A DNA stretch of 64,000 nucleotides. Source: Thermoplasmata archaeon. GTDB taxonomy: Archaea; Thermoplasmatota; Thermoplasmata; RBG-16-68-12; JAGMCJ01. Shown in pieces: positions 1-64,000 of this stretch; within the stretch, counting starts at the first letter, position 1, and each line of letters opens with the position of its first letter. The stretch covers positions 761-64,760 of the forward strand of contig JAGLRN010000034.1 of NCBI GenBank assembly GCA_023136265.1. The letters run 5' to 3'. The position numbers were made by a program, and so were the translations under genes. The notes below the pieces were generated by a model, which searched no databases, was not told where the DNA came from, and worked only from the letters and a program-made list of their open reading frames with translations.

Positions 1-493
1 TGAGGGAAAGTCACTAAGAGAAATGTCAGACAATGAAAAGACTGACCATAGGGCAGGAAGGATGGGGTTCATTTTCCAAGCCTACAACCTACTGCCAGTT
101 CTGACAGCGGTCGAGAACGTCGAGTTACCCTTGCTCGTCTCCGCAGTCAATCCCAGGACGGCGAGAGAAAAGGCAATAGGCATCCTTGAGGTGGTCGGGT
201 TAGAAAAGCGCAAGAACCAGAAGCCCGCAGAACTGTCTGGAGGTGAGCAGCAGAGGGTCACGATCGCTCGCTCCTTGGTAAACAATCCCGCTATCGTATG
301 GGCCGACGAGCCCACGGGCAATCTGGATGCCGAGACCTCGGGGCAGATTATGGAGTTGCTCTGCAGAATGAACAAGGAGAACAAACAGACCTTCGTGATC
401 GTTTCGCACGATCCTGCTGTTGGAGAGATGGCGGATAGAGTGCTCAAGATGAGAGATGGCGTTTTCGAGAAGGAATACGTCCCCCTCCGGTAG
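1..493 (+). CDS. ABC transporter ATP-binding protein, C-terminal part (gene starts upstream of window)
   Basis: Reading frame is open to the window start. ABC signature LSGGEQQRV, Walker [13 protein letters not shown] and H-loop VSHD are present, but Walker A is absent, so the 5' end lies outside the window. An FtsX-type permease follows 17 nt downstream (MacB/LolD-like pair). Confidence 0.85.
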
Positions 494-510
494 ATGACGG
501 GTTAGGATAG

Positions 511-3504
511 GTGTGTGGTGATATGACAATGCCAAACCCGATTCTGGTCTCCCTTCTTGCTGTGATTCTCATTGTGATCGGAGTTCTGGCCATTCGAAGG
601 CGGGTACTATTCAAAATGGGTGTGCGGAATTTCATCAGACACAAGACACACTCGATATTGGTCGTCGCAGGCTTGTTGATCGGAACATCGATTATCTCAG
701 GTGCTCTGGTGACCGGTGACTCTATCGACCATTTCATTGTCAAGAGCTCCTACGACGGTCTGGGACTTGTAGACGTAACGGTCTCAACCGACAGAATGGA
801 CTTCTTCAATGAGTCATTCTTTTGGGAGCTGAGAAACGATACCGGAGTCGAAGAACACAGTGACGGGATATCCCCAACAATCCTGACCTTTGTGTCGGTC
901 GAGGATGACGACAGCGGACAGTTCGAACCCGTCATGACCTTTGTGGGCTTCGACCCAAGTCTCGATCGCGATTTCGGACAGTTCACAGAAGCGAACGGCA
1001 ACGAGACCTATGCGTACGACCTCGGAACGGACGAGGTCATTCTGAACGGAAGGGCAGCAGACGTTCTGAACGCCGAACAGGGCGATATGCTGAGGATAAG
1101 CTACAGACCGCTGACGCTTCAAGGTGGGGAAGTCCTCCAGAAACAGTTCGAAACGAAGTACGTCGTCAAGGATGAGGGAAAGGGACAGTATGGTCTGCAG
1201 GCGAACATCTTCGTGAGGCTGGACGTCGCCCAGGAAATGTTCAACGTATCTGGAAGGATCAATCTGATTCGAATCTCCGCCCCGGGCGATGTTGAGGCTG
1301 GTGCGGGAAACAGTGATGAGTTGGTTGCCGCGGTCCAGGACGCTCTGGACTCTTCACCAGACCAAGGATTGAGTGAGCTGAGTGTAGATGCAGTGAAAAA
1401 GGACGCTCTTGAACAAGCAGAGGAAACTGGCGAGATGTTCTCGATATTCCTGATGATCTTCGGTTCATTCAGCATCATTGCCGGTGTGATACTGATCATA
1501 AACATATTCACGATGCTCGCCGAGGAGAGAAAATCAGAACTCGGGATGGCGAGAGCTCTCGGTATGAGGAAGTCGCATCTGATGCAGATGTTCCTCTTTG
1601 AGGGTTCGAGCTACGCGTTCGTGGCCGCTCTGCTGGGAACTCTAGCCGGCCTGTTTCTGGCCGCGACCCTGATATTCGGATTGAATAGTGTATTCGCCAT
1701 CGGCGAGTTCGGAGGCATACCATTCCGCTTTGAAATCGGCAGTCTCATCGACGCTTTCTGCCTCGGGACAATAATCGCCTTCTTGACAATCCTGGTAGCC
1801 TCAGCGCGAATAACGAACATTAACATCGTTCGAGCAATCAGGGACATTGAGGAACCTGTCTTTGATAGGGCCACGATGAAGACAGCGATTCTGGGGGGAG
1901 TCACTCTGGCGCTAGGGCTTGTCGCATTCTTTCTTGGATACGAGAATCTAGTCATCAGGCTTGTTGCGCCTTGTCTGGCCCTCATGGGATTCGCCTTTGT
2001 GCTTAGGCGTTTTGCGAGTGCTTCGATAGCCTTTACAATCTCCGGAATCGCTATCATCGTGTACATACTCCACTCCATTACAACGTTCTTCGAAGGTGAG
2101 ATGGAAGAGATGGCATACCTCTTCATCGTGAGCGGTGTGCTCCTGGTCATCGCTGCAGTCATGATAGTCATATTCAACTCCTCCCTGCTGGTCAGAGGGG
2201 TCAGTGGAAGCCTGGGAAGAATCCGTTCGATGAGACCCATAGTCAAAACCGCCGTCTCTCATCCACTCAACAAGAGATTCAGAACTGGAATGACGGTATC
2301 GATGTTTGCCTTGGTGATCTACACCATCGTATTGTTGTCTGTGTTCTCCAATATCTTCAGTCTGAGCGTTTCCAGCGAGCTCATCAAACAAGGTGGCGGA
2401 TACGAGATTATCGGAACGAGCACGATACCGGTTTCCGACCTGAACAACGTGACAGTGATAGACGCTGAGGGCAATCCAGTGAGAATCGAGTCGCCCACTC
2501 TGGCCAACGATGTTCGAACATTCGAACAGATAGTCGCTACGTACCCGAATGTGACGATAGATGGTGTGCCATTAGGCGGTACGGGGGGTGGCCCGATGGG
2601 GGGTGGCCCGATGGGCTTTGGTCTCGGCAGGGTTCTTGGAGTCGATAATCAGTTCATCCAAAACAATCAATACGTGTTCGCAGAGATGCTCGAAGGTTAC
2701 ACCGACCCTCACGAAGCTTGGGACGCCATCCAGGATAATCACACGAACGTGATCGTTGACCTGAGCATCACATTTGCCGGTGGATCAGGCATGCAGGGCG
2801 GGAACGGGATCACGGTGGGAGACCACTTGACCATTGAGACGGTCAACGGTACGAAGGACTTCCAGATAGTGGGCATCCTTGATCAGATGTTGTTGAATGG
2901 GATATTCATGACGAAGGAGAACGCCCAAGCCTACTTCTCTGATTCATTCACCGTCCACGGAAACAGCGTGTTCATTTTCAGTGTGAAGGACGGAGCTGAT
3001 GCGAAGACAGTCACACTGAATCTCGAGAGGGACTTCAGGGCCATCGGAATGGATACAAGGTTTCTCAAGGAAGATATCGAGTCAATGATGGAGATGCTCA
3101 ATTCCTTCTTCCTGATATTCGAGATATTCCTTGGGTTGGGCCTGATCGTGGGGATTGCCGGTCTGGGCGTCATCACAATTAGGAGTGTTGTTGAGAGGAG
3201 GCAGGAAATCGGGGTGATGAGAGCTATCGGTTTCAGGCGGGGGATGATACTCAAATCCTTTGTGACCGAGATACTGTTCATTGCCACTCTCGGCATCGTC
3301 ATAGGAACCGCTATCGGGCTGACAGTTGCATATGAGATCTTCGCTTCGATGATGGCCGAGGAAGATGTCAGTTTCAGCATACCATGGATGCACCTGCTTA
3401 CTATCACTCTGATAACCTATGTTGCGTCGTTGGCCTGCACGATTGTACCATCGATAAAGGCATCGAGAACTTCACCAGCCGACGCGTTGAGGTATATGGG
3501 GTAG
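511..3504 (+). CDS. ABC transporter permease, FtsX/MacB-like, two FtsX 4-TM modules with large extracytoplasmic domains
   Basis: 997 aa. N-terminal TM anchor and soluble domain, then a TM cluster, then a second soluble domain containing the Gly-rich linker GGTGGGPMGGGPMGFG, then a C-terminal TM cluster with an FtsX-like end. Tightly linked to the upstream ATPase. Confidence 0.8.
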   Translation: MCGDMTMPNPILVSLLAVILIVIGVLAIRRRVLFKMGVRNFIRHKTHSILVVAGLLIGTSIISGALVTGDSIDHFIVKSSYDGLGLVDVTVSTDRMDFFNESFFWELRNDTGVEEHSDGISPTILTFVSVEDDDSGQFEPVMTFVGFDPSLDRDFGQFTEANGNETYAYDLGTDEVILNGRAADVLNAEQGDMLRISYRPLTLQGGEVLQKQFETKYVVKDEGKGQYGLQANIFVRLDVAQEMFNVSGRINLIRISAPGDVEAGAGNSDELVAAVQDALDSSPDQGLSELSVDAVKKDALEQAEETGEMFSIFLMIFGSFSIIAGVILIINIFTMLAEERKSELGMARALGMRKSHLMQMFLFEGSSYAFVAALLGTLAGLFLAATLIFGLNSVFAIGEFGGIPFRFEIGSLIDAFCLGTIIAFLTILVASARITNINIVRAIRDIEEPVFDRATMKTAILGGVTLALGLVAFFLGYENLVIRLVAPCLALMGFAFVLRRFASASIAFTISGIAIIVYILHSITTFFEGEMEEMAYLFIVSGVLLVIAAVMIVIFNSSLLVRGVSGSLGRIRSMRPIVKTAVSHPLNKRFRTGMTVSMFALVIYTIVLLSVFSNIFSLSVSSELIKQGGGYEIIGTSTIPVSDLNNVTVIDAEGNPVRIESPTLANDVRTFEQIVATYPNVTIDGVPLGGTGGGPMGGGPMGFGLGRVLGVDNQFIQNNQYVFAEMLEGYTDPHEAWDAIQDNHTNVIVDLSITFAGGSGMQGGNGITVGDHLTIETVNGTKDFQIVGILDQMLLNGIFMTKENAQAYFSDSFTVHGNSVFIFSVKDGADAKTVTLNLERDFRAIGMDTRFLKEDIESMMEMLNSFFLIFEIFLGLGLIVGIAGLGVITIRSVVERRQEIGVMRAIGFRRGMILKSFVTEILFIATLGIVIGTAIGLTVAYEIFASMMAEEDVSFSIPWMHLLTITLITYVASLACTIVPSIKASRTSPADALRYMG

Positions 3505-3658
3505 TCGACCGCCTCTAGTTACGGAGTGATGAACGCGATCTGTCGGGAAGGAAGGAAAGAGTCAAATGTCCTTTCGATATTGGTCGTTTCGGAATCGGTT
3601 GGAATTATGGCGATGTGCGCTGAGATGACGCTCGCTCTAGATTCGGCAGAGACTAGAG

Positions 3659-4696
3659 ATGAAACCAATGTCCAAGACTAGAATCTCCATGATTACGGGG
3701 CTGAGATGGGTCAAGTACGTGATGAACGTCAGTAATAGTGGAGGAATGGGCACGAATGTTCCTCAAGTCTCGCGGGAACTGAGAAAGCTGGGATACGAAG
3801 TCCTGATCAATCAGCCCGAAAGGGACTTCGACATTCTGCATATCCATAATCCTCTCTTCGCGTCATACTTCTTGGCCTGCAAGACCCGAGGCAAGAAGCC
3901 ATTGGTCATCCATGCTCGACACATACCAGAGCTCGCTAAGGGGGGGATCGTCCTTGGTGAATTCCTCTACCGTCCGTTCAAATGGTATTCCAAGTACTTC
4001 TATGGTCTTGCGGATGTCGTAGTCTGCGCCACCCCCTATGTCAAGAAGGCTCTTGTCAAGGAAGGAATAGAATCTCGTATGGAAGTCGTGCCCAATGGTG
4101 TCAATCGAAGCGTCTTTAGGAGCTCTGAAGAAAGGAGGAGGATGTTCAGGAGGAAGCATGGTTTCGCAGAAGATGATTTCGTCGTTCTCAGTGTAGGGCT
4201 AACGCTCCCGAGGAAGGGCGTCGAAACCTTCATGGCAGTGGCGAGAGCGCTCGAAAGGAAGGAGTCCATGAAATTCCTTTGGGTGGGTTCTTCGGAGCCA
4301 TTCCTTCAAAAGGTGGACCTAGGCGACATCCCCAGAAACGTGCTCTTTCTAGGTCATATCCCTTTTTCTGAGATACCTGCTGCCTACTCTGGGAGCGATG
4401 CATTCTTCTTCCCTACGTACGCTGAGAGTTATGGAAACGCCCTGTTTGAAGCTGCGAGCTGTGGCAAAGCTTTGATTATCAGAGATATCCCGATCTATGA
4501 GGGCCTATTTACGCACGGAGAAAACTGTCTGAAGGGCAAGAGTGTTGAGGATTTCTCTTCGCACGTTTCTGCCATTCATGACCACAAGGGACTGAGGAAT
4601 AATCTCGAGAAGGGCTCTCTGGAGATTGCTAGGGAACATGATATGGGAGAATGCGCAGTGGAACTGGCTCGTGTGTATGATGGTCTTGTGAGCTGA
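3659..4696 (+). CDS. GT-B fold glycosyltransferase (family 4 / group 1-like)
   Basis: 345 aa. C-terminal region ...GHIPFSEIPAAYSGSDAFFFPTYAESYGNALFEAASCGKALI... resembles the GT4 E-x7-E nucleotide-sugar binding region. Confidence 0.6.
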   Translation: MKPMSKTRISMITGLRWVKYVMNVSNSGGMGTNVPQVSRELRKLGYEVLINQPERDFDILHIHNPLFASYFLACKTRGKKPLVIHARHIPELAKGGIVLGEFLYRPFKWYSKYFYGLADVVVCATPYVKKALVKEGIESRMEVVPNGVNRSVFRSSEERRRMFRRKHGFAEDDFVVLSVGLTLPRKGVETFMAVARALERKESMKFLWVGSSEPFLQKVDLGDIPRNVLFLGHIPFSEIPAAYSGSDAFFFPTYAESYGNALFEAASCGKALIIRDIPIYEGLFTHGENCLKGKSVEDFSSHVSAIHDHKGLRNNLEKGSLEIAREHDMGECAVELARVYDGLVS

Positions 4697-4707
4697 GAGG
4701 TTGTAAA

Positions 4708-5307
4708 TTGTTTGTGGAGGGCATCTATGATTTCTTTGGACCTTTCGGTACGGTCGGAGTACTGCTGGCGCTTTTACTCGTTTTCATTATTGATGCAGTT
4801 CTATTTCCTGTTCTGCCCGAACTCTTCGCAGTGATAACTTTCGGATTGTATCCTTCGATGACCTGGGGCGCATTGGTCCTAGCGGTGGCTGTCGTTGGCG
4901 GGGTGACTGGAAATGCCATCTTGTATGCTGTTGCCAAGAAAGCAAAGCTTCCGAGATGGATAACGAATCGAATGAAGAGTTACATGTCGATGCTGATGAT
5001 AAGAGACGAGAGGATCATACTCTTGAATAGGATTGTGCCAGTTGTGCCCTACACTGGTGCCTTCATTGCTGTCTGTGATTGGGATTTCTCAAGGTCGATA
5101 TTCTACGTTGCTTTGGGAGGATTCGTGAAGTATTCCGTCCTGATACTGATATCCGACGTGTTCTTCGTCTTCTACGAAACTGGGATGGCTCGAGTCGTCA
5201 CAATAGTGCTCGTCGTTCTCTTTGTGGGGGCAAGCTTTCTGTTTTCCCATCTATACCGAGGGCGGTTGAGGGAGAAGAACTCCGTGAGCCGAAACAAAGA
5301 CGGATAG
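4708..5307 (+). CDS. DedA/SNARE-associated family integral membrane protein
   Basis: 199 aa with multiple TM segments. DedA-like motifs IDAVLFPVLPELFAVITFGLY and NRIVPVVPYTGAFIAV are present. Confidence 0.55.
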   Translation: MFVEGIYDFFGPFGTVGVLLALLLVFIIDAVLFPVLPELFAVITFGLYPSMTWGALVLAVAVVGGVTGNAILYAVAKKAKLPRWITNRMKSYMSMLMIRDERIILLNRIVPVVPYTGAFIAVCDWDFSRSIFYVALGGFVKYSVLILISDVFFVFYETGMARVVTIVLVVLFVGASFLFSHLYRGRLREKNSVSRNKDG

Positions 5308-5309
5308 GC

Positions 5310-5317
5310 TTTTTTTT
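5310..5317. terminator. oligo-T tract (archaeal-type terminator) between convergent genes
   Basis: T8 run begins 3 nt after the TAG of the 4708..5307 CDS and lies downstream of the convergent gene 5452..7641. Confidence 0.3.
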
Positions 5318-5451
5318 CGCCCTCCTGGGGATTCTCAGGGCGATTGACGAGCTCCGCTCCCTGGAAGAGGGTCCTGAGCGGGACATCGAGAAGGATGCGT
5401 TGATGAGGAAGATCGAGAACGAGAAGAGGTGGCTGAAGTACACGAAAGGGC

Positions 5452-7641
5452 TTAGAAAGCGGATCTGGGCGGATGTCCGTTCGCCGGGAAGCACCTCGCG
5501 CGCACGCCCTTCCTCTCGATATCTATCTCTCCGCCCTCGACCAACTTCTTGACGTGATAGTTAGCTAGTTGCCTGCTTATCCCCATCAGCCTCGCGAGGT
5601 CGCTTATGGACATCCCTGGGGACTCGTTCACCCGCTCGAGTATGTCCTCCTGGATCGCGTGGAGGCCGTTGTCCGGTATCTTCATCCCAACTGGATAGAA
5701 GATCTTCCTGCTCCCCTTCGGCTTGGATACTATCAGGCCCTCCCGCTCGAGGACGTCCAGGTGATAGGTCAGCGTCCCGTTGTTCAGCTGCAGGTTCCGT
5801 TTTATCGCGGTGTAGTGCTCTCCAGGATGCACCTTGATGTAACCGTAGATCTGACCGCGCAGGAAGTGGTCCAGGATGTCCTTGCGCTTGAGCTTGACGT
5901 ACAGAGGAATCAGCAGGAACTTGAAGAGGCCGAACTTGCCCATCTCAGTGTTGAGGAACCCGCCCACGAAGGCGGCCGCGAGGAGTCCGAGCCCCAGCGG
6001 GATAATGATCGGGAACTCCTGAGCGGGAGCTTTCACGGCCACGTGGATTTCGTCGCTGGCCACGTTCCCGTCGTCGTCCTCCACGTGCAGGGTGACAGTG
6101 TAGTTGCCCGCCGCCTCGAACGCGTAGATCACCATCTGACCGGGAAGCTCAACGCTCGCATCGCCCAGCTCGATGACCCACAGGAAACTGGCGGTGTCCC
6201 AGAACCTCGGATCGTTGTCCGAGCAGTTGCCGGCGTCGAGAAGGACGGATTCGCCCACATTAGCCTCCCTGAAACCTCCCGCATCCGCGACGGGTGATGT
6301 TGTGTCGCGCACCGCTATCTTCACCGTGTCCATGTCCGAATTCCCGCCCGAGTCGCTGGCGGCAAGCGTTATCCAGTACGTGCCCGGAGTGTCGAAGACG
6401 TACTCCACGGTGAGCCCTTCGAGCCTGACGGAAGAGCCCTGGTCATCGAACTCCCAGATGAATACTCCCACGTCAAAGAAGTCAGGGCTGTTGTCCGTTG
6501 ACCCGCTCGCATTCAGCGTGAACGAAACGTCCTCGTCCACATCCTCGTTCTCACCCGCGCATGCCGTGGGCGGTGTGAGATCAGTGTCGAACACCAGCTC
6601 CACCCACGCGTTCGTCTCTATCGTCCTTAGAACCTCAGTCTCGTGCTCTCCCTTGCTCGCCGTGATGAAATACGGGTTGTGACTGTTGACCTCGAATTGG
6701 CTCAGCTCCGCCTCCGTTACGACGATATCCTTCACGATTCCGGACTCGTCCGTCCAGGCGGTCTTCTTGGCGCCGAGCCCGCTAGAGAGCAGGACCTCCG
6801 CCACGTGAACGGGCGTGGAGTGGACATCCGTCACCTCGACGGTGACGAACCACTGAATGAACACGCTCGAGAGCACATCCTCGTAGGATATCTTGCCCTC
6901 GTCAATCGTCGTGTTGATCAGTCTGGGATGGGAGTCCTCCATCACGACGAGGTCGATGAACGTGCCTGACACGGTCGAGTTTGCAATGATCGGGGAGGAG
7001 CCAGAAGCGAAGATCGAAATACCATTCCAAGTGACGGAGCTTGATTCGATGAAGGCTTCCGAGTTCTCCAGGTAGATGCCCCATTCGCCAGTCTCCTCTA
7101 CCATGGAGCCCTTCATTTCCACCGAGGAGTTCACGGAATAGATCCCAGCGAACTGGTTGTTGTTGAAATGAACGCTCTCCAGGGAGACAGAGGCCTGCTC
7201 CAGCAGCAAGAGACCGCGGTGTGCGTACTCGACCCTGGCGTTCTTGATGACGTTGTCGTGCCCCGTGAGGATGATGCTCCCCCAATCCCCCGCGTGCTTG
7301 ACAGTCGCGTTCGACGTGAATGTGATGCTCTCTCCCTCGGACGCGTCCGCGAAGAGGCGGCCCTCGACATACAGGCTCGAGTTCTCGTGAAGGAGCACGT
7401 CGACCCCCGGGTCAATGATGAGAACGTCCTCCATGCCCAGGACCGCATCATCAGTCACGATGAAGGGGCTCTCGTTGGCCTCCCAGTGCATGTCCTCGAT
7501 GAGCCCGTGTATGTATGTCGGACCTGCCGAAGCCTCGGGCGAAATAAGAGCTAGGCAGGAAAGAAGCATCACTAACATCAGAGCAATTGCGGAGCCCAGT
7601 CGAGCAATGCCTCTCGCCTCTTTCCTGCCCTTTCTGTTCAA
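5452..7641 (-). CDS. membrane-anchored surface protein: signal peptide, parallel beta-helix (NosD/PbH1-like) and 2 PKD-like domains outside, single TM, cytoplasmic tandem winged-HTH domains
   Basis: 729 aa. N-terminal signal sequence ...LISPEASA. PbH1-like repeats (NATV..., NSTVSG...). Two PKD-like segments (DTPGTYWITLAASDSGGN, FEAAGNYTVTLHVEDDDGN). Hydrophobic TM IIIPLGLGLLAAAFVGGFL. C-terminal ~160 aa carries two wHTH-like segments (ILDHFLRGQIYGYIKVHPGEHYTAIKRNL...LDVLEREGLI and MSISDLARLMGISRQLANYHVKKLVEGGEI). Confidence 0.7.
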   Translation of the reverse strand: MNRKGRKEARGIARLGSAIALMLVMLLSCLALISPEASAGPTYIHGLIEDMHWEANESPFIVTDDAVLGMEDVLIIDPGVDVLLHENSSLYVEGRLFADASEGESITFTSNATVKHAGDWGSIILTGHDNVIKNARVEYAHRGLLLLEQASVSLESVHFNNNQFAGIYSVNSSVEMKGSMVEETGEWGIYLENSEAFIESSSVTWNGISIFASGSSPIIANSTVSGTFIDLVVMEDSHPRLINTTIDEGKISYEDVLSSVFIQWFVTVEVTDVHSTPVHVAEVLLSSGLGAKKTAWTDESGIVKDIVVTEAELSQFEVNSHNPYFITASKGEHETEVLRTIETNAWVELVFDTDLTPPTACAGENEDVDEDVSFTLNASGSTDNSPDFFDVGVFIWEFDDQGSSVRLEGLTVEYVFDTPGTYWITLAASDSGGNSDMDTVKIAVRDTTSPVADAGGFREANVGESVLLDAGNCSDNDPRFWDTASFLWVIELGDASVELPGQMVIYAFEAAGNYTVTLHVEDDDGNVASDEIHVAVKAPAQEFPIIIPLGLGLLAAAFVGGFLNTEMGKFGLFKFLLIPLYVKLKRKDILDHFLRGQIYGYIKVHPGEHYTAIKRNLQLNNGTLTYHLDVLEREGLIVSKPKGSRKIFYPVGMKIPDNGLHAIQEDILERVNESPGMSISDLARLMGISRQLANYHVKKLVEGGEIDIERKGVRARCFPANGHPPRSAF

Positions 7642-7660
7642 TCGTCTCCGTCCTATGGTA

Positions 7661-10324
7661 TCAAAGCACGTAGCGTCTAATAAGGCTGATGGCCGCTATT
7701 ATGAGCGGTATCCCGACGGCCATGGGCAACATCACGTCCCTGATCGGCGGCCAGGGCGGCGCGATCATGCCTCCCTCGTTGTCGACGACCACGTCGACGC
7801 TGACCACGTCGGAATACAGCTCGCCATCATAGGCGCGTGCGTGCACCGTATGGTTTCCATTGCCGTACTCGGTCGTGTCCCAGAGATACGCCCACGTGGA
7901 CCAGCTTCCGTCGCCGGATGTGTCCGTGGCGTTCTGCCACTCACCGTCGTCTATCTTCACCTGGACGAGGTCAACCTCGTCCCCCGGGTCAGGATCGCTG
8001 GCGTACCCGTACACGAGGTACTCCCCGTCCACGGTCTCGTTCTCGACCGGATGGACGACTTCCAACTCGGGTGCGCTGTTGAGGTTGTCAACGCCCACCT
8101 CCACGCAGTCAAGCTCGGAGTGGTGCTCTCCGTCATAAGCGCGGGCGCAAACCGTGTGGTTGCCGTTCTCGTACTCGCCAGTGTTCCACTCGTAGGCCCA
8201 GTGCGACCAGCTTCCGTCGCCCGAGACGTCCACGGCATCCTCCCACTCGTCCTCGTCTATCCTGACCTGAACAAGCTCCACGCCCCCGTCGTCCTCAGCG
8301 ATCCCGTTGACCAGAACGATGCCGCTGAGTAGCGCACCATCATTCGGATAGAGGATCTCGACCTCCGGCGGGTCGTTCACATTGTCCGTGCACGCGATCA
8401 CGGTCGCATTGTCGGACCATAGCTCGCCGTCGTAGGACCTTGCGAGGATCGCGTAGCAGTCGTCATCCCACTCAGGGGTGATCCACTCGTACGCCCACTG
8501 GTACCAGCTGTCGTCCGGCGAGACGTCCTTTGCCATGTGCCACTCGCCGTCGCCGATCTTCACCTGGACCTTGGTTATGCGGTCTCCCTCATCGTTGTCC
8601 CACGCCTTCCCGTGGATGAGATAGAATCCGCTCACTTCCTCGTTGTACTCGGGATGAATGATCGAAACCTCGGGCTTGCTGTTATCGTTCTCTATGATGA
8701 CCTCTCGGACGTCCACTTCGGACCAGCCGCACTCGGAACCGGCCTTTGCCTTAACCCAATGCTCCCCGTTCTCGTAGTCACGGGTGTTCCAGTGGAATGC
8801 CCATGTCCTGTAGTCGGGGCCCCAAGACGTATCGGTCGCCTCGTGCCAATCGCCCTCATCGATCCTCACCAGGACGTGAGAGACGCCGTACCCGGGGTTC
8901 GGGTCATTGGCCGTTCCGTGGATGAGCACTATCCCGCTGAGAACGTCCCCGTTCTCGGGATGCACTATCTCGACGGTCGGGGCATCGCAACCTCCGTTCT
9001 CGACTATGACCTTCACCCAGTCGACATCGGACCAGTACTCACCGTCCCAGCCCTTGGCGTGGATGTAGTGGATGCCATCCTCCCACTGGGTGGTGTCCCA
9101 CTCCCATTTCCAGTACTCGAAGCCTTCCTCCATTCCCATCCAGGTAGCCTCGTGCCAGTCGCCGGTCTCGTCGATCTTCACGAGGACCTCGAGCAGCTCG
9201 TTGTCATCAAAACACTTGATCCAGACGTCCACCCAACCGCTGACGATTTCCTCCCAATCGGGCTCGACTATCTCGCACGTCGGCGGGTCGTTGACGTTGT
9301 CCACGTAGACGTGTATGTCCACGTACTCAGAGTAGTCCTCACCGTCGAAGGCTCTGGCGACGACCGCATGCCATCCGTCCTCGAACTCCGTCGTGTCCCA
9401 CTCGTACTCCCATGTGTGCCAATCACCGTCGGGCGAGACATCCGTGGCGTTGAACCACTCCTCTGTCCCGTCGAACGCAACCTGCACGAGCTCGACCTGG
9501 TCGCCCTCATCAGAGTCCCCAGAGTGGCCCCATACGGTCACAGTCCCGCTGACCTCGGACCAGTCAGGCGGGTGCTCGATGTTCACCCAAGGCGGCGTGT
9601 TCCCCGGCTCCTCGTTGATGACGTAGACGTGAATATCAACAATCTCCGAGTGCTCCTCGCCGTCAAAGGCCCTGACCACGAAGTAGTGCCAGCCGTTCTC
9701 GACCTCGGTCGTGTCCCAGATGTACTCCCAGTTCCACCAGTCGCCGTTCTCCGACGTGTCCGTGCAGTTGAGCCAATGCTCCGTGTTGTCGAAAGCGACC
9801 TCTACCAGCTCGACCTGGTCGCCCTCGTCCGGATCGGACGCGTGACCCCAGATTTCGACTATCCCCCAGACCTCGCTGTAGTCCGCCGGATGCTCCACCC
9901 AGACCTCGGGAGCTGTGTTGTCCTCGTTCAGCACTATGATGCCGAGGTCGTACAGCTCCGAGTGGAACTCCCCGTCGAAAGCTCTCGCGACCATGAAGTG
10001 CTCTCCGTTGAGAACGAGGGTGGTGTCCCACTCGTACGACCAGTGATGCCAGTCTCCCGTGACGTCGTTGGCGGTCTGCCAGTCATCTATGCTGTCTATG
10101 GAGATCTCCACTGTCACGACCTCGACGTCGTCCTCGGACAAACCCTCGATGGTCACGACCCCGTCCACAGTCTGACCGGGGTCGGGGTAGTTAATCACCA
10201 CCACTGGCGGCTCGTTCGCCAGACCAGTGGTGAGTGCACCCATCCCTATGACAAGCGCAAAAACCAGTACAATAGCGGTCCTGAGAAATTGCCCATTACT
10301 TCCTCCAAACCCTTTTGAGTCCAT
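7661..10324 (-). CDS. secreted/cell-surface protein with ~9 tandem Ig-like ~93-aa repeats, N-terminal signal peptide and C-terminal TM anchor
   Basis: 887 aa. Signal peptide ...ALTTGLA. Repeats follow the consensus P.V.I.HP.....VSG.V.I.G.A.D.D.GD.V.LVQV.ID.GEW..A.D.S.DGSW..W.Y.WDT.EYENG.H.V.ARA.DGE..S....V.V.VDN. C-terminal hydrophobic segment MLPMAVGIPLIIAAISLIRRYVL. Its stop lies 20 nt upstream of the next surface-protein gene, so the two likely form an operon. Confidence 0.7.
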   Translation of the reverse strand: MDSKGFGGSNGQFLRTAIVLVFALVIGMGALTTGLANEPPVVVINYPDPGQTVDGVVTIEGLSEDDVEVVTVEISIDSIDDWQTANDVTGDWHHWSYEWDTTLVLNGEHFMVARAFDGEFHSELYDLGIIVLNEDNTAPEVWVEHPADYSEVWGIVEIWGHASDPDEGDQVELVEVAFDNTEHWLNCTDTSENGDWWNWEYIWDTTEVENGWHYFVVRAFDGEEHSEIVDIHVYVINEEPGNTPPWVNIEHPPDWSEVSGTVTVWGHSGDSDEGDQVELVQVAFDGTEEWFNATDVSPDGDWHTWEYEWDTTEFEDGWHAVVARAFDGEDYSEYVDIHVYVDNVNDPPTCEIVEPDWEEIVSGWVDVWIKCFDDNELLEVLVKIDETGDWHEATWMGMEEGFEYWKWEWDTTQWEDGIHYIHAKGWDGEYWSDVDWVKVIVENGGCDAPTVEIVHPENGDVLSGIVLIHGTANDPNPGYGVSHVLVRIDEGDWHEATDTSWGPDYRTWAFHWNTRDYENGEHWVKAKAGSECGWSEVDVREVIIENDNSKPEVSIIHPEYNEEVSGFYLIHGKAWDNDEGDRITKVQVKIGDGEWHMAKDVSPDDSWYQWAYEWITPEWDDDCYAILARSYDGELWSDNATVIACTDNVNDPPEVEILYPNDGALLSGIVLVNGIAEDDGGVELVQVRIDEDEWEDAVDVSGDGSWSHWAYEWNTGEYENGNHTVCARAYDGEHHSELDCVEVGVDNLNSAPELEVVHPVENETVDGEYLVYGYASDPDPGDEVDLVQVKIDDGEWQNATDTSGDGSWSTWAYLWDTTEYGNGNHTVHARAYDGELYSDVVSVDVVVDNEGGMIAPPWPPIRDVMLPMAVGIPLIIAAISLIRRYVL
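7774..10213 (-). repeat. intragenic tandem repeats (~279 bp / ~93 aa period, ~9 copies) encoding Ig-like domains
   Basis: Recurrent D.D.GD.V.LVQV...W.Y.WDT.E.ENG.H motifs appear at regular ~93-aa spacing across the 7661..10324 CDS. Confidence 0.5.
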
Positions 10325-10354
10325 TCTAACTCACCAGGATTTCAAACGTGAGGA

Positions 10355-10368
10355 GGATATAAGTTAAG
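10355..10368 (-). promoter_or_regulatory. putative TATA box for surface-protein operon
   Basis: Minus-strand AACTTATATCC lies ~40-45 nt upstream of the ATG at 10324. Confidence 0.3.
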
Positions 10369-10403
10369 ATTTGAACGACTTTTTCCTCGTATTAAAGGAT
10401 TGC

Positions 10404-10862
10404 TCACCGCCCGCGGTACGCCTTTTCCATCCATTCCGGTTCTCTGACGTCCTTCGCGCTGTCGTGATGTTTGGTGTATGGCTTGATGTCCAGCACTGGA
10501 GAACCGTCAAGGGCGTCCAGGCCTTTCACCCTGAGGACGTTGCCCTCTCTGCTGAGGATCTCCACCGTCTCGAGGCCTATCGGGTTCGGTCTCCTGGGGG
10601 AGCGGGTGGCGAACACGCCGACTAAGGGAAGCGAAGCGTCGCCCATCGGGCGGACCTTGAGGACCTTCCTGTCCTCCTCTGATATCCTGTTGAGCCAGTA
10701 GACGATAATGGCGTGGGAGTGGTGCTCGATCCCGTCAAGACAGTTCTGGAGATTCTCCTTGACAACGATTTCGGAGACGATGTCCCTGTACGCTCCCCCG
10801 GAGACCTTCTCCTTCATCTCGTTCCTCACGAGGCCGACGGGGCGGAGCGTGATGTCGCTCAT
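10404..10862 (-). CDS. trmO: TsaA/TrmO-family tRNA methyltransferase (YaeB-like)
   Basis: 152 aa. Family-typical motifs RPNPIGL, LRVKGLDALDGSPVLDIKPY and HSHAIIVYW. Shares a 4-nt overlap with the downstream ABC-2 permease gene. Confidence 0.7.
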   Translation of the reverse strand: MSDITLRPVGLVRNEMKEKVSGGAYRDIVSEIVVKENLQNCLDGIEHHSHAIIVYWLNRISEEDRKVLKVRPMGDASLPLVGVFATRSPRRPNPIGLETVEILSREGNVLRVKGLDALDGSPVLDIKPYTKHHDSAKDVREPEWMEKAYRGR

Positions 10863-11692
10863 CCGACCATTTCCCTTCGGTTGAATCTGAGGATGGCCAG
10901 CGTCAGGCAGACGATTAGATACCCGAGCATGACAGCTATGCTTACCCAGACGTCAGGATAGAACTCATAGATCGTCATCGTCTGGCCACCACCCACAGTC
11001 ATCTCAAAGGAGCCATCCTGTGGATATGGGACGTTCATGATGTACGAGATTGTCCCTCCCGCGAAAGTGATGAAGAACCACGGCTTCACACCGACGAAGG
11101 AGAGGATGCCCTCTATCATCGGCAGGATGAGCAGAAAGAGGAAGAACGTCAGTACGGTGGAGCCCATAGTGCCCTTCATCACCGAACTTATGAGATATGC
11201 GACGCCCATCGCAGACGAGAGATAGAGGAGAGCTAGGAGGAACGAGTATGCGAACTCCGCATCGATTGCTTTGTAGATTCCACCGACAAAGAGGGCGATG
11301 AGACCGTAGTAGATGCATATCACCAAGATCGAGGCAATCATGCTCGCGCTGAACTTGCCCAAAGCGATTGTCGACCTCTTGACCGGGTTGGGGAATATCA
11401 CGAATCCGGTCTTGTGCTGGAATTCCGACACGAGAGCATCGCTTCCGAAGAATGTCGCGCACAACAGGACGAGGATCCCCGTGAAGCCGAGGTATACCTG
11501 GGAGTACATCCCGAACTCGGGCGGGTAGTCGACACCGTACGCGGGAGGGACGAGAAGGATTAGGAAGAATATTATGAACACAATAGCGAGTATCGCCCAG
11601 AGCCTCCTCCTCCTGAGATGGCTGAAGATCTCATACCTCACGACGGTGACGAGCTGCTCGAAGTCCGTTGGTGCCATGGTCTTATGGTCCAC
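10859..11692 (-). CDS. ABC-2 type transporter permease
   Basis: 277 aa polytopic membrane protein lying immediately downstream (1-nt gap) of an ABC ATPase gene. Confidence 0.65.
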   Translation of the reverse strand: MDHKTMAPTDFEQLVTVVRYEIFSHLRRRRLWAILAIVFIIFFLILLVPPAYGVDYPPEFGMYSQVYLGFTGILVLLCATFFGSDALVSEFQHKTGFVIFPNPVKRSTIALGKFSASMIASILVICIYYGLIALFVGGIYKAIDAEFAYSFLLALLYLSSAMGVAYLISSVMKGTMGSTVLTFFLFLLILPMIEGILSFVGVKPWFFITFAGGTISYIMNVPYPQDGSFEMTVGGGQTMTIYEFYPDVWVSIAVMLGYLIVCLTLAILRFNRREMVG

Positions 11693-11693
11693 G

Positions 11694-12638
11694 CTATCGC
11701 CCTCCCTCTATCATGCTCATGTAGAGGTCTTCGAGCTCCATTCCTGAGGACTTGAACGAAACAACTCCAACGCCTTCGCCCACCAGCTTCGCCAGCACCT
11801 CCGCCCTGTCCTCGTTGCTTCCGTCGAATCGCAGAAGAACGACCTTTGGCTGGACAGCCTCAGCCTCGGCAACGCCTTCGGACGCTCTCAACGTGTCAAG
11901 CTGGCTTTCCGTGAGGTCCTCGACAGTCTGCAGCTCAATCTTCTTCGGGCCCATGAGCTTGCCTATGTTCTCGACTTCGTCGAAGTAGATGAGCCTCCCC
12001 TTATCCACCATGGCGACCCAGTCGCAGACCTCCTGTGCCTCGTACAGAAGATGAGAACTCATGAAAATCGTTCGCTTCTCCTTCTTGAGATCCTTGATTA
12101 TTTCTCGGACCTCGATCATTCCACGCGGGTCGAGCCCGCTTGTTGGCTCGTCCAGTATCAGGACCGTAGGCTCGTGAAGCAAAGCCTGGGCAATTCCGAG
12201 CCTCTGCTTCATGCCCTTGGAGAACTTCCCTATCCTTGTCGTCGCCCACTCTTCCATATGGACCTGTTCCAGGACGCGTTTCGAACGATCTCTGATGTAC
12301 TCCTTATCCATCCCACGAAGTCTTCCGAGGTAGTCCAGCGTCTCGATCGGTGTGAGATAGGGATAGAACTCTGGGATCTCTACAACGGAACCGACGTTCA
12401 TGAGTGCCGCCTTCGGGTTCTCTCGGATGTCAATCCCCTCCACGTAAGCCTTCCCGGCGGTTGATCTTATCAGGTTCGTGAGTATCTTTATCGTGGTCGT
12501 CTTCCCCGCGCCGTTGGGACCTATGAAGCCCACGCACACATCTGGCCCTATCGTCAGAGTCAGCTCGTCCAAGGCGGGGAACCCGTTGTACTTCTTCGTC
12601 AGGCCGACGGTCTTGATGACCTCTCGCATCGCCCACAC
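11694..12638 (-). CDS. ABC transporter ATP-binding protein (ABC-2 exporter type)
   Basis: Walker A GPNGAGKTTTIK, signature FSKGMKQRLGIAQAL, Walker B LILDEPTSGLD and an H-loop are all present. Confidence 0.85.
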   Translation of the reverse strand: MWAMREVIKTVGLTKKYNGFPALDELTLTIGPDVCVGFIGPNGAGKTTTIKILTNLIRSTAGKAYVEGIDIRENPKAALMNVGSVVEIPEFYPYLTPIETLDYLGRLRGMDKEYIRDRSKRVLEQVHMEEWATTRIGKFSKGMKQRLGIAQALLHEPTVLILDEPTSGLDPRGMIEVREIIKDLKKEKRTIFMSSHLLYEAQEVCDWVAMVDKGRLIYFDEVENIGKLMGPKKIELQTVEDLTESQLDTLRASEGVAEAEAVQPKVVLLRFDGSNEDRAEVLAKLVGEGVGVVSFKSSGMELEDLYMSMIEGGR

Positions 12639-12726
12639 AAAAGCGGGGACAGTATTTTAAGCTTGATTTCGCGATCTTCTCGAAAACGTTAAGTCTCGCG
12701 GGGGTTTTCCAGCAAAGGGAGATACG

Positions 12727-13494
12727 ATGGAGGACGACATAAGATTCCATGAGTACAAGAAGTGGGACTTCTCCAATTCCTTGGTACTGACGAGTTTCCC
12801 CACGATCGGGCTCGTCAGCACGATATCCGGGAGTTTTCTCGTGAGAACGCTCAAGATGGAGCTCATGGGCGCGATAGTCTCGAGCAGGCTGCCCCCCGTC
12901 GCGCTAATTCACGAGGGGAAGGTGTCCCCGGCCTTTAGGATATACTCCACGACGCAGAAGTGCGGGCCGGACAACGAGTGCGACCAGCTGACGGTGTTGC
13001 TCTCGGAGTTCATGCCCAGGGCCGGTATCATAGAGCCTCTCGCGGTCAAGGTCCTGAACTGGGCGGTGGAGAAGGACGTGGGCCTTTTCGTTTCGCTGGA
13101 GGGCGTGAACTCGCCCGTCCCCCTCACCGGGGACCCGAAGGTCTTCGGCGTCGGAAGCACGGCCCGGACGCAAGAGCTGGTCAAGGAGTACGGGCTGGAA
13201 CCGCTCAAGGAGGGGATGGTCAGCGGGTTCCCAGGCGTGCTGCTCTATCAGGCGGCGATGAAGGACCAGGATGTTCTGACGCTCCTGTCGGAGACCAGAC
13301 CCGACTTCCCGGACGCGAGGGCGGCCGCGCGGATGCTCGAGGTGCTCGGGAAGATGCTGCCCAACCTGAAGATCGATCCGGAACCCCTGCTGAAGGAAGC
13401 GGAGCTCATCGAGCAGCAGATACTCGAGTCGATAGAGAACGCTAAGCCATCGTCACCGGCGGTTCCCGAGATGCCGTCAACCATGTACGGATAG
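12727..13494 (+). CDS. PAC2-family protein (archaeal proteasome assembly chaperone-like)
   Basis: 255 aa. The N-terminal region LVLTSFPTIGLVSTISGSFLV... matches the PAC2 Gly-rich start (FPGVGLVG-like). Confidence 0.5.
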   Translation: MEDDIRFHEYKKWDFSNSLVLTSFPTIGLVSTISGSFLVRTLKMELMGAIVSSRLPPVALIHEGKVSPAFRIYSTTQKCGPDNECDQLTVLLSEFMPRAGIIEPLAVKVLNWAVEKDVGLFVSLEGVNSPVPLTGDPKVFGVGSTARTQELVKEYGLEPLKEGMVSGFPGVLLYQAAMKDQDVLTLLSETRPDFPDARAAARMLEVLGKMLPNLKIDPEPLLKEAELIEQQILESIENAKPSSPAVPEMPSTMYG

Positions 13495-13519
13495 ACCTGT
13501 CAAGGGTCCGAAGCCAGTC

Positions 13520-13540
13520 CGCAAAGTTATTTATATCGTC
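13520..13540 (+). promoter_or_regulatory. TATA box (TTATTTATAT) with purine-rich BRE-like upstream element, promoter of S3Ae gene
   Basis: gcaaagTTATTTATATcg lies ~35-45 nt upstream of the ATG at 13571. This spacing fits the archaeal TATA-to-TSS distance with a short leader. Confidence 0.45.
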
Positions 13541-13570
13541 CCAATTATGAGTGCGTCCCGGAGAATCTGA

Positions 13571-14449
13571 ATGGCAAAGAAGTCCCGAGCAGCTGCACGG
13601 AAAGTCAAGGACAAATGGAAGTCCAAGACGTGGTACAACATAATTGCGCCCGAGATGTTCGACAGCCGCATCCTCGGCGAGACGCCAGCGGACTCGCCCG
13701 AGAAGCTGATTAATCGCGTGACAGAGGTGACAGTGCAGGACATCACAGGGGACTTCAGCAAGATGCACATCAAGCTCAGGTTCAAGGTCCACGACGTGAG
13801 GGGCGGCGATGCCTACACGTACTTCATCGGTCACGACATGACGAGCGACTACATCCGAAGGCTCACTCGCAGGAAGAAATCGAGAACGGACGGGACGTTC
13901 GACGTGATGACCAAGGATGACAATCTCGTCAGGATCAAGCCCATGGCGATTGCGGAGAGGAGGATCCAGTCCTCGAAGCAGTCAGCCATCAGGAAGAAGA
14001 TGGGGAACATAGTGAAGTCCGAAGCCTCCGGGAAGATCCTCAGCGAGCTGGTCCGGTCGATGATCATGGGAGAGATGTCCAAGAAGATCGCCGTGGCGTG
14101 CAGGAGCATCCAGCCGTTGCAGAGGGTCGAGATCCGCAAGTCCGAACTGATGAGGATATCCAAGCTTCCCGACATCCCGGAGAAGACGCCGGAGGAGGAG
14201 CCTGAGGAGCCTGAGACCCCAGAGGAGACGCCCGAAGGGGCCCCAGAAGAGACTCCGGAAGAACCACCCGAGGAGCCTGAGGCCGCGGAAGAGGCTCCGG
14301 AGACCGCCCCCGAGGAATCCGAGGCAGCGGAAGAGACGCCAGAAGAGGCTCCGGAGGAGCCCGACGTGACGGAAGAGCCGGCGGAAGCCTCCGAGGAAAC
14401 GGTCGAGCCCGCGGAAGAGGTCGAGGAAGAGGAACCCGCCGAGTCCTAG
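13571..14449 (+). CDS. rps3ae: 30S ribosomal protein S3Ae (eS1) with unusual ~85-aa acidic Pro/Glu-rich C-terminal extension
   Basis: N-terminus MAKKSRAAARKVKDKWKSKTWYNIIAPEMF and the core are S3Ae-like. The C-terminus is KTPEEEPEEPETPEETPEGAPEETPEEPPEEPEAAEEAPETAPEESEAAEETPEEAPEEPD... low-complexity. Confidence 0.85.
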   Translation: MAKKSRAAARKVKDKWKSKTWYNIIAPEMFDSRILGETPADSPEKLINRVTEVTVQDITGDFSKMHIKLRFKVHDVRGGDAYTYFIGHDMTSDYIRRLTRRKKSRTDGTFDVMTKDDNLVRIKPMAIAERRIQSSKQSAIRKKMGNIVKSEASGKILSELVRSMIMGEMSKKIAVACRSIQPLQRVEIRKSELMRISKLPDIPEKTPEEEPEEPETPEETPEGAPEETPEEPPEEPEAAEEAPETAPEESEAAEETPEEAPEEPDVTEEPAEASEETVEPAEEVEEEEPAES

Positions 14450-14450
14450 T

Positions 14451-14554
14451 GTCGGGGTGGCTCAGCCTGGTGGAGCGCCAGACTCATAGGGTTCGTTCGA
14501 AGAGCGCTCCTTGGAAATCTGGAGGTCGCGGGTTCAAAGCCCGCCCCCGACACC
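14451..14554 (+). tRNA. tRNA-Met (anticodon CAT), elongator-type, with ~30-nt intron just 3' of the anticodon
   Basis: Acceptor GTCGGGG/CCCCGAC with discriminator A. D arm GCTC..GAGC. Anticodon stem CCAGA/TCTGG with loop CTCATAG. An insertion GGTTCGTTCGAAGAGCGCTCCTTGGAAA sits between the anticodon loop and the 3' stem strand. T arm GCGGG-TTCAAAG-CCCGC. The gene starts 1 nt after the S3Ae stop codon. No CCA is encoded. Confidence 0.8.
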
Positions 14555-14633
14555 TATTCTGAGAAAAGACAGTGGCCGCGCTCTCGTAACTGACTAGATG
14601 CGTTCTCCCGCGTATAGCTCATGCGCCAGACAA

Positions 14634-14915
14634 TCAGTCCTCGACGACCTTGTACACGAAGTCGTTGGGACGGACCCTTTCGGCGACCTTGATGCCCACC
14701 GACTGACCAGTATTGGCCTCCTGGATCGGGTTCCCATCGATCTCCATGGACTCCACGGTCAGAGTGAGGTCGGTCGTCGCACCCTGTATGGCTATCTTGT
14801 CCCCAACCTTCAGGGCGCCCTCCTCGATCTGAATGGCGGCAACCATGGGCTTTGCGAAGTACTTGAACACCCTCCCGACTTTTATCTTCTCCATGTAACC
14901 ATCCGAGAACAACAT
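14634..14915 (-). CDS. small beta-barrel protein resembling EF-Tu/IF2 domain 2 (translation-factor-like)
   Basis: 93 aa. KVGDKIAIQGATTDLTLTVESMEIDGNPIQEANTGQSVGIKV resembles the translation-protein beta-barrel. Function unknown. Confidence 0.4.
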   Translation of the reverse strand: MLFSDGYMEKIKVGRVFKYFAKPMVAAIQIEEGALKVGDKIAIQGATTDLTLTVESMEIDGNPIQEANTGQSVGIKVAERVRPNDFVYKVVED

Positions 14916-14943
14916 CGGTTTGAAAGATAAAAAGCCATCGTTC

Positions 14944-15297
14944 CTAGAGGAGGGACGTGAGCGTCAGGAGGCCCGCCGAGAGCGAGAAGAGACCGCCGAA
15001 GAAGCTTCCCATATCGCCGACCCAGATGAGCACGAACCCCAGCACGATGGCCGAGAGGCCCAGGATGCGCGGGTGCTTATCGAGAAAGACGAGGAACGTC
15101 ATGACGAGGGCGCCGACGAGGTTCATCGCGTAGATGCCGACATCGTAGGGCGTGTTCTTGCACCCGATTATCTCCGCGAAGTAGGTGTCCACGCACATGT
15201 CGCGCAGCCACATCATGAGGACTCCCAGTATGATGCAGAGGACAGCGCCGATCAGAAGGGTTCTCTGGACCAGGTTGAAACGCCTTCGAATGGGCAT
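14944..15297 (-). CDS. hypothetical small integral membrane protein (3-4 TM)
   Basis: 117 aa with hydrophobic segments. No recognisable motif. Confidence 0.4.
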   Translation of the reverse strand: MPIRRRFNLVQRTLLIGAVLCIILGVLMMWLRDMCVDTYFAEIIGCKNTPYDVGIYAMNLVGALVMTFLVFLDKHPRILGLSAIVLGFVLIWVGDMGSFFGGLFSLSAGLLTLTSLL

Positions 15298-15501
15298 TCA
15301 AGGGGCGAATTGCCTCGGACTTCTTAATACTACTCGTGGCACGGAATCGGATGTCTTCGGCTATACAGGTAACCGAAATGACGAGTCGCCCGCACCATGA
15401 GGAGATTGGGTCCCCTCTAAGGGATCTTGTGGATGGTTCAGACGAAGGTCATTCTCGTATGCACCTGAGAGCCTCGGTCAGCAAGACATTTGCGGGGCAA
15501 A

Positions 15502-15510
15502 TCTTTAAAT
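15502..15510 (+). promoter_or_regulatory. putative TATA box (TCTTTAAAT) for Sm-like protein gene
   Basis: Lies ~37 nt upstream of the ATG at 15547. It is too close to the earlier in-frame ATGs, which argues for the 72-aa start. Confidence 0.35.
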
Positions 15511-15546
15511 CGGCGGGCTCATTACATGGCTGGGAAGGGGATTGTC

Positions 15547-15762
15547 ATGGTTTTACCCGTGAAGATACTGGAGAATGCGCTCAACAGGGAGATACTTCTG
15601 GTTTTGAAGGACAGCAGGGTTCTCGAAGGAAAGCTCGTTGGCTTCGACGAGTACATGAACCTCGTGCTGGAGGATACTGAGGAGACGAAGGAGGAGCAGG
15701 TCCGAAGGCTCGGGACAGTCGTTCTCCGTGGGAACAACGTCGTCACGATAAGCCCCAAATGA
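15547..15762 (+). CDS. Sm-like archaeal protein (SmAP/LSm)
   Basis: 72 aa from MVLPVKILENALNREILLVLKDSRVLEGKLVGFDEYMNLVLEDTEE...VVLRGNNVVTISPK. Sm1 and Sm2 motifs are present. The longer 90-aa ORF version is probably not used. Confidence 0.85.
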   Translation: MVLPVKILENALNREILLVLKDSRVLEGKLVGFDEYMNLVLEDTEETKEEQVRRLGTVVLRGNNVVTISPK

Positions 15763-15799
15763 ACAAAGGTTGATAAATCCCGAGAACCTTGTCCGGGCG

Positions 15800-16822
15800 A
15801 TGCAGGCGGTCCTTCTTGTCGGCGGTCTTGGAACGAGGCTCAGGCCTCTGACGTATTCCAGACCGAAGCCTCTCTTGCCTTTGCTGAACCGGCCCATGAT
15901 CTCCTACCTCTTGGACCTGCTTCCCGATTCCGTCGACGAGGTGATTGTGCCGGTGAGCTACATGTCGCGGCGGATGCGGGACTACTTCAATTCCCTCCAC
16001 GACGGCAGGAACTACGTCGTCGTTCACGAGGTCGAGCCCCTCGGGACAGGAGGGGCGTTGGGAAATGTGCGCGATCACCTGACGGATGACTTCCTCGTGT
16101 TCAACGGTGACATCGTCTGCTCGATCGACATCAAGTCCCTCATCGACTTCCACAGGGAGAAAGGAGGGGTCGGGACCATCTCGCTCTGGGAGGTCGAGAA
16201 CCCAGAGGCCTTCGGGATCGTGCAGCTGGACGATGATGACAGGATAACGTTGTTCAAGGAGAAGCCCAGAGGGGACGAGATAGTCTCGCACATGGCGAAC
16301 GCGGGCATCTATATTCTCAATGAGAGCGTCCTGGACGACATACTGTCAGAGAAGGTCGTCTCCATTGAGCGGGATGTGTTCCCGGTGCAGGTCAGGAGGG
16401 GTCTTTACGGTTTCGGCTTCGAGGGATACTGGGTCGACTGCGGGACCACGAAGAACTTCCTGACCGCCAGCGGCACGCTCATGGACTACTTCGGTACGAA
16501 CGTGTCAAAGGAGGCCAGTATTGGCAAGAGCGTCAAGGAGGAGCACCCCCTCGTCATCGGACAAGGGTCGAAGGTCTCTGGCGGGCACATCGGACCGCGA
16601 GTCTGTCTGGGCAAGGACGTGGATGTGAGGGCAGCATCGATATCAGAGAGCGTGATAATGGACTCGACGACGATTGGCAGAGGCGTAAGGGTAGTCTCGT
16701 CCATAATCGGAGAGAACTGCGTGATCCCCGACAAGTGCATCGTCGAGAGGTCCGTGATCGCCGACGACTGCGAGCTGGAGAAGGGCGACGAGATCATAGA
16801 CCAGAAGGTCGGAATGAGATGA
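15800..16822 (+). CDS. sugar-1-phosphate nucleotidyltransferase (GlmU/RmlA-like N-terminal NTP-transferase and C-terminal left-handed beta-helix)
   Basis: MQAVLLVGGLGTRLRPLTYSRPKPLLPL is the nucleotidyltransferase G-x-G-T-R motif. The C-terminal region has hexapeptide repeats (IGRGVRVVSSIIGENCVIPDKCIVERSVIADDCELEKGD). ATGA start/stop overlap with the next gene. Confidence 0.75.
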   Translation: MQAVLLVGGLGTRLRPLTYSRPKPLLPLLNRPMISYLLDLLPDSVDEVIVPVSYMSRRMRDYFNSLHDGRNYVVVHEVEPLGTGGALGNVRDHLTDDFLVFNGDIVCSIDIKSLIDFHREKGGVGTISLWEVENPEAFGIVQLDDDDRITLFKEKPRGDEIVSHMANAGIYILNESVLDDILSEKVVSIERDVFPVQVRRGLYGFGFEGYWVDCGTTKNFLTASGTLMDYFGTNVSKEASIGKSVKEEHPLVIGQGSKVSGGHIGPRVCLGKDVDVRAASISESVIMDSTTIGRGVRVVSSIIGENCVIPDKCIVERSVIADDCELEKGDEIIDQKVGMR

Positions 16823-18189
16823 CCAGGCTCTTCGGGACGAACGGGGTCAGGGGCGTCGTGAACGAGACGATGACCATCGACCTCGCGACCGACCTGAGCA
16901 GGGCCATCGGGACGTTTTTCGGCGGGGGCAAGGTCGCCATCGGCTGCGACACGAGGACGTCAGGGGACATGCTCAAGTCCGCGTCCGTGTCCGGCCTCCT
17001 CTCGGTTGGTTGCTGCGCGGTGGACCTCTCCACGGTGCCATCCCCGACGCTGCAGCTGGAGGTGAAGAACGGCGACTACTCCGGCGGGATCATAATCACC
17101 GCTTCGCATAATCCCCCCGAGTTCAACGGGATGAAGTGCGTCGACTCCGAAGGTATGGAGATGGACAAGGCGGGCGAGGAGGCCATCGAGGCCATCTACT
17201 TCTCGAAGCACTTTCACGAGGTCGGATGGGAGGCCTACAGGAATCATGAGAAGAAGGTCGACGCCGTTGACAACTACATCTCATCCATACTCAAGAACGT
17301 GGACGCGAAATCCGTCAAGCGGGCGGGACTGAAGGTCGTCCTCGACTGCGCGAACGGCGCGGCATGCTTTTCCTCTCCTCGACTGCTCGAACGCTTGGGA
17401 TGCGAGATGGTGCTGCTGAACGAGGTCCCGGACGGCACGTTCCCTGGTCACAATTCGGAGCCGATCCCAGAGAACCTCACCGAGCTGATGGAAGTCGTTA
17501 CGGGTTCGGATGCGGTCCTCGGGATCGCGCACGATGGCGACGCGGACAGGTCCATATTCGTCGACGAGAAGGGCAACTACGTCCCCGGGGACAAGAGCAT
17601 GGCTCTGGTCGCGAAGAGGATAGTGGAGGAGAGGTCTGGCGGGCTCGTCGTCACGCCTGTGAGCTCCTCGAGCTGCGTCGAAGAGGCCGTGACGGGGTCC
17701 GGCGGGGAGATCAGGTACACGGCCGTGGGCTCTCCGATAGTCGCGAGGGTGATGAAGGCGACCGACGCTGTCTTTGGCGGGGAGGAGAACGGCGGGCTGA
17801 TCTTTCCAGAGCACCAGTACTGCAGGGACGGAGGCATGGCCGCGGCGAAGGTCGTTGAGCTTCTCGCCCTGTCCGGAGAGCAGTTATCGAGCCTTCTGCA
17901 GGAGGTGCCCGTTTATCACAACGTGAAGAACAAGGTCCACTGCCCCAACGAGATCAAGTCCGGAGTTCTCGAAAGGCTCTCCCGCGAGCTCGAAGGAAAG
18001 GAGGTCGACACGACCGACGGCCTGAAGGTCCTGTACACGGACGGCTGGGTTCTCTTCAGAGCGTCAGGCACCGAACCGCTCTTCAGGGTGTTCGCGGAAT
18101 CGAAATCGCAGGGAAGGGCGAAGGAACTCGCGGACGAGGGAGTGAGAATCATCGCCGATCTGATCGAGTCTAGAAAGAAAGGCTCATGA
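16819..18189 (+). CDS. glmM: phosphohexomutase (phosphoglucosamine mutase / phosphomannomutase family)
   Basis: MTRLFGTNGVRGVVNE at the N-terminus. Active-site serine loop TASHNPPEFNGMK. Sugar-binding loop GEENGG is also present. Confidence 0.8.
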   Translation: MTRLFGTNGVRGVVNETMTIDLATDLSRAIGTFFGGGKVAIGCDTRTSGDMLKSASVSGLLSVGCCAVDLSTVPSPTLQLEVKNGDYSGGIIITASHNPPEFNGMKCVDSEGMEMDKAGEEAIEAIYFSKHFHEVGWEAYRNHEKKVDAVDNYISSILKNVDAKSVKRAGLKVVLDCANGAACFSSPRLLERLGCEMVLLNEVPDGTFPGHNSEPIPENLTELMEVVTGSDAVLGIAHDGDADRSIFVDEKGNYVPGDKSMALVAKRIVEERSGGLVVTPVSSSSCVEEAVTGSGGEIRYTAVGSPIVARVMKATDAVFGGEENGGLIFPEHQYCRDGGMAAAKVVELLALSGEQLSSLLQEVPVYHNVKNKVHCPNEIKSGVLERLSRELEGKEVDTTDGLKVLYTDGWVLFRASGTEPLFRVFAESKSQGRAKELADEGVRIIADLIESRKKGS

Positions 18190-18976
18190 GCCAGTCGAAG
18201 AAGTTGGAGTGCAGCACGAACCAAGCCAGAACGGCTCCGACGGACACCGTTAGGAGATTGTTGGTCTTCTTCGTGAGCCAGCCTCTCATCTCCAGCGTCG
18301 CCCCGAACACGCTGTCGATCTGACATCCGACAAAACCGATGACAAGCGGGATGATTATCACGAGCGGGTTCATGGGCATCGTGGGCGTGAGGAAGGCAAG
18401 GAAAGCCCAGCCTATTACTGCTGTGTACGCTGACGCCGCCAGCGCGGAGAGATTCCCGAGCCATGATACGCCTCCGTTCGTCCCCGGCGGGACCCTCTTC
18501 AGCGATGTGATGAGATACGTCCTGTCGCTCAGGACGCCGATCTCGCTCGCGAGGGTGTCCGCGGCGGCTACCGCTATGGCCGACACGAAGATGAGGCCAG
18601 TGTGCTCCAGAGGAAAGGGCTCGACCTCCATGCTCTGGGCTATGAACGGCAGAAAGGCGATCGCCGCCGGGATGAGCCCGTTGGCAACGACATTCGCCCC
18701 TCCCCGTTCGCCTCTCACGCCCTCCTGGACGCCCTTCTTCTCCTTCAGCGCGAACTTGTAGCGCGTTGCCGCGAAGCTGGTCAGCAGGAATATCAGAAGG
18801 AGAATGAGCCACGCGGGGTCCCCGAAGACGCCTATGACAAAGCCCACTCCGAAGGCCGTTGCGGCGCCCTCCTTGTTGAGCACGTCCTTGTGGTAGGCAA
18901 GGAAGCTCAGCACCCCGCAGACGATAGTGACCGTAGGAACGACGACTTCGATTGGCCAGTCCAACACGAGTGGCAA
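18170..18976 (-). CDS. DUF92/TMEM19-family integral membrane protein
   Basis: 268 aa polytopic membrane protein with an apparent TTG start. Gly-rich conserved segments (GERGGANVVANG, GTNGGVSWLGNL) are typical of DUF92. Confidence 0.55.
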   Translation of the reverse strand: MPLVLDWPIEVVVPTVTIVCGVLSFLAYHKDVLNKEGAATAFGVGFVIGVFGDPAWLILLLIFLLTSFAATRYKFALKEKKGVQEGVRGERGGANVVANGLIPAAIAFLPFIAQSMEVEPFPLEHTGLIFVSAIAVAAADTLASEIGVLSDRTYLITSLKRVPPGTNGGVSWLGNLSALAASAYTAVIGWAFLAFLTPTMPMNPLVIIIPLVIGFVGCQIDSVFGATLEMRGWLTKKTNNLLTVSVGAVLAWFVLHSNFFDWLMSLSF

Positions 18977-19150
18977 TGAATTTCCGGTGATATAAAAAGA
19001 ATGCGGTCGCCCGGAGCGTGCCTGTTAGGGAGACAGAGCAAAGACCCCATCTCCCATTCACGTGCCCATGGGAGTCAAGCACGTGGAGATCGGGGGAAGC
19101 GCGGTGACGGTCCTGAACGCCGATTTGGAGATTCCCGCGTGGGGACTGTC

Positions 19151-20161
19151 TCAGAACCACTGGTCGAGGCTCTTTTGCCTCATCAACGACCTGCCCTCTC
19201 CCATCTTGCGGAGGGCCTTTCTCACCCGCTCCTCGGAGAAGTCGAACCCGTCCCTGAGATACGCGACCGTCCCGTCCTCGTCCGGCTCCGACCGCTCCAG
19301 GGAGTAGTCCACAGAGACGAGCGGCTCGAGGAAGATATCCCTTACGCGTTGCACGTTCTCAACATCGAACCCCTCCTTCTCGCACACGGTCTCGATGTCC
19401 CCGTGCTTCTTGATCATCTGAAGGGCCCTCTTCGGGCCGATGCCTCGGACGCCCTCGTTGAAATCCGTCCCCACGAGCATCGCCATGTCCACGAGCTGCT
19501 CCCTCGTGACCTCGAGCGCCTCCAAAGCGGAGTCGAGCAGGACAAGCTCGGGTATGGCGGGACCGCCCCCCCGACCCCTTCTACGCCCAGATATGGTGAG
19601 ATTGCGAACCAGTCTGTCTGCGCCGAAGAGGAGCGAGTCAAAGTCCTGGGAGGCCGCCGCCCAGACATCCCTCTTCCTCGTCATGTTGCTCGCCTGGGCC
19701 TCACCCTCACCGGGTGCCTGGATGCACGGGATTCCGAGGAGGCTCAGGAGCTCCTTGGACTGATCCACCATCTCCTTGTTCAATCGGGAGGATTGAGAGG
19801 CCTTTATCCTGGCCTTTTCCAGGTCCCCCGCCGCAAGGGCCTTCTTCCACTCCTTCTCAGCCTCTCTCCTGACGGCACTTCTTGCGGCAATCGTCTCCGA
19901 CTTCAGCTTGGGTGGTTCACCGTCGAAAACGTACACCGGCTTGATGCCCATCTGCAGCAGATTGGCGTTCCTGTACATGAGCCCTGAAAGATGGGACGTC
20001 GTTCTTCCCTTGGAGTCCCTCAAAGGAGTGCCGTCCGGTTGGCGGATTATCGCGAGGAACTGGTATATGGCATTGAAGGCGTCGATGGCGATAGTCCTGC
20101 CCTTGAGCTCCTCCAGTTTGATCTGCTTCGCCGGGACGATGTCCGCTATGTCGACTCCCAT
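19151..20161 (-). CDS. fen: flap endonuclease 1
   Basis: MGVDIADIV...IAIDAFNAIYQFL...KPVYVFDGEPPKLK: XPG N and I domains plus a C-terminal PIP-like region (QKSLDQWF). Confidence 0.9.
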   Translation of the reverse strand: MGVDIADIVPAKQIKLEELKGRTIAIDAFNAIYQFLAIIRQPDGTPLRDSKGRTTSHLSGLMYRNANLLQMGIKPVYVFDGEPPKLKSETIAARSAVRREAEKEWKKALAAGDLEKARIKASQSSRLNKEMVDQSKELLSLLGIPCIQAPGEGEAQASNMTRKRDVWAAASQDFDSLLFGADRLVRNLTISGRRRGRGGGPAIPELVLLDSALEALEVTREQLVDMAMLVGTDFNEGVRGIGPKRALQMIKKHGDIETVCEKEGFDVENVQRVRDIFLEPLVSVDYSLERSEPDEDGTVAYLRDGFDFSEERVRKALRKMGEGRSLMRQKSLDQWF

Positions 20162-20199
20162 CGCTTCCGAATAGGTCGACCGCCTAAAAACACCTAGGG

Positions 20200-20424
20200 T
20201 TAATCCCTCAGCAGAGTCTCTATCCGGCCCAGCTGCTTAGTGTTCTTCGTGGCCAGGTCTCTGTGGATCTTGTGTATCTTGAGCATCTCCTTGGAAAGAC
20301 TGTTCTGGGCCTTCAGGTTGTCCTTGAGGAACCCGATCTCCCTCTCCATCGCTCTCTGATTCTCGACGAGTTGGAGAATCATCTCGCTTAATTCCTTCAG
20401 TTCCAAATCCTTCTTCGAGTGCAT
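20200..20424 (-). CDS. small coiled-coil hypothetical protein
   Basis: 74 aa, charged, helical. Has its own upstream TATA-like element (TTTTTATC ~35 nt upstream). Confidence 0.4.
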   Translation of the reverse strand: MHSKKDLELKELSEMILQLVENQRAMEREIGFLKDNLKAQNSLSKEMLKIHKIHRDLATKNTKQLGRIETLLRD

Positions 20425-20472
20425 CTCATCACCCGCCAGGAAATGGTCTTCGCAGATAAAAACCTTGTCGGT

Positions 20473-20931
20473 TCAGGTTATGGCGTCCACGATGTTCTCG
20501 AGCTCCCTCTCGCAGTAGACGCATCTCAGCCGGACCGGGTTCTTGGAGACGACGGTGAACTCCGTCTCCACGGGCTCCTTGAGATTCGTGATGCAGTTCG
20601 GGTTCCCGCATTTCAGGATACCCTTCGCGACCTCGGGGAGCTCCACCTTGTACTTCTGCTTCACGTTGAAGTTCTGGATGATGTTGATCGTCGCACTAGG
20701 TGCAACAAGGGCAATCTTGTCGACCTCCTTTTCCAGGAGCTCTCTGTCCTCCACCTTGACGATGTCCTTGAGCGTGCTCTTCTTGCTCGTCACGCGCATC
20801 GCCACACTGACGGTCGAGTCGGAGCTCTCATCCGTTATCCCGAGTATCTTGAGGACCTTGAGCGCCATTCCGGCGGGAATGTGGTCGATCACGGTGCCGT
20901 TCTTGATGGGCGTGACCCTCAGCTCCCTCAT
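20473..20931 (-). CDS. pyrI: aspartate carbamoyltransferase regulatory subunit
   Basis: [27 protein letters not shown] and a C-terminal Zn site (CGNPNCITN...CVYCE). Confidence 0.9.
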
Positions 20932-21863
20932 TCGACCGCCCCCAGTATGAGCGCGAGAAGCGCCATCCTCACAGGAACGCCGTTGAACGCCTGCTCGAAG
21001 TACTTGGCGTGGTGCGTGCCGTCGACCGAGGGGTGTATCTCATTGACCCTCGGCAGAGGATGCATCACGATCATATCCTTCTTCGCCTCCTCGAGCAGTC
21101 CAAGGTCCACCTCGTACAGACCGGCCACTCTCTGGTATTCCTGCGGGTCAGGGAACCTCTCCTTCTGGATCCGCGTAACGTAGAGGACGTCGACCTTTCC
21201 GATCACGTCCTTCAGATCGCTCGTCAGCTTGGGCCGGACCCTGCCCACCTTCGCATCATCCACCACTTCCTTGGGCATCTGTAGGGTCGGCGGTGCGACG
21301 AAGTACAGCTTCGCCCCGAAGAGGGAGAGCGCGTAGGAGAGCGAGTGCGCCGTCCTTCCGTACTTGAGGTCGCCGACCAGAGCGACCTTCTGCCCCTCTA
21401 TCTTGCCCTTCTCAGTCCATATCGTGAACAGGTCAAGCATCGTCTGCGTCGGGTGCTGGCCGGCACCGTCCCCGCCGTTTATGATGGGCTTCGCGGAGAA
21501 TTTCGCAGCGAGCCTGGCGGCTCCCATGTGGTGGTGTCTCAGGACAGTCACATCCGCGTAGGACTCGGCCATCTTTATCGTGTCCGCTAGGGTCTCGCCC
21601 TTCTTCAGAGAGCTAACCTCCGGGTCTGCCATGCCGATGGCCCTGCCACCCAGCCTGCTCATGGCGCTCTCAAAAGAGAGGCGGGTCCGAGTGCTTGGTT
21701 CGAAGAAGATTGTGGCGAGGACCTTGCCCCTCAGGGACTCGTTCCTCTTCTTGCCCTTTGCCGCGGGGACCATCTTCTTCGCGACCTTCAGTATGTGCAT
21801 GGTTTCCTGCTTGGAAAAGTCCTTGATGGATAGTATGTCCCTGCCCTTGAACTGCATGCTCAT
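20928..21863 (-). CDS. pyrB: aspartate carbamoyltransferase catalytic subunit
   Basis: STRTRLSFE carbamoyl-phosphate binding motif, HPLP and TLDLF-like motifs. 4-nt overlap with pyrI. Confidence 0.9.
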
Positions 21864-21911
21864 CCTTGTTCAGAATGAATCGATGAATAATAAAGCTACC
21901 GAGGGTTGAGA

Positions 21912-22103
21912 TCACTTCTTCCCGAGAAAAGCGTAGGTCATCCACTCCTTCTTGTCCTTCATGCTCAACCACGCTCTTGTCAGATCGGGGACCTGCTTCG
22001 CTCTCTCCACGGCCAGGGATGCTATCGTCCTGGCCGCTATCGCGTCCACGTCCACTCCTAGGACGCTCTTGAGCAGGTATTTAACCCTTTCCCTCTTGTC
22101 CAT
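21912..22103 (-). CDS. hypothetical small protein
   Basis: 63 aa ORF preceded by an A/T-rich TATA-like element (TTTTTTTAAATA ~20-35 nt upstream). No recognisable domain. Confidence 0.3.
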   Translation of the reverse strand: MDKRERVKYLLKSVLGVDVDAIAARTIASLAVERAKQVPDLTRAWLSMKDKKEWMTYAFLGKK

Positions 22104-22255
22104 TCCAATAATAATATGCCCCGTTCAGGTATTTAAAAAAAGGGGGAAGGCCCAGGTCCTTTCGGGCCCGGTCCTTGTGGAGGAGGGGGTGAGCGCAAAT
22201 AAAGGGGTAGGCAATTCCGGTTTCCCAGAACTGCCCGTGGGTTGTGGAGGAGGGG

Positions 22256-22603
22256 TTATCTTGATAGGACGTCGACGGCTTTCCAGTCGCCTCCGAAGTC
22301 CTTGGTGACGCCTGAGGCCAGCTGGAACCTGACTCGAAGCCTACCATTCTCGAAGAATATGTAGGCGTTCTTGAGTTGGGAAAGATAGAGGCTGATCCGC
22401 TTTCCTCTCTGCGTGAGGGCCCTTTCTACACACGTTATCAGTCCGGCTCTCTCCAGCATGTGGATTCTTCGGTATGTCGCAGCGATCGGTATCCCGTACT
22501 CCCTGCTGAGTTCAATCGCGCTCTTGGGTTTCTTGAACGTAGCAACAAGGATCCTTGCTGCGTATTCGTCGGTAATCAGTCGTGATGCTTCCAAAGGATC
22601 CAT
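22256..22603 (-). CDS. small winged-HTH (ArsR/TrmB-like) regulator, paralog 1 of a four-member family in this window
   Basis: 115 aa. HTH core ELSREYGIPIAATYRRIHMLERAGLITCVE. Conserved C-terminal beta segment LKNAYIFFENGRLRVRFQL. ~70% identical to the 30662..31006 product. Confidence 0.6.
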   Translation of the reverse strand: MDPLEASRLITDEYAARILVATFKKPKSAIELSREYGIPIAATYRRIHMLERAGLITCVERALTQRGKRISLYLSQLKNAYIFFENGRLRVRFQLASGVTKDFGGDWKAVDVLSR

Positions 22604-22696
22604 CTTCTTTCCTCCTGACCTCTATATTCCAATCCTTCGCGACCATATATATAACGCAACGGGACGAGTATCATGGCTGATTCTCAAATGTAATAA

Positions 22697-23266
22697 TCAA
22701 TCGCCTATGACATCCGCGTTCCTCTCCAGAAGGGCCAGTTCCTTCGGTTCAAAAGCCCGCGGGTCTATCGAGACGAGGAACAGAGCCTTCTTCTGCATCA
22801 CGATCTCGTTCACGTACTCTATGAACTTCAAGACCCTCGGGAAGTCGTTGTTAATCATCAGGTACTCGAGCCCATCGAGGAGAATGGCTGCCTTGCTCCC
22901 CTTGTCCATGAAGCTGCCTATGAGGTTCGTGAGGCTCCCGAGGTTGTGGGGATCGACATAGTCCCTGCCGAGCGTGGTGGAGAGCCAGATCACCTTCATC
23001 CCGTCCCGCCCGCGCTTCCTAGGTATGTGATCTGGATGCCTCCTTGTGATGTAAAGGCCCGCGTAGCCATCATCCATCAGCTCGGTGAGGTACTCGAGGG
23101 CCCTCTCGTGCCTCTTCTCACGGAGGAAGTAGGAGTGCCCCTCTTTGAGAACATCCTTCCCTCTGCCCAGAAACAGGTCTCGGAAGAGCTCGTCCGTCGT
23201 GTTGTCTATGCTCAACATTAGTAGGGGCAGCATTCCCAACCAATCCTCGTTTGGATTACCTCTCAC
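22697..23266 (-). CDS. DUF835-like protein (degenerate RecA/KaiC-fold, no P-loop)
   Basis: 189 aa. ...DGYAGLYITRRHPDHI occupies the place of a Walker A; ...AAILLDGLEYL...ALFLVSIDP layout. Upstream of wHTH paralog 1 on the same strand. Confidence 0.5.
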   Translation of the reverse strand: MRGNPNEDWLGMLPLLMLSIDNTTDELFRDLFLGRGKDVLKEGHSYFLREKRHERALEYLTELMDDGYAGLYITRRHPDHIPRKRGRDGMKVIWLSTTLGRDYVDPHNLGSLTNLIGSFMDKGSKAAILLDGLEYLMINNDFPRVLKFIEYVNEIVMQKKALFLVSIDPRAFEPKELALLERNADVIGD

Positions 23267-23377
23267 AGGTTCTTATACATTCTGCAATCAATATCAGGAA
23301 TGATACTCTGGTCACATCCTGGACCTGGGCCGTGAGCATGCGAAAACGCTAAATCAAAGCCGACTGATACATCCTCA

Positions 23378-24715
23378 ATGATGCTCACCGCCTTGGAGAA
23401 GCCGACGGGCACCTTGAGGATCCTCGCGTACGTCTATCAGAACGATCGCGGAACGATCTCGGATTTCTACAGGAAGATCGGGATAAACCAGGAATCCGCC
23501 TATTCCTCTCTCAGGAATCTCCTGCAGCTCGGCCTAATCTACGAGAAGGAGGAGGGCAAGTTCCCCTTCAGGAAGTTTTACTTGCTCACAACCACGGGGG
23601 ACCAGATCGCGAAGAAGCTGTCGTCCATAGAGGAAACGCTGAACGACACCGTATATGGCTACTATCGCAAGCTCGAGGAGCTGGAGACAGCGCCCGAGGC
23701 CCCGGAGAACCTCGCTGCCCGGCTCGAGATGATGCTCAAGATACAGGATGTCTGCTTCGCGACCGGTGAGTGGGATTCCTGCATGGAGTACTGCGGGAGG
23801 TCACTGGACCTAGCTCGGAGATTGGACGACAAGCCCGCCCAGCTCAAGGTCTTCAGGGACACCGGATGGATTCACGAGAGGAGAAGTGACTGGGACGAGG
23901 CCAGGAAGAACTTCGAGAGCGCTCTTGAAATGGCGAAGGAGACGGGCGATATGTCCGCCAAGGCTAGCATATTCTATGACCTGGGAGCCATCCACGAGAG
24001 GAATGGGGAGTACCGCCGAGCATTGGAGTTCTTCGACAAGTCGAGGCAAGCCTCCCATGACGCCAAGAATGACTGGAATCTGGCAAGAGCTCTGTACGCC
24101 TTCGGGCGGGTGGAGGCCCAGAGGGGTAACTACAAGAAGTCCATCGGGTACATGGAGAAGTCCATCGGGATGCTCGAGGAGATCGGGGACCTGAGCGAGC
24201 TTGCCAAGGTCTGCACCGGAATGGGGGCCACATGGTTCTATCTGGACGACATGGACAAGACCATCGAGTGTCACGAGAAGTGCATACGGACTGCCGAGAA
24301 GCTGGGGGATGCGACGGGAATCGGATACGGTCTGTCCAACGCGGCCGAAGCCTACGCGCTGAAAGGCGACACGAAGACGGCGCTCATATACCTCGAGAGG
24401 GCGCTCCGTATCTTCGAGAAGCTCAACGAGAGGATGATGATATCCTCCGTGTACTCCCACTACGGTCAGACCCACCGACTCAGAAAGGAATGGAAGAAGT
24501 CGGAGGAGTACTTCGGCAAGAGCATTGCCATCCTGGAAGAGCTCAACCTGCCGTACAACATGGCCGATGCCCACCACAAGTTCGGTGTCATGTACAAGGA
24601 GAAGGGTGAGCGGGACAACGCCCTTGATCACCTCTCCACGGCGTACGAGATATTCGAGAAGATTGGAAGCAAGAGCATGATGGAGAAGGTCGCCGATCTG
24701 CGAAAGGACCTCTAG
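23378..24715 (+). CDS. winged-HTH + TPR-repeat protein (putative regulator/scaffold)
   Basis: 445 aa. N-terminal ~90 aa is wHTH-like (ISDFYRKIGINQESAYSSLRNLLQLGLI). Then at least 6 TPR-like repeats (e.g. ASIFYDLGAIHERNGEYRRALEFFDKS, ARALYAFGRVEAQRGNYKKSIGYMEKS). Confidence 0.6.
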   Translation: MMLTALEKPTGTLRILAYVYQNDRGTISDFYRKIGINQESAYSSLRNLLQLGLIYEKEEGKFPFRKFYLLTTTGDQIAKKLSSIEETLNDTVYGYYRKLEELETAPEAPENLAARLEMMLKIQDVCFATGEWDSCMEYCGRSLDLARRLDDKPAQLKVFRDTGWIHERRSDWDEARKNFESALEMAKETGDMSAKASIFYDLGAIHERNGEYRRALEFFDKSRQASHDAKNDWNLARALYAFGRVEAQRGNYKKSIGYMEKSIGMLEEIGDLSELAKVCTGMGATWFYLDDMDKTIECHEKCIRTAEKLGDATGIGYGLSNAAEAYALKGDTKTALIYLERALRIFEKLNERMMISSVYSHYGQTHRLRKEWKKSEEYFGKSIAILEELNLPYNMADAHHKFGVMYKEKGERDNALDHLSTAYEIFEKIGSKSMMEKVADLRKDL

Positions 24716-25195
24716 CTAGACCAGCTCCGCCTGGAGCCAGGCCTGGGGCCAATCCTGGAAGTCCAGCGGCACTATGGTCTGCCCGTACTGAGGCCAATCT
24801 TGATCGCTCAGCTCGATGATGAGATCGTCCCAGTCCTGAGGCCAGTCCTGATGGAGGACGAGAACATAGTCGTCATCTCCCTGCCACGCGTCATGGACCA
24901 AGGGCATCAGAACCTCCAATTCTTGCGATGCCTTTCGCAGCAGGCCTTTAGCGGCCCTGGTTCCGTCTGGCAACTCAAAGACGGGGATGTGTATGACATT
25001 CGGATCCGACGTCGATAAACCGATAGTGACGTAGTCCTCGTGAACTTCCTGGACCACTATCCCGGCGTTTCCGTTCTCGAAGTGGCCAACGGGGGCAGCC
25101 GTCCAGATCCCGCCGGAAGCCGTGGGCTGAAACGCTAGAACAAGCGATAGGATAACGAAAGCAGTTGCTAGCTCCCTCTTCCTTGCCCACATCAT
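24716..25195 (-). CDS. small secreted protein with four QDWPQ-type repeats
   Basis: 159 aa. Signal peptide MMWARKRELATAFVILSLVLAFQPTASG. C-terminal repeats ...HQDWPQDWDD...DQDWPQYGQ...FQDWPQAWLQ. Confidence 0.45.
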   Translation of the reverse strand: MMWARKRELATAFVILSLVLAFQPTASGGIWTAAPVGHFENGNAGIVVQEVHEDYVTIGLSTSDPNVIHIPVFELPDGTRAAKGLLRKASQELEVLMPLVHDAWQGDDDYVLVLHQDWPQDWDDLIIELSDQDWPQYGQTIVPLDFQDWPQAWLQAELV

Positions 25196-25798
25196 CTCTT
25201 TCTATGTTTGAGGCGGTATTTATAAATATCGAGGCATGGACATGAGTTCCCCTGCTCTGACGCACCATCCTGCTTGTCAGAGTGGCCCAACTTCGGTCGC
25301 GCGAGAGGATCACAAGGGGGACTGGACACATGTCGTATCCTACCGTTTTCCTTCCCTGCTAATATTCCGTATACTGAAAAACGATAACCTTTTATAATGG
25401 GCGCCAGATTCATGGATGTTGCGGCTTCACGGGAGGTTTAGGTCTTCAGGAAGAAGTCGCAAGATATGAGAGGGGTCCAGTTGATACCTCGCACGATGAG
25501 AACACGGCCAATAAGCTTGCAATCCTCGGGAGAGTCGGTGACGACTCCTTCGATCGCTCCCGCGAAAACACCCGCTTTTTTGGACGCAGAGGGTCGAAGA
25601 CCCTACCAATTTGGTGGGAGTGGATCGGATTTGGGCGCCTTTACCCTCCAATCTGTGTGTTTGATCCCCGCCCTGACTGGTGATTGCATCCCCAGGATGG
25701 CCGACTAGATCTCACCCAAACTGGACCCCTCAGTTCTTTGTTTCCTTCGGGACGTGTCTAGCAAACGTTTATTTCTCGCGAGAGTTTAACCTCGCACG

Positions 25799-26521
25799 AT
25801 GACGGCCCGTCTGGGGATTATCACGGGTTCTGAGATGGAGATTTCCCGGATACTCGAAGGGACTAGGGAGGAAAGGGTCGGCACGCCCTTTGGCGATCCA
25901 TCTTCAGCCGTTCAGATGGGTCTGATCGAGGGGAAGGAGGTCGTTTTTCTATACCGACACGGAGAAGGGCACAGGCATCCCCCGCATAAAGTGAACCATC
26001 GTGCGAACATACAGGCCCTCTCGGACGCGGGCGTCACGAGGGTCATCGGGGCTTCTTCAGTCGGCAGCCTGAGGCAGGACATTCGACCCATGGATTTCGT
26101 CATCCCTTCGGACTTCGTGAGCTTTTGGAACATACCCACATTCCACGACGAGGAAGTCGTTCACGTCACTCCCGTTCTCGATCCAGAGCTCAGGAGGGAT
26201 CTCGTCACGTGCATAGGGGATTTGGGCTACACCGTCCATGACGGCGGCGTCTACGTCCAAACGACGGGGCCCAGGCTCGAGACGAAGGCGGAAGTCAACA
26301 TCTTCAAGGAGTTGGGAGACCTGGTGGGCATGACGATGGCGTCCGAGGCCACCCTGGCGGTAGAGAAGGGAATCGCCTACGCGAGCATATGCTGCGTTGA
26401 CAACTACTGCCATGGTTTGGCGGACGAGGTTTTCTCCTACGACGTTATCCTTGGGAATCAGAGGAGAAACGCCGAGAGGTTGTTCAACATCATCACGAGG
26501 GTCATTGAGGTGCTTGCTTGA
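25799..26521 (+). CDS. mtnP: 5'-methylthioadenosine / purine nucleoside phosphorylase (PNP/MTAP family)
   Basis: HGEGHRHPPHKVNHRANIQAL is the MTAP-type phosphate-binding motif. 240 aa. 4-nt overlap with the next gene. Confidence 0.8.
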   Translation: MTARLGIITGSEMEISRILEGTREERVGTPFGDPSSAVQMGLIEGKEVVFLYRHGEGHRHPPHKVNHRANIQALSDAGVTRVIGASSVGSLRQDIRPMDFVIPSDFVSFWNIPTFHDEEVVHVTPVLDPELRRDLVTCIGDLGYTVHDGGVYVQTTGPRLETKAEVNIFKELGDLVGMTMASEATLAVEKGIAYASICCVDNYCHGLADEVFSYDVILGNQRRNAERLFNIITRVIEVLA

Positions 26522-27774
26522 GCATTCTCATCAAGGACGCCCTTCTCGATGGCGAGTGCAGGAACATACGCGTGGAAGGAAACAGAATCGCCTCCATCGA
26601 TTCGAAGGAGGGTGCGGACACGGTAGTCGACGGGAAGGGAAAGGCCGCCATCCCCGGGCTGGTGAACACCCACACGCACGCGGCCATGAGCCTTTTTCGC
26701 GGATACGCCGATGACATGCTCCTCCAGGACTGGCTGAACAACAGAATCTGGCCCCTCGAACGGAACCTGAAACCTGAGCACATATACTGGGGAACCAAGC
26801 TCGCATGCCTTGAGATGATTAAGTCTGGCACGACGTGCTTCAATGACATGTACTTCTTCATGCAGGAGACCGCCAGGGCCGCTGAGGAGATGGGCATCAG
26901 GGCCGTCCTGAGCGAAGGGTTCACGGACCTGTTGAATCCCGACGTGGGAAAGGAGAAGTTCCAAAGCTCCATCTCCCTCGTTGAATCGATCCGGTCGATG
27001 AAGAACGATAGGATTGTCCCCGCCCTTGGACCTCACGCGATATACACGGTGTCTCCTGAGAGCCTTCAGATGATCTCTGAATACGCGGAGAAGGAGGACC
27101 TTCTGGTCCACTTTCACCTGTCCGAGACGGAGGATGAGGTGAGCGCGTGTGTCGAGAGGCATGGCAAGAGGCCAGTTGAATTCCTTGAGGAAATCGGATT
27201 CCTGAACCCCCGTCTGGTTGCCGCCCACTGCATCTGGCTGAACAAGAAGGAGATCGAGCTCCTCAGGAAGCACGATGTCAAGGTGTCCCACAATCCCGTT
27301 TCGAACATGAAGCTCGCGGTTGGGAAAGCCATACCATACAGGGAGATGAAGGAAGCGGGGCTTCTCCTCTCTCTGGGGACCGACGGCTGCGCGTCGAACA
27401 ACACGCTGGACATGCTCGAGACGGTGAAGTTCGCGGCGCTCTATCAGAAGGCGTACACGGGCGACCCGACAGTCCTCCCCGCCGAAGAGGCGGTTGCCCT
27501 GGCGACGGAGAACGGTGCCAGAGCGCTTGGCATCGACGCAGGGGAGATAGCTCCTGGAAAGCTGGCGGACATCGTCCTGATTGACTTGAGGGCGCCACAG
27601 CTCCATCCTGGCCACAACCTGGTGTCGGACCTGGCGTACGCTGCGAACGGATCGTGTGTTGACACGGTGATCTGCGATGGGAAGATACTGATGCAGGACA
27701 GGAAGGTCGAGGGAGAGGATGAGATACTCGAAAGGGCCAGCGAGGCGGCTCTGGACCTGGTTGGGAATGAATAG
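26518..27774 (+). CDS. mtaD: amidohydrolase, 5-methylthioadenosine/S-adenosylhomocysteine deaminase-like
   Basis: Metal-binding HTHAAM near the N-terminus, HLSE and the DGCASNN motif of the MtaD/guanine-deaminase subfamily. Confidence 0.8.
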   Translation: MSILIKDALLDGECRNIRVEGNRIASIDSKEGADTVVDGKGKAAIPGLVNTHTHAAMSLFRGYADDMLLQDWLNNRIWPLERNLKPEHIYWGTKLACLEMIKSGTTCFNDMYFFMQETARAAEEMGIRAVLSEGFTDLLNPDVGKEKFQSSISLVESIRSMKNDRIVPALGPHAIYTVSPESLQMISEYAEKEDLLVHFHLSETEDEVSACVERHGKRPVEFLEEIGFLNPRLVAAHCIWLNKKEIELLRKHDVKVSHNPVSNMKLAVGKAIPYREMKEAGLLLSLGTDGCASNNTLDMLETVKFAALYQKAYTGDPTVLPAEEAVALATENGARALGIDAGEIAPGKLADIVLIDLRAPQLHPGHNLVSDLAYAANGSCVDTVICDGKILMQDRKVEGEDEILERASEAALDLVGNE

Positions 27775-27785
27775 GAAGAGATCGC

Positions 27786-28346
27786 ATGCTGGAGAAGCTG
27801 AAGAAATCCATGGACGAGTGCCCGGTCGTGAAGTTCGGTGACTACGAGTACTTCGTACACCCCATTACGGATGGCATTCCGCTCGGGGACCCTGAGGTCC
27901 TGGAAGAGGTGACGGAGGCCATAATCAGCGTGGCGGACCTCGACTGCGACAAGATAATCACTGCGGAATCGATGGGTTTCCCCTTGGCAGCATCGCTCTC
28001 TCTGGCCACGGGCATCCCCTACGTCTTCATCAGGAAGAGGGAATATGGGCTCCCAGGTGAGACTTCAGTGAAGCAGCTCACTGGATACTCGGGCTCGGAC
28101 ATGTTCATCAACTCCATTGACGAAGGAGACAGGGTCGTCTTCGTCGACGACGTCCTGAGCACGGGCGGGACCATAAGGGCGATATTCCAGGCGTTGAGAA
28201 CTCTCAAGGCGGTTCTGGTCGACGTTGTGATTGTGTTCAACAAGAACCCGAACAAGGAGAAACTGGAGAAGGAACTGGGTACGAGAATCCAAACACTTCT
28301 CGACGTTCGTGTTGTGGACGGAAAGGTCGTGTGTACTCAGGGCTAA
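27786..28346 (+). CDS. type I phosphoribosyltransferase, hypoxanthine/guanine PRTase-like (purine salvage)
   Basis: PRPP-binding motif VVFVDDVLSTGGT. 186 aa, the archaeal HGPRT size. Lies in an operon with the MTAP and MtaD genes. Confidence 0.6.
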   Translation: MLEKLKKSMDECPVVKFGDYEYFVHPITDGIPLGDPEVLEEVTEAIISVADLDCDKIITAESMGFPLAASLSLATGIPYVFIRKREYGLPGETSVKQLTGYSGSDMFINSIDEGDRVVFVDDVLSTGGTIRAIFQALRTLKAVLVDVVIVFNKNPNKEKLEKELGTRIQTLLDVRVVDGKVVCTQG

Positions 28347-28396
28347 GATTCCCCCCTGGAAATGCCTTTCTGTGCATTTGCCAGTTCGCGCTGAGC

Positions 28397-28436
28397 TTAT
28401 CAGTTGTGATAATCAGTGCGAAATCCACTTAATAGT
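28397..28436 (+). promoter_or_regulatory. perfect inverted repeat TTATCA-N4-TGATAA followed by TATA-like ACTTAATAGT upstream of the DUF835-like/KaiC-like operon
   Basis: The inverted repeat occupies 28397-28412 and the TATA-like box 28427-28436. The likely start ATG is at 28470. Confidence 0.3.
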
Positions 28437-28469
28437 GGGGCTCAATTCTTTTCACTAGGCTGGGTCCTA

Positions 28470-29165
28470 ATGGTATACGAAACTGAAGTAATCGCCATGA
28501 GGGACGTGATATCCCAAATGATGAAGACCTCGCAGAATAGGCTCTTAGTGAACACTGACAGGGTCTACTTGGCGAAAACCAACCTCATCACGCTCAAGTC
28601 CCTTCTCGAGGAGGTGGGGCCCAGAGGGATCTTCTTGTCTATCAACCGACCCTACCACTACATGGCCCATCTGCTGAGGATCCACAAGGTCGACTACGAA
28701 GAGATGCTCTTCATCGACGCCATCTCCAAGATATCGGGGGAGAGGAAGATGGAGTGGAAGCAGACCACGTTCTTGGACAGCCCATTCCAGATTCCCAAGA
28801 TATTCGAGGACCTGCAGCTGATTGGTAAGACCTTGGACGGCTCCACAGCCATCATCAAGATCATCGAGGGCGACTTCGTTATGATAGACGACATCTCGGC
28901 GATCTTCCACTATAACGAGCTGGGAACCGGAAAGCGCTTCCTGAAGGAGTTCCTCGATGCTGTCGCCTCCAACCCGAAGTCATTCACTGCGTTCGCGATT
29001 GACCGGGAGACCCAGAGGGATACTTACGAGTTCCTGGCCGACCACTCCGACAGGTTGGTGGACATGGGCAACGCAGCCTTCATGGAGGTTCCCAAGGAGT
29101 TCCAGGAAGGGCACACCCCCATGCTACCGCCGTCAGAGGGCAAGAGAGGGATGGTCCATGAATGA
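28470..29165 (+). CDS. DUF835-like degenerate RecA/KaiC-fold protein (no Walker A)
   Basis: Start chosen at MVYETEV... (28470) on promoter spacing. ...PRGIFLSINRPYHYMAHLL... replaces the P-loop. 8-nt overlap with the downstream KaiC-like gene. Confidence 0.5.
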   Translation: MVYETEVIAMRDVISQMMKTSQNRLLVNTDRVYLAKTNLITLKSLLEEVGPRGIFLSINRPYHYMAHLLRIHKVDYEEMLFIDAISKISGERKMEWKQTTFLDSPFQIPKIFEDLQLIGKTLDGSTAIIKIIEGDFVMIDDISAIFHYNELGTGKRFLKEFLDAVASNPKSFTAFAIDRETQRDTYEFLADHSDRLVDMGNAAFMEVPKEFQEGHTPMLPPSEGKRGMVHE

Positions 29166-29841
29166 TGCGATCATAAGGCGGTCCAGCGGAACGCCCGGCC
29201 TGGATGAGATGATATCTGGAGGTTTCCCCTTCCCCTCGGTTCTCCTCGTTGCTGGGAGTGCCGGGACGGGAAAGACGACCTTCGCTCAGAAGTTCCTTTT
29301 CGAGGGTGCCAAGAACGGAGAGCAGTGCATATTCTTCACGACGCTCAGCGAGCCCACCCAGTGGATGTTGAGGTTCTCCTCCCAGTTCGAGTTCGTCGAT
29401 CCAGAGTACTTCGGCAGGGAGATAGTATACATCGACATAGGACACGACATAAGGGAGAGGGGCTCCCATGAGATCCTCGACGTCCTGGATGAGAAGATCG
29501 CCGAGATCATGCCACAGAGGATAGTCATCGATCCGATTACCATCGTTTGCGACTTCATAGAGGACAACTACAGGACATTCTTGTTCGATCTAGTCACTAG
29601 GCTGAAGAACTGGGATTGCGTGACGGTCCTGACGGGCGAGGTCGCTCCCGGTCAGCTTTATCCGCCGGAGATCGCCCACGCCGTGGACGGGATAGTCCTG
29701 CTCATGTACTCGCACGAAGGTGACGAGAGACGCAAGTACATCGAGGTCCTCAAGATGAGGGGAACGAACCATGTCACCGGAAAGCAGTCAATAGACATCA
29801 CAACCGAAGAGGGCATAGTCGTTCTCAAATCGAAGTTCTAG
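29158..29841 (+). CDS. KaiC-like single-domain RecA-superfamily ATPase
   Basis: Walker A AGSAGTGKTTFAQKFL. Walker B-like ...RIVIDPITI. 227 aa, the KaiC/RadA-paralog size. Confidence 0.75.
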   Translation: MNDAIIRRSSGTPGLDEMISGGFPFPSVLLVAGSAGTGKTTFAQKFLFEGAKNGEQCIFFTTLSEPTQWMLRFSSQFEFVDPEYFGREIVYIDIGHDIRERGSHEILDVLDEKIAEIMPQRIVIDPITIVCDFIEDNYRTFLFDLVTRLKNWDCVTVLTGEVAPGQLYPPEIAHAVDGIVLLMYSHEGDERRKYIEVLKMRGTNHVTGKQSIDITTEEGIVVLKSKF

Positions 29842-30008
29842 TAGGCCCGGAGAGCGGGCCAGAGCGTCATTATCGCACGTGATAATGGGAAAACAAGATG
29901 CTTATACTCTGCGCCTGCTGTTTCAAAGAGCCAACAGATAACGATGACCCCTCCTCCGAGGAAGGACGAGGCCCCATTTTCTTGGGATCTTTGCTTTCCT
30001 CACCCCCC

Positions 30009-30017
30009 TTTTTTTAT
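30009..30017 (+). terminator. oligo-T tract downstream of KaiC-like operon
   Basis: CCCCCCTTTTTTTATT lies ~170 nt after the stop at 29841. Confidence 0.25.
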
Positions 30018-30250
30018 TCGTGTAATGGGTGAGGATGGGCTAGGGAACTATTCGAGATCCTTCTTCCTCGTGTCCTTGAAAACGATGACGTTGAGGCTTA
30101 TGACCTCTTTTTCTTCGTCCTCCTCCTTTGGAAAAATCACGCTTTTGCCGTTGGGAAGGATTTTGTGGAATCTTAGCTTCATCTTATCAGTAAATCGTAG
30201 AGAGCCGGTTTATTTAAACTCAGTCTCACGGTTATCGAGAGTGATTCTCA

Positions 30251-30589
30251 TTACAGAATCTCAATCGTCTCCCAATCCTGCGTCACTGCCTGCTCATCCA
30301 GTGTGAGGACGAACCTCAGCCGGATGTCGTTGTCCTCAATGTGAATGTGCCCCTTGTTGAGATTGGCCTCGAAGAGCCTCACTACTCTTCCTCGCCGTGT
30401 GACGATTCTCTTCCTCACCGACAGAAGTCCTGCCCTCATGAGCAGGTTCAGCTTCCTGTAGCACGAGGCGATTGGAATCGAGTACTTCCCGCAGAGCTCG
30501 TACGCGGATTTCGGTGAGAGAAACGTCGCAACAAGGATGTGCTTCACATCATCATCGCGCAACAGTTTCAGCTTCTGATGGATGTTCAT
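30251..30589 (-). CDS. small winged-HTH regulator, paralog 2 (most divergent)
   Basis: Start set at MNIHQKLKLLRDDDVKHILVATF. This aligns residue for residue with the N-termini of paralogs 1 and 3. HTH YELCGKYSIPIASCYRKLNLLMRAGLL. C-terminal RLRF motif. Has its own TATA-like element (TTGATAAAAAG) in the 72-nt spacer. Confidence 0.5.
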   Translation of the reverse strand: MNIHQKLKLLRDDDVKHILVATFLSPKSAYELCGKYSIPIASCYRKLNLLMRAGLLSVRKRIVTRRGRVVRLFEANLNKGHIHIEDNDIRLRFVLTLDEQAVTQDWETIEIL

Positions 30590-30661
30590 CAGAGAACGTA
30601 TTAGTGTGACAAATAATGGCACTTTCGACCTTTTTATCAAAAGAGAGTATCAGAAGAGATA

Positions 30662-31006
30662 CTACTCCTTGGAATCGACGCCCGTCCAGTCCCCGCCGAA
30701 GTCCTTGATCACACCGGTGGTCAAGTGGAAGCGGACCCTGAGCCTTCCGCCTTCAAAGAAAACGTAAGCGTTCTTGAGCCTCGAGGTGTAGAGGTTCTTC
30801 CTCTTCCCCTTCTGCGTCAAAATGCGCTCTACGCACTCCACGAGCCCTATCTCCTCAAGGGCCCTGATCTTTCGATAGCAAGCAGCAATCGGTATCCCGT
30901 ACTTCCTGCTTATCTCTTGGGCGCTCAGTCTTCTCTTGAAAGTTGCCAAGAGGATCTTCGCCGTGTATTCATCCGTCAGCAGTTGAGAGGCTTCTAGCGG
31001 TGTCAT
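30662..31006 (-). CDS. small winged-HTH regulator, paralog 3
   Basis: 114 aa. MTPLEASQLLTDEYTAKILLATF...YGIPIAACYRKIRALEEIGLVECVE...GRLRVRFHL. ~70% identical to paralog 1. Confidence 0.6.
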   Translation of the reverse strand: MTPLEASQLLTDEYTAKILLATFKRRLSAQEISRKYGIPIAACYRKIRALEEIGLVECVERILTQKGKRKNLYTSRLKNAYVFFEGGRLRVRFHLTTGVIKDFGGDWTGVDSKE

Positions 31007-31134
31007 TCTAAACCCTCCCTGATACCCCCATGACGAGAAGTTCTCAGGTTATGGTTGTAGTTCGTATCACTTTCTGTATTTAAAGGCTTCCCTTAAGCTA
31101 TCAGCAAGGAGAACACAATTATCAGGATTGATAG

Positions 31135-31488
31135 CTACCTGGTTGGGATGGGGATCTTGATCCACGTGTTGTTGATGTCCTCGTCGTGGTTGAACTCAAG
31201 TCTGATTCTGAAATGCCCTTCCTGGAACATGATGCAGGCGCTCTTGAGCTGTGACTTGTAGAGCTTCATGTTCTTTCCCTTGGAGGTCGTGACGATCTTC
31301 TCGACCTCGATCAATCCAGCGTCCTCGAGGTCATGCATCTTGCGGTAGCAAGCGGCTATGGGGATATCGTACTTGTCGCTGATTTCCTGAACTGACCGCG
31401 GGTAGAAGTACGTCGCAACAAGAATCCTCTCTGCGTAGTCATTAGTCAGTAGTCTAGAGATTGCCTTCTCCCGCATTGCGATACTCAT
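31135..31488 (-). CDS. small winged-HTH regulator, paralog 4
   Basis: 117 aa. ...YAERILVATY...YDIPIAACYRKMHDLEDAGLIEVE...FRIRLEF. Directly downstream of the two-domain KaiC-like gene. Confidence 0.55.
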   Translation of the reverse strand: MSIAMREKAISRLLTNDYAERILVATYFYPRSVQEISDKYDIPIAACYRKMHDLEDAGLIEVEKIVTTSKGKNMKLYKSQLKSACIMFQEGHFRIRLEFNHDEDINNTWIKIPIPTR

Positions 31489-31557
31489 TCTCTACTTGAT
31501 TTAAGCACATTTCTATGCAATTATCAACGATGATACCCATACACCCGTTTCAGGCGG

Positions 31558-33072
31558 CTAGATTATCGGTGTGAGCATGGCCTTTGGACAGCCACTCGAG
31601 TGATCGAAGGAAATGGCATGGAGCTCGGTGTAGGGCTTCTCGCCGAAGAGAACAACGGAACCGTCTATGTTCTCGATCTTCAGATGGGTGTGGGCAAGAT
31701 TCGCGAGCGGTGCGGTGGAAGAAGTCGTTGACGTAACAATCCCTATGAAGATGTCCTTCGCCTTCCTGATCGACGACATGTGACCGGCCATATCCTCTAT
31801 CACTTGGTGACCGAAGACCGCCTCCAGGGTATCGAATCCCATCAGGGACAGGATCGGACGCTCCGCCTGCGAGAGATGATACTCGATGTTGCTCAATTTC
31901 AGCTCGTTGTCGATATCAGAACCCTCCATAGGGAGTGCTATCTTGGAATCCTCGACAGACGTTGTGGCGGACGGCTCGAACACGCGCATGCATCTCTCGA
32001 GCGCCTCCTGGCCGACAAAAGGCATGATTTCGTCCCTAACGATCTCCGAGGAGGCTTTCTTCTCGGGGACGAACGCAACTCCCCTGCCGAGTGAGATGAA
32101 ATTCGATAGGAGCGCGGTCTTGATGAGGTCGGTGTACAGCGTGTCGACATTCCCGCCTACCTCCAGAGCGACTATCGTACCCTTCTTGAATCCGCCTATC
32201 AGAGCGTCGAGTTGCTCGCTTCCCGTCGAGATCCAGTTCTCCGATATGTCCGGTATGGGTACCCAACTCGACTTCTCTTCCGGTATCTCAATCTTCTCGA
32301 AGCCGAAGGTCTTGATCCTCCCCCCGTCCAGAGTGTAGGCGCACTTGTGCTGCCTGATCTCGGTGCCGCGAAGCTTCTCGATCTTCATAATCCTCAAGCG
32401 TCTGCCCTCGTGTTCCTCGCTCGTGAACGTGATGACCCCGTCCCCAAGATAATCGAGCCGCGTCTCCCCAGGGCTCTCCAGCACATACAGGACATCGGAC
32501 GAGGAAGTCTCGACCAGGTCCTTCTGGAGTGTGTTCATTAGCTTCGAGGGGTGGATCCCGTATCTCTCCGCCAGCGCGTTGATGCTGTCTATCAGTATGA
32601 GGCTCTTCTCCGGGAGCGTGTCCTCGACCACATCATATGCCCTGTCGATCTCGGGGAGGTCCGATCCAAGGTCCAGGATGAGGCTGGTCTCCGTGACCTC
32701 GCCCTCGCTTATCTTGTCGTAAATGCTGCTCTCGTCCTCCTCGCCCATCTCTATCCTGCCCTCGAGCTTCTTGAGCTCCGTTCTGTCGACCTTGCCTTCC
32801 TCCTCCTCAGGCCTTTGGTCGAACCTTGTCGGGGCGATCCGCTTCTTGAACTCGACCCTGTCCTTGAGCCAAGGGAACTGGTTGTACAGGGAATGGTCGC
32901 TTACCCTGATCGACATGTAGTAGGAGTTCTCGACACTCCCCAGTTCCTCTGTCAGTTGCAGGGCGAACGTCGTCTTGCCCGTTCCCGCACTGCCCTTGAC
33001 TATCAGGGAATGTCCACCTGGCCCTTTGAAGAAATCCAGCAGCGCATTGGGAATACCCTTCTCTTCCTTCAT
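31558..33072 (-). CDS. two-domain KaiC-like RecA-superfamily ATPase (active N-domain, degenerate C-domain)
   Basis: 504 aa. Walker A GSAGTGKTTFALQ in domain 1, followed by a charged insert. Domain 2 (GGFKKGTIVALEVGGNVDTLYTDL) lacks a P-loop. Confidence 0.75.
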   Translation of the reverse strand: MKEEKGIPNALLDFFKGPGGHSLIVKGSAGTGKTTFALQLTEELGSVENSYYMSIRVSDHSLYNQFPWLKDRVEFKKRIAPTRFDQRPEEEEGKVDRTELKKLEGRIEMGEEDESSIYDKISEGEVTETSLILDLGSDLPEIDRAYDVVEDTLPEKSLILIDSINALAERYGIHPSKLMNTLQKDLVETSSSDVLYVLESPGETRLDYLGDGVITFTSEEHEGRRLRIMKIEKLRGTEIRQHKCAYTLDGGRIKTFGFEKIEIPEEKSSWVPIPDISENWISTGSEQLDALIGGFKKGTIVALEVGGNVDTLYTDLIKTALLSNFISLGRGVAFVPEKKASSEIVRDEIMPFVGQEALERCMRVFEPSATTSVEDSKIALPMEGSDIDNELKLSNIEYHLSQAERPILSLMGFDTLEAVFGHQVIEDMAGHMSSIRKAKDIFIGIVTSTTSSTAPLANLAHTHLKIENIDGSVVLFGEKPYTELHAISFDHSSGCPKAMLTPII

Positions 33073-33205
33073 TTGACACCCTACGTCAGTAAGGGCAACT
33101 CCCTTTTAGATGTTTTTCTCCTCGTTATCAGGAGTGAGAACGTCCGGCTGACGGAGATGATCGGTTACGGAGGCCTCTCTTGGGCACGCCGCCCGCCGAA
33201 AATGC

Positions 33206-34201
33206 TCACTTCCCGATGGCCTTGAAAGCCTCCCGCGCAACGTTCACGTCGTTCTGATGGAAGAGGAGACCCACTGCCTCGGCCTCCGTGCACCACTTGT
33301 ACTTATCGAACCTGGATTCGGGCTCTGGTTTTCCCTCGGGAGCACGCGCGAGGAAGTAGGTGACCTTCTTCCGGTAGTTGACGTCGTCCTGGGGCCAGTA
33401 ATAGGAGTACTCGACCTCACATAGCTCCCGCTCGATTTTTGTCGACCCGAGCCCCGTCTCCTCCTCCATCTCTCTCATGGCAGCGCGTTCCGGGGTCTCG
33501 CCCATCTCGATGTGACCTTTCGGAAGGCACCAGAGTTTCTCGCTCCTTTTGCGGATGAGAAGGATCCTTCCCCTCCTGTGGATGACGCCTCCAGCGGTCT
33601 TGACGGAGATATCTCTATTCCCCTTCCTGGCGGGCCTGCTGATAATCCTCACCTCCTCGGATTCTGCAAACTCCTTCGCCCTTTTCAGGTCTGACGTCAG
33701 GTGCTTCAGCAGCCGTCTGTTGTAGAGGACCGCCGCGGGGTGGTAGGTCGAGATTAGTGGCCTTCCCTCGTATTCCCTGGTTTCGAGCCGAGCCTCGGAC
33801 ACCTTCACGGACTTGCCGGCTAGGACGCTGTGCGCGAACGATCCTAGCGCCACGACTGCATAGGGGTCCACCGCATCGATGTACGCTTCCAGATGGGGTC
33901 GGCATTTCTCTATCTCGTCCTTTCTGGGGTTCCGATTCCCCGGCGGACGGCACCGAAGCACGCTCGTGATGAAAACGCCATCCCGCATCAGACCCGCCTT
34001 CTTGAGCGATTCGTTCAGGATCTTTCCCGCCGCTCCGACGAAGGGGCGACCTTGCTTGTCCTCCTCCCTTCCAGGGGCCTCCCCTACAAGGAATATGCGC
34101 GCGTTCCTGTCTCCCTCACCTGGAACCGCCCTCTCGCGTGTCTTCCACAGCCTGCACCTCCTGCATCGCCTTACCCGCCTCGCGAGTTCTTCCAGACTCA
34201 T
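33206..34201 (-). CDS. fusion protein: family-4 uracil-DNA glycosylase (4Fe-4S type) + NUDIX hydrolase
   Basis: N-terminal half has C-x2-C...GEAPG..E...G.PFVG.AG...R.DGVFITSVLRCRPPGNRNP...C and the HPAAVLY motif of UDG family 4. C-terminal half carries the NUDIX box GHIEMGETPERAAMREMEEETG. Confidence 0.75.
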   Translation of the reverse strand: MSLEELARRVRRCRRCRLWKTRERAVPGEGDRNARIFLVGEAPGREEDKQGRPFVGAAGKILNESLKKAGLMRDGVFITSVLRCRPPGNRNPRKDEIEKCRPHLEAYIDAVDPYAVVALGSFAHSVLAGKSVKVSEARLETREYEGRPLISTYHPAAVLYNRRLLKHLTSDLKRAKEFAESEEVRIISRPARKGNRDISVKTAGGVIHRRGRILLIRKRSEKLWCLPKGHIEMGETPERAAMREMEEETGLGSTKIERELCEVEYSYYWPQDDVNYRKKVTYFLARAPEGKPEPESRFDKYKWCTEAEAVGLLFHQNDVNVAREAFKAIGK

Positions 34202-34210
34202 CCCAGGCCT

Positions 34211-34675
34211 CTAGATCTCCACGTCCCTGACAACTTCCTTCTTGAGAACGATGTCAAGCACGCCGTTTCGCAGAGTCCATTTCATGTCGCTCCCATGGAC
34301 GGTCGTGGGCAGGTCCACTTCCGCGTAGTACTTCCTCTCTCCTCCCACTCGGACTATCAGCTTGGATCCCTTCGCCTCGACCTCCACATCATCTTCCGAA
34401 GCTCCCGGAAGTTCCATCGTGACGAAGATCTCGCCCTTTCCCTGAATCACGTCCGTGAGCGGCTGCCTCTCTCCCAGGCCCTTTCCCTCTTCGAGATACC
34501 TGGTGTTGCCGAAATCCGAGATCTTTGTCTTGCCGTCGGGACCTGTTCGCAAGGAGAACCCATACATGAAGGACTCGTCCCTCAGCGAATCGATCTGAGA
34601 TAGCGAGAGCTGCCTGAACATCCTTCGCATGAGACGACGCATCATCGCGAATTCGTCTTCTGGCTCCTCGTCCAT
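34211..34675 (-). CDS. small heat-shock protein (Hsp20/alpha-crystallin family)
   Basis: Alpha-crystallin domain GEIFVTMELPGASEDDVEVEAKGSKLIVRVG...GVLDIVLKK. 154 aa. Confidence 0.75.
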   Translation of the reverse strand: MDEEPEDEFAMMRRLMRRMFRQLSLSQIDSLRDESFMYGFSLRTGPDGKTKISDFGNTRYLEEGKGLGERQPLTDVIQGKGEIFVTMELPGASEDDVEVEAKGSKLIVRVGGERKYYAEVDLPTTVHGSDMKWTLRNGVLDIVLKKEVVRDVEI

Positions 34676-34676
34676 T

Positions 34677-34880
34677 CTATCTTTCTACCAGGAACGAGAC
34701 CTTCACATTCGCCCTGAACTCAACGATTTCGTCGTCCCTTACTTTGGCGGAGAACTTGACCACATCGATGCCGCTGATGCCTCTCGTGGTCTTCTTCGCA
34801 TCGCTGAAGGCGTTGAGGATAGCGTCCTCGAAGCTCTTGTTTGAGCAGCCAACAAGCTCGACTACTTTTGCAGTTGTCAT
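34677..34880 (-). CDS. dodecin-family flavin-binding protein
   Basis: 67 aa. VVELVGCSNKSFEDA...ISGIDVVKFSAKVRDDEIVEFRANVKVSF matches the dodecin beta-alpha-beta-beta pattern. Confidence 0.65.
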   Translation of the reverse strand: MTTAKVVELVGCSNKSFEDAILNAFSDAKKTTRGISGIDVVKFSAKVRDDEIVEFRANVKVSFLVER

Positions 34881-34921
34881 TTAACCTCCCCAGTTCAGAA
34901 TCGCGTCGTGGTATAAGGTTC

Positions 34922-36655
34922 TTAGGTCTTGAACCACGCCAGGAGTTCTTTGGCGGGCAGGGTGTTCAGAACGTCCTCTGGCTCAAGCCAGGCTCGCCTG
35001 GCGGTGCCGACACCGAACTTCATGAAGTCCATTTGCCCCAACGTGTGCGCGTCCGTCCCGAGAACGAGCTTGACTCCCCGCTCCTTTGCCAATCTCGCGT
35101 CCCTGTCGTTCAGATCGAGCCTGTCGATCCACGAGTTGATCTCGAGAGCCGTGCTCGTCTCCAGGGCAGCATCCAGTATTTTGTCTATGTCCAGTTCGTA
35201 GGGCTCCCTTTTGCCGATGAGCCTCCCAGTGGGATGCGAGATGAAATCGACGTGCTCGTTCTCCATGGCCGTCACTATCCTCTCTGTCATCCTCTCCTTT
35301 TCCATCTTGAACTGGGAGTGCACCGCGCCGATCACTATGTCCAGCTCCTTGAGTATCTCGTCATCGTAGTCCAGTTCCCCGCTCACCTTGATGTTCACCT
35401 CGTTGCTCGAGAATATCCTGAAGCTCTTCTCCCTCCCGTTCAGTTCCTTGATCATGTCGACCTGCTCGAGCAGGACATCATCATCGAGTCCGCCGGCGAT
35501 CTTTATTCCCCTTGAGTGATCGGCAATGCCGACGTAGGAGTAGCCAAGCGTCTTGGACTCCTCCACCATCCTCTCGATGGATTCCGTTCCGTCGCTCCAC
35601 TCGGTGTGGACGTGGAGGTCTCCTTTGACGTCGTCGAGTCGTATCAACTTGGGCAAACAGTCCGACTGGGCAGCTTCGATTTCCCCTCTATCCTCTCTCA
35701 GCTCGGGTGCGATAAAGTCCATCCCCAGTGCTTCATAGACGCCCTCCTCAGTCTCTCCCGCAATCCGCTTCTCTCCCTCGAAGAGACCGTACTCGTTCAG
35801 CTTCCAGTCCTTGGTCTGGGCGATTCTCCTCAGACGGATATTGTGGTCCTTGGACCCGGTGAAGTACTGCAGCGCGGAACCGAAGCCCTGGGCGTCAACG
35901 ACACGGAGGTCCGTTTGCAGTCTTACGGTCGTCTGAAGCTCAACATTCCTTCTCTCCACAATCACGCTCGTCTTCGTGGGCCCGCTCACGATGACCTCTT
36001 CAACACCCGGGAGTGCGGTAAACGCTTTCATCACTTCCTCTGGCTCGTCCGATGCCACCAGAATGTCGAGGTCACCCACCGTTTCCCGCATCCTCCGAGC
36101 CGAGCCCGCCACGGATATCCTGCCGATGTGGCACTTTGTCTTCAGCACTTCGATCAGCTCTTCAGCAAGCGGGAGACCCAATCCCAGGAGTACCCTCTTC
36201 CCCGCTCCGGAGAAGGTGCGGAGACTGTTGAGTATGTTCTCCTCGCTCTTTTCGCTAAACCCTCTGAGCTTCCTGATTCTACCCTTCCTGGCGGCCTGCT
36301 CAAGTTCCTCGATGCTCGTCACTCCGAGTTGCTGGTACAAGGTCTTCACAGTTTTCGGGCCAACGCCAGGGATGTCAAGGAGCTCCAGAAGACCTGGCGG
36401 GAATTCGGCCTTGAGCCTCTCCAGGTAAGTTATCTTCCCGGTCTTGACATATTCCTCTATCTTCTTGGCTAGGGCCTTCCCGATTCCCGGGAGCTCTAGT
36501 AGCTCCCCCCTATCAGCGATTCCCGCAATGTCCTCCTTGAGCCCTTCCACGACTCTCGCGGCCCGCTGGTACGCCCGGGCCTTGAAAGGCTGGTCCTTCA
36601 CATCCTCGAGGTCGCCAATCTGGACGAGGATTGCCGCGAGCTCCTTGTTCTTCAC
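34922..36655 (-). CDS. polX: DNA polymerase X family protein with C-terminal PHP phosphoesterase domain
   Basis: N-terminal HhH/8-kDa region (AYQRAARVVEGLKEDIAGI), Pol-beta-like NT fold (GSARRMRETVGDLDILV), and a PHP domain with HVHTEWSDG...HSRG...H motifs. Confidence 0.85.
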   Translation of the reverse strand: MKNKELAAILVQIGDLEDVKDQPFKARAYQRAARVVEGLKEDIAGIADRGELLELPGIGKALAKKIEEYVKTGKITYLERLKAEFPPGLLELLDIPGVGPKTVKTLYQQLGVTSIEELEQAARKGRIRKLRGFSEKSEENILNSLRTFSGAGKRVLLGLGLPLAEELIEVLKTKCHIGRISVAGSARRMRETVGDLDILVASDEPEEVMKAFTALPGVEEVIVSGPTKTSVIVERRNVELQTTVRLQTDLRVVDAQGFGSALQYFTGSKDHNIRLRRIAQTKDWKLNEYGLFEGEKRIAGETEEGVYEALGMDFIAPELREDRGEIEAAQSDCLPKLIRLDDVKGDLHVHTEWSDGTESIERMVEESKTLGYSYVGIADHSRGIKIAGGLDDDVLLEQVDMIKELNGREKSFRIFSSNEVNIKVSGELDYDDEILKELDIVIGAVHSQFKMEKERMTERIVTAMENEHVDFISHPTGRLIGKREPYELDIDKILDAALETSTALEINSWIDRLDLNDRDARLAKERGVKLVLGTDAHTLGQMDFMKFGVGTARRAWLEPEDVLNTLPAKELLAWFKT

Positions 36656-36744
36656 ACGAATCTCAAATGAAACGGGTCATAAAAACCTTCTCGCGATTCA
36701 TCCATCTGCCCCGAAGAAGGGCCCAGGAACCAACCGAGCGCGAT

Positions 36745-36945
36745 CTATTCCTCGAAACCGAAGCCCATTTCCGGCTCACGGCATATGAGGAGGGATCTCG
36801 GCAGGTCATCGAAATCCTTGAATCGGAGAGTCAGAATCTCGTACTTCCCATCAGGAGTCATTCTTGTTGTCTTCATCTTGCTCCCTTTGCCTCGAACTTT
36901 TTCGATTCGTTTTCCAGGGTTTAAATGTTGCGTCCAGCCTATCAT
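36745..36945 (-). CDS. hypothetical small protein (possibly a shorter 43-aa product from the internal Met)
   Basis: ORF in the 400-nt gap between polX and the DUF47 gene. A TTTAAA element lies ~50 nt upstream of the internal MKTTR start. No homology recognised. Confidence 0.2.
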   Translation of the reverse strand: MIGWTQHLNPGKRIEKVRGKGSKMKTTRMTPDGKYEILTLRFKDFDDLPRSLLICREPEMGFGFEE

Positions 36946-37055
36946 GACTGATTCTCTGGCAGGTGATTGTGCACTCAGGTATTCGTCCGGCTCAAGTGAG
37001 CAAAAGCCTGGGCTGGGACCGGGGATACGAAGACCCGTCCGATGTCGAATTTCGG

Positions 37056-37727
37056 CTATACTCCGGACACGACCATTATGAAGAGCATCTCGGCCGCTGC
37101 CGCGCAGGAATCCGAGGCGTTCTCCAGCGCTGTGAGGAAGTCGTTCAGCACGACCACGGCCTTCGGGTCGTCGACCGCTCTGAGCATCTCCTTCTTGAGG
37201 TCATAGTAGAGTACATCCACTTGCCTCTCGAACCGGTCGATCTCCTTACGTCCCCTGAGAACACGCGCGTCGCTCACCCCTAGGGCTTCCAAGCTCTGCC
37301 TGAGAACTCTCCCGCTATCGACGTTGAGCTTGGTCACTTCCTTGAACCTCATCCACAGGATGGGTTTGATGCGAGCCCTGGTCTCTATGAGGATCTCCAG
37401 GTTTCGCGAACCTGCCTTAGCCCAGTCCGCGGCCGAATCCACTCTTCTTATCAGCCGCATCAGGTCTCCTCTCGCGGAAGGGTCCATGTCCCCTTTCGAG
37501 ATCTCCTCGAAGATATCGTCCTCTATGCTGTCCGCTGCCGTCTCGTTTATGTCCAGACGTTTGATGGCCTCCATGGCCTGGGGTTTCTTGCCTGCCATCA
37601 TTCCAGCAATGGCATTGTCCAGCTCAACGAGCGCATCTTCGACCTTCTTCGCATGCTCCCGGGTCTGTTGCATCGCTCTGGATCCTCTTCTCTTTCGGAA
37701 CCAGCCGAGCATTCCGCTTTCACTCAA
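37056..37727 (-). CDS. DUF47 / PhoU-like family protein (putative transport regulator)
   Basis: 223 aa all-helical protein with the DUF47 layout (TIGR00153-like). 8-nt overlap with the upstream ABC ATPase gene. Confidence 0.6.
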   Translation of the reverse strand: MSESGMLGWFRKRRGSRAMQQTREHAKKVEDALVELDNAIAGMMAGKKPQAMEAIKRLDINETAADSIEDDIFEEISKGDMDPSARGDLMRLIRRVDSAADWAKAGSRNLEILIETRARIKPILWMRFKEVTKLNVDSGRVLRQSLEALGVSDARVLRGRKEIDRFERQVDVLYYDLKKEMLRAVDDPKAVVVLNDFLTALENASDSCAAAAEMLFIMVVSGV

Positions 37728-38820
37728 GTTTTATCACCTCCGAAAGGCCCTCCCTCGGTGCCGGGAAGGTAAGGATGTTCGTCTCATCGAAAGAGACGGC
37801 CACCTGCTCACCCTCCTTGAACTCCTCTCCCGTGAAGCTGTCCACGAAGACGTGGTCATCGCTTGCGAGGAGCACTTCGTACCTCAGGTAGGACCCCATG
37901 AACCTAATGCTCTCGATTCTTCCGGGGATCGCATTTCCAAGTCTTGTTCCCCTCAACTCCTCAACTCTCAGATTCTCCGGCCTCATCGCCAGGATTATCG
38001 CGGCACCCATCCGGAAGTCGCGATTGCTCAGCGTCAAGTACTCCTGATTCCTCAGCTCTATGATCGCCCAGTAGTCTCTGAGCTTGTTAATCGCTCCCTG
38101 GAGGAAGTTCATCTCGCCCACGAAATTCGCCGTGAAGATGCTCTTCGGGTTGTTGTAGAGGTTCTCCGGGGAGTCGATTTCCACTATCCTCCCCGCCCTC
38201 ATCACAACTATTCTGTCGGAGACGGAGCTCGCTTCCTCCTGATCGTGCGTGACGTGGACCGCTGTCAGGCCGAGGTCCTTGACGAGTCTTCTGAGCTCGT
38301 ATCTGAGGTCGACTCTGACCCTGGCATCCAACGCTGACATTGGCTCGTCCAGAATCAACAGCTTCGCCTGCGATGCCAACGCCCTCGCAAGGCCAGCCTT
38401 CTGTTGTGTGCCCGTGCTCAGCTCTCCTGGAAAGAACTTCTTGCGGTCCAGCAGGTCGACGAGGTCCAGAACCTCCTGGGCGATCTTGTCCCTCTCCTCG
38501 ACCGGGAAGTCCTTCACGATTGGTGCATATGTTGCGTTCGAGAGGACCGTCATATGGGGAAAGAGGGCGATGTTCTGGAACACGTAGCCTAGGTCCCTGT
38601 CCTCCACGGGGACCTCGTTCATTCTCTTCCCGTCTATGAGAATCTCTCCCTCCGTCGGCTCCCAGATCCCTGAGATGATTTTGACGAGCGTCGTCTTTCC
38701 GCAACCGCTGGGTCCGAGGAGGGTGACGTATTCCTTGTCCTCGATCGTGAGGTTCACGTCCTTCACGGCAACGATCTCGCCGAACCGCTTCGTAATCCCC
38801 TTGAGCTCGATCCGAGGCAC
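37720..38820 (-). CDS. ABC importer ATP-binding protein A with C-terminal TOBE-like domain
   Basis: Walker A GPSGCGKTT, Q-loop, signature LSTGTQQKAGLARAL, Walker B LILDEPMSALD. Probable GTG start at 38820 preceded by GGAGGTGGAG, overlapping the TAG of the upstream gene. The ORF track extends to 38877. Confidence 0.8.
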   Translation of the reverse strand: MPRIELKGITKRFGEIVAVKDVNLTIEDKEYVTLLGPSGCGKTTLVKIISGIWEPTEGEILIDGKRMNEVPVEDRDLGYVFQNIALFPHMTVLSNATYAPIVKDFPVEERDKIAQEVLDLVDLLDRKKFFPGELSTGTQQKAGLARALASQAKLLILDEPMSALDARVRVDLRYELRRLVKDLGLTAVHVTHDQEEASSVSDRIVVMRAGRIVEIDSPENLYNNPKSIFTANFVGEMNFLQGAINKLRDYWAIIELRNQEYLTLSNRDFRMGAAIILAMRPENLRVEELRGTRLGNAIPGRIESIRFMGSYLRYEVLLASDDHVFVDSFTGEEFKEGEQVAVSFDETNILTFPAPREGLSEVIKLE

Positions 38821-39929
38821 TACTCCACCTCCAGTTCTTCCTTCAAACCCTTCTCGGGTATGGGAAAGATGATGCACTTCGATGGTTCCAGGTGTGCCGT
38901 TACCTCCATGCCCTTGCGGAATTTGACGCCGATGGACGATGGCATCTTGACATGAAGCATCTTTCCACCGTCCGTCTCAATCACTATGCTCACCAGCCTG
39001 CCGAGGAAGAGCCTCCTCACGACTTTGGCGGGAATGTGGTTCTGCCCCTCCACGACCCCGTCGAGCAGCCTGACATTCTCCGTCTTTATTCCAACACAAG
39101 CCTCCGAGCCCCGTGGCAGGTCCGTCGGGCGGGCACGGAGGACGTATTCCTCCCCCTCGAGCTCACTGTGGTCCTCGCTCACAGAGTGCACAGTGCCCTC
39201 GAAGAAGTTGGCCTCGCCGACGAAATGGCAGATGAAAGGTCTCGCGGGATTATCATATATCTCCTCAGGTCTATCCAGTTGCTCTATCCTTCCCTTTCTC
39301 AGCACGGCAACCTTGTCCGCCATCGTCATCGCGATTTCCTGGTCATGGGTGACGTGCAGGGCGGTGATACCGAGGTCGGAGGTCAAACGCGCGAGCTCGT
39401 ACCTGAGCTCGATCCTCAGGCGGGCGTCGAGGGCCCGCAGTGGCTCATCCAACAGCAGGATTTTGACGTCGGTCGCCAGCGCCCGGGCGAGCGCATTCCT
39501 CTGCTTCATCCCGCCGCTTAGCTCGTCGGGGCGGGCGGTTCTCCTGTCGTAGAGCCTGACGAGGTTCAGCATCTCCCGGGCGAGCATATCGCATTTCGAC
39601 TCATCCCAGTCCTTGACTGTGGGGCCGAACTTCGTGTTATCCCAGACCGTCATGTGGCGGAACAGTGCATATGTCTGAGATAGGTAGACCATTCCCCTGT
39701 CCTCTGGCGGGAGGTTGTCCACCCGCTCGCCGTCCACGAATATCTTCCCGCTGTCAGGAGGCGTTAGGCCGGCAATCATCTTCAGGAGCGTCGTCTTTCC
39801 GGCTCCCGTCGGTCCGAGGATTACGATGTACTCTCCGTCCTTGACTTCGAGACTGATGTCATCCGCAGCGACTATGCCGTCGAACCTCTTGCTGAGACCT
39901 TCGAGCCTTATCGAGGGAATTCTAGGCAC
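38820..39929 (-). CDS. ABC importer ATP-binding protein B with C-terminal TOBE-like domain
   Basis: Walker A GPTGAGKTT, signature LSGGMKQRNALARAL, Walker B LLLDEPLRALD. Paralogous to ATPase A. Confidence 0.8.
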   Translation of the reverse strand: MPRIPSIRLEGLSKRFDGIVAADDISLEVKDGEYIVILGPTGAGKTTLLKMIAGLTPPDSGKIFVDGERVDNLPPEDRGMVYLSQTYALFRHMTVWDNTKFGPTVKDWDESKCDMLAREMLNLVRLYDRRTARPDELSGGMKQRNALARALATDVKILLLDEPLRALDARLRIELRYELARLTSDLGITALHVTHDQEIAMTMADKVAVLRKGRIEQLDRPEEIYDNPARPFICHFVGEANFFEGTVHSVSEDHSELEGEEYVLRARPTDLPRGSEACVGIKTENVRLLDGVVEGQNHIPAKVVRRLFLGRLVSIVIETDGGKMLHVKMPSSIGVKFRKGMEVTAHLEPSKCIIFPIPEKGLKEELEVE

Positions 39930-42216
39930 CTCCTCTCGTTGTCAACCTTCTCATGACGAGGACGATTATGAACGAGACCATTATCAATAGAATGCTGGCA
40001 AGCCCCGCCTGGTAGTAGCTTCCCGTCCTGATGAGTTCCACGATGTAGACCGGGGCGGTGATCGCTTTGGGGGATACCGCCAGCGTCGCACCTGTCTCTC
40101 CCAAGCTCCTGGTGAAGGTCATTATCGCACCAGCTAGGACTGAGGCCTTCATCATGGGGAACATCACCCGCTTGAAGACTTGCAGGGGTTTCGCACCGAG
40201 CGTTCTCGCGGTATCTTCGTATGTCGTGTCCAAACTCTCAAGGGCTCCGACCACATTTCTGACCACAAAGGGATAGGTGAAGGCCACATGGGCCATTATG
40301 ATGAGAAAGACGTCAGCAGTGACCGGCAGGAAGGGCTGGGTCGTCCAGAAGAGTCCAAGGGAGAAACCCAACGCGGCGGTCGGAACGATGAACGGTATGT
40401 TCACCAGAACATCGAGGATGCCCGCCGCCTTTTTCTTGCGTGAGCGTGCGATGAGAATCCCCATCGGGATCCCGAGAAGAAGGACTATCGTGGTCACCAC
40501 GCCCGCGATCGCGAACGAGAGGCCAAGGCTGCTCCAGAACGCTCCCCAATCTGCCGTCTGAGAGGGCTCTGCGGTCGCCACGAAGCCGAAGATGAAGAAC
40601 GCCGGGATCAGGACCACGAACGTGAGGAAGAAGAAGGCCCCTGCGTCCTTCAGTTTGGGGAAGGCCCCCTTGCTCAGTTTCTTCTCCAGATTCGTCCAGA
40701 CCTTTCTCATCGGCAGCTTGACCCTCGTGACGATTATCTTGACGATGATGAGCAGGATAATCGAGAGGACGATGAGCACAATGCTCACGAAGGCGAGGGC
40801 GGGAACGAGAGCGTCATTGAAGAGCGAGGCCGACTTCATCGTTCCGATCAGAGCCGTGGCATTGTATTCCCTGCTTTGGATCGTCGATAGTGCCGCCATG
40901 ACACCGCCCGTTTCGCTCAGCGTCTTCGCCAGGCAGAGTATGGCGCCTGTCACGATGCCGGACCTGAAGAGGGGCAAAGTGACGGTCCTCGCGGCAGTCA
41001 GTCTGCTCGCACCGCAGGCCCTCGCTGCCACCTCGTAGTTGATGTCGATCTCCTCGAGTATGGCCGCAAGGGACCGGACCATGTACGGGAAGGAGAATAC
41101 GATCTGTAGGAGGAGGAGCAGGACGAAGGCGGAGTTTGTGAAGCTTATCGCACCCCAGGGCTTGTCTATTCCCGGCGTTATCCCCCAGAAGAGGGCAGCC
41201 GAGAATCCCATGGCAGCCGTCGGGATTGCGAGCGGCATGTCAATCAGAGTGTTAACGTACGACTTCCCCCTGAACTCCTTCCTCACGAGGACCCAGGCGA
41301 TCGGGAGACCCACAGCGAGATCGATGAGGGTCGCGATTATGGCAACGACGAAGGACAGCGTCAGCGCCCCGGTGATCTGGGAGAGCACCTCCCTTGAGAA
41401 CGATCTCGTGAGGACCATTGGTGCTGGCGACGAATCGTCCACGGGGTCATCCACTCCGACGCCGATCCCTTTGAGATTGGAGCCCGTCCACAGGCCAGAG
41501 TCCTCGACAACCCTGACCCTGAAGTAGTGCACCTCATTGAGAGCGACGGTGACGACGGTGGAGTTCTCGGTATGGTTTGTTATCGTGTCCACGAGCGTGG
41601 CGCTTCCAGGAACGAATTGCGAATCATTGGACGCGTACACTTCGTAGCTGTCGAAGTCGTCGTCCTCGGAGACGGTCCAATTGACCGTGACGTTGTCCCC
41701 CTGAACCCAGAGCGAGAGGAGCTCGACAGGCTCCGGGGATGTGTACTGGGCGTCCATGTTGTCCGAGAGCTGGTTCGAGTCCGTCCACAGCCCGCTCGAG
41801 TCGACAACGCGTATCCTGGCATAGTACCGGTCACCGGCCGGTATCCCCGAGACCATGGTGAAGGTGCTCGACCTTGCCTTCTCGAGGCTGACATCTCCTC
41901 CCTTGGTGTCTATGGTCAGAACGAGCGTTGAGCTGTTGGGAGCGAATCCGCTTGTCGTTGAGAAGTGCACCTCGTATCCGACAAAGTCCTGATCGTTGTT
42001 CTTCTCCCAGTAGAGGTTCGTGGTCTTCTTGTTCCCGAACACTTGGGTCTGGATATCGTCCCATCCCGTGAAGGCGTAGGACATGACGTAGAGCGTGGGC
42101 AGTAGAACGATCAAGAGAAAGAAGAGAATGATGAAGGCGTACCAGGCCTTGGAGACTGACCGCCCTGAAACGAAGTTCAGTGCTCTCCTCCCCAAGTTCA
42201 TAGTTCCAACCTTCAC
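39922..42216 (-). CDS. fused two-domain ABC importer permease with N-terminal extracytoplasmic tandem FN3-like domains
   Basis: 764 aa. TM1 is followed by two ~100-aa beta-sandwich segments (YEVHFSTTSGF...YARIRVVDSSGLW; YEVYASNDSQF...YFRVRVVEDSGLW). Then two permease modules, each with an EAA loop (ILEEIDINYEVAARACGAS...; ALESLDTTYEDTARTLGAK...). Confidence 0.75.
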   Translation of the reverse strand: MKVGTMNLGRRALNFVSGRSVSKAWYAFIILFFLLIVLLPTLYVMSYAFTGWDDIQTQVFGNKKTTNLYWEKNNDQDFVGYEVHFSTTSGFAPNSSTLVLTIDTKGGDVSLEKARSSTFTMVSGIPAGDRYYARIRVVDSSGLWTDSNQLSDNMDAQYTSPEPVELLSLWVQGDNVTVNWTVSEDDDFDSYEVYASNDSQFVPGSATLVDTITNHTENSTVVTVALNEVHYFRVRVVEDSGLWTGSNLKGIGVGVDDPVDDSSPAPMVLTRSFSREVLSQITGALTLSFVVAIIATLIDLAVGLPIAWVLVRKEFRGKSYVNTLIDMPLAIPTAAMGFSAALFWGITPGIDKPWGAISFTNSAFVLLLLLQIVFSFPYMVRSLAAILEEIDINYEVAARACGASRLTAARTVTLPLFRSGIVTGAILCLAKTLSETGGVMAALSTIQSREYNATALIGTMKSASLFNDALVPALAFVSIVLIVLSIILLIIVKIIVTRVKLPMRKVWTNLEKKLSKGAFPKLKDAGAFFFLTFVVLIPAFFIFGFVATAEPSQTADWGAFWSSLGLSFAIAGVVTTIVLLLGIPMGILIARSRKKKAAGILDVLVNIPFIVPTAALGFSLGLFWTTQPFLPVTADVFLIIMAHVAFTYPFVVRNVVGALESLDTTYEDTARTLGAKPLQVFKRVMFPMMKASVLAGAIMTFTRSLGETGATLAVSPKAITAPVYIVELIRTGSYYQAGLASILLIMVSFIIVLVMRRLTTRGGA

Positions 42217-42302
42217 AAGTTGGCCTAAGCCTTTGGGGGATATTCTCCTTCGATAGTTATACTTTCACCCTCTCGGAACCGTCGCCCCGGCGATCTGAGA
42301 AA

Positions 42303-42314
42303 GTCAATATATAC
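42303..42314 (+). promoter_or_regulatory. TATA box (AATATATAC) for oxidoreductase operon
   Basis: Lies ~39 nt upstream of ATG 42353, which is preceded by the strong SD GAGGAGGAGG. Confidence 0.4.
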
Positions 42315-42352
42315 GATGTCACATCACCCTCTTGCTTGAGGAGGAGGATGAA

Positions 42353-44017
42353 ATGGTTCAGGATCTTCTAACAGTGATTGTGGGTGGGGAAGCAGGTCAC
42401 GGCGTCAAGAAGAGCGGCAATGTGATATCCATACTGATGAATGAACTCGGCAGGTACGTCTTCGAGATGGACGACTATCCATCCCTGATTAGGGGAGGTC
42501 ACAACTTCTCGGTTGTCTCCTCTTCGACATCTCCGGTGTACAGCCACTATATGTCAGCCGACATCATCGTCTGCTTGGACGAGAGGAGCGTCGACATGCA
42601 CAAGGATAGGCTGAAGGACGGAGGCTCTCTCGTCTACAATGCGGACACCGTCACATTGGATTCCGGAAGTGGCCTTCCGATGAAGACGTGGATCAAGGAC
42701 ATCAAGGGCATTCCTCTAATGGCGGGAACAATCGGGGTCGCGGCCGTGTCCGCCCTTTGCGGCGTCGAGTTCTCCTTCCTTGAGAGGATTTTCAGGGCAA
42801 ACTATCCGCGCGGTCTGGAAGCCAACGTCGAGCTGGCAAGGATTGTCTACGAGCGGATGAAGGACGACGAGGGCAAGTTCGAGCTGACTACGGCGGAAAC
42901 CCCGCCGGGTCATCTGCTGGCGGGGAACGAGGCGATTGCGCTTGGTGCCGCAGCGGCGGGTCTAGATGTCTACATCGCATATCCCATGACACCCGCTTCG
43001 ACCGTCCTTCACTATCTGGCTGCTTTTAGCAAGAAGCTGGGGATGGCCGTCGTTCATCCCGAGACCGAGATCGCGGTCATCAACATGGCGTTGGGATCCG
43101 CGTATGCAGGGGCTAGGACGGCGGTCGGGTCGAGCGGGGGAGGCTTTGCCCTGATGCACGAGGCCTTCAGCTTAGCGGGGATGAGCGAGACACCTCTCAT
43201 GGTCATCCTAGCGTCACGTCCGGGGCCGTCGACGGGTGTGCCGACCTACACTGGTCAGGGGGATCTGGACTTCGCGCTCAATGTGGGTCACGGTGAGTTC
43301 CCGAGAATCGTCCTGTCGCCATCAGGAACGAACCAGGCTTTCGAGAAGGCCGCCGAGCTGCTCAACCTCGTCTGGAAGTTCCAGGTTCCTGGGATACTGC
43401 TCACCGAGAAGCATCTGGGAGAGAGCTGGATGACGACAAGCATCGACCCGGAGAGCGTGGAGATCACAGAACCGAGCCTCTACGGTGGCCCGCTCGAGCA
43501 ATACGGGCGGTACGAGAAGACCGATTCGGGCATCTCTCCGATGCTCTTCCCGCCCGCGAAGGGGACCGTTGTCAAGGCAAGCAGCTACGAGCATGACCAG
43601 AAGGGCATCACCACCGAAGAGGCTGAGAAGATCATGGAGATGCAGGAGAAGCGGTACGTGAAGGAGAAGGCGATCAGAGAGGAGATGCGAAACCTCCTGA
43701 CAGTTGCCACGCACGGCGAAGGAAGCAAGTCCCTGGTAACGTACGGTTCAACGACATTGTCCGCTCTGGAGGCGGTGAAGAACGTGGACGACGTGAGAGT
43801 CGTTCAGGTAATCTTTCTCAGGCCGTTCCCGGACTGGGCGCTTCAGGAGGCGCTCTCAGGTTCCGACGTCATCGTCGCGGAGCTCAGCATTTCCGGTCAG
43901 TTCGAGAACCTCCTCCGCTCAAAAGGCTTCGACGTTTCAGCTCATATAAGGCAGTATGACGGGCGGGCATTCGACCCGCCTGAACTCGCAGCGCGCGTAC
44001 GGGAGGTAACTCAATGA
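42353..44017 (+). CDS. 2-oxoacid:ferredoxin oxidoreductase alpha subunit (fused gamma-alpha type, two-subunit OFOR)
   Basis: The N-terminal gamma-like domain (VGGEAGHGVKKSGN) is followed by an alpha domain (pyruvate flavodoxin/ferredoxin oxidoreductase-like). The ATG at 42353 is preferred over the TTG at 42332. Confidence 0.8.
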   Translation: MVQDLLTVIVGGEAGHGVKKSGNVISILMNELGRYVFEMDDYPSLIRGGHNFSVVSSSTSPVYSHYMSADIIVCLDERSVDMHKDRLKDGGSLVYNADTVTLDSGSGLPMKTWIKDIKGIPLMAGTIGVAAVSALCGVEFSFLERIFRANYPRGLEANVELARIVYERMKDDEGKFELTTAETPPGHLLAGNEAIALGAAAAGLDVYIAYPMTPASTVLHYLAAFSKKLGMAVVHPETEIAVINMALGSAYAGARTAVGSSGGGFALMHEAFSLAGMSETPLMVILASRPGPSTGVPTYTGQGDLDFALNVGHGEFPRIVLSPSGTNQAFEKAAELLNLVWKFQVPGILLTEKHLGESWMTTSIDPESVEITEPSLYGGPLEQYGRYEKTDSGISPMLFPPAKGTVVKASSYEHDQKGITTEEAEKIMEMQEKRYVKEKAIREEMRNLLTVATHGEGSKSLVTYGSTTLSALEAVKNVDDVRVVQVIFLRPFPDWALQEALSGSDVIVAELSISGQFENLLRSKGFDVSAHIRQYDGRAFDPPELAARVREVTQ

Positions 44018-44856
44018 ACCTGGAAACCTACGCCGAGAACACTTGGTGCAAGGGGTGCGGGAACTTCGGCCTTCTGAACTCCTTCAAGGACGCAGTCAAC
44101 GAACTCGTCGAGGAGGGAGCGCTCAAGGCGGAGAACATGGTCATCAGCTCAGGAATCGGGTGTCATGGTAAGACTGTGGACTACCTCAACCTCAACAGCT
44201 TCTATTCCCTCCACGGAAGGGCGATCTCGTGCGTTTCCGGAATGAAGATCGCCAATCCGAATCTAACCGTGGTCGCGTTCCAAGGGGACGGCGACGCGTT
44301 CGGAGAGGGGATAGCTCACGTGGTCTTCTCCGCCAAGAGGAACATAGACGCCATGCTTCTCGTCCACGACAACATGGTCTATGGGCTGACGACGGGCCAG
44401 TTCACACCCACCAGCGACAAAGGCTTCAAGGGGAAGAGCACTCCCAGAGGAAGCATAGAGGAGCCGATGAACCCGCTCGCGCTTATACTGGCCTCGGGCG
44501 GGACGTTCGTGGCGAGGGGCTTCGTCGGGAAGAGGAAGCACTTGGTGGGACTGTTCAAGAAGGCGCTCCTCCACAAGGGGTTCTCTTTTGTGAACGTGCT
44601 TCAGCCATGCGTGACATTCAACAACACGTATTCGCACTTCAGGGAGAACACGTACATCCTTGAGGATGAGGGTCACGACCCGGCGGATTTCCAGGCGGCT
44701 TGGGAAAAGGCCCTGGAGACCAAAAGGATCCCAATAGGCCTCTTCTACCAGGTCGAGAAGCCCACCTTCACGGACCTGCTCCTTGAAGATCTCGTCCCGG
44801 CTGAGCGAAGAAAACCCCCTTCGACCGCCATATCGGAGATTATCAGTGAGAGATAG
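44014..44856 (+). CDS. 2-oxoacid:ferredoxin oxidoreductase beta subunit (TPP-binding)
   Basis: N-terminal CKGCGNFG and the TPP motif GDGDAFGEGIAH. ATGA overlap with the alpha gene. Confidence 0.8.
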   Translation: MNLETYAENTWCKGCGNFGLLNSFKDAVNELVEEGALKAENMVISSGIGCHGKTVDYLNLNSFYSLHGRAISCVSGMKIANPNLTVVAFQGDGDAFGEGIAHVVFSAKRNIDAMLLVHDNMVYGLTTGQFTPTSDKGFKGKSTPRGSIEEPMNPLALILASGGTFVARGFVGKRKHLVGLFKKALLHKGFSFVNVLQPCVTFNNTYSHFRENTYILEDEGHDPADFQAAWEKALETKRIPIGLFYQVEKPTFTDLLLEDLVPAERRKPPSTAISEIISER

Positions 44857-44868
44857 GCCGAGACCCGC

Positions 44869-45351
44869 TCACCCGATCTCTGCCAAGGCTCTATGGATCT
44901 CCTCGTAGTCAGGTTCGACACCCTGGTCGTCCGTGACCCATTTGTAGCGCACGGTTCCTTGCTCGTCCACGATGAAGATGGACCTCTTGGCAGCCGTGTA
45001 CCCGCTCATTCCCGCGAAGTCCTCCAAAGAAACGCCGTAAGTTTCGGTGGCCTCCCTCTTGTAATCGCTCAGTAGCGGGAAGTTGATTGCGTTCCTCTCC
45101 GCGAAGCCCGCGTTCGTGAAGGGGTCGTTGACGCTGATCCCCACGACTCCCGAGTCCAGTTCCTCCAGTCTCGTGATGGAGTCCCTGAACGCGCACATCT
45201 CCTTCGTGCAGACGGATGTGAACGCGCCCGGATAGAAGGCAACCACCAGATTCTTGCCGAGGAACTCGTCAAGTGTGCGAGCTTTCCTTTCCGTGTCGAA
45301 CAAGGAGAAGCCGGGGGCCTTGTCTCCAACTTCTGGTCCGTTCATGGTCAT
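44869..45351 (-). CDS. bcp: peroxiredoxin, Bcp/AhpC-TSA family
   Basis: VGDKAPGFSL...VVAFYPGAFTSVCTKEMCAF contains the peroxidatic Cys in T-x-x-C. Start set at MTMNGPEV rather than the longer ORF. Confidence 0.75.
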   Translation of the reverse strand: MTMNGPEVGDKAPGFSLFDTERKARTLDEFLGKNLVVAFYPGAFTSVCTKEMCAFRDSITRLEELDSGVVGISVNDPFTNAGFAERNAINFPLLSDYKREATETYGVSLEDFAGMSGYTAAKRSIFIVDEQGTVRYKWVTDDQGVEPDYEEIHRALAEIG

Positions 45352-45511
45352 CAGCGGGAGAAAGCAGGTCCCGTATTTGCGCCTTTCGTGGGCCACTCCA
45401 CCAATCTATAAATATCGTTAGCTGGTTCGTTTTCACGAGGCCCTTGAATGCCGAGTCTGGACGTCTCAGAGAACGCCGTGGTCATACTGAGAAGGCGGTG
45501 ATGTCACGAGA

Positions 45512-46324
45512 ATGCTGATAGTCACATCGGAGATCGACAAGGCCTCGATGAACATCCTTGAGCATCTTCTCAAGATCGGCAGGTGGCGCAAGTTCGGTGA
45601 GTTCGAAGGCAATCCCGCTAGGGAGTATGGAAACAGGCGGCTGGTCACGATCCACGATGAGTTCCTTTTTCGGGACGGCCTCGATGAAGAGATACGGGAG
45701 AGCTTGGGAATCGACTTCGATGTGATGGTGTTCGCGTCCCGCCACAAGAGCGAGAGCGGTCTCAAGTCGCTCACGGTCCATCCCCTGGGCAACTACGACA
45801 AGGCGGAGTTCGGCGGGCATCCCAGGACGCTCGTTTCGACGTCCCCAGACATAATGACGATGGCTCTGAGACTACTCAAGAACAGGAGCGCGGGCCTTGA
45901 CACCCCCGTTTCTTTCGAGGTGACGCATCACGGTCCGCACGTGAACACGCCCGCGTTCAACATCGAGATCGGGAGCGAAGAGAGAGCGTGGGTCGAGGAA
46001 GCGCCTGCCGAGGCGATAGCGTCGGTTATTATGTCCGTGGAGGAGCAGAGGCTTCCTGTGGCAGTCGGGATTGGCGGCGGACACTATGCGCCTAGGATCA
46101 CGGACGTCGCGCTTGAGAAGAACGTCTCCTTCGGCCACATGGTTCCGACGTACGCCCTGGACCATCTCGATGGGACCATGCTCAAGCAGGTCATCGAACT
46201 GAGTCCCGATGCCAGGTACGTCTACTTCCACAGGAAGGCAATGAGCAAGCCCAGAGCGAGAGAGTTGTCTCAGCTCTGCGAGCGGAGCGGTCTCAGAACG
46301 GTCAGAACCAGGGATCTGGACTGA
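45512..46324 (+). CDS. dtdA: D-aminoacyl-tRNA deacylase, archaeal type (DTD2)
   Basis: MLIVTSEIDKASMNIL..., FASRHKSESG, EVTHHGPH, GIGGGHYAP and SFGHMVPTYAL match the archaeal DtdA family along its full length. Confidence 0.8.
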   Translation: MLIVTSEIDKASMNILEHLLKIGRWRKFGEFEGNPAREYGNRRLVTIHDEFLFRDGLDEEIRESLGIDFDVMVFASRHKSESGLKSLTVHPLGNYDKAEFGGHPRTLVSTSPDIMTMALRLLKNRSAGLDTPVSFEVTHHGPHVNTPAFNIEIGSEERAWVEEAPAEAIASVIMSVEEQRLPVAVGIGGGHYAPRITDVALEKNVSFGHMVPTYALDHLDGTMLKQVIELSPDARYVYFHRKAMSKPRARELSQLCERSGLRTVRTRDLD

Positions 46325-46419
46325 CTCTCACGGTCTTCCTTGCACGGCCTCCTGACGAACGACCTAACAGAGCAAAAACTATAATCCCCTGAGCACATAC
46401 ACGGGTAGAGGGGAGACGT

Positions 46420-47094
46420 TTGCTTAAAGAGTGCAGATCTCATGGTTTCTTCCGCGGGGAAATCTGCCCCAACTGTGGTGACAAATCGAAATTCCTGCTC
46501 GACGACAGGGAGCTGGAGCTGCTGGGAAGAACGATGGCGGGCATCCTGAGACACTTCCCGGAGCGCTACGGCCTGGATATGGACGAACAAGGTTGGGTCG
46601 ACCTCAGGGACTTCGTGACCGCCGTTCAGATCAGGCACAAGAAGTTCAGGTTCCTCAAACCGCATCACGTGCTCGGAATCATCGATACGGACCCCAAGGG
46701 GAGATATCAGTTCCTGGAGGGAAAGATAAGGGCCACATACGCCCACTCGTGTGACGTGGATCTGGATCTGCCGACGGATGACATCCCGGAGATACTGTAC
46801 TTCCCGACGACGGAGGAGGAGTGCAGTATACTCCTTGAGATCGGGCTGAAACCCTCGGACAGGAAGATGGTTCATTTGAGCGGGACTCTTCCCTCGGCGA
46901 TGGAGGCTGGTCGGGTGAGGGTCAATGACCCGGTGATCCTCGAGGTGGATGCGGAGAAGGCCACGGACGAAGGAGTGGAAATAGGCAAGGCCGGAAAGAC
47001 GGTCTACACGACCAAGGACGTCCCGCCAGATTACCTGAGAAGGCTCTCCCCGGAAGAGATCGAAGAAGGGATGGAGCTGGAAGTCAACGAATGA
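46420..47094 (+). CDS. kptA: RNA 2'-phosphotransferase (Tpt1/KptA family) with N-terminal Cys-rich extension
   Basis: LLGRTMAGILRHFPERYGLDMDEQGWVDLRDFV matches the Tpt1 motif L..LRH.P...GL..D..GWV. N-terminal CPNC... Confidence 0.7.
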   Translation: MLKECRSHGFFRGEICPNCGDKSKFLLDDRELELLGRTMAGILRHFPERYGLDMDEQGWVDLRDFVTAVQIRHKKFRFLKPHHVLGIIDTDPKGRYQFLEGKIRATYAHSCDVDLDLPTDDIPEILYFPTTEEECSILLEIGLKPSDRKMVHLSGTLPSAMEAGRVRVNDPVILEVDAEKATDEGVEIGKAGKTVYTTKDVPPDYLRRLSPEEIEEGMELEVNE

Positions 47095-47171
47095 GACTGT
47101 CCCCGTTGCTGATAATCCGTTCCAAAGGTTTTATTGCCTACATTCTTATTACACTCTAACTCAGTAGGCAG

Positions 47172-47858
47172 GTGATTAGGATGGGTACCACTGGTTTTAA
47201 TCAGCTTGGGAACAAGGCTTTGCAGGAGCATTGGCTGAGGAGATTCGTTGCTATCATAATAGACAACATCATCGTATGGATACCTCTTTTCATACTCAGC
47301 TTCTTTCCGTTCTTTTGGTTCTTCGGAATCTGGGGATGGGGATTGCTGGGCCAGTCCGTCTTCTTCTTCCTTTACTGCGTTGTCCTCGAGATCGCTATGG
47401 GCGCAACGATCGGGAAGAAACTCATGAGCCTGCATGTCGTCGGCATACAGGAGCAGCGGACGCCGATGATGGTCATCGTGAGGAACGTCTCAAAGATATT
47501 CGGCGTACTGCTGTTCATCGATTGGCTCGTCGGCATGCTCACGCCTGGAGATCCGAGGCAGAAGTACACCGACAGGATGATTGGCTGCACCGTTGCGAGG
47601 ACGGATGAAAAGGCCTACATGGAGGAGCAGTTCAGGGTGGCTCAGTATTACCGACCACCTCCCGCCCACGGATACCAGCCTTACCAGCAGCAACCCCAAC
47701 AGCAACCATATCAGCAGCCGCCCGCGGCAGGCGGGGGCTGGGGTGAGCAGCCGGAACAAACCGGACCACAGCCCAAATACTGTCAGAGCTGCGGCGGTCC
47801 GCTGAATGTCAGGCCCGACGGCAGATTGCAGTGCCCCAGTTGCGGCGCGATGTACTAG
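47172..47858 (+). CDS. RDD-family membrane protein with Pro/Gln-rich linker and C-terminal zinc ribbon
   Basis: RDD-like TM core (RRFVAIIIDNIIVWIP...). Low-complexity YQPYQQQPQQQPYQQPPAAGGG stretch. Terminal CQSCGG...CPSCG. Confidence 0.55.
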   Translation: MIRMGTTGFNQLGNKALQEHWLRRFVAIIIDNIIVWIPLFILSFFPFFWFFGIWGWGLLGQSVFFFLYCVVLEIAMGATIGKKLMSLHVVGIQEQRTPMMVIVRNVSKIFGVLLFIDWLVGMLTPGDPRQKYTDRMIGCTVARTDEKAYMEEQFRVAQYYRPPPAHGYQPYQQQPQQQPYQQPPAAGGGWGEQPEQTGPQPKYCQSCGGPLNVRPDGRLQCPSCGAMY

Positions 47859-49015
47859 GTGATTATCTTCTCGAGGTCATCGGTCTCGAGGGCTCTTCTG
47901 ATTTCCATCGCTACCCTACGACCAGTGCTAACTCTCGACCGCCAAAGCGTGTTTCCGTAGGGGTGGCCCACCGACATGTGGACATTCGTCCCGCCGCCGA
48001 TCCTTGGCGAGACGTCGTATATGAAGAAGTTCATGTCCTTGTCCACGCACGTCTGCAGTGTGAACGGGCCTATCATCCCTGGTGGGGAGTACTCCTGCGT
48101 CCCCTTCACGTAGATCTCTGCCAGCGGGAAGATTTTCCTGAGAAGCGATTCGCGCAGCGTGGCCGAGTTGTGCCCGCAGACTGTGTATTCCGGCGTTTTC
48201 TGTTCCTCGAGGAGGGACATCTGCTGTGCGGCAGGCAAGCGGACGTGCCCGTCGAGGGACGACTCGAATCTCCAGTCGATGCCGAGCAGCTCGATCGGCT
48301 CCTCGTCTTTTTCCAGGGGTGAGTAAAAGAAGTCGAAGTTGAAGACAGGTCCGATGATGTACTTCTCTATCCTGGCGTTCTGCAGGTCCTCCTGCGTGAT
48401 AACGTCGTTCTTGAGAAGCTCCTCCGACTTCTCCTGGTACTCCGCGTAGCTCGCGGCTGTGAAGAAGCCCCTCTCCAGTCTCTTGACCTTGTGCTTCAAC
48501 TTGATGAGTGCGAGGGAATCGATCTCCTCCGGCGATTCGATCTTCTCCGGAGCGGGAAGGCTGACCTTCTCAAGGAGCCAGTAGTAGTCCTCCTCCACGT
48601 CACCTCTCTCCTCTGACCTGAGGAGATTGCGACTCCCCATCATCGGGATGGCGAAATCGTCCTCCACCGCGTCCATGCCAGCATAGGAGAAGAACGAGCG
48701 GTTCGGGATGAATATGACGTTGTTCTTGGCCAGCCACTCCATGCGCTCGGGCCTGACGGCGTCCTTGAACTTGTCGAGAACGAGGGCCTCGTCCACCACG
48801 CCTCTGATCACGTTCCCGTTGGCATCTCGCTTCGACTTGAAGTAGCGGGTGTACGGTTCCTCTCTGCCCTTCTCGCAGACAGCCACGGTCGGAAAACCTT
48901 CCTCGATCGCGCCATCGTAAACGTCCAGGCCCGAATGCGAGGCGATGCATCCGATCTTTATCTTGCTCTTGTCATAACCTCTGAGAACTTCGAAAACCTT
49001 CTCCCTTTCTATCAA
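47855..49015 (-). CDS. purP: 5-formaminoimidazole-4-carboxamide-1-(beta)-D-ribofuranosyl 5'-monophosphate synthetase (archaeal purine biosynthesis)
   Basis: IKIGCIASHSGLDVYDGAIEEGFPTVAVCEKGRE, ...PPGMIGPF... and ...SPRIGGGTN... match PurP (ATP-grasp) throughout. Confidence 0.85.
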   Translation of the reverse strand: MIEREKVFEVLRGYDKSKIKIGCIASHSGLDVYDGAIEEGFPTVAVCEKGREEPYTRYFKSKRDANGNVIRGVVDEALVLDKFKDAVRPERMEWLAKNNVIFIPNRSFFSYAGMDAVEDDFAIPMMGSRNLLRSEERGDVEEDYYWLLEKVSLPAPEKIESPEEIDSLALIKLKHKVKRLERGFFTAASYAEYQEKSEELLKNDVITQEDLQNARIEKYIIGPVFNFDFFYSPLEKDEEPIELLGIDWRFESSLDGHVRLPAAQQMSLLEEQKTPEYTVCGHNSATLRESLLRKIFPLAEIYVKGTQEYSPPGMIGPFTLQTCVDKDMNFFIYDVSPRIGGGTNVHMSVGHPYGNTLWRSRVSTGRRVAMEIRRALETDDLEKIIT

Positions 49016-49084
49016 CTCCCCACCTCTTTGGCGGCAAGGGTGTTAGCGTATTTAGAGCTATTTATGGGCAGGAATCGTAAAGTA

Positions 49085-49104
49085 TATTAGTATATTCGAA
49101 TATG
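49085..49104. promoter_or_regulatory. A/T-rich divergent promoter region with perfect palindrome TATTCGAATA
   Basis: Lies between divergent purP (start 49015, minus strand) and the DsrE-like gene (ATG 49123). Palindrome at 49093-49102. Confidence 0.25.
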
Positions 49105-49122
49105 CGTATAGAGAGTGATATC

Positions 49123-49539
49123 ATGGCGAACAAGATGACCCTGATAGTATTCTCCGGCACCGTCGACAAGCTCATGCCTGTCGGGATACTCGCAAGCGGT
49201 GCTGTGGCAATGGGGATGGAGGTGGAGATCTATCTGACCTTCTGGGGACTTCAGGCCTTCAGGCAGGGTGCTCCCCAGCAAGTGACGAAGATGAGCGCGG
49301 AATACGAGGACATGGCTCCCATGATGATGCAGCTCATGAAGGAGAAGAACATGCCTTCCTGGTACGACACCCTCAAGCAGGCAAAGGAGCTCGGGACCAT
49401 CAGGATACACGCATGCGCGGCCACCATGGACCTGATGGGAATGACGAAGGAGGACCTCGACCCGATGGTTGACGACATCGTCGGCGTGGCGGAGTACGTC
49501 GAGTTCGCGAGGGAGTCCGAGATAACGCTGTTCATGTAG
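49123..49539 (+). CDS. DsrE/DsrF-like sulfur-relay family protein
   Basis: 138 aa from MANKMTLIVFSGTVDKLMPVGILASGAVAMGMEVEIYLTFWGL... resembles DsrE/peroxiredoxin-like (COG2210-type) proteins. A conserved Cys lies in IHACAAT. Confidence 0.55.
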   Translation: MANKMTLIVFSGTVDKLMPVGILASGAVAMGMEVEIYLTFWGLQAFRQGAPQQVTKMSAEYEDMAPMMMQLMKEKNMPSWYDTLKQAKELGTIRIHACAATMDLMGMTKEDLDPMVDDIVGVAEYVEFARESEITLFM

Positions 49540-49553
49540 CTGGAGGGTTAGGT

Positions 49554-49787
49554 CTGTACGAAATCGACAGGACGGTTGACGCGAGGGACACTTTCTGCCC
49601 GGGACCCTTGATGGAACTGATACGAGCGGTGAAAGAGGGAGAGGTCGGAGAGGTCATCGCCGTGTGGTCCAAGGACGCCGGCTCGCAAAGAGACATTCCT
49701 CTGTGGATTGAGAAGGCAGGTCACGAGCTTCTTGCAGTCAACGAGAAGGAAGAGTACAACGAGTTCGTGATCAAGAAGCTCAGATAG
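49554..49787 (+). CDS. TusA-like sulfurtransferase (start codon unresolved: no in-frame ATG/GTG/TTG upstream of the conserved Cys motif)
   Basis: Translation LYEIDRTVDARDTFCPGPLMELIRAVKEGEVGEVIAVWSKDAGSQRDIPLWIEKAGHELLAVNEKEEYNEFVIKKLR carries the TusA CPxP motif and the DIP..W...GH pattern. Not in the ORF track because its first canonical start is internal. Confidence 0.45.
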   Translation: MYEIDRTVDARDTFCPGPLMELIRAVKEGEVGEVIAVWSKDAGSQRDIPLWIEKAGHELLAVNEKEEYNEFVIKKLR

Positions 49788-49812
49788 ACCCGCGGATACC
49801 GAGGCGGAAAAA

Positions 49813-50943
49813 ATGAAGAACGTTGTCGTTCTTGGTGGCGGAGTCGGAGGAAGCGTCGTCGCCAATCACCTTGCTAAGAAGGCTAAGCGCGGGGACTGCA
49901 AGATCACCGTTGTAGATGAAGACGGCAAGCACGTGTACCAGCCGGGGTTCCTCTACGTCACCCTCGGGAAGCAGAACCCCGCCAAGCTCGTGAGAGACGA
50001 GAGAACGCTTCTCAAGAGAAGCGTGGACCTGGTCACGTCGAGGGCCGAGAGGATCGACCCCGGGGAAAGAACGGTCCATCTTGCAGGCGGCAAGAAGCTC
50101 GACTATGATTACCTTGTGATCGCGACAGGCTCGACTCTGCATCCTGAGCAGGTCCCTGGCTTCGAAGGTGCCCACCACTTCTACAGCCTGGAGGGCTCGA
50201 TAGACCTCAGGAACGCCCTGATGAAGTTCAACGGCGGGGATGTCGTAATCGCCGTTGGAGGCGTTCCTTACAAGTGCCCTCCCGCCCCTGCGGAGTCCGC
50301 GTGCCTCTTGGACTACTACTTCACAAAGAGGAGGATGAGGGAGAAGGTCAACCTGAAGTTCCTGTCTCCTCTCGGGCGCGTCTTTCCCCTGGAGTCCTTG
50401 GATCCCTTGGTCACTGAGGTCTTCAAGCAGAAGAACGTCGAGGCCACGATCTTCTTCAATATCGAGTCGATAGATCCGAAGTCCAAGAAGGTGGAATCGC
50501 TCGAGGGCGAGACGGTCAACTACGACCTCCTGATAGCCATCCCACCTCACAGCGGGGCGGATGTGGTGATCGACTCTGGATTAGGAGACAGAGGCGGATG
50601 GATTCCAACCGACAGGCACTCGCTTCTCGCGAAGGGGCACGGCGACATCTACGCGGTCGGTGACGCAACCGACATACCCATCTCAAAGGCAGGCGCGACC
50701 GCTCACTACGAGGGCTTGGTCGTCGGCGACAACATCGCCGCCAGGCTGAACGGACAATCACCGCCAGACAACTACGATGGCAAGGTCACGTGCTTCTGTG
50801 ATGCAGGCTTCCACAGAGGGATAATGATGACCTTCGATTACGAGAACCCGCCAGTGCCTCCCCCGCTGAATCGAAGACACTACCTCGGAAAGATGATGAT
50901 AAATAGGCTCTACTGGATGCTCATCCCGAAGGCGAGGGTCTAG
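49813..50943 (+). CDS. FAD-dependent pyridine nucleotide-disulfide oxidoreductase, sulfide:quinone oxidoreductase-like
   Basis: N-terminal FAD fold VVVLGGGVGG. Cys in VPYKCPPAPAE (SQR-type KCxGAP-like). Second Cys pair near CFCDAGF. Confidence 0.6.
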   Translation: MKNVVVLGGGVGGSVVANHLAKKAKRGDCKITVVDEDGKHVYQPGFLYVTLGKQNPAKLVRDERTLLKRSVDLVTSRAERIDPGERTVHLAGGKKLDYDYLVIATGSTLHPEQVPGFEGAHHFYSLEGSIDLRNALMKFNGGDVVIAVGGVPYKCPPAPAESACLLDYYFTKRRMREKVNLKFLSPLGRVFPLESLDPLVTEVFKQKNVEATIFFNIESIDPKSKKVESLEGETVNYDLLIAIPPHSGADVVIDSGLGDRGGWIPTDRHSLLAKGHGDIYAVGDATDIPISKAGATAHYEGLVVGDNIAARLNGQSPPDNYDGKVTCFCDAGFHRGIMMTFDYENPPVPPPLNRRHYLGKMMINRLYWMLIPKARV

Positions 50944-51270
50944 ATGCCGCTCAACGATGAGAGGATTTACACACTACAGGCAAGTCTATGCAAGGCTCTC
51001 TCGAATCCGGTGAGGCTGATGATAATCGACATTCTCAAGGAAGGCGAGACGAGCGTCAGCGACCTCCAAGAGAAACTGGGAAGGCAGCAGTCCAACCTGT
51101 CGCAGCATCTGGCGGTTCTTCGAGGGAATGGGATCGTTAAGAATCGCAGAGAAGGCACGACGATGCTGTACTCTCTGACAAGCCCGAAGATAGTCGAAGC
51201 CTGCTCTCTGGTCAGACAGATTCTAAGGGAGCAGAGCGAAGAGTTCGGGAAGCTGATGAAGGGTCCGTAG
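50944..51270 (+). CDS. ArsR/SmtB-family transcriptional regulator
   Basis: LCKALSNPVRLMIIDILKEGETSVSDLQEKLGRQQSNLSQHLAVLRGNGIV is the ArsR-type HTH. The start ATG directly abuts the stop of the preceding gene. Confidence 0.7.
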   Translation: MPLNDERIYTLQASLCKALSNPVRLMIIDILKEGETSVSDLQEKLGRQQSNLSQHLAVLRGNGIVKNRREGTTMLYSLTSPKIVEACSLVRQILREQSEEFGKLMKGP

Positions 51271-51322
51271 TCCATCCGCGCTCAATCACGGCACGCGCAG
51301 TGACGCCATAAGGGGAAGTGCA

Positions 51323-51424
51323 TAGCCCCGGGCAGATTCGAACTGCCGTCAAGAGGTCCAGAACCTCTTATGATTTGCCGGCTGAGGCATCGAGCCTGGC
51401 CTTTGACCGCTACACTACGGGGCT
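51323..51424 (-). tRNA. tRNA-Gln (anticodon CTG) with ~33-nt non-canonical intron in the D-loop region
   Basis: Acceptor AGCCCCG/CGGGGCT (A1:U72) with discriminator A. Anticodon arm AGAGG-TTCTGGA-CCTCT. T arm GGCAG-TTCGAAT-CTGCC. Relative to the intronless copy at 53283..53353, ~33 nt (TCAAAGGCCAGGCTCGATGCCTCAGCCGGCAAAT) are inserted after D-loop AGCGG. TATA-like AAATATAC lies ~40 nt upstream. Confidence 0.6.
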
Positions 51425-51512
51425 GCAGTAGGCACTTCTCAAAAGGGCACTCCCCTGCACAAATATACTTCGCAGATGAGAGACCGAGGGAAGCATATGG
51501 CCGTGCGGTCGA

Positions 51513-53198
51513 TCACTTCGCCTGCTGTCGCTTCTGGATCTTGGCCCAAGTATCCCGCAATTGCACGGTCCGGTTGAGGACCAGCTTCTGTTTGGTAGAG
51601 TCAGGGTCGACGCAGAAATAGCCCAGGCGCTCGAACTGGAACAGGTCGAAAGGTTCGAGATTCCCCACGGCGGGCTCCACCTTGCACGAGCGGAGCACCT
51701 CTAACGAGTCGGGGTTCACGAAAGTCTTGAAGTCGGTGTCCTTCTGGCCCAGAGGGTCTGGCACGGTGAACGGTCGGTCGTACAGGCGGACCTCCGCGTC
51801 GATGGCGTGCACAGCTGACACCCAGTGTAGCGTGGACCTCACTTTCCGCCCGTCCGGGGCATCACCACCGCAGGTTTCCGGGTCCACGGTGCACCTCAGC
51901 TCCACGACCTCGCCGTTCTCCTTGACGGGCTCTTTGCACGTGACCAAGTAGGCGTTCCTGAACCGGACCTCCCTGCCCGGAGCCAGTCGGTAGAACTTCT
52001 TCGGCGGATTCTCCATGAAGTCGTCCCGTTCGATGTACGCGACCCGGGAGAACGGCACCTTCCTCGTGCCCGCTTCGGGCTCCTCCGGGTTCCTCATGAG
52101 CTCCATCTCCTCCACCTTGTCCTCGGGATAGTTCTCGAGCACGACCTTGAGCGGGCGAAGGACGCCCATGAACCGAGGAGCGGTCATGTTCAGGTCCTCT
52201 CGGATGCAATGCTCTAGGAACTCGAAATCCACGGTGCTGTGGACCTTGGCAACACCTATGCGCTTGCAGAAGCTCCTTATGGCGGCCGGGGGATAGCCAC
52301 GCCTCCTCATCCCGCTTATTGTGGGGAGCCGGGGGTCGTCCCATCCGTTCACGTATCCGTCCTCCACAAGCTCGAGCAGCTTCCGCTTGCTCATGACCGT
52401 GTGGGTGAGGTTCAGGCGGGCGAACTCGATCTGTTGCGGGTGATACGCGCCAAGCTCGTCTAGGTACCAGTCGTAGAGCGGGCGATGGTCTTCGAACTCA
52501 AGGGTGCAGATTGAGTGCGTGATGCCCTCGATGGAATCCTCAAGGCCGTGCGCCCAGTCGTACGTGGGGTAGATGCACCACTTGTCGCCAGTGTTGTGAT
52601 GGGTCGCGTGCAGTATCCTGTACATGACAGGGTCCCTCATGTTCATGTTCCGGTGGGACATGTCAATCCTGGCCCGGAGCACCTTCTCGCCATCCGCGAA
52701 CTCGCCTGCCTTCATGCGCTCCAGCAAGTCGAGGTTCTCCTCCGCGGATTTGTCTCTGTGGGGGCTCTCCTTGCCCGGGGTGGTGAGCGTGCCTCGATAC
52801 TCGCTGATCTTCTCCGCCGACAGGTCGTCCACGTACGCCTTCCCATCCTTCACAAGCTGCACCGCGTACTCGTACATCTGGTCGAAGTAGTCCGAGGCGA
52901 AGTACAGCCGGTCCCCCCAGTCGAACCCGAGCCACTTGACATCCTCGATGATGGCTTTCACGTACTTGTCCTCCTCCTTCATCGGGTTCGTGTCATCGAA
53001 CCGCAGATTGCACAATCCCCCGTACTCCTCGGCGATGCCGAAGTTGAGGCAGATGGACTTCGCGTGTCCGATGTGCAAGTAGCCGTTGGGTTCAGGCGGG
53101 AAGCGAGTATGCACTCTACCTTCATGCTTGCCGGTTCTGTTGTCCTCGTCGATCATCTGGCGGATGAAGTCGCGAGCGGGAGGCTCACCGGAACCCAT
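51513..53198 (-). CDS. glnS: glutaminyl-tRNA synthetase, bacterial/eukaryotic type
   Basis: HIGH region [46 protein letters not shown]-type VMSKRK, and C-terminal ...[12 protein letters not shown]. Collinear with, and highly similar to, E. coli GlnRS as I recall it. 561 aa. Confidence 0.85.
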
Positions 53199-53282
53199 GA
53201 TTCATCACCTTTGCTGTCCCCGTCGTGGGAACTCCTTAATCGGGAGTGGTGTAGTTATATGTATTGGGATTGGAGCGGGAGA

Positions 53283-53353
53283 TAGCCCCGACCGGATTTG
53301 AACCGGTGCCAAGAGGTCCAGAGCCTCTTATGCTGCCGCTACACCACGGGGCT
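53283..53353 (-). tRNA. tRNA-Gln (anticodon CTG), intronless
   Basis: Acceptor AGCCCCG/CGGGGCT, D stem GUGU/GCAU, anticodon arm AGAGG-CTCTGGA-CCTCT, T arm ACCGG-TTCAAAT-CCGGT, discriminator A. 71 nt, no encoded CCA. Confidence 0.75.
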
Positions 53354-53380
53354 AGTGCGCAGAAATAAGCCACGATTGGC

Positions 53381-53388
53381 TATAAATC
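53381..53388 (-). promoter_or_regulatory. TATA box for tRNA-Gln
   Basis: Minus-strand GATTTATAG lies 28-35 nt upstream of the tRNA 5' end, the classic archaeal spacing. Confidence 0.4.
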
Positions 53389-53426
53389 GTTTCCCTCGTG
53401 TCTCCCGGAAACGTTTTGGCGGTTCT

Positions 53427-55079
53427 CTACAGCGAGGAGACCTCTTCGAGCCGCCCGAGGACGAAGTCCCTGTCCAAAACGGAGAGGAACGGAGCCGCTC
53501 TGGGCCCCCTCTCCTTCCCTAGGAAGACAAGGTACAGGGACACGAAGAACCTCCTCGTCTTCACGGGAAGCTCACCGCTCTTCGTCAAGCGCGTCATCGC
53601 ATTCTTCAGCTCCTCCTCGGTCCAGTGAATGTCGGAGAGTGATTCGCGGAACTTCCCGAGGGCCTCTCTGTCCGTGCGTTCGAGCTTGTCCTCTATCGAG
53701 CGGATGTCTTTCAAGACGTCGATTCTAAGATCCTCTGGGGCGTGTGTCTTTGTCCAATTCTTCGAGAGCATCAGCCTTTTGGCCACCTGCTTCCTCTCAT
53801 CGTCGCTCAGCTCGGTTGCGAGGACGCCGGTGTCCCGAAGTCTTTTGATGGCCCAATCGACCGGTTCCTCGGTAGGCCCTGTCTGGGCTAGGAGGGAGGC
53901 ATGTCTGTATGGGATTCGGAATGGCACGGACGAGGGAGCCTCTTCAAGTCGTGAAAGCCCGTAGGCTCTTGCCCCGTCGTCGTCTTCGTCCTCGAAGAAC
54001 ATCCTCTCCGCCTCATCGTATCGATCGTGATAGCTGTCCACCTTGGACAGGTCCAGGACGATCCTCTTTGACGTACTGTTGAACAGGAAGACGTATCTCA
54101 GGACCTCTGGCTCCCCAACCTCGAGCCATTCCTTCGGAGTGAACCCGAGGAATCCTGAGCTGCTCATGTCGCCCAAGTCCTTGCCCTGGCTCTGCATCCC
54201 CACCCACTCGTAGGGTATCCCATACGGAGGGAGCATATCCATGACCTCACGGGCGATCTCCTTGCAGCTGTCCCTCGAACCCCCCGGAGTGGCGTGGTCC
54301 TTCCCGAAGGCCTCGATGTCGACTTCCAGGAGCCTCCACAGGGCGGGCCACTCGAGCCGCCAGTTCAGCTTCCCTTCCTCCAGTCTGGACACACCGTCGT
54401 GGCCTTCCCTGCATCTGTAGTGAACGTCTCCATCCTCTGTCATTCTCGTGGTCTCGGCCGTCCCGATCGTGTTGCACTCCGTGCAGAACGCATCGAAGGG
54501 TATCCAGCCCTCGGGGTACTTCCTCTCCCCCCTGTACTTGTTTATCAGCGGCCTCACGTCTTCGCTCTTCCTAACCAGTTCGAGGACGATTTCGCGCATC
54601 TCCTCCTTGCCGTAGACATCTCCGGTCCTCTCCAGTTCCACACCGGGTGCGAACTCTTCCATGCTGCCGCCAAAATCCTCCCAGTAGTGCTCGACCCATG
54701 AGGAGTGACATCCGGAAGGGTCAGGGACATCCTTCAGCCGCCAGCTGACGTAGTCCCTTCCCTCGTCTCCAGGGAACTGAGAGAGCTGCCCCTCCGTTCC
54801 TTTCCACGGGTCCTGCGTGTAGAGCACGAGGTACTGCGTGACGTCCTTGCCCGCCGCCCTCAGCTCTCTCGATACCGAGTTCGTGAGGACCACTTCGCCC
54901 CTGAGCCTGCCGACGTGCTGGAGCCCACTCACGGAGAGACCCGCTGAGCTATGAACGACATCCTTTCCTCGAAGGAACTCTTCGATCTGGGGGAGAAGAA
55001 CATCAAGCCAGTGCATGATTTCACGCAATCGTGCGAGCCCTGACCAGCGCCCTGAGAGGGACTCCGAGGATCTCGTCAT
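53427..55079 (-). CDS. lysK: lysyl-tRNA synthetase, class I (archaeal type)
   Basis: MHWLDVLL..., SGLQHVGRLRGEV (HIGH-like), DPSGCHSSWVEHY, KDHATPGGS, and C-terminal FLGKERGPRAAPFLSVLDRDFV all match LysK. Confidence 0.85.
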   Translation of the reverse strand: MTRSSESLSGRWSGLARLREIMHWLDVLLPQIEEFLRGKDVVHSSAGLSVSGLQHVGRLRGEVVLTNSVSRELRAAGKDVTQYLVLYTQDPWKGTEGQLSQFPGDEGRDYVSWRLKDVPDPSGCHSSWVEHYWEDFGGSMEEFAPGVELERTGDVYGKEEMREIVLELVRKSEDVRPLINKYRGERKYPEGWIPFDAFCTECNTIGTAETTRMTEDGDVHYRCREGHDGVSRLEEGKLNWRLEWPALWRLLEVDIEAFGKDHATPGGSRDSCKEIAREVMDMLPPYGIPYEWVGMQSQGKDLGDMSSSGFLGFTPKEWLEVGEPEVLRYVFLFNSTSKRIVLDLSKVDSYHDRYDEAERMFFEDEDDDGARAYGLSRLEEAPSSVPFRIPYRHASLLAQTGPTEEPVDWAIKRLRDTGVLATELSDDERKQVAKRLMLSKNWTKTHAPEDLRIDVLKDIRSIEDKLERTDREALGKFRESLSDIHWTEEELKNAMTRLTKSGELPVKTRRFFVSLYLVFLGKERGPRAAPFLSVLDRDFVLGRLEEVSSL

Positions 55080-55617
55080 TGGCTGTCTTGTTCACGAAGA
55101 CCACGGACAGGACCGGCGTTCCGCCAGCATCCTGTATGTCGTCTATGGTGCACCTTATGGTGTCGCCAGAGCTCAAGACATCGTCAACTATCACGACCTT
55201 CTTCCCGCTCGGGTCTGCGTAGTTCGAACTGAAGGCCCCGCCGCCTCGTTCCCTCTCCTGACTGGGCCTGTAGACTATGAGCTCCCGCTCAAGGTCCTCC
55301 GATATAATCGTGGCGTAGGGAATGCCGTTGATCGCAATGCCCGCAACGGAATCGAAGTCCCCATCGCTTTTCTCCATCTCCTCGAGGATGATATCAGCCA
55401 TGGCCGCGGACACGAAACCGAGCCTGCCGGCGTAAACACCAACGGATCTCCATCCGATCTTAACGTCCTTGGGGGGCTCTCCTCCCTTCATCCCTCTCGT
55501 CAGAAGCCACGTCACGGTGTTGACAGAAAGGTGGAGCTCGTCCCCAATCTCCTTCTCATTGAAGCCCTTTTTCTTGTACTCAAGGGCTTTCTTCACTAGG
55601 TCATCCAGGCTCTTCAT
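55021..55617 (-). CDS. PRTase-domain protein with N-terminal HTH (PyrE-like / GfcR-like putative regulator)
   Basis: N-terminal HTH (GFNEKEIGDELHLSVNTVTWLL) plus the PRPP motif KVVIVDDVLSSGDT. 198 aa. Overlaps the lysK start by ~59 nt. Confidence 0.6.
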   Translation of the reverse strand: MKSLDDLVKKALEYKKKGFNEKEIGDELHLSVNTVTWLLTRGMKGGEPPKDVKIGWRSVGVYAGRLGFVSAAMADIILEEMEKSDGDFDSVAGIAINGIPYATIISEDLERELIVYRPSQERERGGGAFSSNYADPSGKKVVIVDDVLSSGDTIRCTIDDIQDAGGTPVLSVVFVNKTANDEILGVPLRALVRARTIA

Positions 55618-55670
55618 GACTCTCCCTCACTCTTTGAACCTGAATTTGATACTCGGTAATAAAGATACGC

Positions 55671-57305
55671 TCAAAGCCCCAATTCCTTCAGTTGCCTGTC
55701 GAACTCCATCCGAAGGAACTTGACTGGAATGCTTCCCGCGTAGAGGATCGTGTCGTGAAAGAATTTCTCCGAGTATTCCGTGCCCATTCTCTCCTTGATT
55801 TCATCCCTCAGCTCCAAGATCAGGTGCTTGCCCAGGAGATAGCACAGTTGGTAACCTTGGTGTTGTGTGTATCTCTTCACCTCTGCCAGTGCGAAAGGCT
55901 CCTCCATTCCGACCTCGTCCATCAAGAACTTCACAGCCTCATCGAAACTCATCTTGCCTGTGCTGAGATCGATATCCACGATGATCCTAGCGGCCCGCCA
56001 GATGAGATCGATGGACTGCATGAATCTGGCCTCTGGACTGTCCTGATAGCCGTGCTCCTTCATCATCTCCTCGCAGTAGTGGGCCCACCCTTCAACTGTC
56101 TCAGTTGCTCCAATGATCGTTCTCACGATTGAGGGGTTGGCGTTTGCGCAGACGAGCTGAAGGTGATGGCCCGGATACGCTTCGTGGACCGACGTGTTCC
56201 CGATCACCGCGTAGTTGTGTTCTTTGAGCATCTCGGTTCTCTCCTCGACCGGCGTAACGAGATAGACGCCCTGTTGCTCCCGTTCGAACTTCCCGGGTGA
56301 TGAATACGCCGCGTTTGGGATCAGGTGCCTCAGGAAAGCTGGCGTTTCGATGACCTTGAGAGTTTCGGAGCTCGGCATCGTCGCTATGTTCCTGTCCACG
56401 ACAAATTTCCTCACCTGCTCGATCGACTCCCTGTAGAGCCCCATGGCCTCCTCGAAGTCCTTCGGGTGGTCTGCCTTGACGAGTTCCTTCACCTCGTCGA
56501 GGGTCGCGTCGGGTCTGATCTCCTTCGCTATCTCCTCGACCTTCCGCTTTTCCTCTTCGAGGTATCTCTTGCCGAGGGAGTATATTTCCTCGACAGGCAT
56601 CTCAATGCTTGACATTTCCAGGAGCCTCTGGAACTTCTCCGAACCGATGGCGAAGTTCTCTCTCGCGTCCGGAAGGAGCTCCTTCATCCAGGAAGCGTAG
56701 CCCTGCACCGATTCCACGGTGGTCGCAATGGCCTCCTTCAGCGCCCCAAGGTTGTTCTTGTCCAGCACCTCCTCTCCCGTTGAGGAAATGAGACTGAAGA
56801 ACCCGGGGAGGCGCTCTGCCGATTCAATCTCGTTCTCCGTCCATATTCTCACCGGATCGAGTATGCGGCTCTTGCATTGCTCCAGGTATCTGGGGGCTGC
56901 CTTGAGTCTGTTCGTGATATTCTTGAGCCGGACTGCAATCGGCGCGAAATCACGCATATAAAGGACCATGACGTGGCTCCCGATCTCGCCGGCTCCCGAA
57001 GGCGAGGACTCCCAGAACCTGAGCTCATCCAGCTGGAAGATGCCAAGGTCGAAGTTCGCCAACGCCATGAGCCTGTCCGTCCTGAAGACCTCGGAAAGCG
57101 CGCCCTCATCGAGCGACTGGAGGGCCTCCCTGAACTCCTTCAACTTCTTGATATGCCCGAGCATCGTCTCCCGCCGCCCGTCAGGCATGAGACTGTCGTA
57201 CTCGTGGAGACCGAGACTCGTTCCCCATGATGGATACATATCAAGCAAATGATCGATGACCTGTTGCACGATAACCTCCTGCTCCCTATCTGCATCTGAT
57301 TTCAC
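55671..57305 (-). CDS. DUF885-family protein (putative metallopeptidase-like, HExxPGHH motif)
   Basis: 544 aa. VHEAYPGHHLQ motif. Helical N-terminal half. 4-nt overlap with the upstream pyrK gene. Confidence 0.6.
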   Translation of the reverse strand: MKSDADREQEVIVQQVIDHLLDMYPSWGTSLGLHEYDSLMPDGRRETMLGHIKKLKEFREALQSLDEGALSEVFRTDRLMALANFDLGIFQLDELRFWESSPSGAGEIGSHVMVLYMRDFAPIAVRLKNITNRLKAAPRYLEQCKSRILDPVRIWTENEIESAERLPGFFSLISSTGEEVLDKNNLGALKEAIATTVESVQGYASWMKELLPDARENFAIGSEKFQRLLEMSSIEMPVEEIYSLGKRYLEEEKRKVEEIAKEIRPDATLDEVKELVKADHPKDFEEAMGLYRESIEQVRKFVVDRNIATMPSSETLKVIETPAFLRHLIPNAAYSSPGKFEREQQGVYLVTPVEERTEMLKEHNYAVIGNTSVHEAYPGHHLQLVCANANPSIVRTIIGATETVEGWAHYCEEMMKEHGYQDSPEARFMQSIDLIWRAARIIVDIDLSTGKMSFDEAVKFLMDEVGMEEPFALAEVKRYTQHQGYQLCYLLGKHLILELRDEIKERMGTEYSEKFFHDTILYAGSIPVKFLRMEFDRQLKELGL

Positions 57306-58084
57306 GAAATCACCTCCTTGCTTCCGTCTGCTGACCGCCTGAAAACTCCGAAATCCTCAATCTCGATGACGTCCTTGCCGTCGAACACGGGACCATCCAC
57401 GCAGACGTGCAGTCCCCCAAATGAACAGGAATCACATATTCCCATTCCACACCTCATGAACCTCTCCAGCGAGACTTGAACGGGAATCCCCTTCTCCAGG
57501 CAGGCGGTCACTATGGTCTTCATCATTCTCTCGGGCCCACAGGTGAGGACCCTATCGAAGGAACCGTCCTGGAGGACCTGCAACGCGAGGTCGGACGCGA
57601 ATCCCTTGTATTCCTTGCTCCCGTCATCCGTCGATATCCTCACGTCCGCGCCAAGACTTATCGCCCTGTCCACAAAGATCAGCTCTGACGCGGTCTTTGC
57701 CCCGATTACGATTGTTGATCTGGTCTTGTTCTCCACCGCGACCTCAAGTGCTGGCATGAGAGATGCAGCTCCAGTTCCGCCCGATACAAAGAGGATGCTT
57801 TCGCCCTCGATTCTGTAGTCCCTGCCGAAGGGTCCTCGAATACCGAGCTTGTCGCCTATCCTTGCATCATGAAGGGCCGCAGTGGCCTCACCCACGTTGT
57901 GAACGGTCACGCCCTTCAGATCCCCGATGTATGAGAAGCTCATCGGAACCTCGTCCAACCCAGGTATCCAGACCATCACGAACTGTCCGGGTCTCGCCAA
58001 GCTCTCGTCCTGGAAGCGGATGGTCACAGTGTGGGAGCACTCCACATCCGTTCTGTCGACCCTCACGATCCTAGTTCCCGTCAT
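57302..58084 (-). CDS. pyrK: dihydroorotate dehydrogenase electron-transfer subunit
   Basis: FAD/NAD-binding ferredoxin-reductase fold (RPGQFVMVWIPG, ILFVSGGTGAASL) and a C-terminal 2Fe-2S Cys cluster (CGMGICDSCS). Confidence 0.85.
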   Translation of the reverse strand: MTGTRIVRVDRTDVECSHTVTIRFQDESLARPGQFVMVWIPGLDEVPMSFSYIGDLKGVTVHNVGEATAALHDARIGDKLGIRGPFGRDYRIEGESILFVSGGTGAASLMPALEVAVENKTRSTIVIGAKTASELIFVDRAISLGADVRISTDDGSKEYKGFASDLALQVLQDGSFDRVLTCGPERMMKTIVTACLEKGIPVQVSLERFMRCGMGICDSCSFGGLHVCVDGPVFDGKDVIEIEDFGVFRRSADGSKEVIS

Positions 58085-58985
58085 GAGCTATCCCAACAAC
58101 ATCTCCAACCGATTCGTACCCGTACTCGTCCAAGAACTGCCCAATCTCCTCCACGACTCTCCCGAAGGCCTCGATCCCTCGGTAGTACGCGGCGCTTCCT
58201 ATCTGAACTGCCGTGGCACCCGCCATGAGGTATTCGAGCGCATCCTTCCCCGTGAGAATCCCGCCGACGCCTATGATGGGGATGTCGACGTTCTCATAGA
58301 GCTCGTAGACGCATCTCACGCCTATTGGCTTTATCGCAGGGCCGCTAAGGCCTCCAAATCTGTTCGAAAGGAAGGGTCTGCCAGTTTCTGGGCAAATGGC
58401 CATTGCCTTCACAGTGTTGATCGCGACTATTCCATCCCCGCGCGAGTTCGCCACCGCCAGGGCGGCATCCACGATGTCCGTGACGTTCGGAGTGATTTTG
58501 GCGAAAACTGGTACATGGACGGACTTCTTCACCGCGGAGACCACGGATCCCACGGTCTCAGGGTCCTTTCCCAGCTCCGCCCCGACGTTGCGGGCATGGG
58601 GGCAGCTGAGGTTGAGCTCTATCGCCGACACTCCCGCCTCCTCCATGAGACTGGCGATCTCGCTCATCTCCCCCTCGCTCTTTCCGAAAACGCTTCCGAT
58701 CACGGGCACTTCCGCCTGTGCTGTCACCTTGAGCTCGTCCACGTAGGCTGCGATGCCAGGGTTTGCCAGCCCCACCGCATTGATGATCCCCGCCTCCAGT
58801 TCCACGACTGTCGGATTGGGATAACCTTCCCTTGGCTCTGCGCCTATCGATTTGGTGACGACGGCACCAGCTCCTGCCTCGGCGACTCGGACGAGTGAGC
58901 TCCCCGTTTCCCCGAGAATACCAGAAGCGAGCATGACCGGATTCCTCAGTCTCAGGCCCGCGATTTCCACGCTCAGCTCGGCCAT
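58071..58985 (-). CDS. pyrD: dihydroorotate dehydrogenase catalytic subunit (class 1B)
   Basis: LRNPVMLASGILG, NAVGLANPG and the FMN-binding GGI..G.DA motif. Overlaps pyrK. Confidence 0.85.
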   Translation of the reverse strand: MAELSVEIAGLRLRNPVMLASGILGETGSSLVRVAEAGAGAVVTKSIGAEPREGYPNPTVVELEAGIINAVGLANPGIAAYVDELKVTAQAEVPVIGSVFGKSEGEMSEIASLMEEAGVSAIELNLSCPHARNVGAELGKDPETVGSVVSAVKKSVHVPVFAKITPNVTDIVDAALAVANSRGDGIVAINTVKAMAICPETGRPFLSNRFGGLSGPAIKPIGVRCVYELYENVDIPIIGVGGILTGKDALEYLMAGATAVQIGSAAYYRGIEAFGRVVEEIGQFLDEYGYESVGDVVGIAHDGN

Positions 58986-59107
58986 CGAACGGGCATAACC
59001 CCTATCAGCGTTAAAAGGCTTTTCCGAGTGCGCTCAGCAAATCTCTCTGGACACAAATGGTATAGTCATTTGGTAGATGGTACATAATCGGGTGATTTTC
59101 CGGCAAC

Positions 59108-59117
59108 GCTTAAATAC
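59108..59117 (+). promoter_or_regulatory. putative TATA box (TTAAATAC) for giant surface-protein gene
   Basis: Lies ~60 nt upstream of the first in-frame ATG (59177). The frame is opened by the TAA at 59111. Confidence 0.3.
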
Positions 59118-59176
59118 CCAGTAGGTCAATTGAAAGCAAAGACTCCAGCATACCGTCCAGAGTGAAACCTGTAAGA

Positions 59177-62100
59177 ATGCGGTTTTTCTTCGGAAGGGGG
59201 GAAGGAGTACAAAACGACGCAGAGGAGTGGGTCAATTTGACGAAATGGACTGCTATTCTACAGCAGACAAAGAGAGCCAGGTCTATATCGATAGTTGTTG
59301 TTCTTATTCTTGGCACTCTGGTAATGGCTGCACAACCGCAAGAGGAAGGTCAGGGCGAGTTGCCTACATGGCCGAATGAGACCGATTGGGTGAACTACAC
59401 CTTTGATGGAGAGAGGATCCGTGATTGGGAGGACAAACCCTACGAGACAGATCCCACACATGGTCCCGCTGATGTCAATCCAGACGCGGTGGATATTGCA
59501 TCTGGTGTTGACGCTACCGGCGGGGGTCCCGAGAACAACCCAGGTGATTACACGTCTGTCCAGTACTACTACTATGATGAGTATGGTGACAGCGATAACT
59601 TCACAAACATCGAAGACGACTGGATGTTTCTCAGGATGCGAGTCGCTGGTGATCCCAAGCACGGTGGGAAATACGCCTATAAGGCCTACCACTGGGACAT
59701 CCTCTTCGAGTTCGACTATGACGAGTGGAAGGAGCTTGTCGTCGACCTCAACGGAGGTAACGGATACTATAAGTTCGGCACAGTAGGAACCTATTACAAC
59801 AATTCGCTCACGCACCGTTATGATCCAGACAACGATTGGATATGGCGAGCGGAGGCCAGTGGGAACTTGAACAATTACACCCGAGTCACGGACATCAATT
59901 ATAGCAACGGAGATCCAGATGATGATCAATGGTGGATCGAGTACATGATACCGGTCACAGCCTTCAAGGCCGACAACGATACCCAGCTTCTAGGGAAGGA
60001 TACGTACTTCCTCCTGTTCTTCAGCACCTCTGCGTCGCTGACGAATCCTCTGCAGAAGGACTGGATGGGAGAGTTCGTGTTCGGGGAGCCGGCAAACCTG
60101 ACGGTTGCGAAGGTCGCTCAGGAGGAGATAGTCTCCCCGGGTGACACGATCCACTATACTATGTATTATAACAACACGGGAGACTTCCTATCGAAGTACG
60201 TCTGGGTGAACGACACGATTCCTGGGGGAACGACGTACGAGAGCGCCTATCCTGCTCCGGCTTCAATCGATGGGAGCGTTGTCAGATGGTTCTTCGAGGA
60301 TGTTCTTCCTGGGAACTACTCCATCCTGTTGAACGTGACGGTCGGTGCTGACATAGGTGACGGCACGATACTCACGAACTACGTCTATCTCAACTTCACG
60401 GACTCGACCGGTGGATACGTGGGCGAGGTCTGGGACAGCGTGGATGTCCTCGTAACGGGACCCACAATGGAATTCTCAAAGGCCGTCAGCATTGAGTATG
60501 CGGATCCTGGTGATACAATAACCTACACGCTCACATATTCGAACACTGGAGCGGGGACCGCCACAGACGTCACGATAGTAGACACGATCCCGCCAGAGAC
60601 CACATTCGTGGACTCAACTCCAATGTACGATGAAGTGGACGGAGACACGTACACGTGGTACATCGGGACTGTTCCGGGATATACTACTGGATATGTCTAC
60701 ATCGATGTCACAGTGGACGCCTACACTGAGAACGGAACGCTCCTCGTCAACTACGCCACCATGGACTTCGATGACGTGAACGGCAATCCGCAGGATCAGC
60801 TAGACGACTACGCAAACGTCACCGTGACCGCTCCACTCATGACTGTATCGAAGGTCGCTGATGTGGAGTATGCTGACCCAGGCGACACGATTGTTTACAC
60901 GATAACGTATGAGAACACACTGACTGGAACCGCTACGGACGTTGTCGTCGAGGATATCATACCGAGCTACACCACGCTCGTTGAGACCAATCCGATGTAC
61001 GACGACTTCGATGGAACCACAATCACGTGGCTGCTCGGAGAAGTCCCTGGAGTCTCAGGCGGAACGATTACTGTGACGGTGACAGTCGACGCCTTCACGC
61101 CAGATGAGACCGTTCTTACCAACCTTGTGATGCTCAACTACGATGACGCTAATGGCAACCCCTATCCGATGGAGAGCGACACGGCAACGGTCGTCGTGAC
61201 GGCGCCAATCATGTCGTTTTCGAAGGAAGCCGACGCAGATTACGCGGATCCGGGGGACACAATCACCTATTGGCTCAACTACTCGAACTATGGAACGGGG
61301 CTTGCGACGGATGTTACAGTCGTGGATGTGATACCCTCAGACACGACGTTCATCTCGTCCGATCCTTCGTACACATCGCATGATGGTGACACGTACACAT
61401 GGTTAGTGGGAGACGTCTCCTCCGGAGGTTCAGGCACGATAACCGTCGTGGTTCAAGTGGACGCCGGAACAGCAGACGGCACCGAACTCACCAACTACGC
61501 AACCCTGGACTACGACGACGCGAACGGGAACTCGCAGCCTCAGCTGGACGATAGTACGACTACCTTCGTCACCGCCCCAGTCATGACCGTGACCAAGACG
61601 GCCAATGTCGACTTCGCTGATCCGGGAGACCAGATAGTCTATTGGGTTTTCTATGAGAACACCGGGACCGGATGGGCGACGAATGTGGTGATACAGGACA
61701 CCATTCCCGAGCATGTAACATTCATCAGTTCCGACCCAGCGTATACGAGTGTCGATGGCAGGACCTACACGTGGGAGATTGGCGATGTTGGTCCAGGTTC
61801 CAGTGACACCATCACCATCACCGTCGAGGTCGACGCGGGAACGTCTGATGAGATCGTACTCACGAACTACGTGCTCCTCCAGTACCAGGACAACAATGGA
61901 AACGATATGCCCGATGAGGAGGACAGCGAAACGGTCACCGTGACCGCCCCTGTGATGACGTTCAGCAAGACCGCCGACGTCGACTACGCAGACCCAAGTG
62001 ACGAGATTACATACACTTTGAGCTATCAGAATGTCGGGACTGGCGTGGCAACGGATGTCGTCGTCACGGATACAATCCCAGAGCATACGTCCTATGTGAG

Positions 62101-64000
62101 CTCCAGTCCGACCTATGACCAGGTGAGTGATCGCACCTACACCTGGAACGTCGGGACCGTTCAGCCCGGTGCGGGAGGTTCGATAACCCTTGTCGTCGAG
62201 GTCGATGCTGGAACTGCTGACGAAACAGTGCTCACGAACGCGGGCACACTGGACTACGACGATGCGAATGGGAACCCCCTGCCTCAACTAACCGATACCG
62301 CCGAAACCACAGTCACCTCGCCGATAATGTCACTCTCCAAGGAGGCTGACGTGGAGTACGCCGACCCAGGGGACAGCATTGTCTACACGATATCCTACTA
62401 CAACCATGGCACCGGTGTCGCCACCGATGTGACAATCGTGGATACGATTCCATCCGATACCACCTTCCAGAGCGCATCCCCTTCACCGGACAACGAGAAC
62501 GGCGATGTTCTGACTTGGTATGTGGGAATCGTGGATGCCGACTCAGGCGGAACGATAACAGTCACAGTGACTGTTGATGCGTTCACACCCGATGAGACAG
62601 TTCTCAACAACACCGTTACACTTGACTATGACGACGCAAACGGGAATCCCTACGACCAGCTCTCAGACTACGCGGTGACGTTCACAACGGCCCCAATCAT
62701 GACCGTGACTAAGGTGGCCGACGTGGAATACGCCGATCCTAGCGATACCATCATGTACACTATCACGTACACGAACTCCGGGACCGGATCTGCCACCAAC
62801 GTCGTCATCGAGGACACGATACCGCCAGAGACCACGTTCCAGAATTCCAATCCCACTTACACATCCAAGAGCGGAGACACATACACGTGGGATATCGGGA
62901 CAGTCGGTCCAGGCGTTACCGGACATGTCTACATCAACGTGACAGTGGATGCTGGAACCCCAGATCAGACCGTGATGACCAACTTCGTCGTTCTGAACTA
63001 TGACGACAACAACAGCAATGAGCAGCCGGAAGAGGACGACAGTGTGGACGTGACAGTCACTGCACCCGTCATGACCATAAGCAAGGTGGCGGATGTGGCC
63101 ACGGCGGATCCCGGTGATTACATAGAGTACACAATTACGTATGAGAACACAGGGACAGGCGATGCCACCGACGTGACGATAGTGGACACGATTCCGGCGG
63201 AGACCACCTTCATCGATTCGGATCCCGACTACACGTCTCAGAACGGGGACACCTACACATGGGAGGTCGGCGATGTCGGAGCTGGTGATAGCGGGACCAT
63301 TTCGGTCACCGTTCAGGTCGATGTCGGAACAGCTGACGGCACGGTCTTGACCAACACGGTCGTTATGAACTATGACGATGCCAATGGAAACCCGATTCCG
63401 GAGGAGTCTGATAGCGTAGACGTCACCGTCACGGCTCCGATAATGACAATCAGCAAGTGTGCGGATGTCAGTACCGCCGACCCAGGCGATTCCATTACGT
63501 ACACGATAAAGTACAAGAACACTGGAAGCGGACAGGCCACAGGTGTTGTAGTCACAGACACAATACCTGCTGATACCACATTCAGCAGCTCAAATCCAAC
63601 CTACGACGAGGTGAGTGGAGACACATACACCTGGAACATCGGCGTTGTTGGCGCGTACAGCAGCGGAACGATAACTGTCGTTGTCACCGTCGATATCGGA
63701 ACTCCTGATGGTACTGTCCTCACGAACAGCGTGACGTTGGACTACGACGATGCCAATGGGAACCCATACCCGCAGGAAAGCGACTCCGTGGATGTTACTG
63801 TAACGGCTCCGATAGTGTCGTTCAGTAAGTCCGTCGACAAGAGCCAGGCGAATCCTGATGACACGCTCGTCTACACGCTCTCATATGAGAACACCGGAAC
63901 TGGCTGGACAACCGGCATTGTCGTGAATGACACGATACCGGCCGACACGACTTTCGTTAGTTCCGACCCGAACTTCGACTTCAACAGCGGGGACTTCTAC
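59177..64000 (+). CDS. giant cell-surface protein with at least 11 tandem DUF11 (conserved repeat) domains; 3' end beyond window
   Basis: Frame is open from 59114 to the window end. Signal-anchor ...KRARSISIVVVLILGTLVMAA (alternative TTG start at 59237). Repeats of ~123 aa follow the consensus APIMT.SK.ADVEYADPGDTI.YT.TY.NTGTG.ATDV.IVDTIP..TTF..S.P.Y......DTYTW.IG.V.PG.SGTITV.V.VDAGT.D.TVLTN...LDYDDANGNP. Confidence 0.75.
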   Translation, partial: MRFFFGRGEGVQNDAEEWVNLTKWTAILQQTKRARSISIVVVLILGTLVMAAQPQEEGQGELPTWPNETDWVNYTFDGERIRDWEDKPYETDPTHGPADVNPDAVDIASGVDATGGGPENNPGDYTSVQYYYYDEYGDSDNFTNIEDDWMFLRMRVAGDPKHGGKYAYKAYHWDILFEFDYDEWKELVVDLNGGNGYYKFGTVGTYYNNSLTHRYDPDNDWIWRAEASGNLNNYTRVTDINYSNGDPDDDQWWIEYMIPVTAFKADNDTQLLGKDTYFLLFFSTSASLTNPLQKDWMGEFVFGEPANLTVAKVAQEEIVSPGDTIHYTMYYNNTGDFLSKYVWVNDTIPGGTTYESAYPAPASIDGSVVRWFFEDVLPGNYSILLNVTVGADIGDGTILTNYVYLNFTDSTGGYVGEVWDSVDVLVTGPTMEFSKAVSIEYADPGDTITYTLTYSNTGAGTATDVTIVDTIPPETTFVDSTPMYDEVDGDTYTWYIGTVPGYTTGYVYIDVTVDAYTENGTLLVNYATMDFDDVNGNPQDQLDDYANVTVTAPLMTVSKVADVEYADPGDTIVYTITYENTLTGTATDVVVEDIIPSYTTLVETNPMYDDFDGTTITWLLGEVPGVSGGTITVTVTVDAFTPDETVLTNLVMLNYDDANGNPYPMESDTATVVVTAPIMSFSKEADADYADPGDTITYWLNYSNYGTGLATDVTVVDVIPSDTTFISSDPSYTSHDGDTYTWLVGDVSSGGSGTITVVVQVDAGTADGTELTNYATLDYDDANGNSQPQLDDSTTTFVTAPVMTVTKTANVDFADPGDQIVYWVFYENTGTGWATNVVIQDTIPEHVTFISSDPAYTSVDGRTYTWEIGDVGPGSSDTITITVEVDAGTSDEIVLTNYVLLQYQDNNGNDMPDEEDSETVTVTAPVMTFSKTADVDYADPSDEITYTLSYQNVGTGVATDVVVTDTIPEHTSYVSSSPTYDQVSDRTYTWNVGTVQPGAGGSITLVVEVDAGTADETVLTNAGTLDYDDANGNPLPQLTDTAETTVTSPIMSLSKEADVEYADPGDSIVYTISYYNHGTGVATDVTIVDTIPSDTTFQSASPSPDNENGDVLTWYVGIVDADSGGTITVTVTVDAFTPDETVLNNTVTLDYDDANGNPYDQLSDYAVTFTTAPIMTVTKVADVEYADPSDTIMYTITYTNSGTGSATNVVIEDTIPPETTFQNSNPTYTSKSGDTYTWDIGTVGPGVTGHVYINVTVDAGTPDQTVMTNFVVLNYDDNNSNEQPEEDDSVDVTVTAPVMTISKVADVATADPGDYIEYTITYENTGTGDATDVTIVDTIPAETTFIDSDPDYTSQNGDTYTWEVGDVGAGDSGTISVTVQVDVGTADGTVLTNTVVMNYDDANGNPIPEESDSVDVTVTAPIMTISKCADVSTADPGDSITYTIKYKNTGSGQATGVVVTDTIPADTTFSSSNPTYDEVSGDTYTWNIGVVGAYSSGTITVVVTVDIGTPDGTVLTNSVTLDYDDANGNPYPQESDSVDVTVTAPIVSFSKSVDKSQANPDDTLVYTLSYENTGTGWTTGIVVNDTIPADTTFVSSDPNFDFNSGDFY
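60093..64000 (+). repeat. in-frame tandem repeat array, ~370-bp period, >=11 copies (DUF11 domain repeats)
   Basis: ADPGD[TS]I.YT motifs recur near 60130, 60500, 60870, 61240, 61620, 61990, 62360, 62730, 63100, 63470 and 63840. Confidence 0.6.

Follow-up and report, generated by a model that had tools for sequence, protein, structure and literature searches.

The minus-strand gene at positions 33206–34201 of the window, a 64,000-nucleotide stretch of a Thermoplasmata archaeon contig (JAGLRN010000034.1), encodes a genuine and conserved fusion of a family-4 uracil-DNA glycosylase (UDG4) with a NUDIX hydrolase and is the product of neither a frameshift nor an assembly artefact. Translation of the window yields a complete open reading frame of 331 aa, running from an ATG start to a TGA stop with no stop within, in agreement with the initial annotation, which had read a single polypeptide with the glycosylase first and the NUDIX domain second. 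Both Pfam and NCBIfam models match the product, and the two Pfam families whose co-occurrence was to be checked, PF03167 (aa 27–165, 118.3 bits vs. a cutoff of 24.3) and PF00293 (aa 203–312, 74.7 bits vs. a cutoff of 21.1), are both above cutoff in this one protein, with domain E-values of 1e-34 and 1e-20 that lie well past chance level. An identical copy of the protein occurs on 9 public contigs, and the GC3 values of the two halves (0.72 and 0.78) and of the neighbouring genes (0.71–0.76) are even, such that there is no hint of a chimeric join. The stop or frameshift that could have separated the halves is absent, and the same unbroken UDG-then-NUDIX architecture is found in all of the best-matching 120 protein clusters (44–94% identity), which derive from Thermoplasmata-type MAGs and in which the catalytic residues of both halves are invariant throughout; throughout the family, purifying selection acts on the one domain as on the other. 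That a sequencing frameshift or faulty assembly joined two adjacent genes is therefore practically inconceivable and is ruled out by cross-assembly conservation, as the unbroken fusion recurs in these clusters in NCBI, JGI, ENA and Logan assemblies, the nine contigs carry the identical protein, GC3 is even and the linker is predicted to be ordered.

The N-terminal region, aa 1–180 (33662–34201, minus strand), is, as judged from its sequence, a family-4 [4Fe-4S] UDG that keeps the catalytic set of Thermus UDGa (E41, E47, F54, N89, H154 and the four Cys) except for a change of Asn80 to Ser. The Fe-S family-4 identity first assigned to it is supported by the NCBIfam model TIGR00758 (UDG_fam4), which matches at 181.3 bits, above its cutoff of 125.3, together with the conserved Cys, GEAPG and HPAAVLY motifs, by the match to 4zbx (E 7e-47) and by Foldseek, which gives TM (target) values of 0.87–0.90 and an rmsd of 1.4–2.0 Å to 4zbx, 1l9g, 1ui0 and 1vk2. 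Two other models remain below threshold, i.e. the narrower equivalog NF040953 Arch_udg (199 vs. a cutoff of 250) and the UdgX model TIGR03914 (137.6 bits vs. 189.95). UdgX is characterized by a GEQPG motif and a His-bearing insertion loop; motif A of the present protein is GEAPG. All of the motifs quoted in the initial annotation are found. The N-terminal pair of putative [4Fe-4S] ligands, Cys13-x2-Cys16 (34154–34165, minus strand), is Cys in 117 of 117 non-gap homologues and invariant in A1, and the second putative pair, Cys84 and Cys100, encloses Asn89 of motif 3 (33902–33952, minus strand), with C84, N89 and C100 invariant in 121/121; the four Cys align with those of 4zbx and 1l9g and are kept in every non-gap homologue. 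Motif A (motif 1), GEAPG at aa 40–44 (34070–34084, minus strand), has invariant G40, E41, P43 and G44, with position 42 being Ala in 118 of 121 sequences and Gly in 3. Motif B (motif 2), HPAAVLY at aa 154–160 (33722–33742, minus strand), carries the catalytic His154; H154 and P155 are invariant and A156 is present in 120/121.

The pocket residues of Thermus thermophilus (Tth) UDGa are E41, G42, E47, F54, N80 and H155, to which N89 of motif 3 is added; the window protein has E41, A42, E47, F54, N89 and H154, and N80 is replaced by Ser. In Tth UDGa, E41 lies in the uracil pocket and N89 positions the water; the N80A substitution cuts k2/Km more than 40-fold and H155 is critical (PMC5387724). The stand-alone UDGa enzymes of Sulfolobus tokodaii (4ZBX), T. 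thermophilus (1UI0) and Thermotoga maritima (1L9G), which are 40–45% identical to aa 1–180, share with the fusion the four Cys ligands, GEAPG, F54, N89 and the HPA motif, but are single-domain proteins of ∼190–205 aa, whereas the fusion adds a 150-aa C-terminal linker and NUDIX domain and has Ser at the site of the uracil-contacting Asn80 (33962–33964, minus strand). Of the 121 sequences, 98 have Asn here and 23 have Ser. Ser80 also occurs in 14 GEAPG-type and 74 GQAPG-type UDG4 proteins that were counted as stand-alone, the GQAPG figure including no fewer than one miscalled fusion (P0340), and as both Ser80 and GQAPG are common among such proteins, the reading of either as a fusion-specific pocket adaptation was dropped.

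The C-terminal region, aa 199–331 (33209–33607, minus strand), is a NUDIX hydrolase domain of the ApnA-hydrolase-like type. Its NUDIX box, GHIEMGETPERAAMREMEEETGL at aa 229–251 (33449–33517, minus strand), was called canonical from the outset and is indeed a complete match to the GX5EX7REUXEEXGU signature, with all signature positions (G229, E235, R243, E244, E247, E248 and G250) invariant in 121 of 121 sequences. An aromatic cluster, Y265-S-Y-Y268 (33398–33409, minus strand), occupies the X-loop region, where position 265 is Tyr in 115 sequences and Phe in 6, and an aromatic residue stands at position 267 in 118/121 and at position 268 in 113/121. By sequence position, Y265, Y267 and Y268 sit at +14, +16 and +17 from the box and would be candidate counterparts of Tyr87 of human NUDT2; a conserved X-loop Tyr ∼17 aa past the box is ascribed to ApnA hydrolases by Dunn et al. 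(1999), as cited in PMC5389931. The best sequence and structure match is aq_158 of Aquifex aeolicus (3I7U/3I7V), which aligns end-to-end (E 1.5e-16) and shares the SAGG N-terminal strand, the W-x-[FL]-PKG segment before the box and an aromatic cluster after it. The Foldseek alignment shows 35% identity to aq_158, and TM values of 0.87–0.88 to 3i7u and 1vc8 confirm the alpha/beta/alpha NUDIX fold. It differs in being a free-standing 134-aa bacterial protein with nothing that ties it to DNA repair. Originally an Ap4A/Ap5A/Ap6A hydrolase, aq_158 has been renamed ‘Omnivore RNA pyrophosphatase’ and removes triphosphate, diphosphate, m7G, NAD, FAD, Np4 and sugar caps from RNA 5′ ends (PMC13145063). 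The NUDIX half belongs with aq_158 in a subgroup that also holds Thermus Ndx1 (Ap6A hydrolase, 1VC8), Chlamydia CT771 (Ap4A hydrolase, 4ILQ/4MPO) and the NUDIX domain of mycobacterial MutT1 (5GG5/9CXX), matched at E 7e-11 to 3e-8 and TM 0.78–0.88; in MutT1 the NUDIX domain is joined to a histidine-phosphatase domain and no glycosylase is present.

The substrates that had been suggested for this half, i.e. dUTP, oxidised dNTPs or ADP-ribose, are candidates at most. The nearest characterised relatives are ApnA hydrolases/5′-end pyrophosphatases and MutT1, at ∼26–37% identity, and every NCBIfam equivalog cutoff is missed. The bit scores fall short for MutT (TIGR00586, 32.4 vs. 97.9), for MutT1 (NF052459, 53.7 vs. 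475) and for the RppH, NudG and ADP-ribose pyrophosphatase equivalogs (NF001938, 34.5 vs. 116; NF007834, 24.8 vs. 156; NF008736, 29.1 vs. 169), and the dUTPase, Dcd and MazG families are all absent from the Pfam and NCBIfam matches of the fusion protein. On sequence grounds, the NUDIX half has no close kinship with either the known dUTPases or the known ADP-ribose pyrophosphatases. With relatives this distant and the equivalog cutoffs missed, a mechanistic coupling of the UDG and NUDIX halves can only be inferred.

The two halves are joined by a linker at aa 181–198 (33608–33661, minus strand) that is predicted to be ordered (pLDDT 87–94). The AlphaFold model of the entire fusion has a pLDDT of 95 and a pTM of 0.86, and that of a fusion of the reverse domain order likewise has a pTM of 0.86 and a compact two-domain form, such that both orders are predicted to be compact, rigid bodies in which the halves pack together. 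No solved structure covering both domains was present among the Foldseek matches.

The phylogenetic distribution of the fusion, which the initial annotation had marked for checking, comprises a forward clade of the Thermoplasmata type and proteins of the reverse order in Bathyarchaeota and Micrarchaeia. The forward clade is narrow: clustering at 50% leaves ∼4 full-length representatives, one of them divergent. At L079, the locus of a divergent fusion of the forward order, the start of the fusion gene is overlapped by an HD phosphohydrolase gene, and a MazG gene lies close by. Genomes that bear the fusion include GCA_046761045.1, GCA_009772755.1, GCA_036704645.1 and a 1.04-Mb scaffold of ERZ1758346, and CP070791.1 carries the reverse order. 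A scan of GTDB genomes recovered 4 full-length loci, a low number that reflects scan patterns built from a single sequence. The reverse NUDIX-UDG4 order is represented by at least 30 clusters from Bathyarchaeota and Micrarchaeia MAGs (e.g. P0128, P0333 and P0325; loci L078 and L084). These proteins resemble that of the window in having the same two Pfam families within ∼320–330 aa, but differ in domain order, in carrying GQAPG as UDG motif A with Ser at position 80, in NUDIX domains that are only 27–29% identical to that of the window (with the box intact) and in the absence of the PolX/sHSP neighbourhood from their loci. In a distance-based tree of NUDIX domains with 100 bootstrap replicates, the reverse groups REVb and REVm are recovered in 100/100 and 83/100 replicates, respectively, and a single clade of all fused proteins in 0/100. 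The forward and reverse NUDIX domains therefore fall in separate clades, which indicates at least two independent fusion events, and, as read from these sequences, the UDG4–NUDIX fusion arose more than once in archaea. The nearest ‘stand-alone’ protein in a separate tree, P0340, is a truncated call of a full NUDIX-UDG open reading frame with a TTG start, and a wrong start codon cuts the fusion to a stand-alone UDG in at least one complete genome. An unfused UDG4–NUDIX operon, considered as a precursor or a general theme, was not encountered: none of 47 stand-alone UDG4 loci from other lineages has an open reading frame with a NUDIX box within 3 kb. Since stop-to-stop open reading frames were read in this test, miscalled starts cannot mask a fusion at these loci, and the UDG4–NUDIX pairing is thus no general operonic theme.

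The genes beside the fusion are those named initially, i.e. sHSP, dodecin and PolX, all confirmed and on the minus strand, and the neighbourhood of stress and repair genes is genuine and kept across loci. PolX, a family X DNA polymerase with a C-terminal PHP domain (34922–36655), is the first gene of the apparent operon, with a GTG start and a TATA-like element, TTTTTATG, ∼32 nt upstream of it, followed by dodecin (34677–34880), sHSP (34211–34675) and, as the last gene, the fusion. The gaps in this order are 41, 1 and 9 nt, and SD-like GGAGG/GAGG sequences are present, including a GAGG before the ATG of the fusion. A GvpD-like/KaiC-like P-loop ATPase gene (31558–33072, minus strand) lies 133 nt downstream of the fusion and is a conserved neighbour whose link to the fusion is putative; two small HTH_20/TrmB-like regulator genes (30662–31488, minus strand) come after the ATPase in all loci. 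PolX adjoins the fusion in 7 of 7 loci in two arrangements, with its side and strand relative to the fusion being variable, and all 7 have a same-strand open reading frame of sHSP size upstream of the fusion (with an HSP20-type Pfam match in 6). Dodecin is confined to the subclade of the window and absent from five loci (L072, L073 and L080–L082). As wider collinearity (PurP, KptA, DTD2 and others) is likewise kept within the lineage, the neighbourhood signal is partly plain synteny.

Uracil ranks among the leading lesions that heat causes in DNA, and it stalls the replicative polymerases of archaea. We consider it fairly probable that the fusion is a bifunctional genome-maintenance enzyme, in which uracil excision by the UDG half and hydrolysis of nucleotide pyrophosphates by the NUDIX half serve a shared purpose, and that it is co-expressed with PolX, dodecin and sHSP. 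The UDG half would excise uracil arising from cytosine deamination, the neighbouring PolX-PHP would carry out later repair steps and the NUDIX half would hydrolyse a pyrophosphate substrate of the nucleotide type, the removal of which would further this same aim. The likeliest such substrates would be non-canonical (d)NTPs (dUTP, 8-oxo-dGTP) and/or dinucleoside polyphosphates that accumulate under heat or oxidative stress, with the four genes presumably expressed as a single unit. Counted for the bifunctional enzyme is the one-to-one mapping of the UDG residue roles onto Tth UDGa; counted against it are the missed NUDIX equivalog cutoffs, nearest relatives that are no dUTPases, the 0/47 result for operon pairing, the partial synteny and Ser80. 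All known dUTPases are missing from many prokaryotes, Euryarchaeota included (PMC5122711), and the fusion may bear on how archaea without recognisable dUTPases keep uracil from DNA. It also offers an easily cloned candidate for the coupling of removal from DNA with removal of a precursor or by-product.

It is unlikely, though a serious alternative, that the fusion merely keeps the expression of two mechanistically uncoupled housekeeping enzymes for ‘damage control’ equal and co-regulated during heat or oxidative stress. Unfused UDG4 genes that have no NUDIX neighbour (0/47) and the recruitment of different NUDIX clades by different lineages are consistent with such independence, as is the joining of UDG4 to unrelated partners, i.e. 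a HAD hydrolase (P0125), GreA (P0212) and a phage DNA polymerase (9qhs). The last of these, one of the phage A-family DNA polymerases with a UDG4-like domain (9QHS; bioRxiv 10.1101/2025.03.26.645540), illustrates that UDG4 is recruited into multidomain replication/repair proteins, but differs from the UDG4–NUDIX fusion in its polymerase partner and viral context. However, the same pairing recurs in both orders and across no fewer than two or three lineages, and the compact packing and ordered linker predicted for both (pTM 0.86) would exceed what is expected of a flexible tether.

Rather improbable is an alternative in which the NUDIX half acts not on free nucleotides but on polynucleotide 5′ ends, e.g. 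5′-adenylated DNA (AppDNA) from abortive ligation in base excision repair (BER), or 5′-triphosphate, NAD or Np4 caps, in which case the fusion would take in both the opening and the closing chemical clean-up of uracil repair. The stripping of RNA 5′ caps by aq_158 (TM 0.87), base-paired ends included (PMC13145063), points in this direction, and AppDNA fits, in formal terms, the scheme of a nucleoside diphosphate linked to X; PolX as an obligate neighbour (7/7 loci) is also in keeping with it, and the rigid two-domain models of both orders would suit a common nucleic-acid surface. Yet the activity of aq_158 was shown on RNA in vitro only and its identity to the NUDIX half is too low for specificity to be transferred, and family-wide the NUDIX domains have a median pI of 6.5 (range 4.9–11.5) that is not consistently basic, which counts against a conserved DNA-binding face.

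Returning to the bifunctional enzyme, its layout is analogous to that of MutY/MUTYH, the sole textbook case of a glycosylase joined to a NUDIX fold, with an N-terminal Fe-S glycosylase and a C-terminal NUDIX fold that recognises 8-oxoG in DNA (PMC9266487). By this precedent the NUDIX half of the fusion might be a non-catalytic module that reads a feature of a base or nucleotide near the lesion and tunes UDG specificity, to which the weak, sub-threshold match to NUDIX_4 (PF14815, 26 bits vs. a cutoff of 35) would lend itself. This is very improbable, as the MutY NUDIX domain has lost its catalytic box, whereas the box of the fusion is invariant in all 121 of 121 sequences, and the reverse fusions keep it intact as well, which is the mark of retained catalysis. 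The core of MutY is moreover of the HhH-GPD fold, in contrast to the alpha/beta UDG fold, and the fusion protein has no HhH-GPD match. The fusion would constitute a second glycosylase–NUDIX architecture beside MutY, but one in which NUDIX chemistry appears to be retained.

It is doubtful, if conceivable, that the NUDIX half has a repair-specific job not assigned to any known NUDIX enzyme, either the ‘missing’ archaeal dUTP hydrolysis coupled to uracil excision or that of a 5′-end pyrophosphatase (e.g. an AppDNA deadenylase) cleaning BER intermediates; if true, UDG4–NUDIX would be a new, repeatedly evolved two-step module of uracil control in archaea. No published description of a UDG–NUDIX fusion was found in the open-access literature searched, which is not proof of absence. 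In a review of the accessory domains of DNA glycosylases, NUDIX is named for MutY/MUTYH only (PMC9266487), and a survey of the NUDIX clan has no mention of uracil or UDG, both in line with the initial remark that this is not a standard architecture. The proteins are nonetheless plentiful in public MAG data, where they go by generic or misleading names such as ‘DNA polymerase’ or ‘uracil-DNA glycosylase family protein’.

The fusion gene runs on the minus strand from an ATG at 34201 to a TGA at 33206 as a 331-aa open reading frame with no internal stops, encoding a UDG-superfamily domain (aa 27–165; Pfam, 118 bits) followed by a NUDIX domain (aa 203–312; Pfam, 75 bits), and the N-terminal half is a family-4 uracil-DNA glycosylase (UDG4) by NCBIfam (TIGR00758, 181 bits; cutoff 125). 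The initial annotation, made from sequence alone, had proposed a single polypeptide joining UDG4 to NUDIX at 33206–34201, and this uninterrupted frame with its Pfam and NCBIfam domains bears the proposal out. The motifs it had quoted are likewise all present, namely C13/C16/C84/C100, GEAPG (aa 40–44) and HPAAVLY (aa 154–160) in the UDG half, and the NUDIX box GHIEMGETPERAAMREMEEETGL (aa 229–251) in the NUDIX half. GC3 is alike throughout, at 0.72 and 0.78 in the two halves and 0.71–0.76 in adjoining genes. A search of ∼5.8 billion protein clusters returned 7763 matches, the best 120 of which were inspected (44–94% identity, 298–378 aa); the co-occurrence of UDG and NUDIX domains that the initial annotation suggested looking for is found by Pfam in all 120, and a motif-position check places UDG before NUDIX in every one. 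These clusters come from NCBI, JGI, ENA and Logan assemblies, their named members being Thermoplasmata or 'Methanobacteriota' MAGs. As the window protein also recurs identically on 9 contigs, a frameshift between the halves, another point raised for checking, is excluded, and so is a misassembly. The nearest GTDB genomes by fusion protein are Thermoplasmata MAGs (85–89% identity), and existing labels of the homologues read 'uracil-DNA glycosylase family protein', 'NUDIX domain-containing protein' or 'DNA polymerase' (JGI).

An exhaustive HMMER scan over 1.84 billion 50%-identity representatives recovered full-length UDG-NUDIX proteins in clusters P0065, P0080, P0121 and the divergent P0124, with P0122, P0130 and P0123 as fragments or a deletion variant; the remaining matches were single-domain UDG4s or UDG4s with other N-terminal extensions. 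So few representatives point to the forward (UDG-then-NUDIX) fusion being one, fairly narrow clade. Within P0123 (238 aa), UDG motif B runs straight into the latter half of the NUDIX box (…TYHPAAVREVHEETG…) with ∼85 residues deleted; the variant is a natural deletion, a pseudogene or else an assembly chimera. Other UDG4 fusion architectures join a HAD-family hydrolase (P0125, 351 aa) or a GreA N-terminal domain (P0212, 391 aa), and N-terminal extensions of 50–200 aa, as yet unexplained, are seen on many bacterial UDG4s.

The window protein was modelled by AlphaFold2 with a 114-sequence family alignment (mean pLDDT 95.0, pTM 0.86), and as the linker (aa 181–198) retains a pLDDT of 87–94, the fusion is predicted to be a single compact body, not two tethered beads. 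Foldseek searches of the PDB match the N-terminal half to the UDG4s of S. tokodaii, T. maritima and T. thermophilus (TM 0.87–0.90), and the C-terminal half to the Aquifex Ap4A hydrolase 3I7U and the Thermus Ap6A hydrolase 1VC8 (TM 0.87–0.88), followed by CT771 and MutT1; no solved structure in the PDB covers both halves by this search (top query-normalised TM 0.52).

Conservation was assessed in an alignment of the window protein with 120 homologues (n = 121). In the UDG half, G40, E41, P43, G44, E47, F54, C84, N89, C100, H154 and P155 are invariant, A42 is kept in 118/121 and A156 in 120/121, and every one of the 117 sequences with an N-terminus in the alignment has Cys at positions 13 and 16. 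Residue numbering agrees almost exactly with Thermus UDGa, whose uracil pocket is formed by E41/G42/E47/F54/N80/H155, with H155 stabilising the leaving uracilate and N89 positioning the water (PMC5387724). The sole departure from this set is position 80, which is Ser in the window protein and 22 relatives, and Asn in 98. In Thermus UDGa the N80A substitution lowers k2/Km >40-fold (PMC5387724), and Ser80 is read here as a natural variant, possibly of lower efficiency or relaxed specificity. A tie between Ser80 and the fusion was rejected, since UDG4s scored as stand-alone have Ser80 too.

Invariant in the NUDIX half of the same alignment are G229, E235, R243, E244, E247, E248 and G250, and likewise W224, K228, F298 and W303. 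This half aligns over its full length with the Aquifex aeolicus ApnA hydrolase aq_158 (E 1.5e-16), with CT771, Ndx1 and MutT1 next, and lies far under every cutoff of the NCBIfam equivalogs MutT, MutT1, RppH, NudG, NudE and ADP-ribose pyrophosphatases. An aromatic cluster (Y265, Y267, Y268) is found 14–17 residues past the NUDIX box, the region in which the diagnostic Tyr of ApnA hydrolases sits (PMC5389931), and is a possible counterpart of it by sequence position. In a 2026 paper, aq_158 hydrolyses Ap4A–Ap6A and also clears RNA 5′ ends, base-paired ones included, of triphosphate, diphosphate, m7G, NAD, FAD, Np4 and sugar caps (PMC13145063), so its NUDIX subgroup can take both free dinucleotides and polynucleotide ends as substrates. 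The substrates of MutT1 relatives are 8-oxo-(d)GTP. At 26–37% sequence identity, such related enzymes do not fix the substrate of the NUDIX half.

The opposite order, NUDIX then UDG4, was met in P0126, P0128, P0135 and P0252 of the same HMMER scan, and a search by profile of these reverse fusions gave at least 30 clusters with verified reverse order, the named ones being Candidatus Bathyarchaeota or Micrarchaeia MAGs. P0128 also yields a compact model in which the linker has a long helix (pLDDT 91.6, pTM 0.86). Forward NUDIX domains share a mean identity of 34% with stand-alone PDB ApnA hydrolases, and 29% and 27% with the two reverse groups, which are 22% identical to one another. In neighbour-joining trees of each domain, a single clade of all fused proteins was obtained in 0/100 bootstraps for either domain, and the Bathyarchaeota and Micrarchaeia NUDIX clades were recovered in 100/100 and 83/100. 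Separate NUDIX clades and opposite domain order indicate that fusion happened independently at least twice, and probably three times. Around verified stand-alone UDG4s, stop-to-stop reading frames within 3 kb gave a NUDIX box at 0/47 loci (L005–L051), so the pairing is seen as fusions only and not as a general operon.

The reverse fusions deviate in their UDG motifs. Nearly all have GQAPG as motif A and Ser at the Asn80 position; as E41Q alone costs Thermus UDGa ∼900-fold, the reverse-fusion UDG domains may differ in how they act or depend on compensatory substitutions. The P0135 type (L078 6001–6981) is without the N-terminal Cys pair and has QFFPP in place of KCFPP, from which the Fe-S cluster is probably absent. 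In P0252, motifs A and B are replaced by GGSPG and YDPGS, and with the catalytic His gone its UDG domain may be inactive. In the complete Bathyarchaeota genome CP070791.1 (GCA_020346825.1), the annotated 193-aa 'uracil-DNA glycosylase' P0340 (L084 4587–5582), had been placed in the tree as a stand-alone UDG beside reverse fusions, but its gene call is truncated; the true frame opens at an upstream TTG and encodes a 331-aa NUDIX-UDG4, 85% identical to P0314 without gaps. The short 'stand-alone' UDGs P0344, P0347, P0339 and P0342, near the reverse fusions, may be similar miscalls.

In the window, UDG-NUDIX is the last gene of a tightly packed, co-directional string that starts with PolX carrying a PHP domain (34922–36655, minus strand) and continues through dodecin (41 nt spacing), sHSP (1 nt) and the fusion (9 nt). 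A TATA-like TTTTTATG lies ∼32 nt 5′ of the PolX start, and SD-like GGAGG/GAGG precedes the dodecin and fusion starts. Past a 133-nt gap 3′ of the fusion come a GvpD-like P-loop ATPase (31558–33072), two small HTH_20/TrmB-like genes (30662–31488) and a separate KaiC-like ATPase (28957–29841); this block (28957–33072) comes after the fusion in all relatives examined, and no gas-vesicle genes were seen. The initial annotation had placed sHSP, dodecin and PolX beside the fusion, and across seven forward-fusion loci (44–100% identity) PolX adjoins it in 7/7 and a same-strand sHSP-sized gene lies upstream in 7/7 (HSP20-type Pfam match in six, none recorded in L080), with dodecin limited to the window's subclade. 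All seven loci then continue with the ATPase and HTH genes. In the window's subclade PolX lies upstream in the same orientation, with the dodecin gene inserted; in the others (L072, L073, L080–L082) it is directly downstream and convergent, with 3′ ends overlapping or abutting. Persistence of the PolX linkage through this rearrangement is modest evidence for selection; as PurP, KptA, DTD2 and a Na/Ca exchanger are collinear too, lineage synteny accounts for part of the signal. At the reverse-fusion loci examined, this neighbourhood is not present. Inserted between DTD2/KptA and the PolX-fusion block in the window are a phosphate ABC transporter/PhoU and a 2-oxoacid:ferredoxin oxidoreductase. 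At the divergent, AT-rich forward fusion L079 (5453–6960, GCA_053993855.1; P0124/P0288 cluster), the fusion start codon lies within a 4-nt overlap with a gene for an HD-domain phosphohydrolase, and 2 kb upstream the opposite strand carries a gene for a MazG pyrophosphatase, hinting at a nucleotide house-cleaning theme.

Taken together, the alignments and models show one polypeptide, predicted to be compact, carrying two conserved catalytic domains with residues intact, in a fusion that is recurrent and of independent origins. PHP domains of bacterial PolX have end-processing and AP-endonuclease roles. By what is established for their families, the UDG half would remove uracil arising from deaminated cytosine and the neighbouring PolX-PHP would fill and process the gap. 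The NUDIX half would hydrolyse a nucleotide-type pyrophosphate. We rank first, as its substrates, non-canonical (d)NTPs or dinucleoside polyphosphates, such that pool sanitation or stress-nucleotide turnover would share one goal with the UDG. That separate lineages took up NUDIX domains from different clades speaks for an easily evolved function of NUDIX enzymes, namely nucleotide hydrolysis. With every known dUTPase absent from many prokaryotes, Euryarchaeota included (PMC5122711), a dUTP-directed role is an attractive candidate. Two independent activities that are merely co-expressed would rank second, and action on nucleic-acid 5′-end pyrophosphate groups, e.g. AppDNA, third. A non-catalytic recognition module as in MutY ranks last and is unlikely, given the invariant NUDIX box.

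The initial annotation did not recognise a standard architecture, and no description of UDG-NUDIX was found in the open-access literature searched, although the proteins are already in public MAG data, where they pass without comment. Among the accessory domains of DNA glycosylases, one review names NUDIX for MutY/MUTYH only, and a NUDIX-clan survey makes no mention of uracil or UDG; what is new is the combination, both families being already known. Enzyme fusions within genome maintenance are unsurprising per se, and recurrence in both orders is a clear functional hint. The fusion is a solid finding that is easy to test.

Elsewhere in the window, a FEN1/XPG-family flap endonuclease (19151–20161, minus strand), a further gene of replication and repair, lies ∼13 kb from the fusion, outside the conserved block. 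Two large secreted-type proteins are encoded at 5452–10324 (minus strand): one of 887 aa that bears four Ig repeats of the Big_7 type, and one of 729 aa in which a beta-helix and PKD are joined to C-terminal HVO_0163-type and MarR-type HTH domains, PKD and HTH together being unusual.

Follow-up and report, generated by a model that had tools for sequence, protein, structure and literature searches.

What does an archaeal ABC importer carry, and how does it capture its cargo, when its operon lacks a gene for a substrate-binding protein (SBP) and includes a gene of the DUF47 (PhoU-like) type? The question is raised by four overlapping minus-strand genes (37056-42201; Table 1) within the 64-kb window, the whole stretch of 64,000 nucleotides of Thermoplasmata archaeon DNA analysed here. 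We favour an uncharacterised, conserved archaeal importer of an oxyanion, built from a fused permease, two ATPases and a PitR-type partner and descended from an SBP-bearing system. We put the probability of this reading at roughly 0.55.

Anatomy of the four-gene cassette

ORF calls confirm the operon described in the initial annotation, with a permease, two paralogous TOBE-ATPases and a DUF47/PhoU_div protein all present on the minus strand. The overlaps are 8 nt between permease and ATPase A, 1 nt between the ATPases and 8 nt between ATPase B and DUF47, the last recurring in 55 of 65 related loci. The four genes are translationally coupled and the transporter parts are therefore probably made together. 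An alternative GTG start at 42216 would lengthen the permease to 764 aa (39922-42216). The longest ORF for ATPase B spans 37720-38877, and its actual start is the GTG at 38820 within a TAGTG that follows GGAGGTGGAG. The initial annotation had picked out this start correctly and assigned it to ATPase A, whereas the gene that begins there is the downstream ATPase B. Across the upstream intergenic region the permease faces a divergent gene for a 2-oxoacid:ferredoxin oxidoreductase.

Table 1. Features of the importer cassette (window coordinates; residue numbers refer to the permease)
Feature	Position	Strand	Details
Fused permease	39922..42201	-	759 aa from ATG 42201, the start in public gene calls
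TM1	42067..42144	-	residues ~20-45; helix 18-45 in the AlphaFold2 model
FN3 domain 1	41776..42033	-	residues ~57-143; predicted extracytoplasmic, TM1-TM2 loop
FN3 domain 2	41452..41715	-	residues ~163-250; same TM1-TM2 insert
Permease module 1	40702..41388	-	residues ~272-500; EAA-type loop EEIDINYEVAARACGAS...LPL
Permease module 2	39925..40644	-	residues ~520-759; EAA-type loop ESLDTTYEDTARTLGAK...FPM
ATPase A	38820..39929	-	369 aa; ABC_tran + TOBE_2; GTG start
ATPase B	37720..38820	-	366 aa; ABC_tran + TOBE_2; GTG start
DUF47 / PhoU_div (PitR-type)	37056..37727	-	223 aa; TTG start
Intergenic, presumed promoter region	42202..42331	.	between permease and divergent gene

The permease has about 12 TM helices by hydropathy and two BPD_transp_1 modules, which PF00528 matches in two stretches (95 bits, Pfam). 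Its halves are 29% identical to each other and each carries an EAA-type loop. The membrane core is highly conserved, with a mean column identity of 53-63%, and so is the TM1 region, where F27, F28, P35, T36, Y42 and W47 are invariant family-wide. Each ATPase combines ABC_tran (PF00005, 120 bits) with TOBE_2 in Pfam, and the two share 42% identity. ATPase A contains a Walker A motif (GPTGAGKT), signature (LSGGM), Walker B (LLLDEP) and H-loop (HVTHD). The LSGGM signature is invariant in the ATPase A of the family, and the corresponding motif of ATPase B, LSTGT in the window, varies among family members. Catalytic motifs of ATPases A and B are retained in 74 and 68 orthologues, respectively. The EAA loops, BPD_transp_1 domains and ATPase motifs together identify a type-I ABC importer.

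The DUF47 protein is a single PhoU_div domain (PF01865, residues 15-220, 67.4 bits with a gathering cutoff of 24.4) in which four acidic ExxxD-type pairs are invariant. PF01865 is its sole Pfam match and no PF01895 PhoU repeats were found in it. Scoring 55.5 bits against the TIGR00153 cutoff of 104.3 (NCBIfam), it belongs, as judged by sequence, to a divergent subgroup. The gene beside DUF47 is an ABC ATPase in every case and never Pit, and the Pit (PHO4) family is absent from the Pfam tables of the window and of its relatives. The initial annotation called an ABC partner for DUF47 atypical, and published data agree. In a survey of 926 genomes, all of them bacterial, PitR, which consists of one PhoU_div domain, is accompanied by PitA in 97.8% of cases and, with one exception, is encoded beside pitA (PMC13170248). 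PitR has been shown experimentally to be an accessory protein in phosphate homeostasis, and each PhoU clade acts with its own cognate phosphate transporter (PMC13170248). A PitR-type protein tightly paired with an ABC importer is new relative to this bacterial pairing with Pit.

An optional FN3 insert in the permease outer loop

Between TM1 and TM2 the window permease carries two additional domains, which an AlphaFold2 model of residues 1-290 folds with a pLDDT of about 90 or higher and predicts to be seven-stranded FN3 beta-sandwiches. A Foldseek search against the PDB returned 413 matches at E<=0.001, the best 50 of which are almost all tandem FN3 modules. By Pfam the window permease reaches 27 bits for fn3 against a cutoff of 25, with no individual stretch passing alone, and relatives score up to 47.7 bits. 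The whole insert holds six N-x-S/T sequons against one in the remaining permease, and it is probably glycosylated.

The initial annotation suggested that these domains might stand in for substrate capture. On that reading the FN3 pair would replace the SBP, capturing substrate or docking a partner at the permease mouth, and this would explain why there is no SBP gene. The insert does lie in the outer loop of the permease, and large outer-loop inserts are almost confined to the SBP-less branch. There is also a precedent in the maltose transporter, a type-I importer in which the outer P2 loop of the permease MalF folds as a beta-sandwich domain of Ig-like type and contacts the maltose-binding protein, although the MalF domain sits between other helices and the cassette has tandem FN3 domains after TM1. 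The comparison across relatives nevertheless makes this substitution very improbable. Most SBP-less orthologues have no insert, and permeases of about 550 aa without it retain the same cassette in the cultured Methanomassiliicoccus luminyensis and in members of the Bathyarchaeota and Thermoproteota. Others have a single FN3 domain in the same loop or, in another clade, an unrelated Ig-like domain. The insert is poorly conserved relative to the membrane core, and FN3 domains are not known to bind oxyanions. Being lineage-specific and mostly absent or replaced in relatives, the FN3 pair is not a core substrate-capture device; it is a surface-exposed outer-loop insert, an optional decoration outside the core mechanism.

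A conserved family without a nearby SBP gene

Covering the 64-kb window and approximately 5 kb past window position 64000, Pfam tables for genes called on the contig and a Pfam scan of the other large ORFs contain no SBP family, in line with the adjacent absence noted initially. The pairing of DUF47 with an ABC system and the missing SBP gene are not oddities of this locus, since both are common to a family encoded in at least 296 species-level genomes. Among 64 Thermoplasmatota loci (species-level genomes) with at least 3 kb of downstream sequence, 63 have two ATPases and the full permease-ATPase-ATPase-DUF47 order is kept in 62. The cassette also occurs in Thermoproteota, in an unclassified archaeon and in Bathyarchaeota (locus L090, whose DUF47 gene is divergently placed yet still adjacent), with permease identities of 36-50%. 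Cassettes of Thermoplasmatota, Thermoproteota and Bathyarchaeia consistently have no nearby SBP gene. Within three genes of the related loci, the only secreted or anchored SBP-like ORF is a PstS that belongs to an adjoining pst operon.

A sister family, likewise uncharacterised and not anticipated in the initial annotation, occurs in Bathyarchaeia, Thermoproteota and Nitrososphaeria. It shares a homologous fused permease (about 30% identity), TOBE-ATPases, DUF47 and tight clustering, and differs in having a dedicated membrane-anchored SBP (Pfam SBP_bac_11), an often circularly permuted gene order and only rare large outer-loop inserts. One of its loci reads ATPase-DUF47-SBP-permease, and 80 metagenome loci read either ATPase-ATPase-DUF47-SBP-permease or SBP-permease-ATPase-ATPase-DUF47. 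Homologues of this SBP are absent from all flanks of at least 64 related cassettes. In a neighbour-joining tree the SBP-less and SBP-bearing groups lie apart; Thermoplasmatota and L090 form a clade in 200 of 200 bootstrap replicates, and all SBP-less forms group as one clade with a weak 114 of 200. Because a sister family that keeps DUF47 has a dedicated SBP, the missing SBP is best read as a derived state of the whole clade rather than a local accident.

Cargo and proposed mode of action

The best NCBIfam and PDB matches of the permease are CysT, ModB and WtpB, and the nearest solved structures are the ModB proteins of A. fulgidus (2ONK) and M. acetivorans (3D31). ModB is scored at 189.8 bits against a cutoff of 182.6, a value reached only by adding both modules together, WtpB at 177 against 340 and CysT at 175 against 246. 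For the two ATPases the scores are 152 and 168 with ModC (cutoff 285), 260 and 248 with WtpC (440) and 233 and 228 with CysA (502). Identity as PstC or PstA was rejected, as the permease halves score 52.8 (cutoff 196) and 40.6 bits (cutoff 193), far under the 175-198 bits for CysT, ModB and WtpB; no PstB model is among the best 25 matches of the ATPases, which have TOBE domains instead. Public annotations as a thiamine importer (ThiP, 55.8 against 821) or a ferric iron importer (ferric ATPase model, 225 and 261 against 496) fail similarly, and the polyamine substrate suggested initially finds no specific support in the NCBIfam matches.

A tetrahedral oxyanion is the likeliest cargo. The PitR-type partner and the neighbours of some relatives point to phosphate or a related oxyanion, which makes the phosphate-like substrate of the initial annotation a reasonable suggestion. 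An AbrB-PhoU regulator lies in the 10-kb flanks of nine loci, in most as the immediate cassette neighbour; a divergent pstS-pstCA-pstB-phoU operon stands beside the cassette at three loci, a metallophosphoesterase gene is near it at three and an extra DUF47 paralogue adjoins it at five. These phosphate-gene neighbours, none of which is found within the window, are concentrated in few related clades and hence represent few independent events. Genomes with the adjoining pst operon already possess a complete phosphate ABC system, which counts against phosphate, as do the low PstC and PstA scores and the placing of the sister-family SBP in SBP_bac_11 rather than in the PstS family. We regard phosphate or a related phosphorus oxyanion as the leading candidate, with sulfate, molybdate and tungstate as alternatives.

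It is possible, if doubtful, that the cassette instead imports molybdate/tungstate or sulfate/thiosulfate in the manner of the ModBC/WtpBC/CysTWA systems (such as A. fulgidus ModB2C2A, 2ONK), with its SBP encoded elsewhere and DUF47 acting as a general oxyanion-transport regulator unrelated to phosphate. Both permease halves match the profiles of these systems best, making them the nearest relatives in sequence family and fold, and TOBE domains like those at the C-termini of the cassette ATPases are typical of ModC, CysA and WtpC. The SBP_bac_11 protein of the sister family also shows, as its sole trace of similarity to solved proteins, a non-significant resemblance to a sulfate-binding protein. 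However, every equivalog cutoff is missed after allowing for the doubling of modules, and the cassette departs from these systems in its one-chain permease, two distinct ATPases, added DUF47 and lack of a ModA, WtpA or Sbp gene. The informative recurrent neighbours are phosphate genes, with no molybdopterin, tungsten-enzyme or sulfate-assimilation genes among the cassette neighbours of relatives, and the characterised accessory proteins of the PhoU superfamily all act on phosphate transport (PMC13170248). A role of the SBP-less cassette mainly as a sensor, or trigger transporter, that uses DUF47 to inform a regulator, for instance a neighbouring AbrB-PhoU protein, of intracellular or extracellular oxyanion levels, with net uptake secondary, would resemble the signalling by PstSCAB-PhoU in bacteria (PMC13170248). 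Loss of a binding protein is compatible with a diminished transport role, and AbrB-PhoU DNA-binding proteins adjoin DUF47 in several loci. Most loci, the window included, have no adjacent regulator, and the family-wide intact catalytic motifs in both ATPases and the highly conserved membrane core make this reading quite improbable.

For the favoured oxyanion importer, a model can be drawn from known systems. The four products would form one type-I complex in which a single 12-TM polypeptide replaces the usual two permease subunits and the paralogous ATPases pair as a heterodimer, each with its C-terminal TOBE regulatory domain. Cytoplasmic DUF47 would most likely dock on the ATPase/TOBE side and throttle or report transport, a role modelled on that of PhoU for PstSCAB and of PitR for Pit. 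The cassette resembles PstSCAB-PhoU as a type-I importer operon with a PhoU-superfamily gene last, after an ATPase gene, and in an accessory protein presumed to bind the ATPase, where it would restrain transport or signal its state. It differs in lacking a PstS gene, in a permease outside the PstC/PstA family, in two distinct TOBE-ATPases rather than a PstB homodimer and in a single PhoU_div domain rather than the double PF01895 PhoU. With PitA-PitR (S. aureus PitR, B. subtilis YkaA) it shares a single PF01865 domain with conserved acidic pairs and tight linkage to one transporter, although there the partner is a Pit (PHO4) secondary carrier and here it is an archaeal ABC importer. The ancestor was probably a five-gene archaeal system including a membrane-anchored SBP_bac_11-type binding protein, whose gene no longer lies in or near the operon in the branch of the window; the binding protein would then be encoded elsewhere, or transport would proceed without one. 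That the Thermoplasmatota-centred branch is a natural SBP-free type-I importer of phosphate or another oxyanion, gated by a PitR-type protein, seems unlikely. If true, it would add a fourth transporter/accessory pairing to phosphate homeostasis, and the branch would be the first in the binding-protein-dependent importer class to work in wild-type form without a binding protein.

In the window organism an NTP_transferase gene adjoins PGM/PMM, whereas in Methanomassiliicoccaceae the four cassette genes are inserted between these two. This contrast marks the cassette as a self-contained unit.

The four-gene cassette and its distribution

The cassette belongs to an uncharacterised archaeal family of ABC importers that have a PitR-type partner, and to a Thermoplasmatota-centred branch of that family without a linked substrate-binding protein (SBP). 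It resembles PstSCAB-PhoU in its layout, PitA-PitR in its accessory protein and ModB/CysTW in its membrane parts, but membership tests place it outside each of these families. A literature search on DUF47 with ABC transporters and on archaeal PhoU/AbrB found no paper on this system.

The window covers 64 kb of a metagenomic contig, 72 kb long, whose assignment is to a Thermoplasmata archaeon, and the ORF listing resolves the region into four ORFs, all on the minus strand. The permease carries BPD_transp_1 twice (95 bits), both ATPases carry ABC_tran (120 bits) and TOBE_2, and the DUF47 protein matches PhoU_div at 67 bits against a cutoff of 24, in agreement with the initial annotation of a permease, two TOBE ATPases and a DUF47 gene. 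The permease halves, each with an EAA-type loop, are 29% identical to each other and the ATPases share 42% identity. A GTG start does lie inside a TAGTG as had been described, but it belongs to the downstream ATPase B and not to ATPase A.

Coordinates of cassette genes and other features (window positions unless a relative's locus is named)
Feature	Position	Strand	Remarks
Permease	42216 (GTG) or 42201 (ATG) to 39922	minus	public gene calls on the identical contig: ATG, 759 aa
ATPase A	39929-38820	minus	GTG start within the last permease codons, 8-nt overlap
ATPase B	start 38820; longest ORF reaches 38877	minus	GTG of TAGTG directly after GGAGGTGGAG (gene callers and sequence)
DUF47 gene	start TTG, 8 nt ahead of ATPase B end	minus	8-nt overlap
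LSM, NTP-transferase, PGM/PMM	about 15.5-18.2 kb	plus	contiguous; gene calls
Cassette between NTP-transferase and PGM/PMM	locus L002 8934-15873		Methanomassiliicoccaceae
pstS, fused pstCA, pstB, phoU, metallophosphoesterase	locus L040 4114-9733 (also L020, L026)	divergent from cassette	about 270-nt common intergenic region
Both ATPase genes as one ORF	locus L049 11464-13641		about 725 aa
Beta-helix/PKD protein	5452-7641	minus	729 aa
tRNA match	14451-14552	plus	102 nt
GvpD/KaiC-like ATPase	31558-33072	minus	504 aa
Long open frame	59112-64000	plus	runs past the window end
Tandem repeats	from about 60.3 kb	plus	372 nt (124 aa) each

All orthologues of both ATPases retain the Walker A motif, the Walker B glutamate and the H-loop; a degenerate ATP site is rejected on these grounds, there being no clear case for a dead site in either subunit. 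The signature of ATPase A (LSGGM) is invariant among orthologues, while that of ATPase B varies between LCGGE, LSGGE and LSGGA and reads LSTGT in the window. Conservation of the A/B pair implies that the ATPases form an asymmetric heterodimer and that it sits on a fused permease which is itself asymmetric. In one relative a single ORF spans both ATPase genes, owing to a genuine fusion or to a frameshift in the assembly.

When one genome per GTDB species was scanned, 296 genomes proved to encode a permease relative; the best 80 are all Thermoplasmatota, mostly Methanomassiliicoccales. ORFs at the relatives' loci were called crudely, by greedy choice of the longest, and compared with the four window proteins. 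Among the 64 loci whose sequence extends 3 kb or more downstream of the permease, two ATPases occur in 63 and DUF47 in 62 with order and strand unchanged, so the proposed check of DUF47 linkage among relatives came out in its favour; the 8-nt overlap of ATPase B and DUF47 recurs in 55/65 loci. All four genes are also present in cultured Methanomassiliicoccus luminyensis. More distant full-length relatives came from a profile search of 1.8 billion representative proteins, and the same cassette is also present in a Thermoproteota MAG (L091), an unclassified archaeon (L092) and a Bathyarchaeota genome (L090); a word-indexed protein search with DUF47 returned only proteins of at least 78% identity. 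In the Bathyarchaeota locus DUF47 has shifted to the permease's other side, on the opposite strand, and is still adjacent, which is independent evidence that it belongs to the system. One sub-branch (loci L161, L163, L170-L172 and L089) lacks DUF47 and has a single ATPase gene, on long contigs too.

The cassette travels as one block. In Methanomassiliicoccaceae its four genes sit exactly between an NTP-transferase gene and the gene of a phosphoglucomutase-type enzyme (PGM/PMM), and in M. luminyensis there is a 4-nt overlap of the PGM gene with the DUF47 stop. In the window organism these two flanking genes are adjacent and overlap each other away from the cassette, which therefore looks inserted between them in Methanomassiliicoccaceae; a functional link to the sugar-nucleotide genes is rejected on the same grounds.

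The PitR-type partner and the substrate

In current work each PhoU-type accessory protein is paired with one transporter family: PhoU with Pst, PitR with Pit and the NptA domain with NptA (PMC13170248). A 2026 genetic study reports that phosphate homeostasis in Staphylococcus aureus is controlled by PitR, which is a single PhoU_div protein, acting with its cognate transporter; across 926 bacterial genomes PitR occurs with PitA in 97.8% and is adjacent to PitA with one exception (PMC13170248). The initial remark that DUF47 is atypical beside an ABC system is borne out by these figures. Here a PitR-type protein is tied as tightly to a non-Pst ABC importer, in several archaeal phyla and hundreds of uncharacterised species. 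Four ExxxD-type acidic pairs are invariant in the cassette DUF47 proteins, which by analogy with PhoU on PstB most likely act on the ATPase/TOBE side of the complex.

The complex probably imports a tetrahedral oxyanion. Both permease halves match CysT, ModB and WtpB best, at 175-198 bits summed over the two modules, which is effectively below cutoff, and PstC/PstA poorly; the closest solved structures to the permease are archaeal ModB proteins. The ATPases match PhnT2, PotA, WtpC, UgpC and CysA about equally, all below cutoff. Homology alone reaches as far as an oxyanion-type importer and no further. Annotations as an iron, thiamine or polyamine system are rejected on scores far below the cutoffs; polyamine had been one of the substrates first suggested. 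Neither the public naming of the permease as an iron or thiamine transporter nor that of the sister family's SBP as a 'Ca-activated chloride channel' is supported, and these names will mislead metabolic reconstructions.

Between the oxyanions, DUF47 is more informative than the permease and ATPase homology. Phosphate or a related phosphorus oxyanion is our best guess, at a probability of roughly 0.45. An AbrB-PhoU fusion protein is encoded in the 10-kb flanks of nine loci, mostly in the gene adjoining the cassette; three loci have a complete pstS-pstCA-pstB-phoU operon with a metallophosphoesterase gene, divergent from the cassette; and five have a second DUF47 copy adjoining it. These phosphate-type neighbours occur in a few related clades, and none in the window, and so count as a few events. 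Sulfate, molybdate or tungstate would be the second choice, somewhat less probable. No solved relative of the sister-family SBP was found, the only trace being an insignificant similarity to a sulfate-binding protein.

The outer face of the importer and the binding protein

The permease had been noted to carry two FN3-like domains after its first transmembrane helix (TM1), and structure prediction agrees. Pfam fn3 is marginal in the window permease (27 bits, cutoff 25, and no stretch passes by itself) and reaches 47.7 bits in relatives. With 16 homologues as input, the AlphaFold2 model of residues 1-290 places an N-terminal helix (TM1), two all-beta domains (about 57-143 and 163-250, both with pLDDT above 90) and the next transmembrane helix in that order. 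With this model as query, Foldseek returned 413 PDB matches at E<=0.001, the top ones tandem FN3 pairs such as neogenin FN5-6 and LAR FN1-2. Six of the permease's seven N-x-S/T sequons fall in the 215-residue insert, a clustering that would fit an outward-facing, glycosylated domain pair.

Across the alignment the TM1-TM2 loop is highly variable in length. It has about 15 residues in the 550-aa forms, which comprise most Methanomassiliicoccales as well as the Bathyarchaeota and Thermoproteota members. It contains one FN3 domain in some forms and two in the window clade; in the 665-aa forms it contains an unrelated domain of some 125 residues, which is predicted to be another kind of Ig-like sandwich and has weak matches of the NPC2/RhoGDI type. 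The insert is thus a recurrent, lineage-specific decoration of one outer loop. As most orthologues do without it, the FN3 pair is not a general answer to the missing SBP, and the suggestion that it stands in for substrate capture is rejected. Large outer-loop inserts are almost restricted to the SBP-less branch, where the outer face may be freer to change. The tandem insert is the only local speciality of the window copy, which is otherwise an ordinary member of its branch.

That no SBP gene adjoins the cassette holds over a wider range. Pfam tables of called genes were searched over 13.4-52.2 kb of the window and from 48 kb to 5 kb past its end, and the remaining large window ORFs were scanned directly; none of these called genes or ORFs is an SBP. 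Clustering of all flanking ORFs of related loci gave no recurrent SBP, and no homologue of the sister-family SBP was found in the flanks of any SBP-less cassette. At these loci, the secreted or anchored candidates of 200-700 aa encoded no more than three genes away from the cassette were all antisense artefacts, apart from the PstS of the complete neighbouring pst operon at three loci. As the searches covered loci and flanks, an unlinked SBP encoded elsewhere is a possible alternative to its absence.

The sister family carries its own SBP. The most distant full-length relative placed in context (protein P0200, locus L093) lies in the order TOBE end of an ATPase, DUF47, 376-aa SBP and fused permease; the SBP has an N-terminal membrane anchor and matches SBP_bac_11 and SBP_bac_8. 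The protein collection contains 842 relatives of it, and those with a name belong to Bathyarchaeia, Thermoprotei/Thermoproteales and Nitrososphaeria. A metagenome scan with its profile returned 80 loci, among them ATP-ATP-DUF47-SBP-PERM (15 complete cases and variants), SBP-PERM-ATP-ATP-DUF47 (7 cases and variants) and SBP-PERM-ATP with or without DUF47. Several sister-family SBPs of the protein collection (P0363, P0372, P0381 and others) are named 'Ca-activated chloride channel family protein' by JGI, likely a mis-annotation given the SBP_bac_11 match.

In a distance-based neighbour-joining tree of permease cores, SBP-linked and SBP-less loci form separate groups. In the bootstrap (Poisson correction), Thermoplasmatota with the Bathyarchaeota locus L090 are recovered in 200/200 replicates and all SBP-less forms as one clade in 114/200, so that a single loss of the SBP is likely, not proven. 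With a dedicated SBP in one branch and none nearby in its sister, the family is a natural test case for whether type-I importers need a binding protein. Since cultured M. luminyensis carries the cassette, the partner and binding-protein questions are open to direct test.

Other features of the window

The long frame near the window end is open for at least 1629 codons and looks like a giant repeat-rich surface protein, with at least 10 tandem repeats that are 60-76% identical; public gene calls there give only a CLIPPER/PKD protein further on, leaving about 3.5 kb without a called gene. The 729-aa protein combines beta-helix/NosD-like and PKD domains with a C-terminal HVO_0163-type HTH and a MarR-like winged helix, an unusual mix of surface-protein domains and DNA-binding parts. 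The GvpD/KaiC-like double P-loop ATPase adjoins several small winged-helix genes, and no gas-vesicle genes are seen nearby. An Rfam scan of the full window gave two tRNAs only; a tRNA match of 102 nt to a 71-position model indicates a gene that probably contains an intron.

Follow-up and report, generated by a model that had tools for sequence, protein, structure and literature searches.

Our findings support a model where the TusA gene of a four-gene archaeal sulfur cluster is probably translated from a CTG codon, at position 49554 of the window (the whole 64,000-nucleotide stretch of DNA analysed here), as a separate 77-aa protein, the CUG presumably being decoded as methionine by the initiator tRNA. 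The gene stands as a well-supported case of a start codon that is rare and that annotation repeatedly misses. The cluster occupies positions 49123-51270 and holds four co-directional genes, coding for a DsrE-like protein (Pfam DrsE_2), TusA, a type III SQR-like flavoprotein, and an ArsR-type regulator; these would form one operon, in the order dsrE-like, tusA, type III sqr, arsR. Profile searches bore out the four gene assignments of the initial annotation (PF13686, PF01206, Pyr_redox_2 with FCSD_central, and HTH_5), and the coordinates and frames that it gave for the DsrE-like and TusA genes were reproduced exactly. The host organism is uncultured. The features of the cluster are as follows.

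49123..49539, + strand: DsrE-like sulfur-carrier gene, DrsE_2 family (PF13686), 138 aa; stop TAG 49537-39
49542..49546, + strand: Shine-Dalgarno GGAGG for TusA, 7 nt before CTG 49554
49548..49550, + strand: TTA at position -2, where some relatives have ATG, GTG, or TTG; no start codon here
49554..49556, + strand: CTG, proposed TusA initiation codon; the only near-cognate at Shine-Dalgarno distance, NTG in all related lineages
49554..49787, + strand: TusA coding sequence as proposed, 77 aa (PF01206); catalytic Cys codon TGC 49596-98, stop TAG 49785-87
49813..50943, + strand: type III SQR-like flavoprotein, 376 aa, from similarity to NF049943 and alignment with human SQOR
50944..51270, + strand: ArsR/SmtB-family regulator (HTH_5), 108 aa; its ATG lies directly 3' of the SQR stop

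The TusA frame is offset by -1 from that of DsrE and is open from 49473, after the TGA at 49470-72. As had been claimed from the letters of the DNA, ATG, GTG, and TTG are absent from this frame between the upstream stop and the catalytic Cys codon; the earliest canonical starts, TTG 49608 and ATG 49611, both lie 3' of the TGC of the FCPGP motif. Among the near-cognates of translation table 11, only CTG 49554 and ATC 49563 occur 5' of the Cys codon. TTA 49548 was considered and discarded as a start: it differs from AUG at two positions and is therefore no near-cognate, and it lies 1 nt from the Shine-Dalgarno sequence. Of all Leu codons in the window, 0.8% are TTA. The idea that the DsrE stop is read through, or decoded as Pyl, was likewise discarded, given another in-frame TAG after three codons and the use of TGA or TAA by relatives.

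CTG 49554, 14 nt after the DsrE stop, is placed as the starts of other genes in the window are. Eight window genes with a Shine-Dalgarno sequence of at least GAGG show spacings of 7-9 nt, most commonly 7, and the SQR gene of the cluster has GAGG 8 nt before its ATG; neither TTG 49608 nor ATG 49611 is preceded by such a sequence. The GGAGG at 49542-46, 7 nt upstream, would position the ribosome on CTG 49554, and ribosomes terminating at the DsrE stop may add to TusA initiation. With reinitiation 40-80% lower across a 14-nt gap in model organisms (PMC10666635), such coupling may contribute little. The length of the product, 77 aa, is close to that of a solved Thermoplasma homologue (78 aa). Thus, among the explanations first offered for the missing canonical start, it is non-canonical initiation that gains support, from an optimally spaced GGAGG before CTG 49554 and from an NTG codon in all related lineages. 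A listing of every GGAGG with a near-cognate codon across the window told us little, since GGAGG occurs often within genes (290 sites). A scan restricted to open reading frames whose sole Shine-Dalgarno-served start is a near-cognate returned 15 entries (14 frames), TusA among them, and five of these frames checked against Pfam had no match. There is no sign of widespread CTG starts within this stretch.

The comparison with orthologous loci took in 44 related loci from about 10 Thermoplasmata lineages. Scanning JGI metagenome contigs with a degenerate DNA pattern for the TusA N-terminal coding region gave one contig (L017), and further lineages were gathered through exact-protein look-ups. At the codon equivalent to CTG 49554 (position 0) every related lineage has NTG: most often CTG, sometimes TTG, GTG in a single lineage, and never CTC, CTT, CTA, or TTA in the 44 loci. 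The two preceding codons vary between lineages (TTA/ACT/GTG/ATG/GTC/TTG/ATA at position -2; GGT/CGT/GAC/GTC/GAA/CAA/GTA/AGA at position -1), while GGAGG[G/C] is invariant in nearly all loci of the clade, L041 having GGGGG, and its distance from position 0 is conserved too. As for codon usage, CTG and TTG together account for about 42% of Leu codons, and GTG for about 28% of Val codons. In L018 a stop lies five codons upstream and the only start is a TTG at position 0; therefore, TusA of this locus must start there. Two observations from this comparison count against the CTG start. CTG is a common Leu codon (about 33%), so that its conservation is perhaps partly due to chance in those lineages that carry ATG, GTG, or TTG at position -2. 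In addition, where -2 is not a canonical codon, position 0 tends to be TTG or GTG (L018, L020), a pattern that is also consistent with -2 as the ancestral start and CTG as only a fallback.

Within the species of the window, position 0 is CTG in 16 contigs and TTG in eight, about a third; in a neighbour-joining tree CTG is the outgroup state and TTG appears at two or three points. A sequencing or assembly error, be it an indel or a substitution, or a decaying pseudogene, could also leave a gene without a start, and a single C-to-T change would restore TTG, which some contigs of the same species indeed carry. Yet the CTG junction is identical in at least 16 contigs from different samples and from independent NCBI, ENA, JGI, and Logan assemblies, and a separate species, L041, also has no canonical TusA start and CTG at position 0. 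The reading frame is undisrupted, and TusA dN/dS is about 0.03-0.06 (0.06 against L041, at a dS of 0.95 to the window), and dS reaches up to about 1 since the two species diverged. We therefore regard error or decay as extremely improbable and reject the indel raised in the initial annotation.

The same substitutions bear on where the protein begins. Callers of the Prodigal type, and some PGAP runs, take the first canonical starts, ATG 49611 or TTG 49608, and it might be argued that the resulting 58- or 59-aa product is the only one made. This is very unlikely. Such a product would be devoid of the CPxP cysteine and of the first β-strand of the fold, and its start codons are without a Shine-Dalgarno sequence. 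Moreover, the 19 codons 5' of the truncated start are under strict purifying selection: variable TusA codons within the species comprise 16 synonymous and three nonsynonymous ones in all; these 19 show four synonymous and no nonsynonymous changes, and against L041 all six of their six substitutions are synonymous. The residues concerned, 1-19 of TusA, include the peptide TVDARDTFCPGPL.

Translation could, alternatively, continue from the DsrE-like gene by a programmed -1 ribosomal frameshift near its end, yielding a DsrE-TusA fusion. TusA does lie in the -1 frame, which in the window runs without a stop through the 27 codons before the CTG. Nonetheless, positions 49470-49556 contain no X XXY YYZ slippery heptamer and no homopolymer of four or more, the predicted RNA fold of 49500-49620 is no better than that of shuffled sequence (z=0.70), and Rfam returned no element. 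In L011, L013, L003, L016, L018, and L044 a stop interrupts the TusA frame 5-11 codons before the start; the 120 TusA homologues listed are all 74-90 aa long, with no fusion among them; and a frameshift would leave the conserved GGAGG without purpose. The suggestion of frameshifting thus found no support, and we give it hardly any credence.

Public annotation of this gene is inconsistent, with protein lengths of 58, 59, 74, and 77 aa on deposit for the same DNA. Most often it is the 58-aa version without the catalytic cysteine (P0122, in 64 blocks of the collection); a rare CTG start would explain why TusA is truncated in most public databases. PGAP sets CTG as the start (MYEID...) in L021, L023, L024, L011, and L003, but chose ATC 49563, three codons downstream, for the species of the window in three MAG records (P0002). 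ATC does count among the near-cognates of table 11, and the 74-aa protein that it would give keeps the whole Pfam TusA domain, which runs from residue 6 counted from the CTG. However, ATC 49563 lies 16 nt after GGAGG, beyond the 7-9 nt of the other genes led by a Shine-Dalgarno sequence; the codon alternates between ATC and ATA, even within the species of the window (L001), as an ordinary Ile codon does; and for identical DNA in other MAGs PGAP picked CTG instead. A start at ATC would also leave the TTG/GTG/CTG pattern three codons upstream without explanation. We consider it unlikely.

How the CTG would have come to be the start can be read in different ways. An ancestral start at -2 may have been lost, now being TTA in the lineage of the window and ACT in L041, with CTG left as a mildly deleterious fallback under CTG-to-TTG repair. 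The occurrence of ATG, GTG, or TTG at -2 in L012, L013, L042, L016, L011, L003, and L044 points this way, as do the TTG or GTG at position 0 of L018 and L020, which have no canonical -2 codon, and the derived and scattered TTG alleles within the species of the window. On the other hand, the -2 codon is only 1 nt after GGAGG and also reads GTC, ATA, ACT, or TTA, and CTG-only alleles persist in two species over a dS of about 1 under strong purifying selection. This history, possible though rather doubtful to us, leaves the TusA start site in the window unchanged. Conversely, initiation at CTG may itself have been selected. The proposed TusA start stayed CTG in most lineages across saturated synonymous divergence and never became ATG, despite an invariant strong Shine-Dalgarno sequence. 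A weak start may keep TusA output low, or may depend on coupling with DsrE translation. From such comparisons we would only tentatively propose that selection has long maintained CUG as an initiation codon in Archaea, with the weak start as a translational throttle.

CUG initiation in E. coli reaches roughly 0.1-3% of that from AUG (bioRxiv 10.1101/063800). In the survey of Belinky et al., a UUG-to-CUG switch was seen in 1/2,468 starts, and non-AUG starts tended to have stronger or better-conserved Shine-Dalgarno sequences (PMC5622118). A 2020 review of archaeal start codons does not list CUG (PMC7531240), and our literature searches found no precedent for an archaeal CUG/CTG start codon. Like the known bacterial near-cognate starts, the TusA gene of the window joins a near-cognate codon to a strong Shine-Dalgarno sequence; it differs in being archaeal, with eukaryote-like initiation factors, and in that CTG persists across several species and is no isolated occurrence. 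The infC gene of E. coli, for example, starts on AUU, and CTG starts are annotated in rare bacterial cases. An autoregulatory logic is known for infC, but none is known for TusA of the window.

The proteins of the cluster are those expected of sulfur handling. TusA matches PF01206 with 72.5 bits (cutoff 28.6) over profile positions 1-70 of 70, at residues 6-75 counted from CTG 49554, and its catalytic Cys in CPxP (FCPGP, codon 49596-98) is kept in all TusA homologues inspected; against the E. coli-type TusA equivalog NF001423 it scores 42.1 bits, below the cutoff of 78. The closest solved homologue is Ta1170/Ta1414 of Thermoplasma acidophilum (1PAV, 78 aa; E=1.6e-24), aligned from its residue 5. 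Both proteins carry the motif DAR-x-x-x-CPGPLMELI and are of similar length (78 vs. 77 aa), yet TusA of the window is without a canonical start. The DsrE-like protein matches PF13686 with 104.7 bits (cutoff 25) and has 2QS7 as its closest solved structure (E=1.6e-40); the Cys of its H-A/G-C-A motif is kept in all orthologues, whose N-termini read MANKMT or MADKMS. Its score against the DsrE2 equivalog NF047629, 64.1 bits, is below the cutoff of 210. In the flavoprotein, Pyr_redox_2 and FCSD_central domains and an N-terminal FAD-binding GxGxxG motif (VVLGGGVGG) were found; NF049943 (type III SQR, selenoprotein subtype) scores 368 bits over profile positions 1-387 of 406, against a cutoff of 525. 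In the alignment with human SQOR (E=7e-46), KCPPAP and VTCFC face PVKCAGAP and YTSCPL, which we take to be the Cys201 and Cys379 motifs of the human enzyme. By homology and by the described analogue below, SQR would oxidise sulfide to sulfane sulfur, and TusA and the DsrE-like protein would carry it as persulfides on the Cys of FCPGP and of HACA, respectively.

The cluster had been likened to the thiosulfate-transfer modules of sulfur-oxidising archaea. This likeness is only approximate, the DsrE-like protein belonging to the DrsE_2 family and being neither a DsrE2 nor a DsrE3 equivalog. DsrE3A-TusA thiosulfate transfer reportedly operates in Metallosphaera cuprina, while the TusA/DsrE-TusA sulfur relays of E. 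coli serve tRNA thiolation. Both have the TusA fold, the CPxP Cys, and a DsrE-family Cys partner in common with the window, but TusA here has SQR as its genomic partner and not Hdr, Dsr, or tRNA-thiolation genes. Among described arrangements, the nearest is the H2S-upregulated operon MFUM_v2_0219-0221 of Methylacidiphilum fumariolicum SolV, with a type III SQR, a TusA homologue, and a DsrE2-like carrier (PMC10205796). Compared by description, both place the same three families side by side, with the same proposed sulfide oxidation or detoxification and hand-off of sulfane sulfur; the Methylacidiphilum operon is bacterial, has another gene order, and has no ArsR gene or unusual start reported. 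The type III SQR, TusA, and DsrE-like module is already known as a sulfide-detoxification operon, and the cluster represents no new kind of system.

The regulator gene invites a further comparison. The ArsR-type protein scores 48.9 bits with HTH_5, 87.9 bits with the NCBIfam HTH_metalloreg, and 71 bits with the BigR equivalog, below its 155-bit cutoff; it is homologous to BigR (3PQJ, E=7e-15) and SqrR (6O8K, E=4e-14). The persulfide-regulated cst operon of S. aureus is controlled by CstR. As in the cst operon and the BigR and SqrR systems, a small repressor gene stands together with SQR and sulfurtransferase genes. The pair of sensing Cys of BigR and SqrR, however, is not found in the protein of the window: the first, within RLM(L/I)xC of helix 2 (BigR MLVCTL; SqrR MIMCYL), aligns with Asp29 (MIIDIL), and a different pair, Cys16 and Cys87, is present and kept in L012. 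Two putative control elements lie upstream of the operon.

49079..49089, + strand: A/T-rich box AAAGTATATTA, putative archaeal BRE/TATA promoter element of the operon, proposed from the alignment
49090..49105, no strand assigned: palindrome GTATATTCGAATATGC with a perfect 12-bp core at 49092-49103, putative operator for the ArsR-type repressor

The AAAGTATATTA box aligns as AAAG-nTTATTA in the species of the window, L012, L013, and L003, directly 5' of the palindrome. GTATATTCGAATATGC is found once in the 64-kb window with at most one mismatch allowed (0.06 expected), and the equivalent place in L012 and L013 is occupied by a perfect 16-bp palindrome, GGATATTCGAATATCC; synonymous sites of the neighbouring TusA gene are saturated between lineages sharing the palindrome. 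The ArsR-type protein may thus be a repressor acting at 49090-49105. A sigma-70 promoter and terminator scan, a model not applicable to archaea, gave chance-level matches only, and an Rfam search of the cluster found no element.

Overall, conserved CUG starts are very rare in prokaryotes, and the TusA gene offers natural alleles for the study of near-cognate initiation in an archaeal system, with CTG and TTG in one species and GTG in a relative. Should the throttle proposal hold, the weak start may fix a low ratio of TusA to DsrE and SQR, or TusA synthesis may be tied to the translation of DsrE or to how stringent the initiation factors are; the gene would then provide the first comparative evidence that the eukaryote-like initiation machinery of Archaea uses CUG functionally. 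With its ArsR-type regulator, the operon is a further, archaeal instance of the sulfide-handling module of type III SQR, TusA, and DsrE-like protein. Since the commonest annotation leaves out the catalytic cysteine, a functional sulfur carrier may be overlooked or misjudged when the metabolism of these sediment Thermoplasmata is reconstructed.

The cluster comprises four genes reading in one direction, as the initial annotation had proposed and as sequence reading of 48800-51600, the ORF listing and profile searches confirm:

49079-89, conserved A/T-rich box upstream of DsrE
49090-49105, palindrome GTATATTCGAATATGC, directly after the A/T-rich box, 18 nt upstream of the DsrE ATG
49123-49539, forward strand, DsrE-like gene, stop TAG 49537-39
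TusA-like frame, forward strand, FCPGP Cys codon TGC 49596-98, stop TAG 49785-87
49813-50943, forward strand, flavoprotein gene
50944-51270, forward strand, ArsR-type gene, its ATG directly after the flavoprotein stop

The DsrE-like start is placed at ATG 49123, not ATG 49102, because orthologues begin MANKMT. TusA occupies the -1 frame relative to DsrE, with TGA 49470-72 as the last stop before the open stretch that begins at 49473; a scripted scan found no ATG, GTG or TTG in this frame between 49473 and TTG 49608, and TTG 49608 and ATG 49611, the first canonical codons, both lie past the FCPGP Cys codon. The script thus agrees with the frame offset, the DsrE stop and the lack of a canonical start before the active-site Cys, all claimed initially. 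Only two table-11 near-cognates precede the Cys codon, CTG 49554 and ATC 49563. GGAGG (49542-46) precedes the CTG with a 7-nt spacer, and 14 nt separate the DsrE stop from it; such a gap cuts termination-reinitiation by 40-80% in model organisms, varying by gene (PMC10666635), and coupling of TusA to DsrE translation is no more than a possibility.

We gathered 44 loci (SQR-protein scan of a genome collection, exact-protein look-ups and one metagenome pattern match; SQR, sulfide:quinone oxidoreductase) and aligned the junctions codon by codon, position 0 being the homologue of window 49554; L numbers denote related loci, contigs or lineages.

Codons two codons upstream of position 0 (-2) and at position 0
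Window species: -2 TTA; 0 CTG or TTG
L041: -2 ACT; 0 CTG
L011: -2 GTG; 0 CTG
L012: -2 ATG; 0 CTG
L013-15: -2 ATG; 0 CTG
L042/43: -2 ATG; 0 CTG
L003: -2 TTG; 0 CTG
L020: -2 GTC; 0 GTG
L044: -2 TTG; 0 TTG
L016: -2 ATG; 0 TTG
L018: -2 ATA; 0 TTG

Position 0 is always NTG, and CTC, CTT, CTA and TTA are absent there among the aligned lineages; in the window CTC is the commonest Leu codon (41%), CTG and TTG together reach ~42%, and GTG makes up ~28% of Val codons. Were the ~10 lineages independent, an ordinary internal codon would show such a pattern with a probability of ~1e-4, a rough figure given that they are related. Positions -1 (GGT, CGT, GAC, GTC, GAA, CAA, GTA, AGA) and -2 both drift between lineages, like spacer sequence, and the Shine-Dalgarno (SD) GGAGG 7 nt upstream of position 0 is invariant except in L041. 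In eight window genes whose SD is GAGG or longer, 7-9 nt separate the core from the start codon, 7 being the commonest value; for the -2 codon that distance is just 1 nt, and for ATC 49563 it is 16 nt. L018 must initiate at position 0, because a stop lies five codons upstream and TTG there is the only start. L041, which belongs to another species (dS 0.95 and TusA dN/dS 0.06 relative to the window), has no canonical start anywhere between the upstream stop and the internal ATG; over the first 19 TusA codons it differs from the window by six substitutions, all synonymous. At L041 1914-1931 (Ga0452210_001319) the SD is GGGGG, the DsrE stop TGA, and the CTG is retained. Taken together, SD spacing, codon pattern, L018 and L041 therefore give good support to CTG 49554 as the start of the window TusA, and the comparative data favor non-canonical initiation among the options first raised.

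Two histories fit these data; both put window initiation at 49554, the point at issue between them being active maintenance of the CUG. Position 0 may have been the start throughout the clade, or the window lineage and L041 may have lost a start at -2, leaving CTG as a fallback sometimes improved to TTG. Outgroups have CTG at position 0; TTG alleles of the window species occupy two or three derived places in a neighbor-joining tree (start codon masked) of low resolution, with recombination possible. In L005-L009 (Methanomassiliicoccales and related MAGs), whose orthologous DsrE-TusA-SQR clusters are more distant, TusA starts on an ordinary ATG three codons upstream of the CTG-homologous position, behind GAGGTG or GGTGG; a tblastn search of these loci for an ArsR homologue was negative. 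In L011 (2825-3013, JBHIBK010000064.1) the DsrE-like gene is internally deleted to a 62-aa remnant without the Cys region, whose frame overruns the TusA start; its TusA is intact and under selection.

The indel or sequencing error initially entertained, like a pseudogene, is ruled out by matching contigs and low dN/dS: GGAGGG TTA GGT CTG recurs exactly in 16 distinct window-species contigs (TusA 97-100% identical) from NCBI MAGs, ENA, JGI and Logan assemblies, and GGAGGG TTA GGT TTG in 8. Across these contigs 16 variable TusA codons are synonymous and three nonsynonymous, and the 19 codons preceding the first internal ATG show only synonymous changes (4/4); against other lineages, pairwise dN/dS is 0.03-0.07 (dS at least 1). 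These values argue, therefore, that the gene, including the stretch without a canonical start, is translated and selected. The proposed -1 frameshift from DsrE fared no better: 49470-49556 holds no X XXY YYZ heptamer or homopolymer, local RNA folding does not exceed that of shuffled sequence (z=0.70), no Rfam element was found at the junction or cluster, six lineages have a stop in the TusA frame 5-11 codons before position 0, and TusA homologues are 74-90 aa long in 120/120 of the matches listed. Read-through of the DsrE TAG meets a second TAG three codons further on, and a 58-aa product from ATG 49611 would have neither catalytic Cys nor SD.

Mixed lengths and PGAP choices make TusA annotation inconsistent. 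Window 49554-49787 and (near-)identical DNA (protein clusters P0002 and P0121-P0131) are deposited as 58 (P0122, commonest, without the catalytic cysteine), 59, 74 (ATC start, P0002) or 77 aa (P0123, MYEID...) across pipelines, even across runs of one; NCBI records with CTG DNA carry the 77-aa form (e.g. L021, L023, L024), and PGAP picked CTG in L011 and L003 despite GTG or TTG two codons upstream. In E. coli, CUG gives ~0.1-3% of AUG initiation (bioRxiv 10.1101/063800); a change of start codon to CUG is exceedingly uncommon (from UUG in 1/2,468 starts), and SDs of non-AUG starts tend to be stronger and better conserved (PMC5622118). AUG, GUG and UUG are the only archaeal start codons named in a 2020 review of initiation (PMC7531240), and the literature searched yielded no archaeal CUG start.

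Profile searches support the initial TusA and DsrE-like assignments. TusA matches PF01206 (72.5 bits, whole profile, from residue 6 counting from CTG) and, scoring 42 bits where the E. coli-type cutoff is 78, is therefore not that equivalog; among solved structures the nearest is Thermoplasma acidophilum Ta1170/Ta1414 (1PAV), which has 78 aa compared with the 77 aa counted from CTG. The DsrE-like protein matches DrsE_2 (104.7 bits; nearest structure 2QS7) and, scoring 64 bits where the DsrE2 cutoff is 210, is not that equivalog. The flavoprotein matches Pyr_redox_2 and FCSD_central, can be aligned with the type III SQR model from one end to the other (368 bits, under the cutoff of that selenoprotein subtype), and in the alignment with human SQOR (E=7e-46) its KCPPAP and VTCFC fall on that protein's two cysteine motifs. 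The cluster is likened to the type III SQR-TusA-DsrE2-like operon of Methylacidiphilum fumariolicum, upregulated by H2S and proposed to detoxify sulfide (PMC10205796). By analogy, SQR would draw electrons from sulfide, hand them to quinone and yield sulfane sulfur, which conserved cysteines of TusA and the DsrE-like protein would take up. The regulator (ArsR HTH_5) is homologous to BigR and SqrR. The Cys positions of these two sulfane-sulfur sensors are missing from it, the first being Asp29 here; a different pair, Cys16 and Cys87, is kept in the 66%-identical L012 orthologue; this pair might sense sulfane sulfur or oxidation, and could form a thiol-based site distinct from BigR/SqrR. The palindrome, found once in the window and conserved at this place in L012 and L013 in the form of a perfect 16-bp GGATATTCGAATATCC, is a plausible operator, overlapping the putative promoter, for this putative, probably co-transcribed repressor.

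Downstream, a GlnRS-like gene sits between two tRNA-Gln(CUG) genes:

51323-51426, reverse strand, tRNA-Gln(CUG), missed by Rfam, called by ARAGORN as 51323-51397 only
51513-53198, reverse strand, GlnRS-like gene, 561 aa, tRNA-synt_1c domains in the L012 orthologue
53281-53354, reverse strand, standard tRNA-Gln(CUG), Rfam 62 bits

By eye, the first tRNA has a matching acceptor stem (AGCCCCG/CGGGGCT) and ~30 extra nt between D-arm and anticodon stem, therefore probably a non-canonical intron. GlnRS is not known from most archaea.

Overall, we regard the observation as real, with a well-supported rare start codon within an otherwise known kind of operon; its worth lies in putting CUG initiation in Archaea to a clean natural test, and in correcting widespread truncated TusA annotations.
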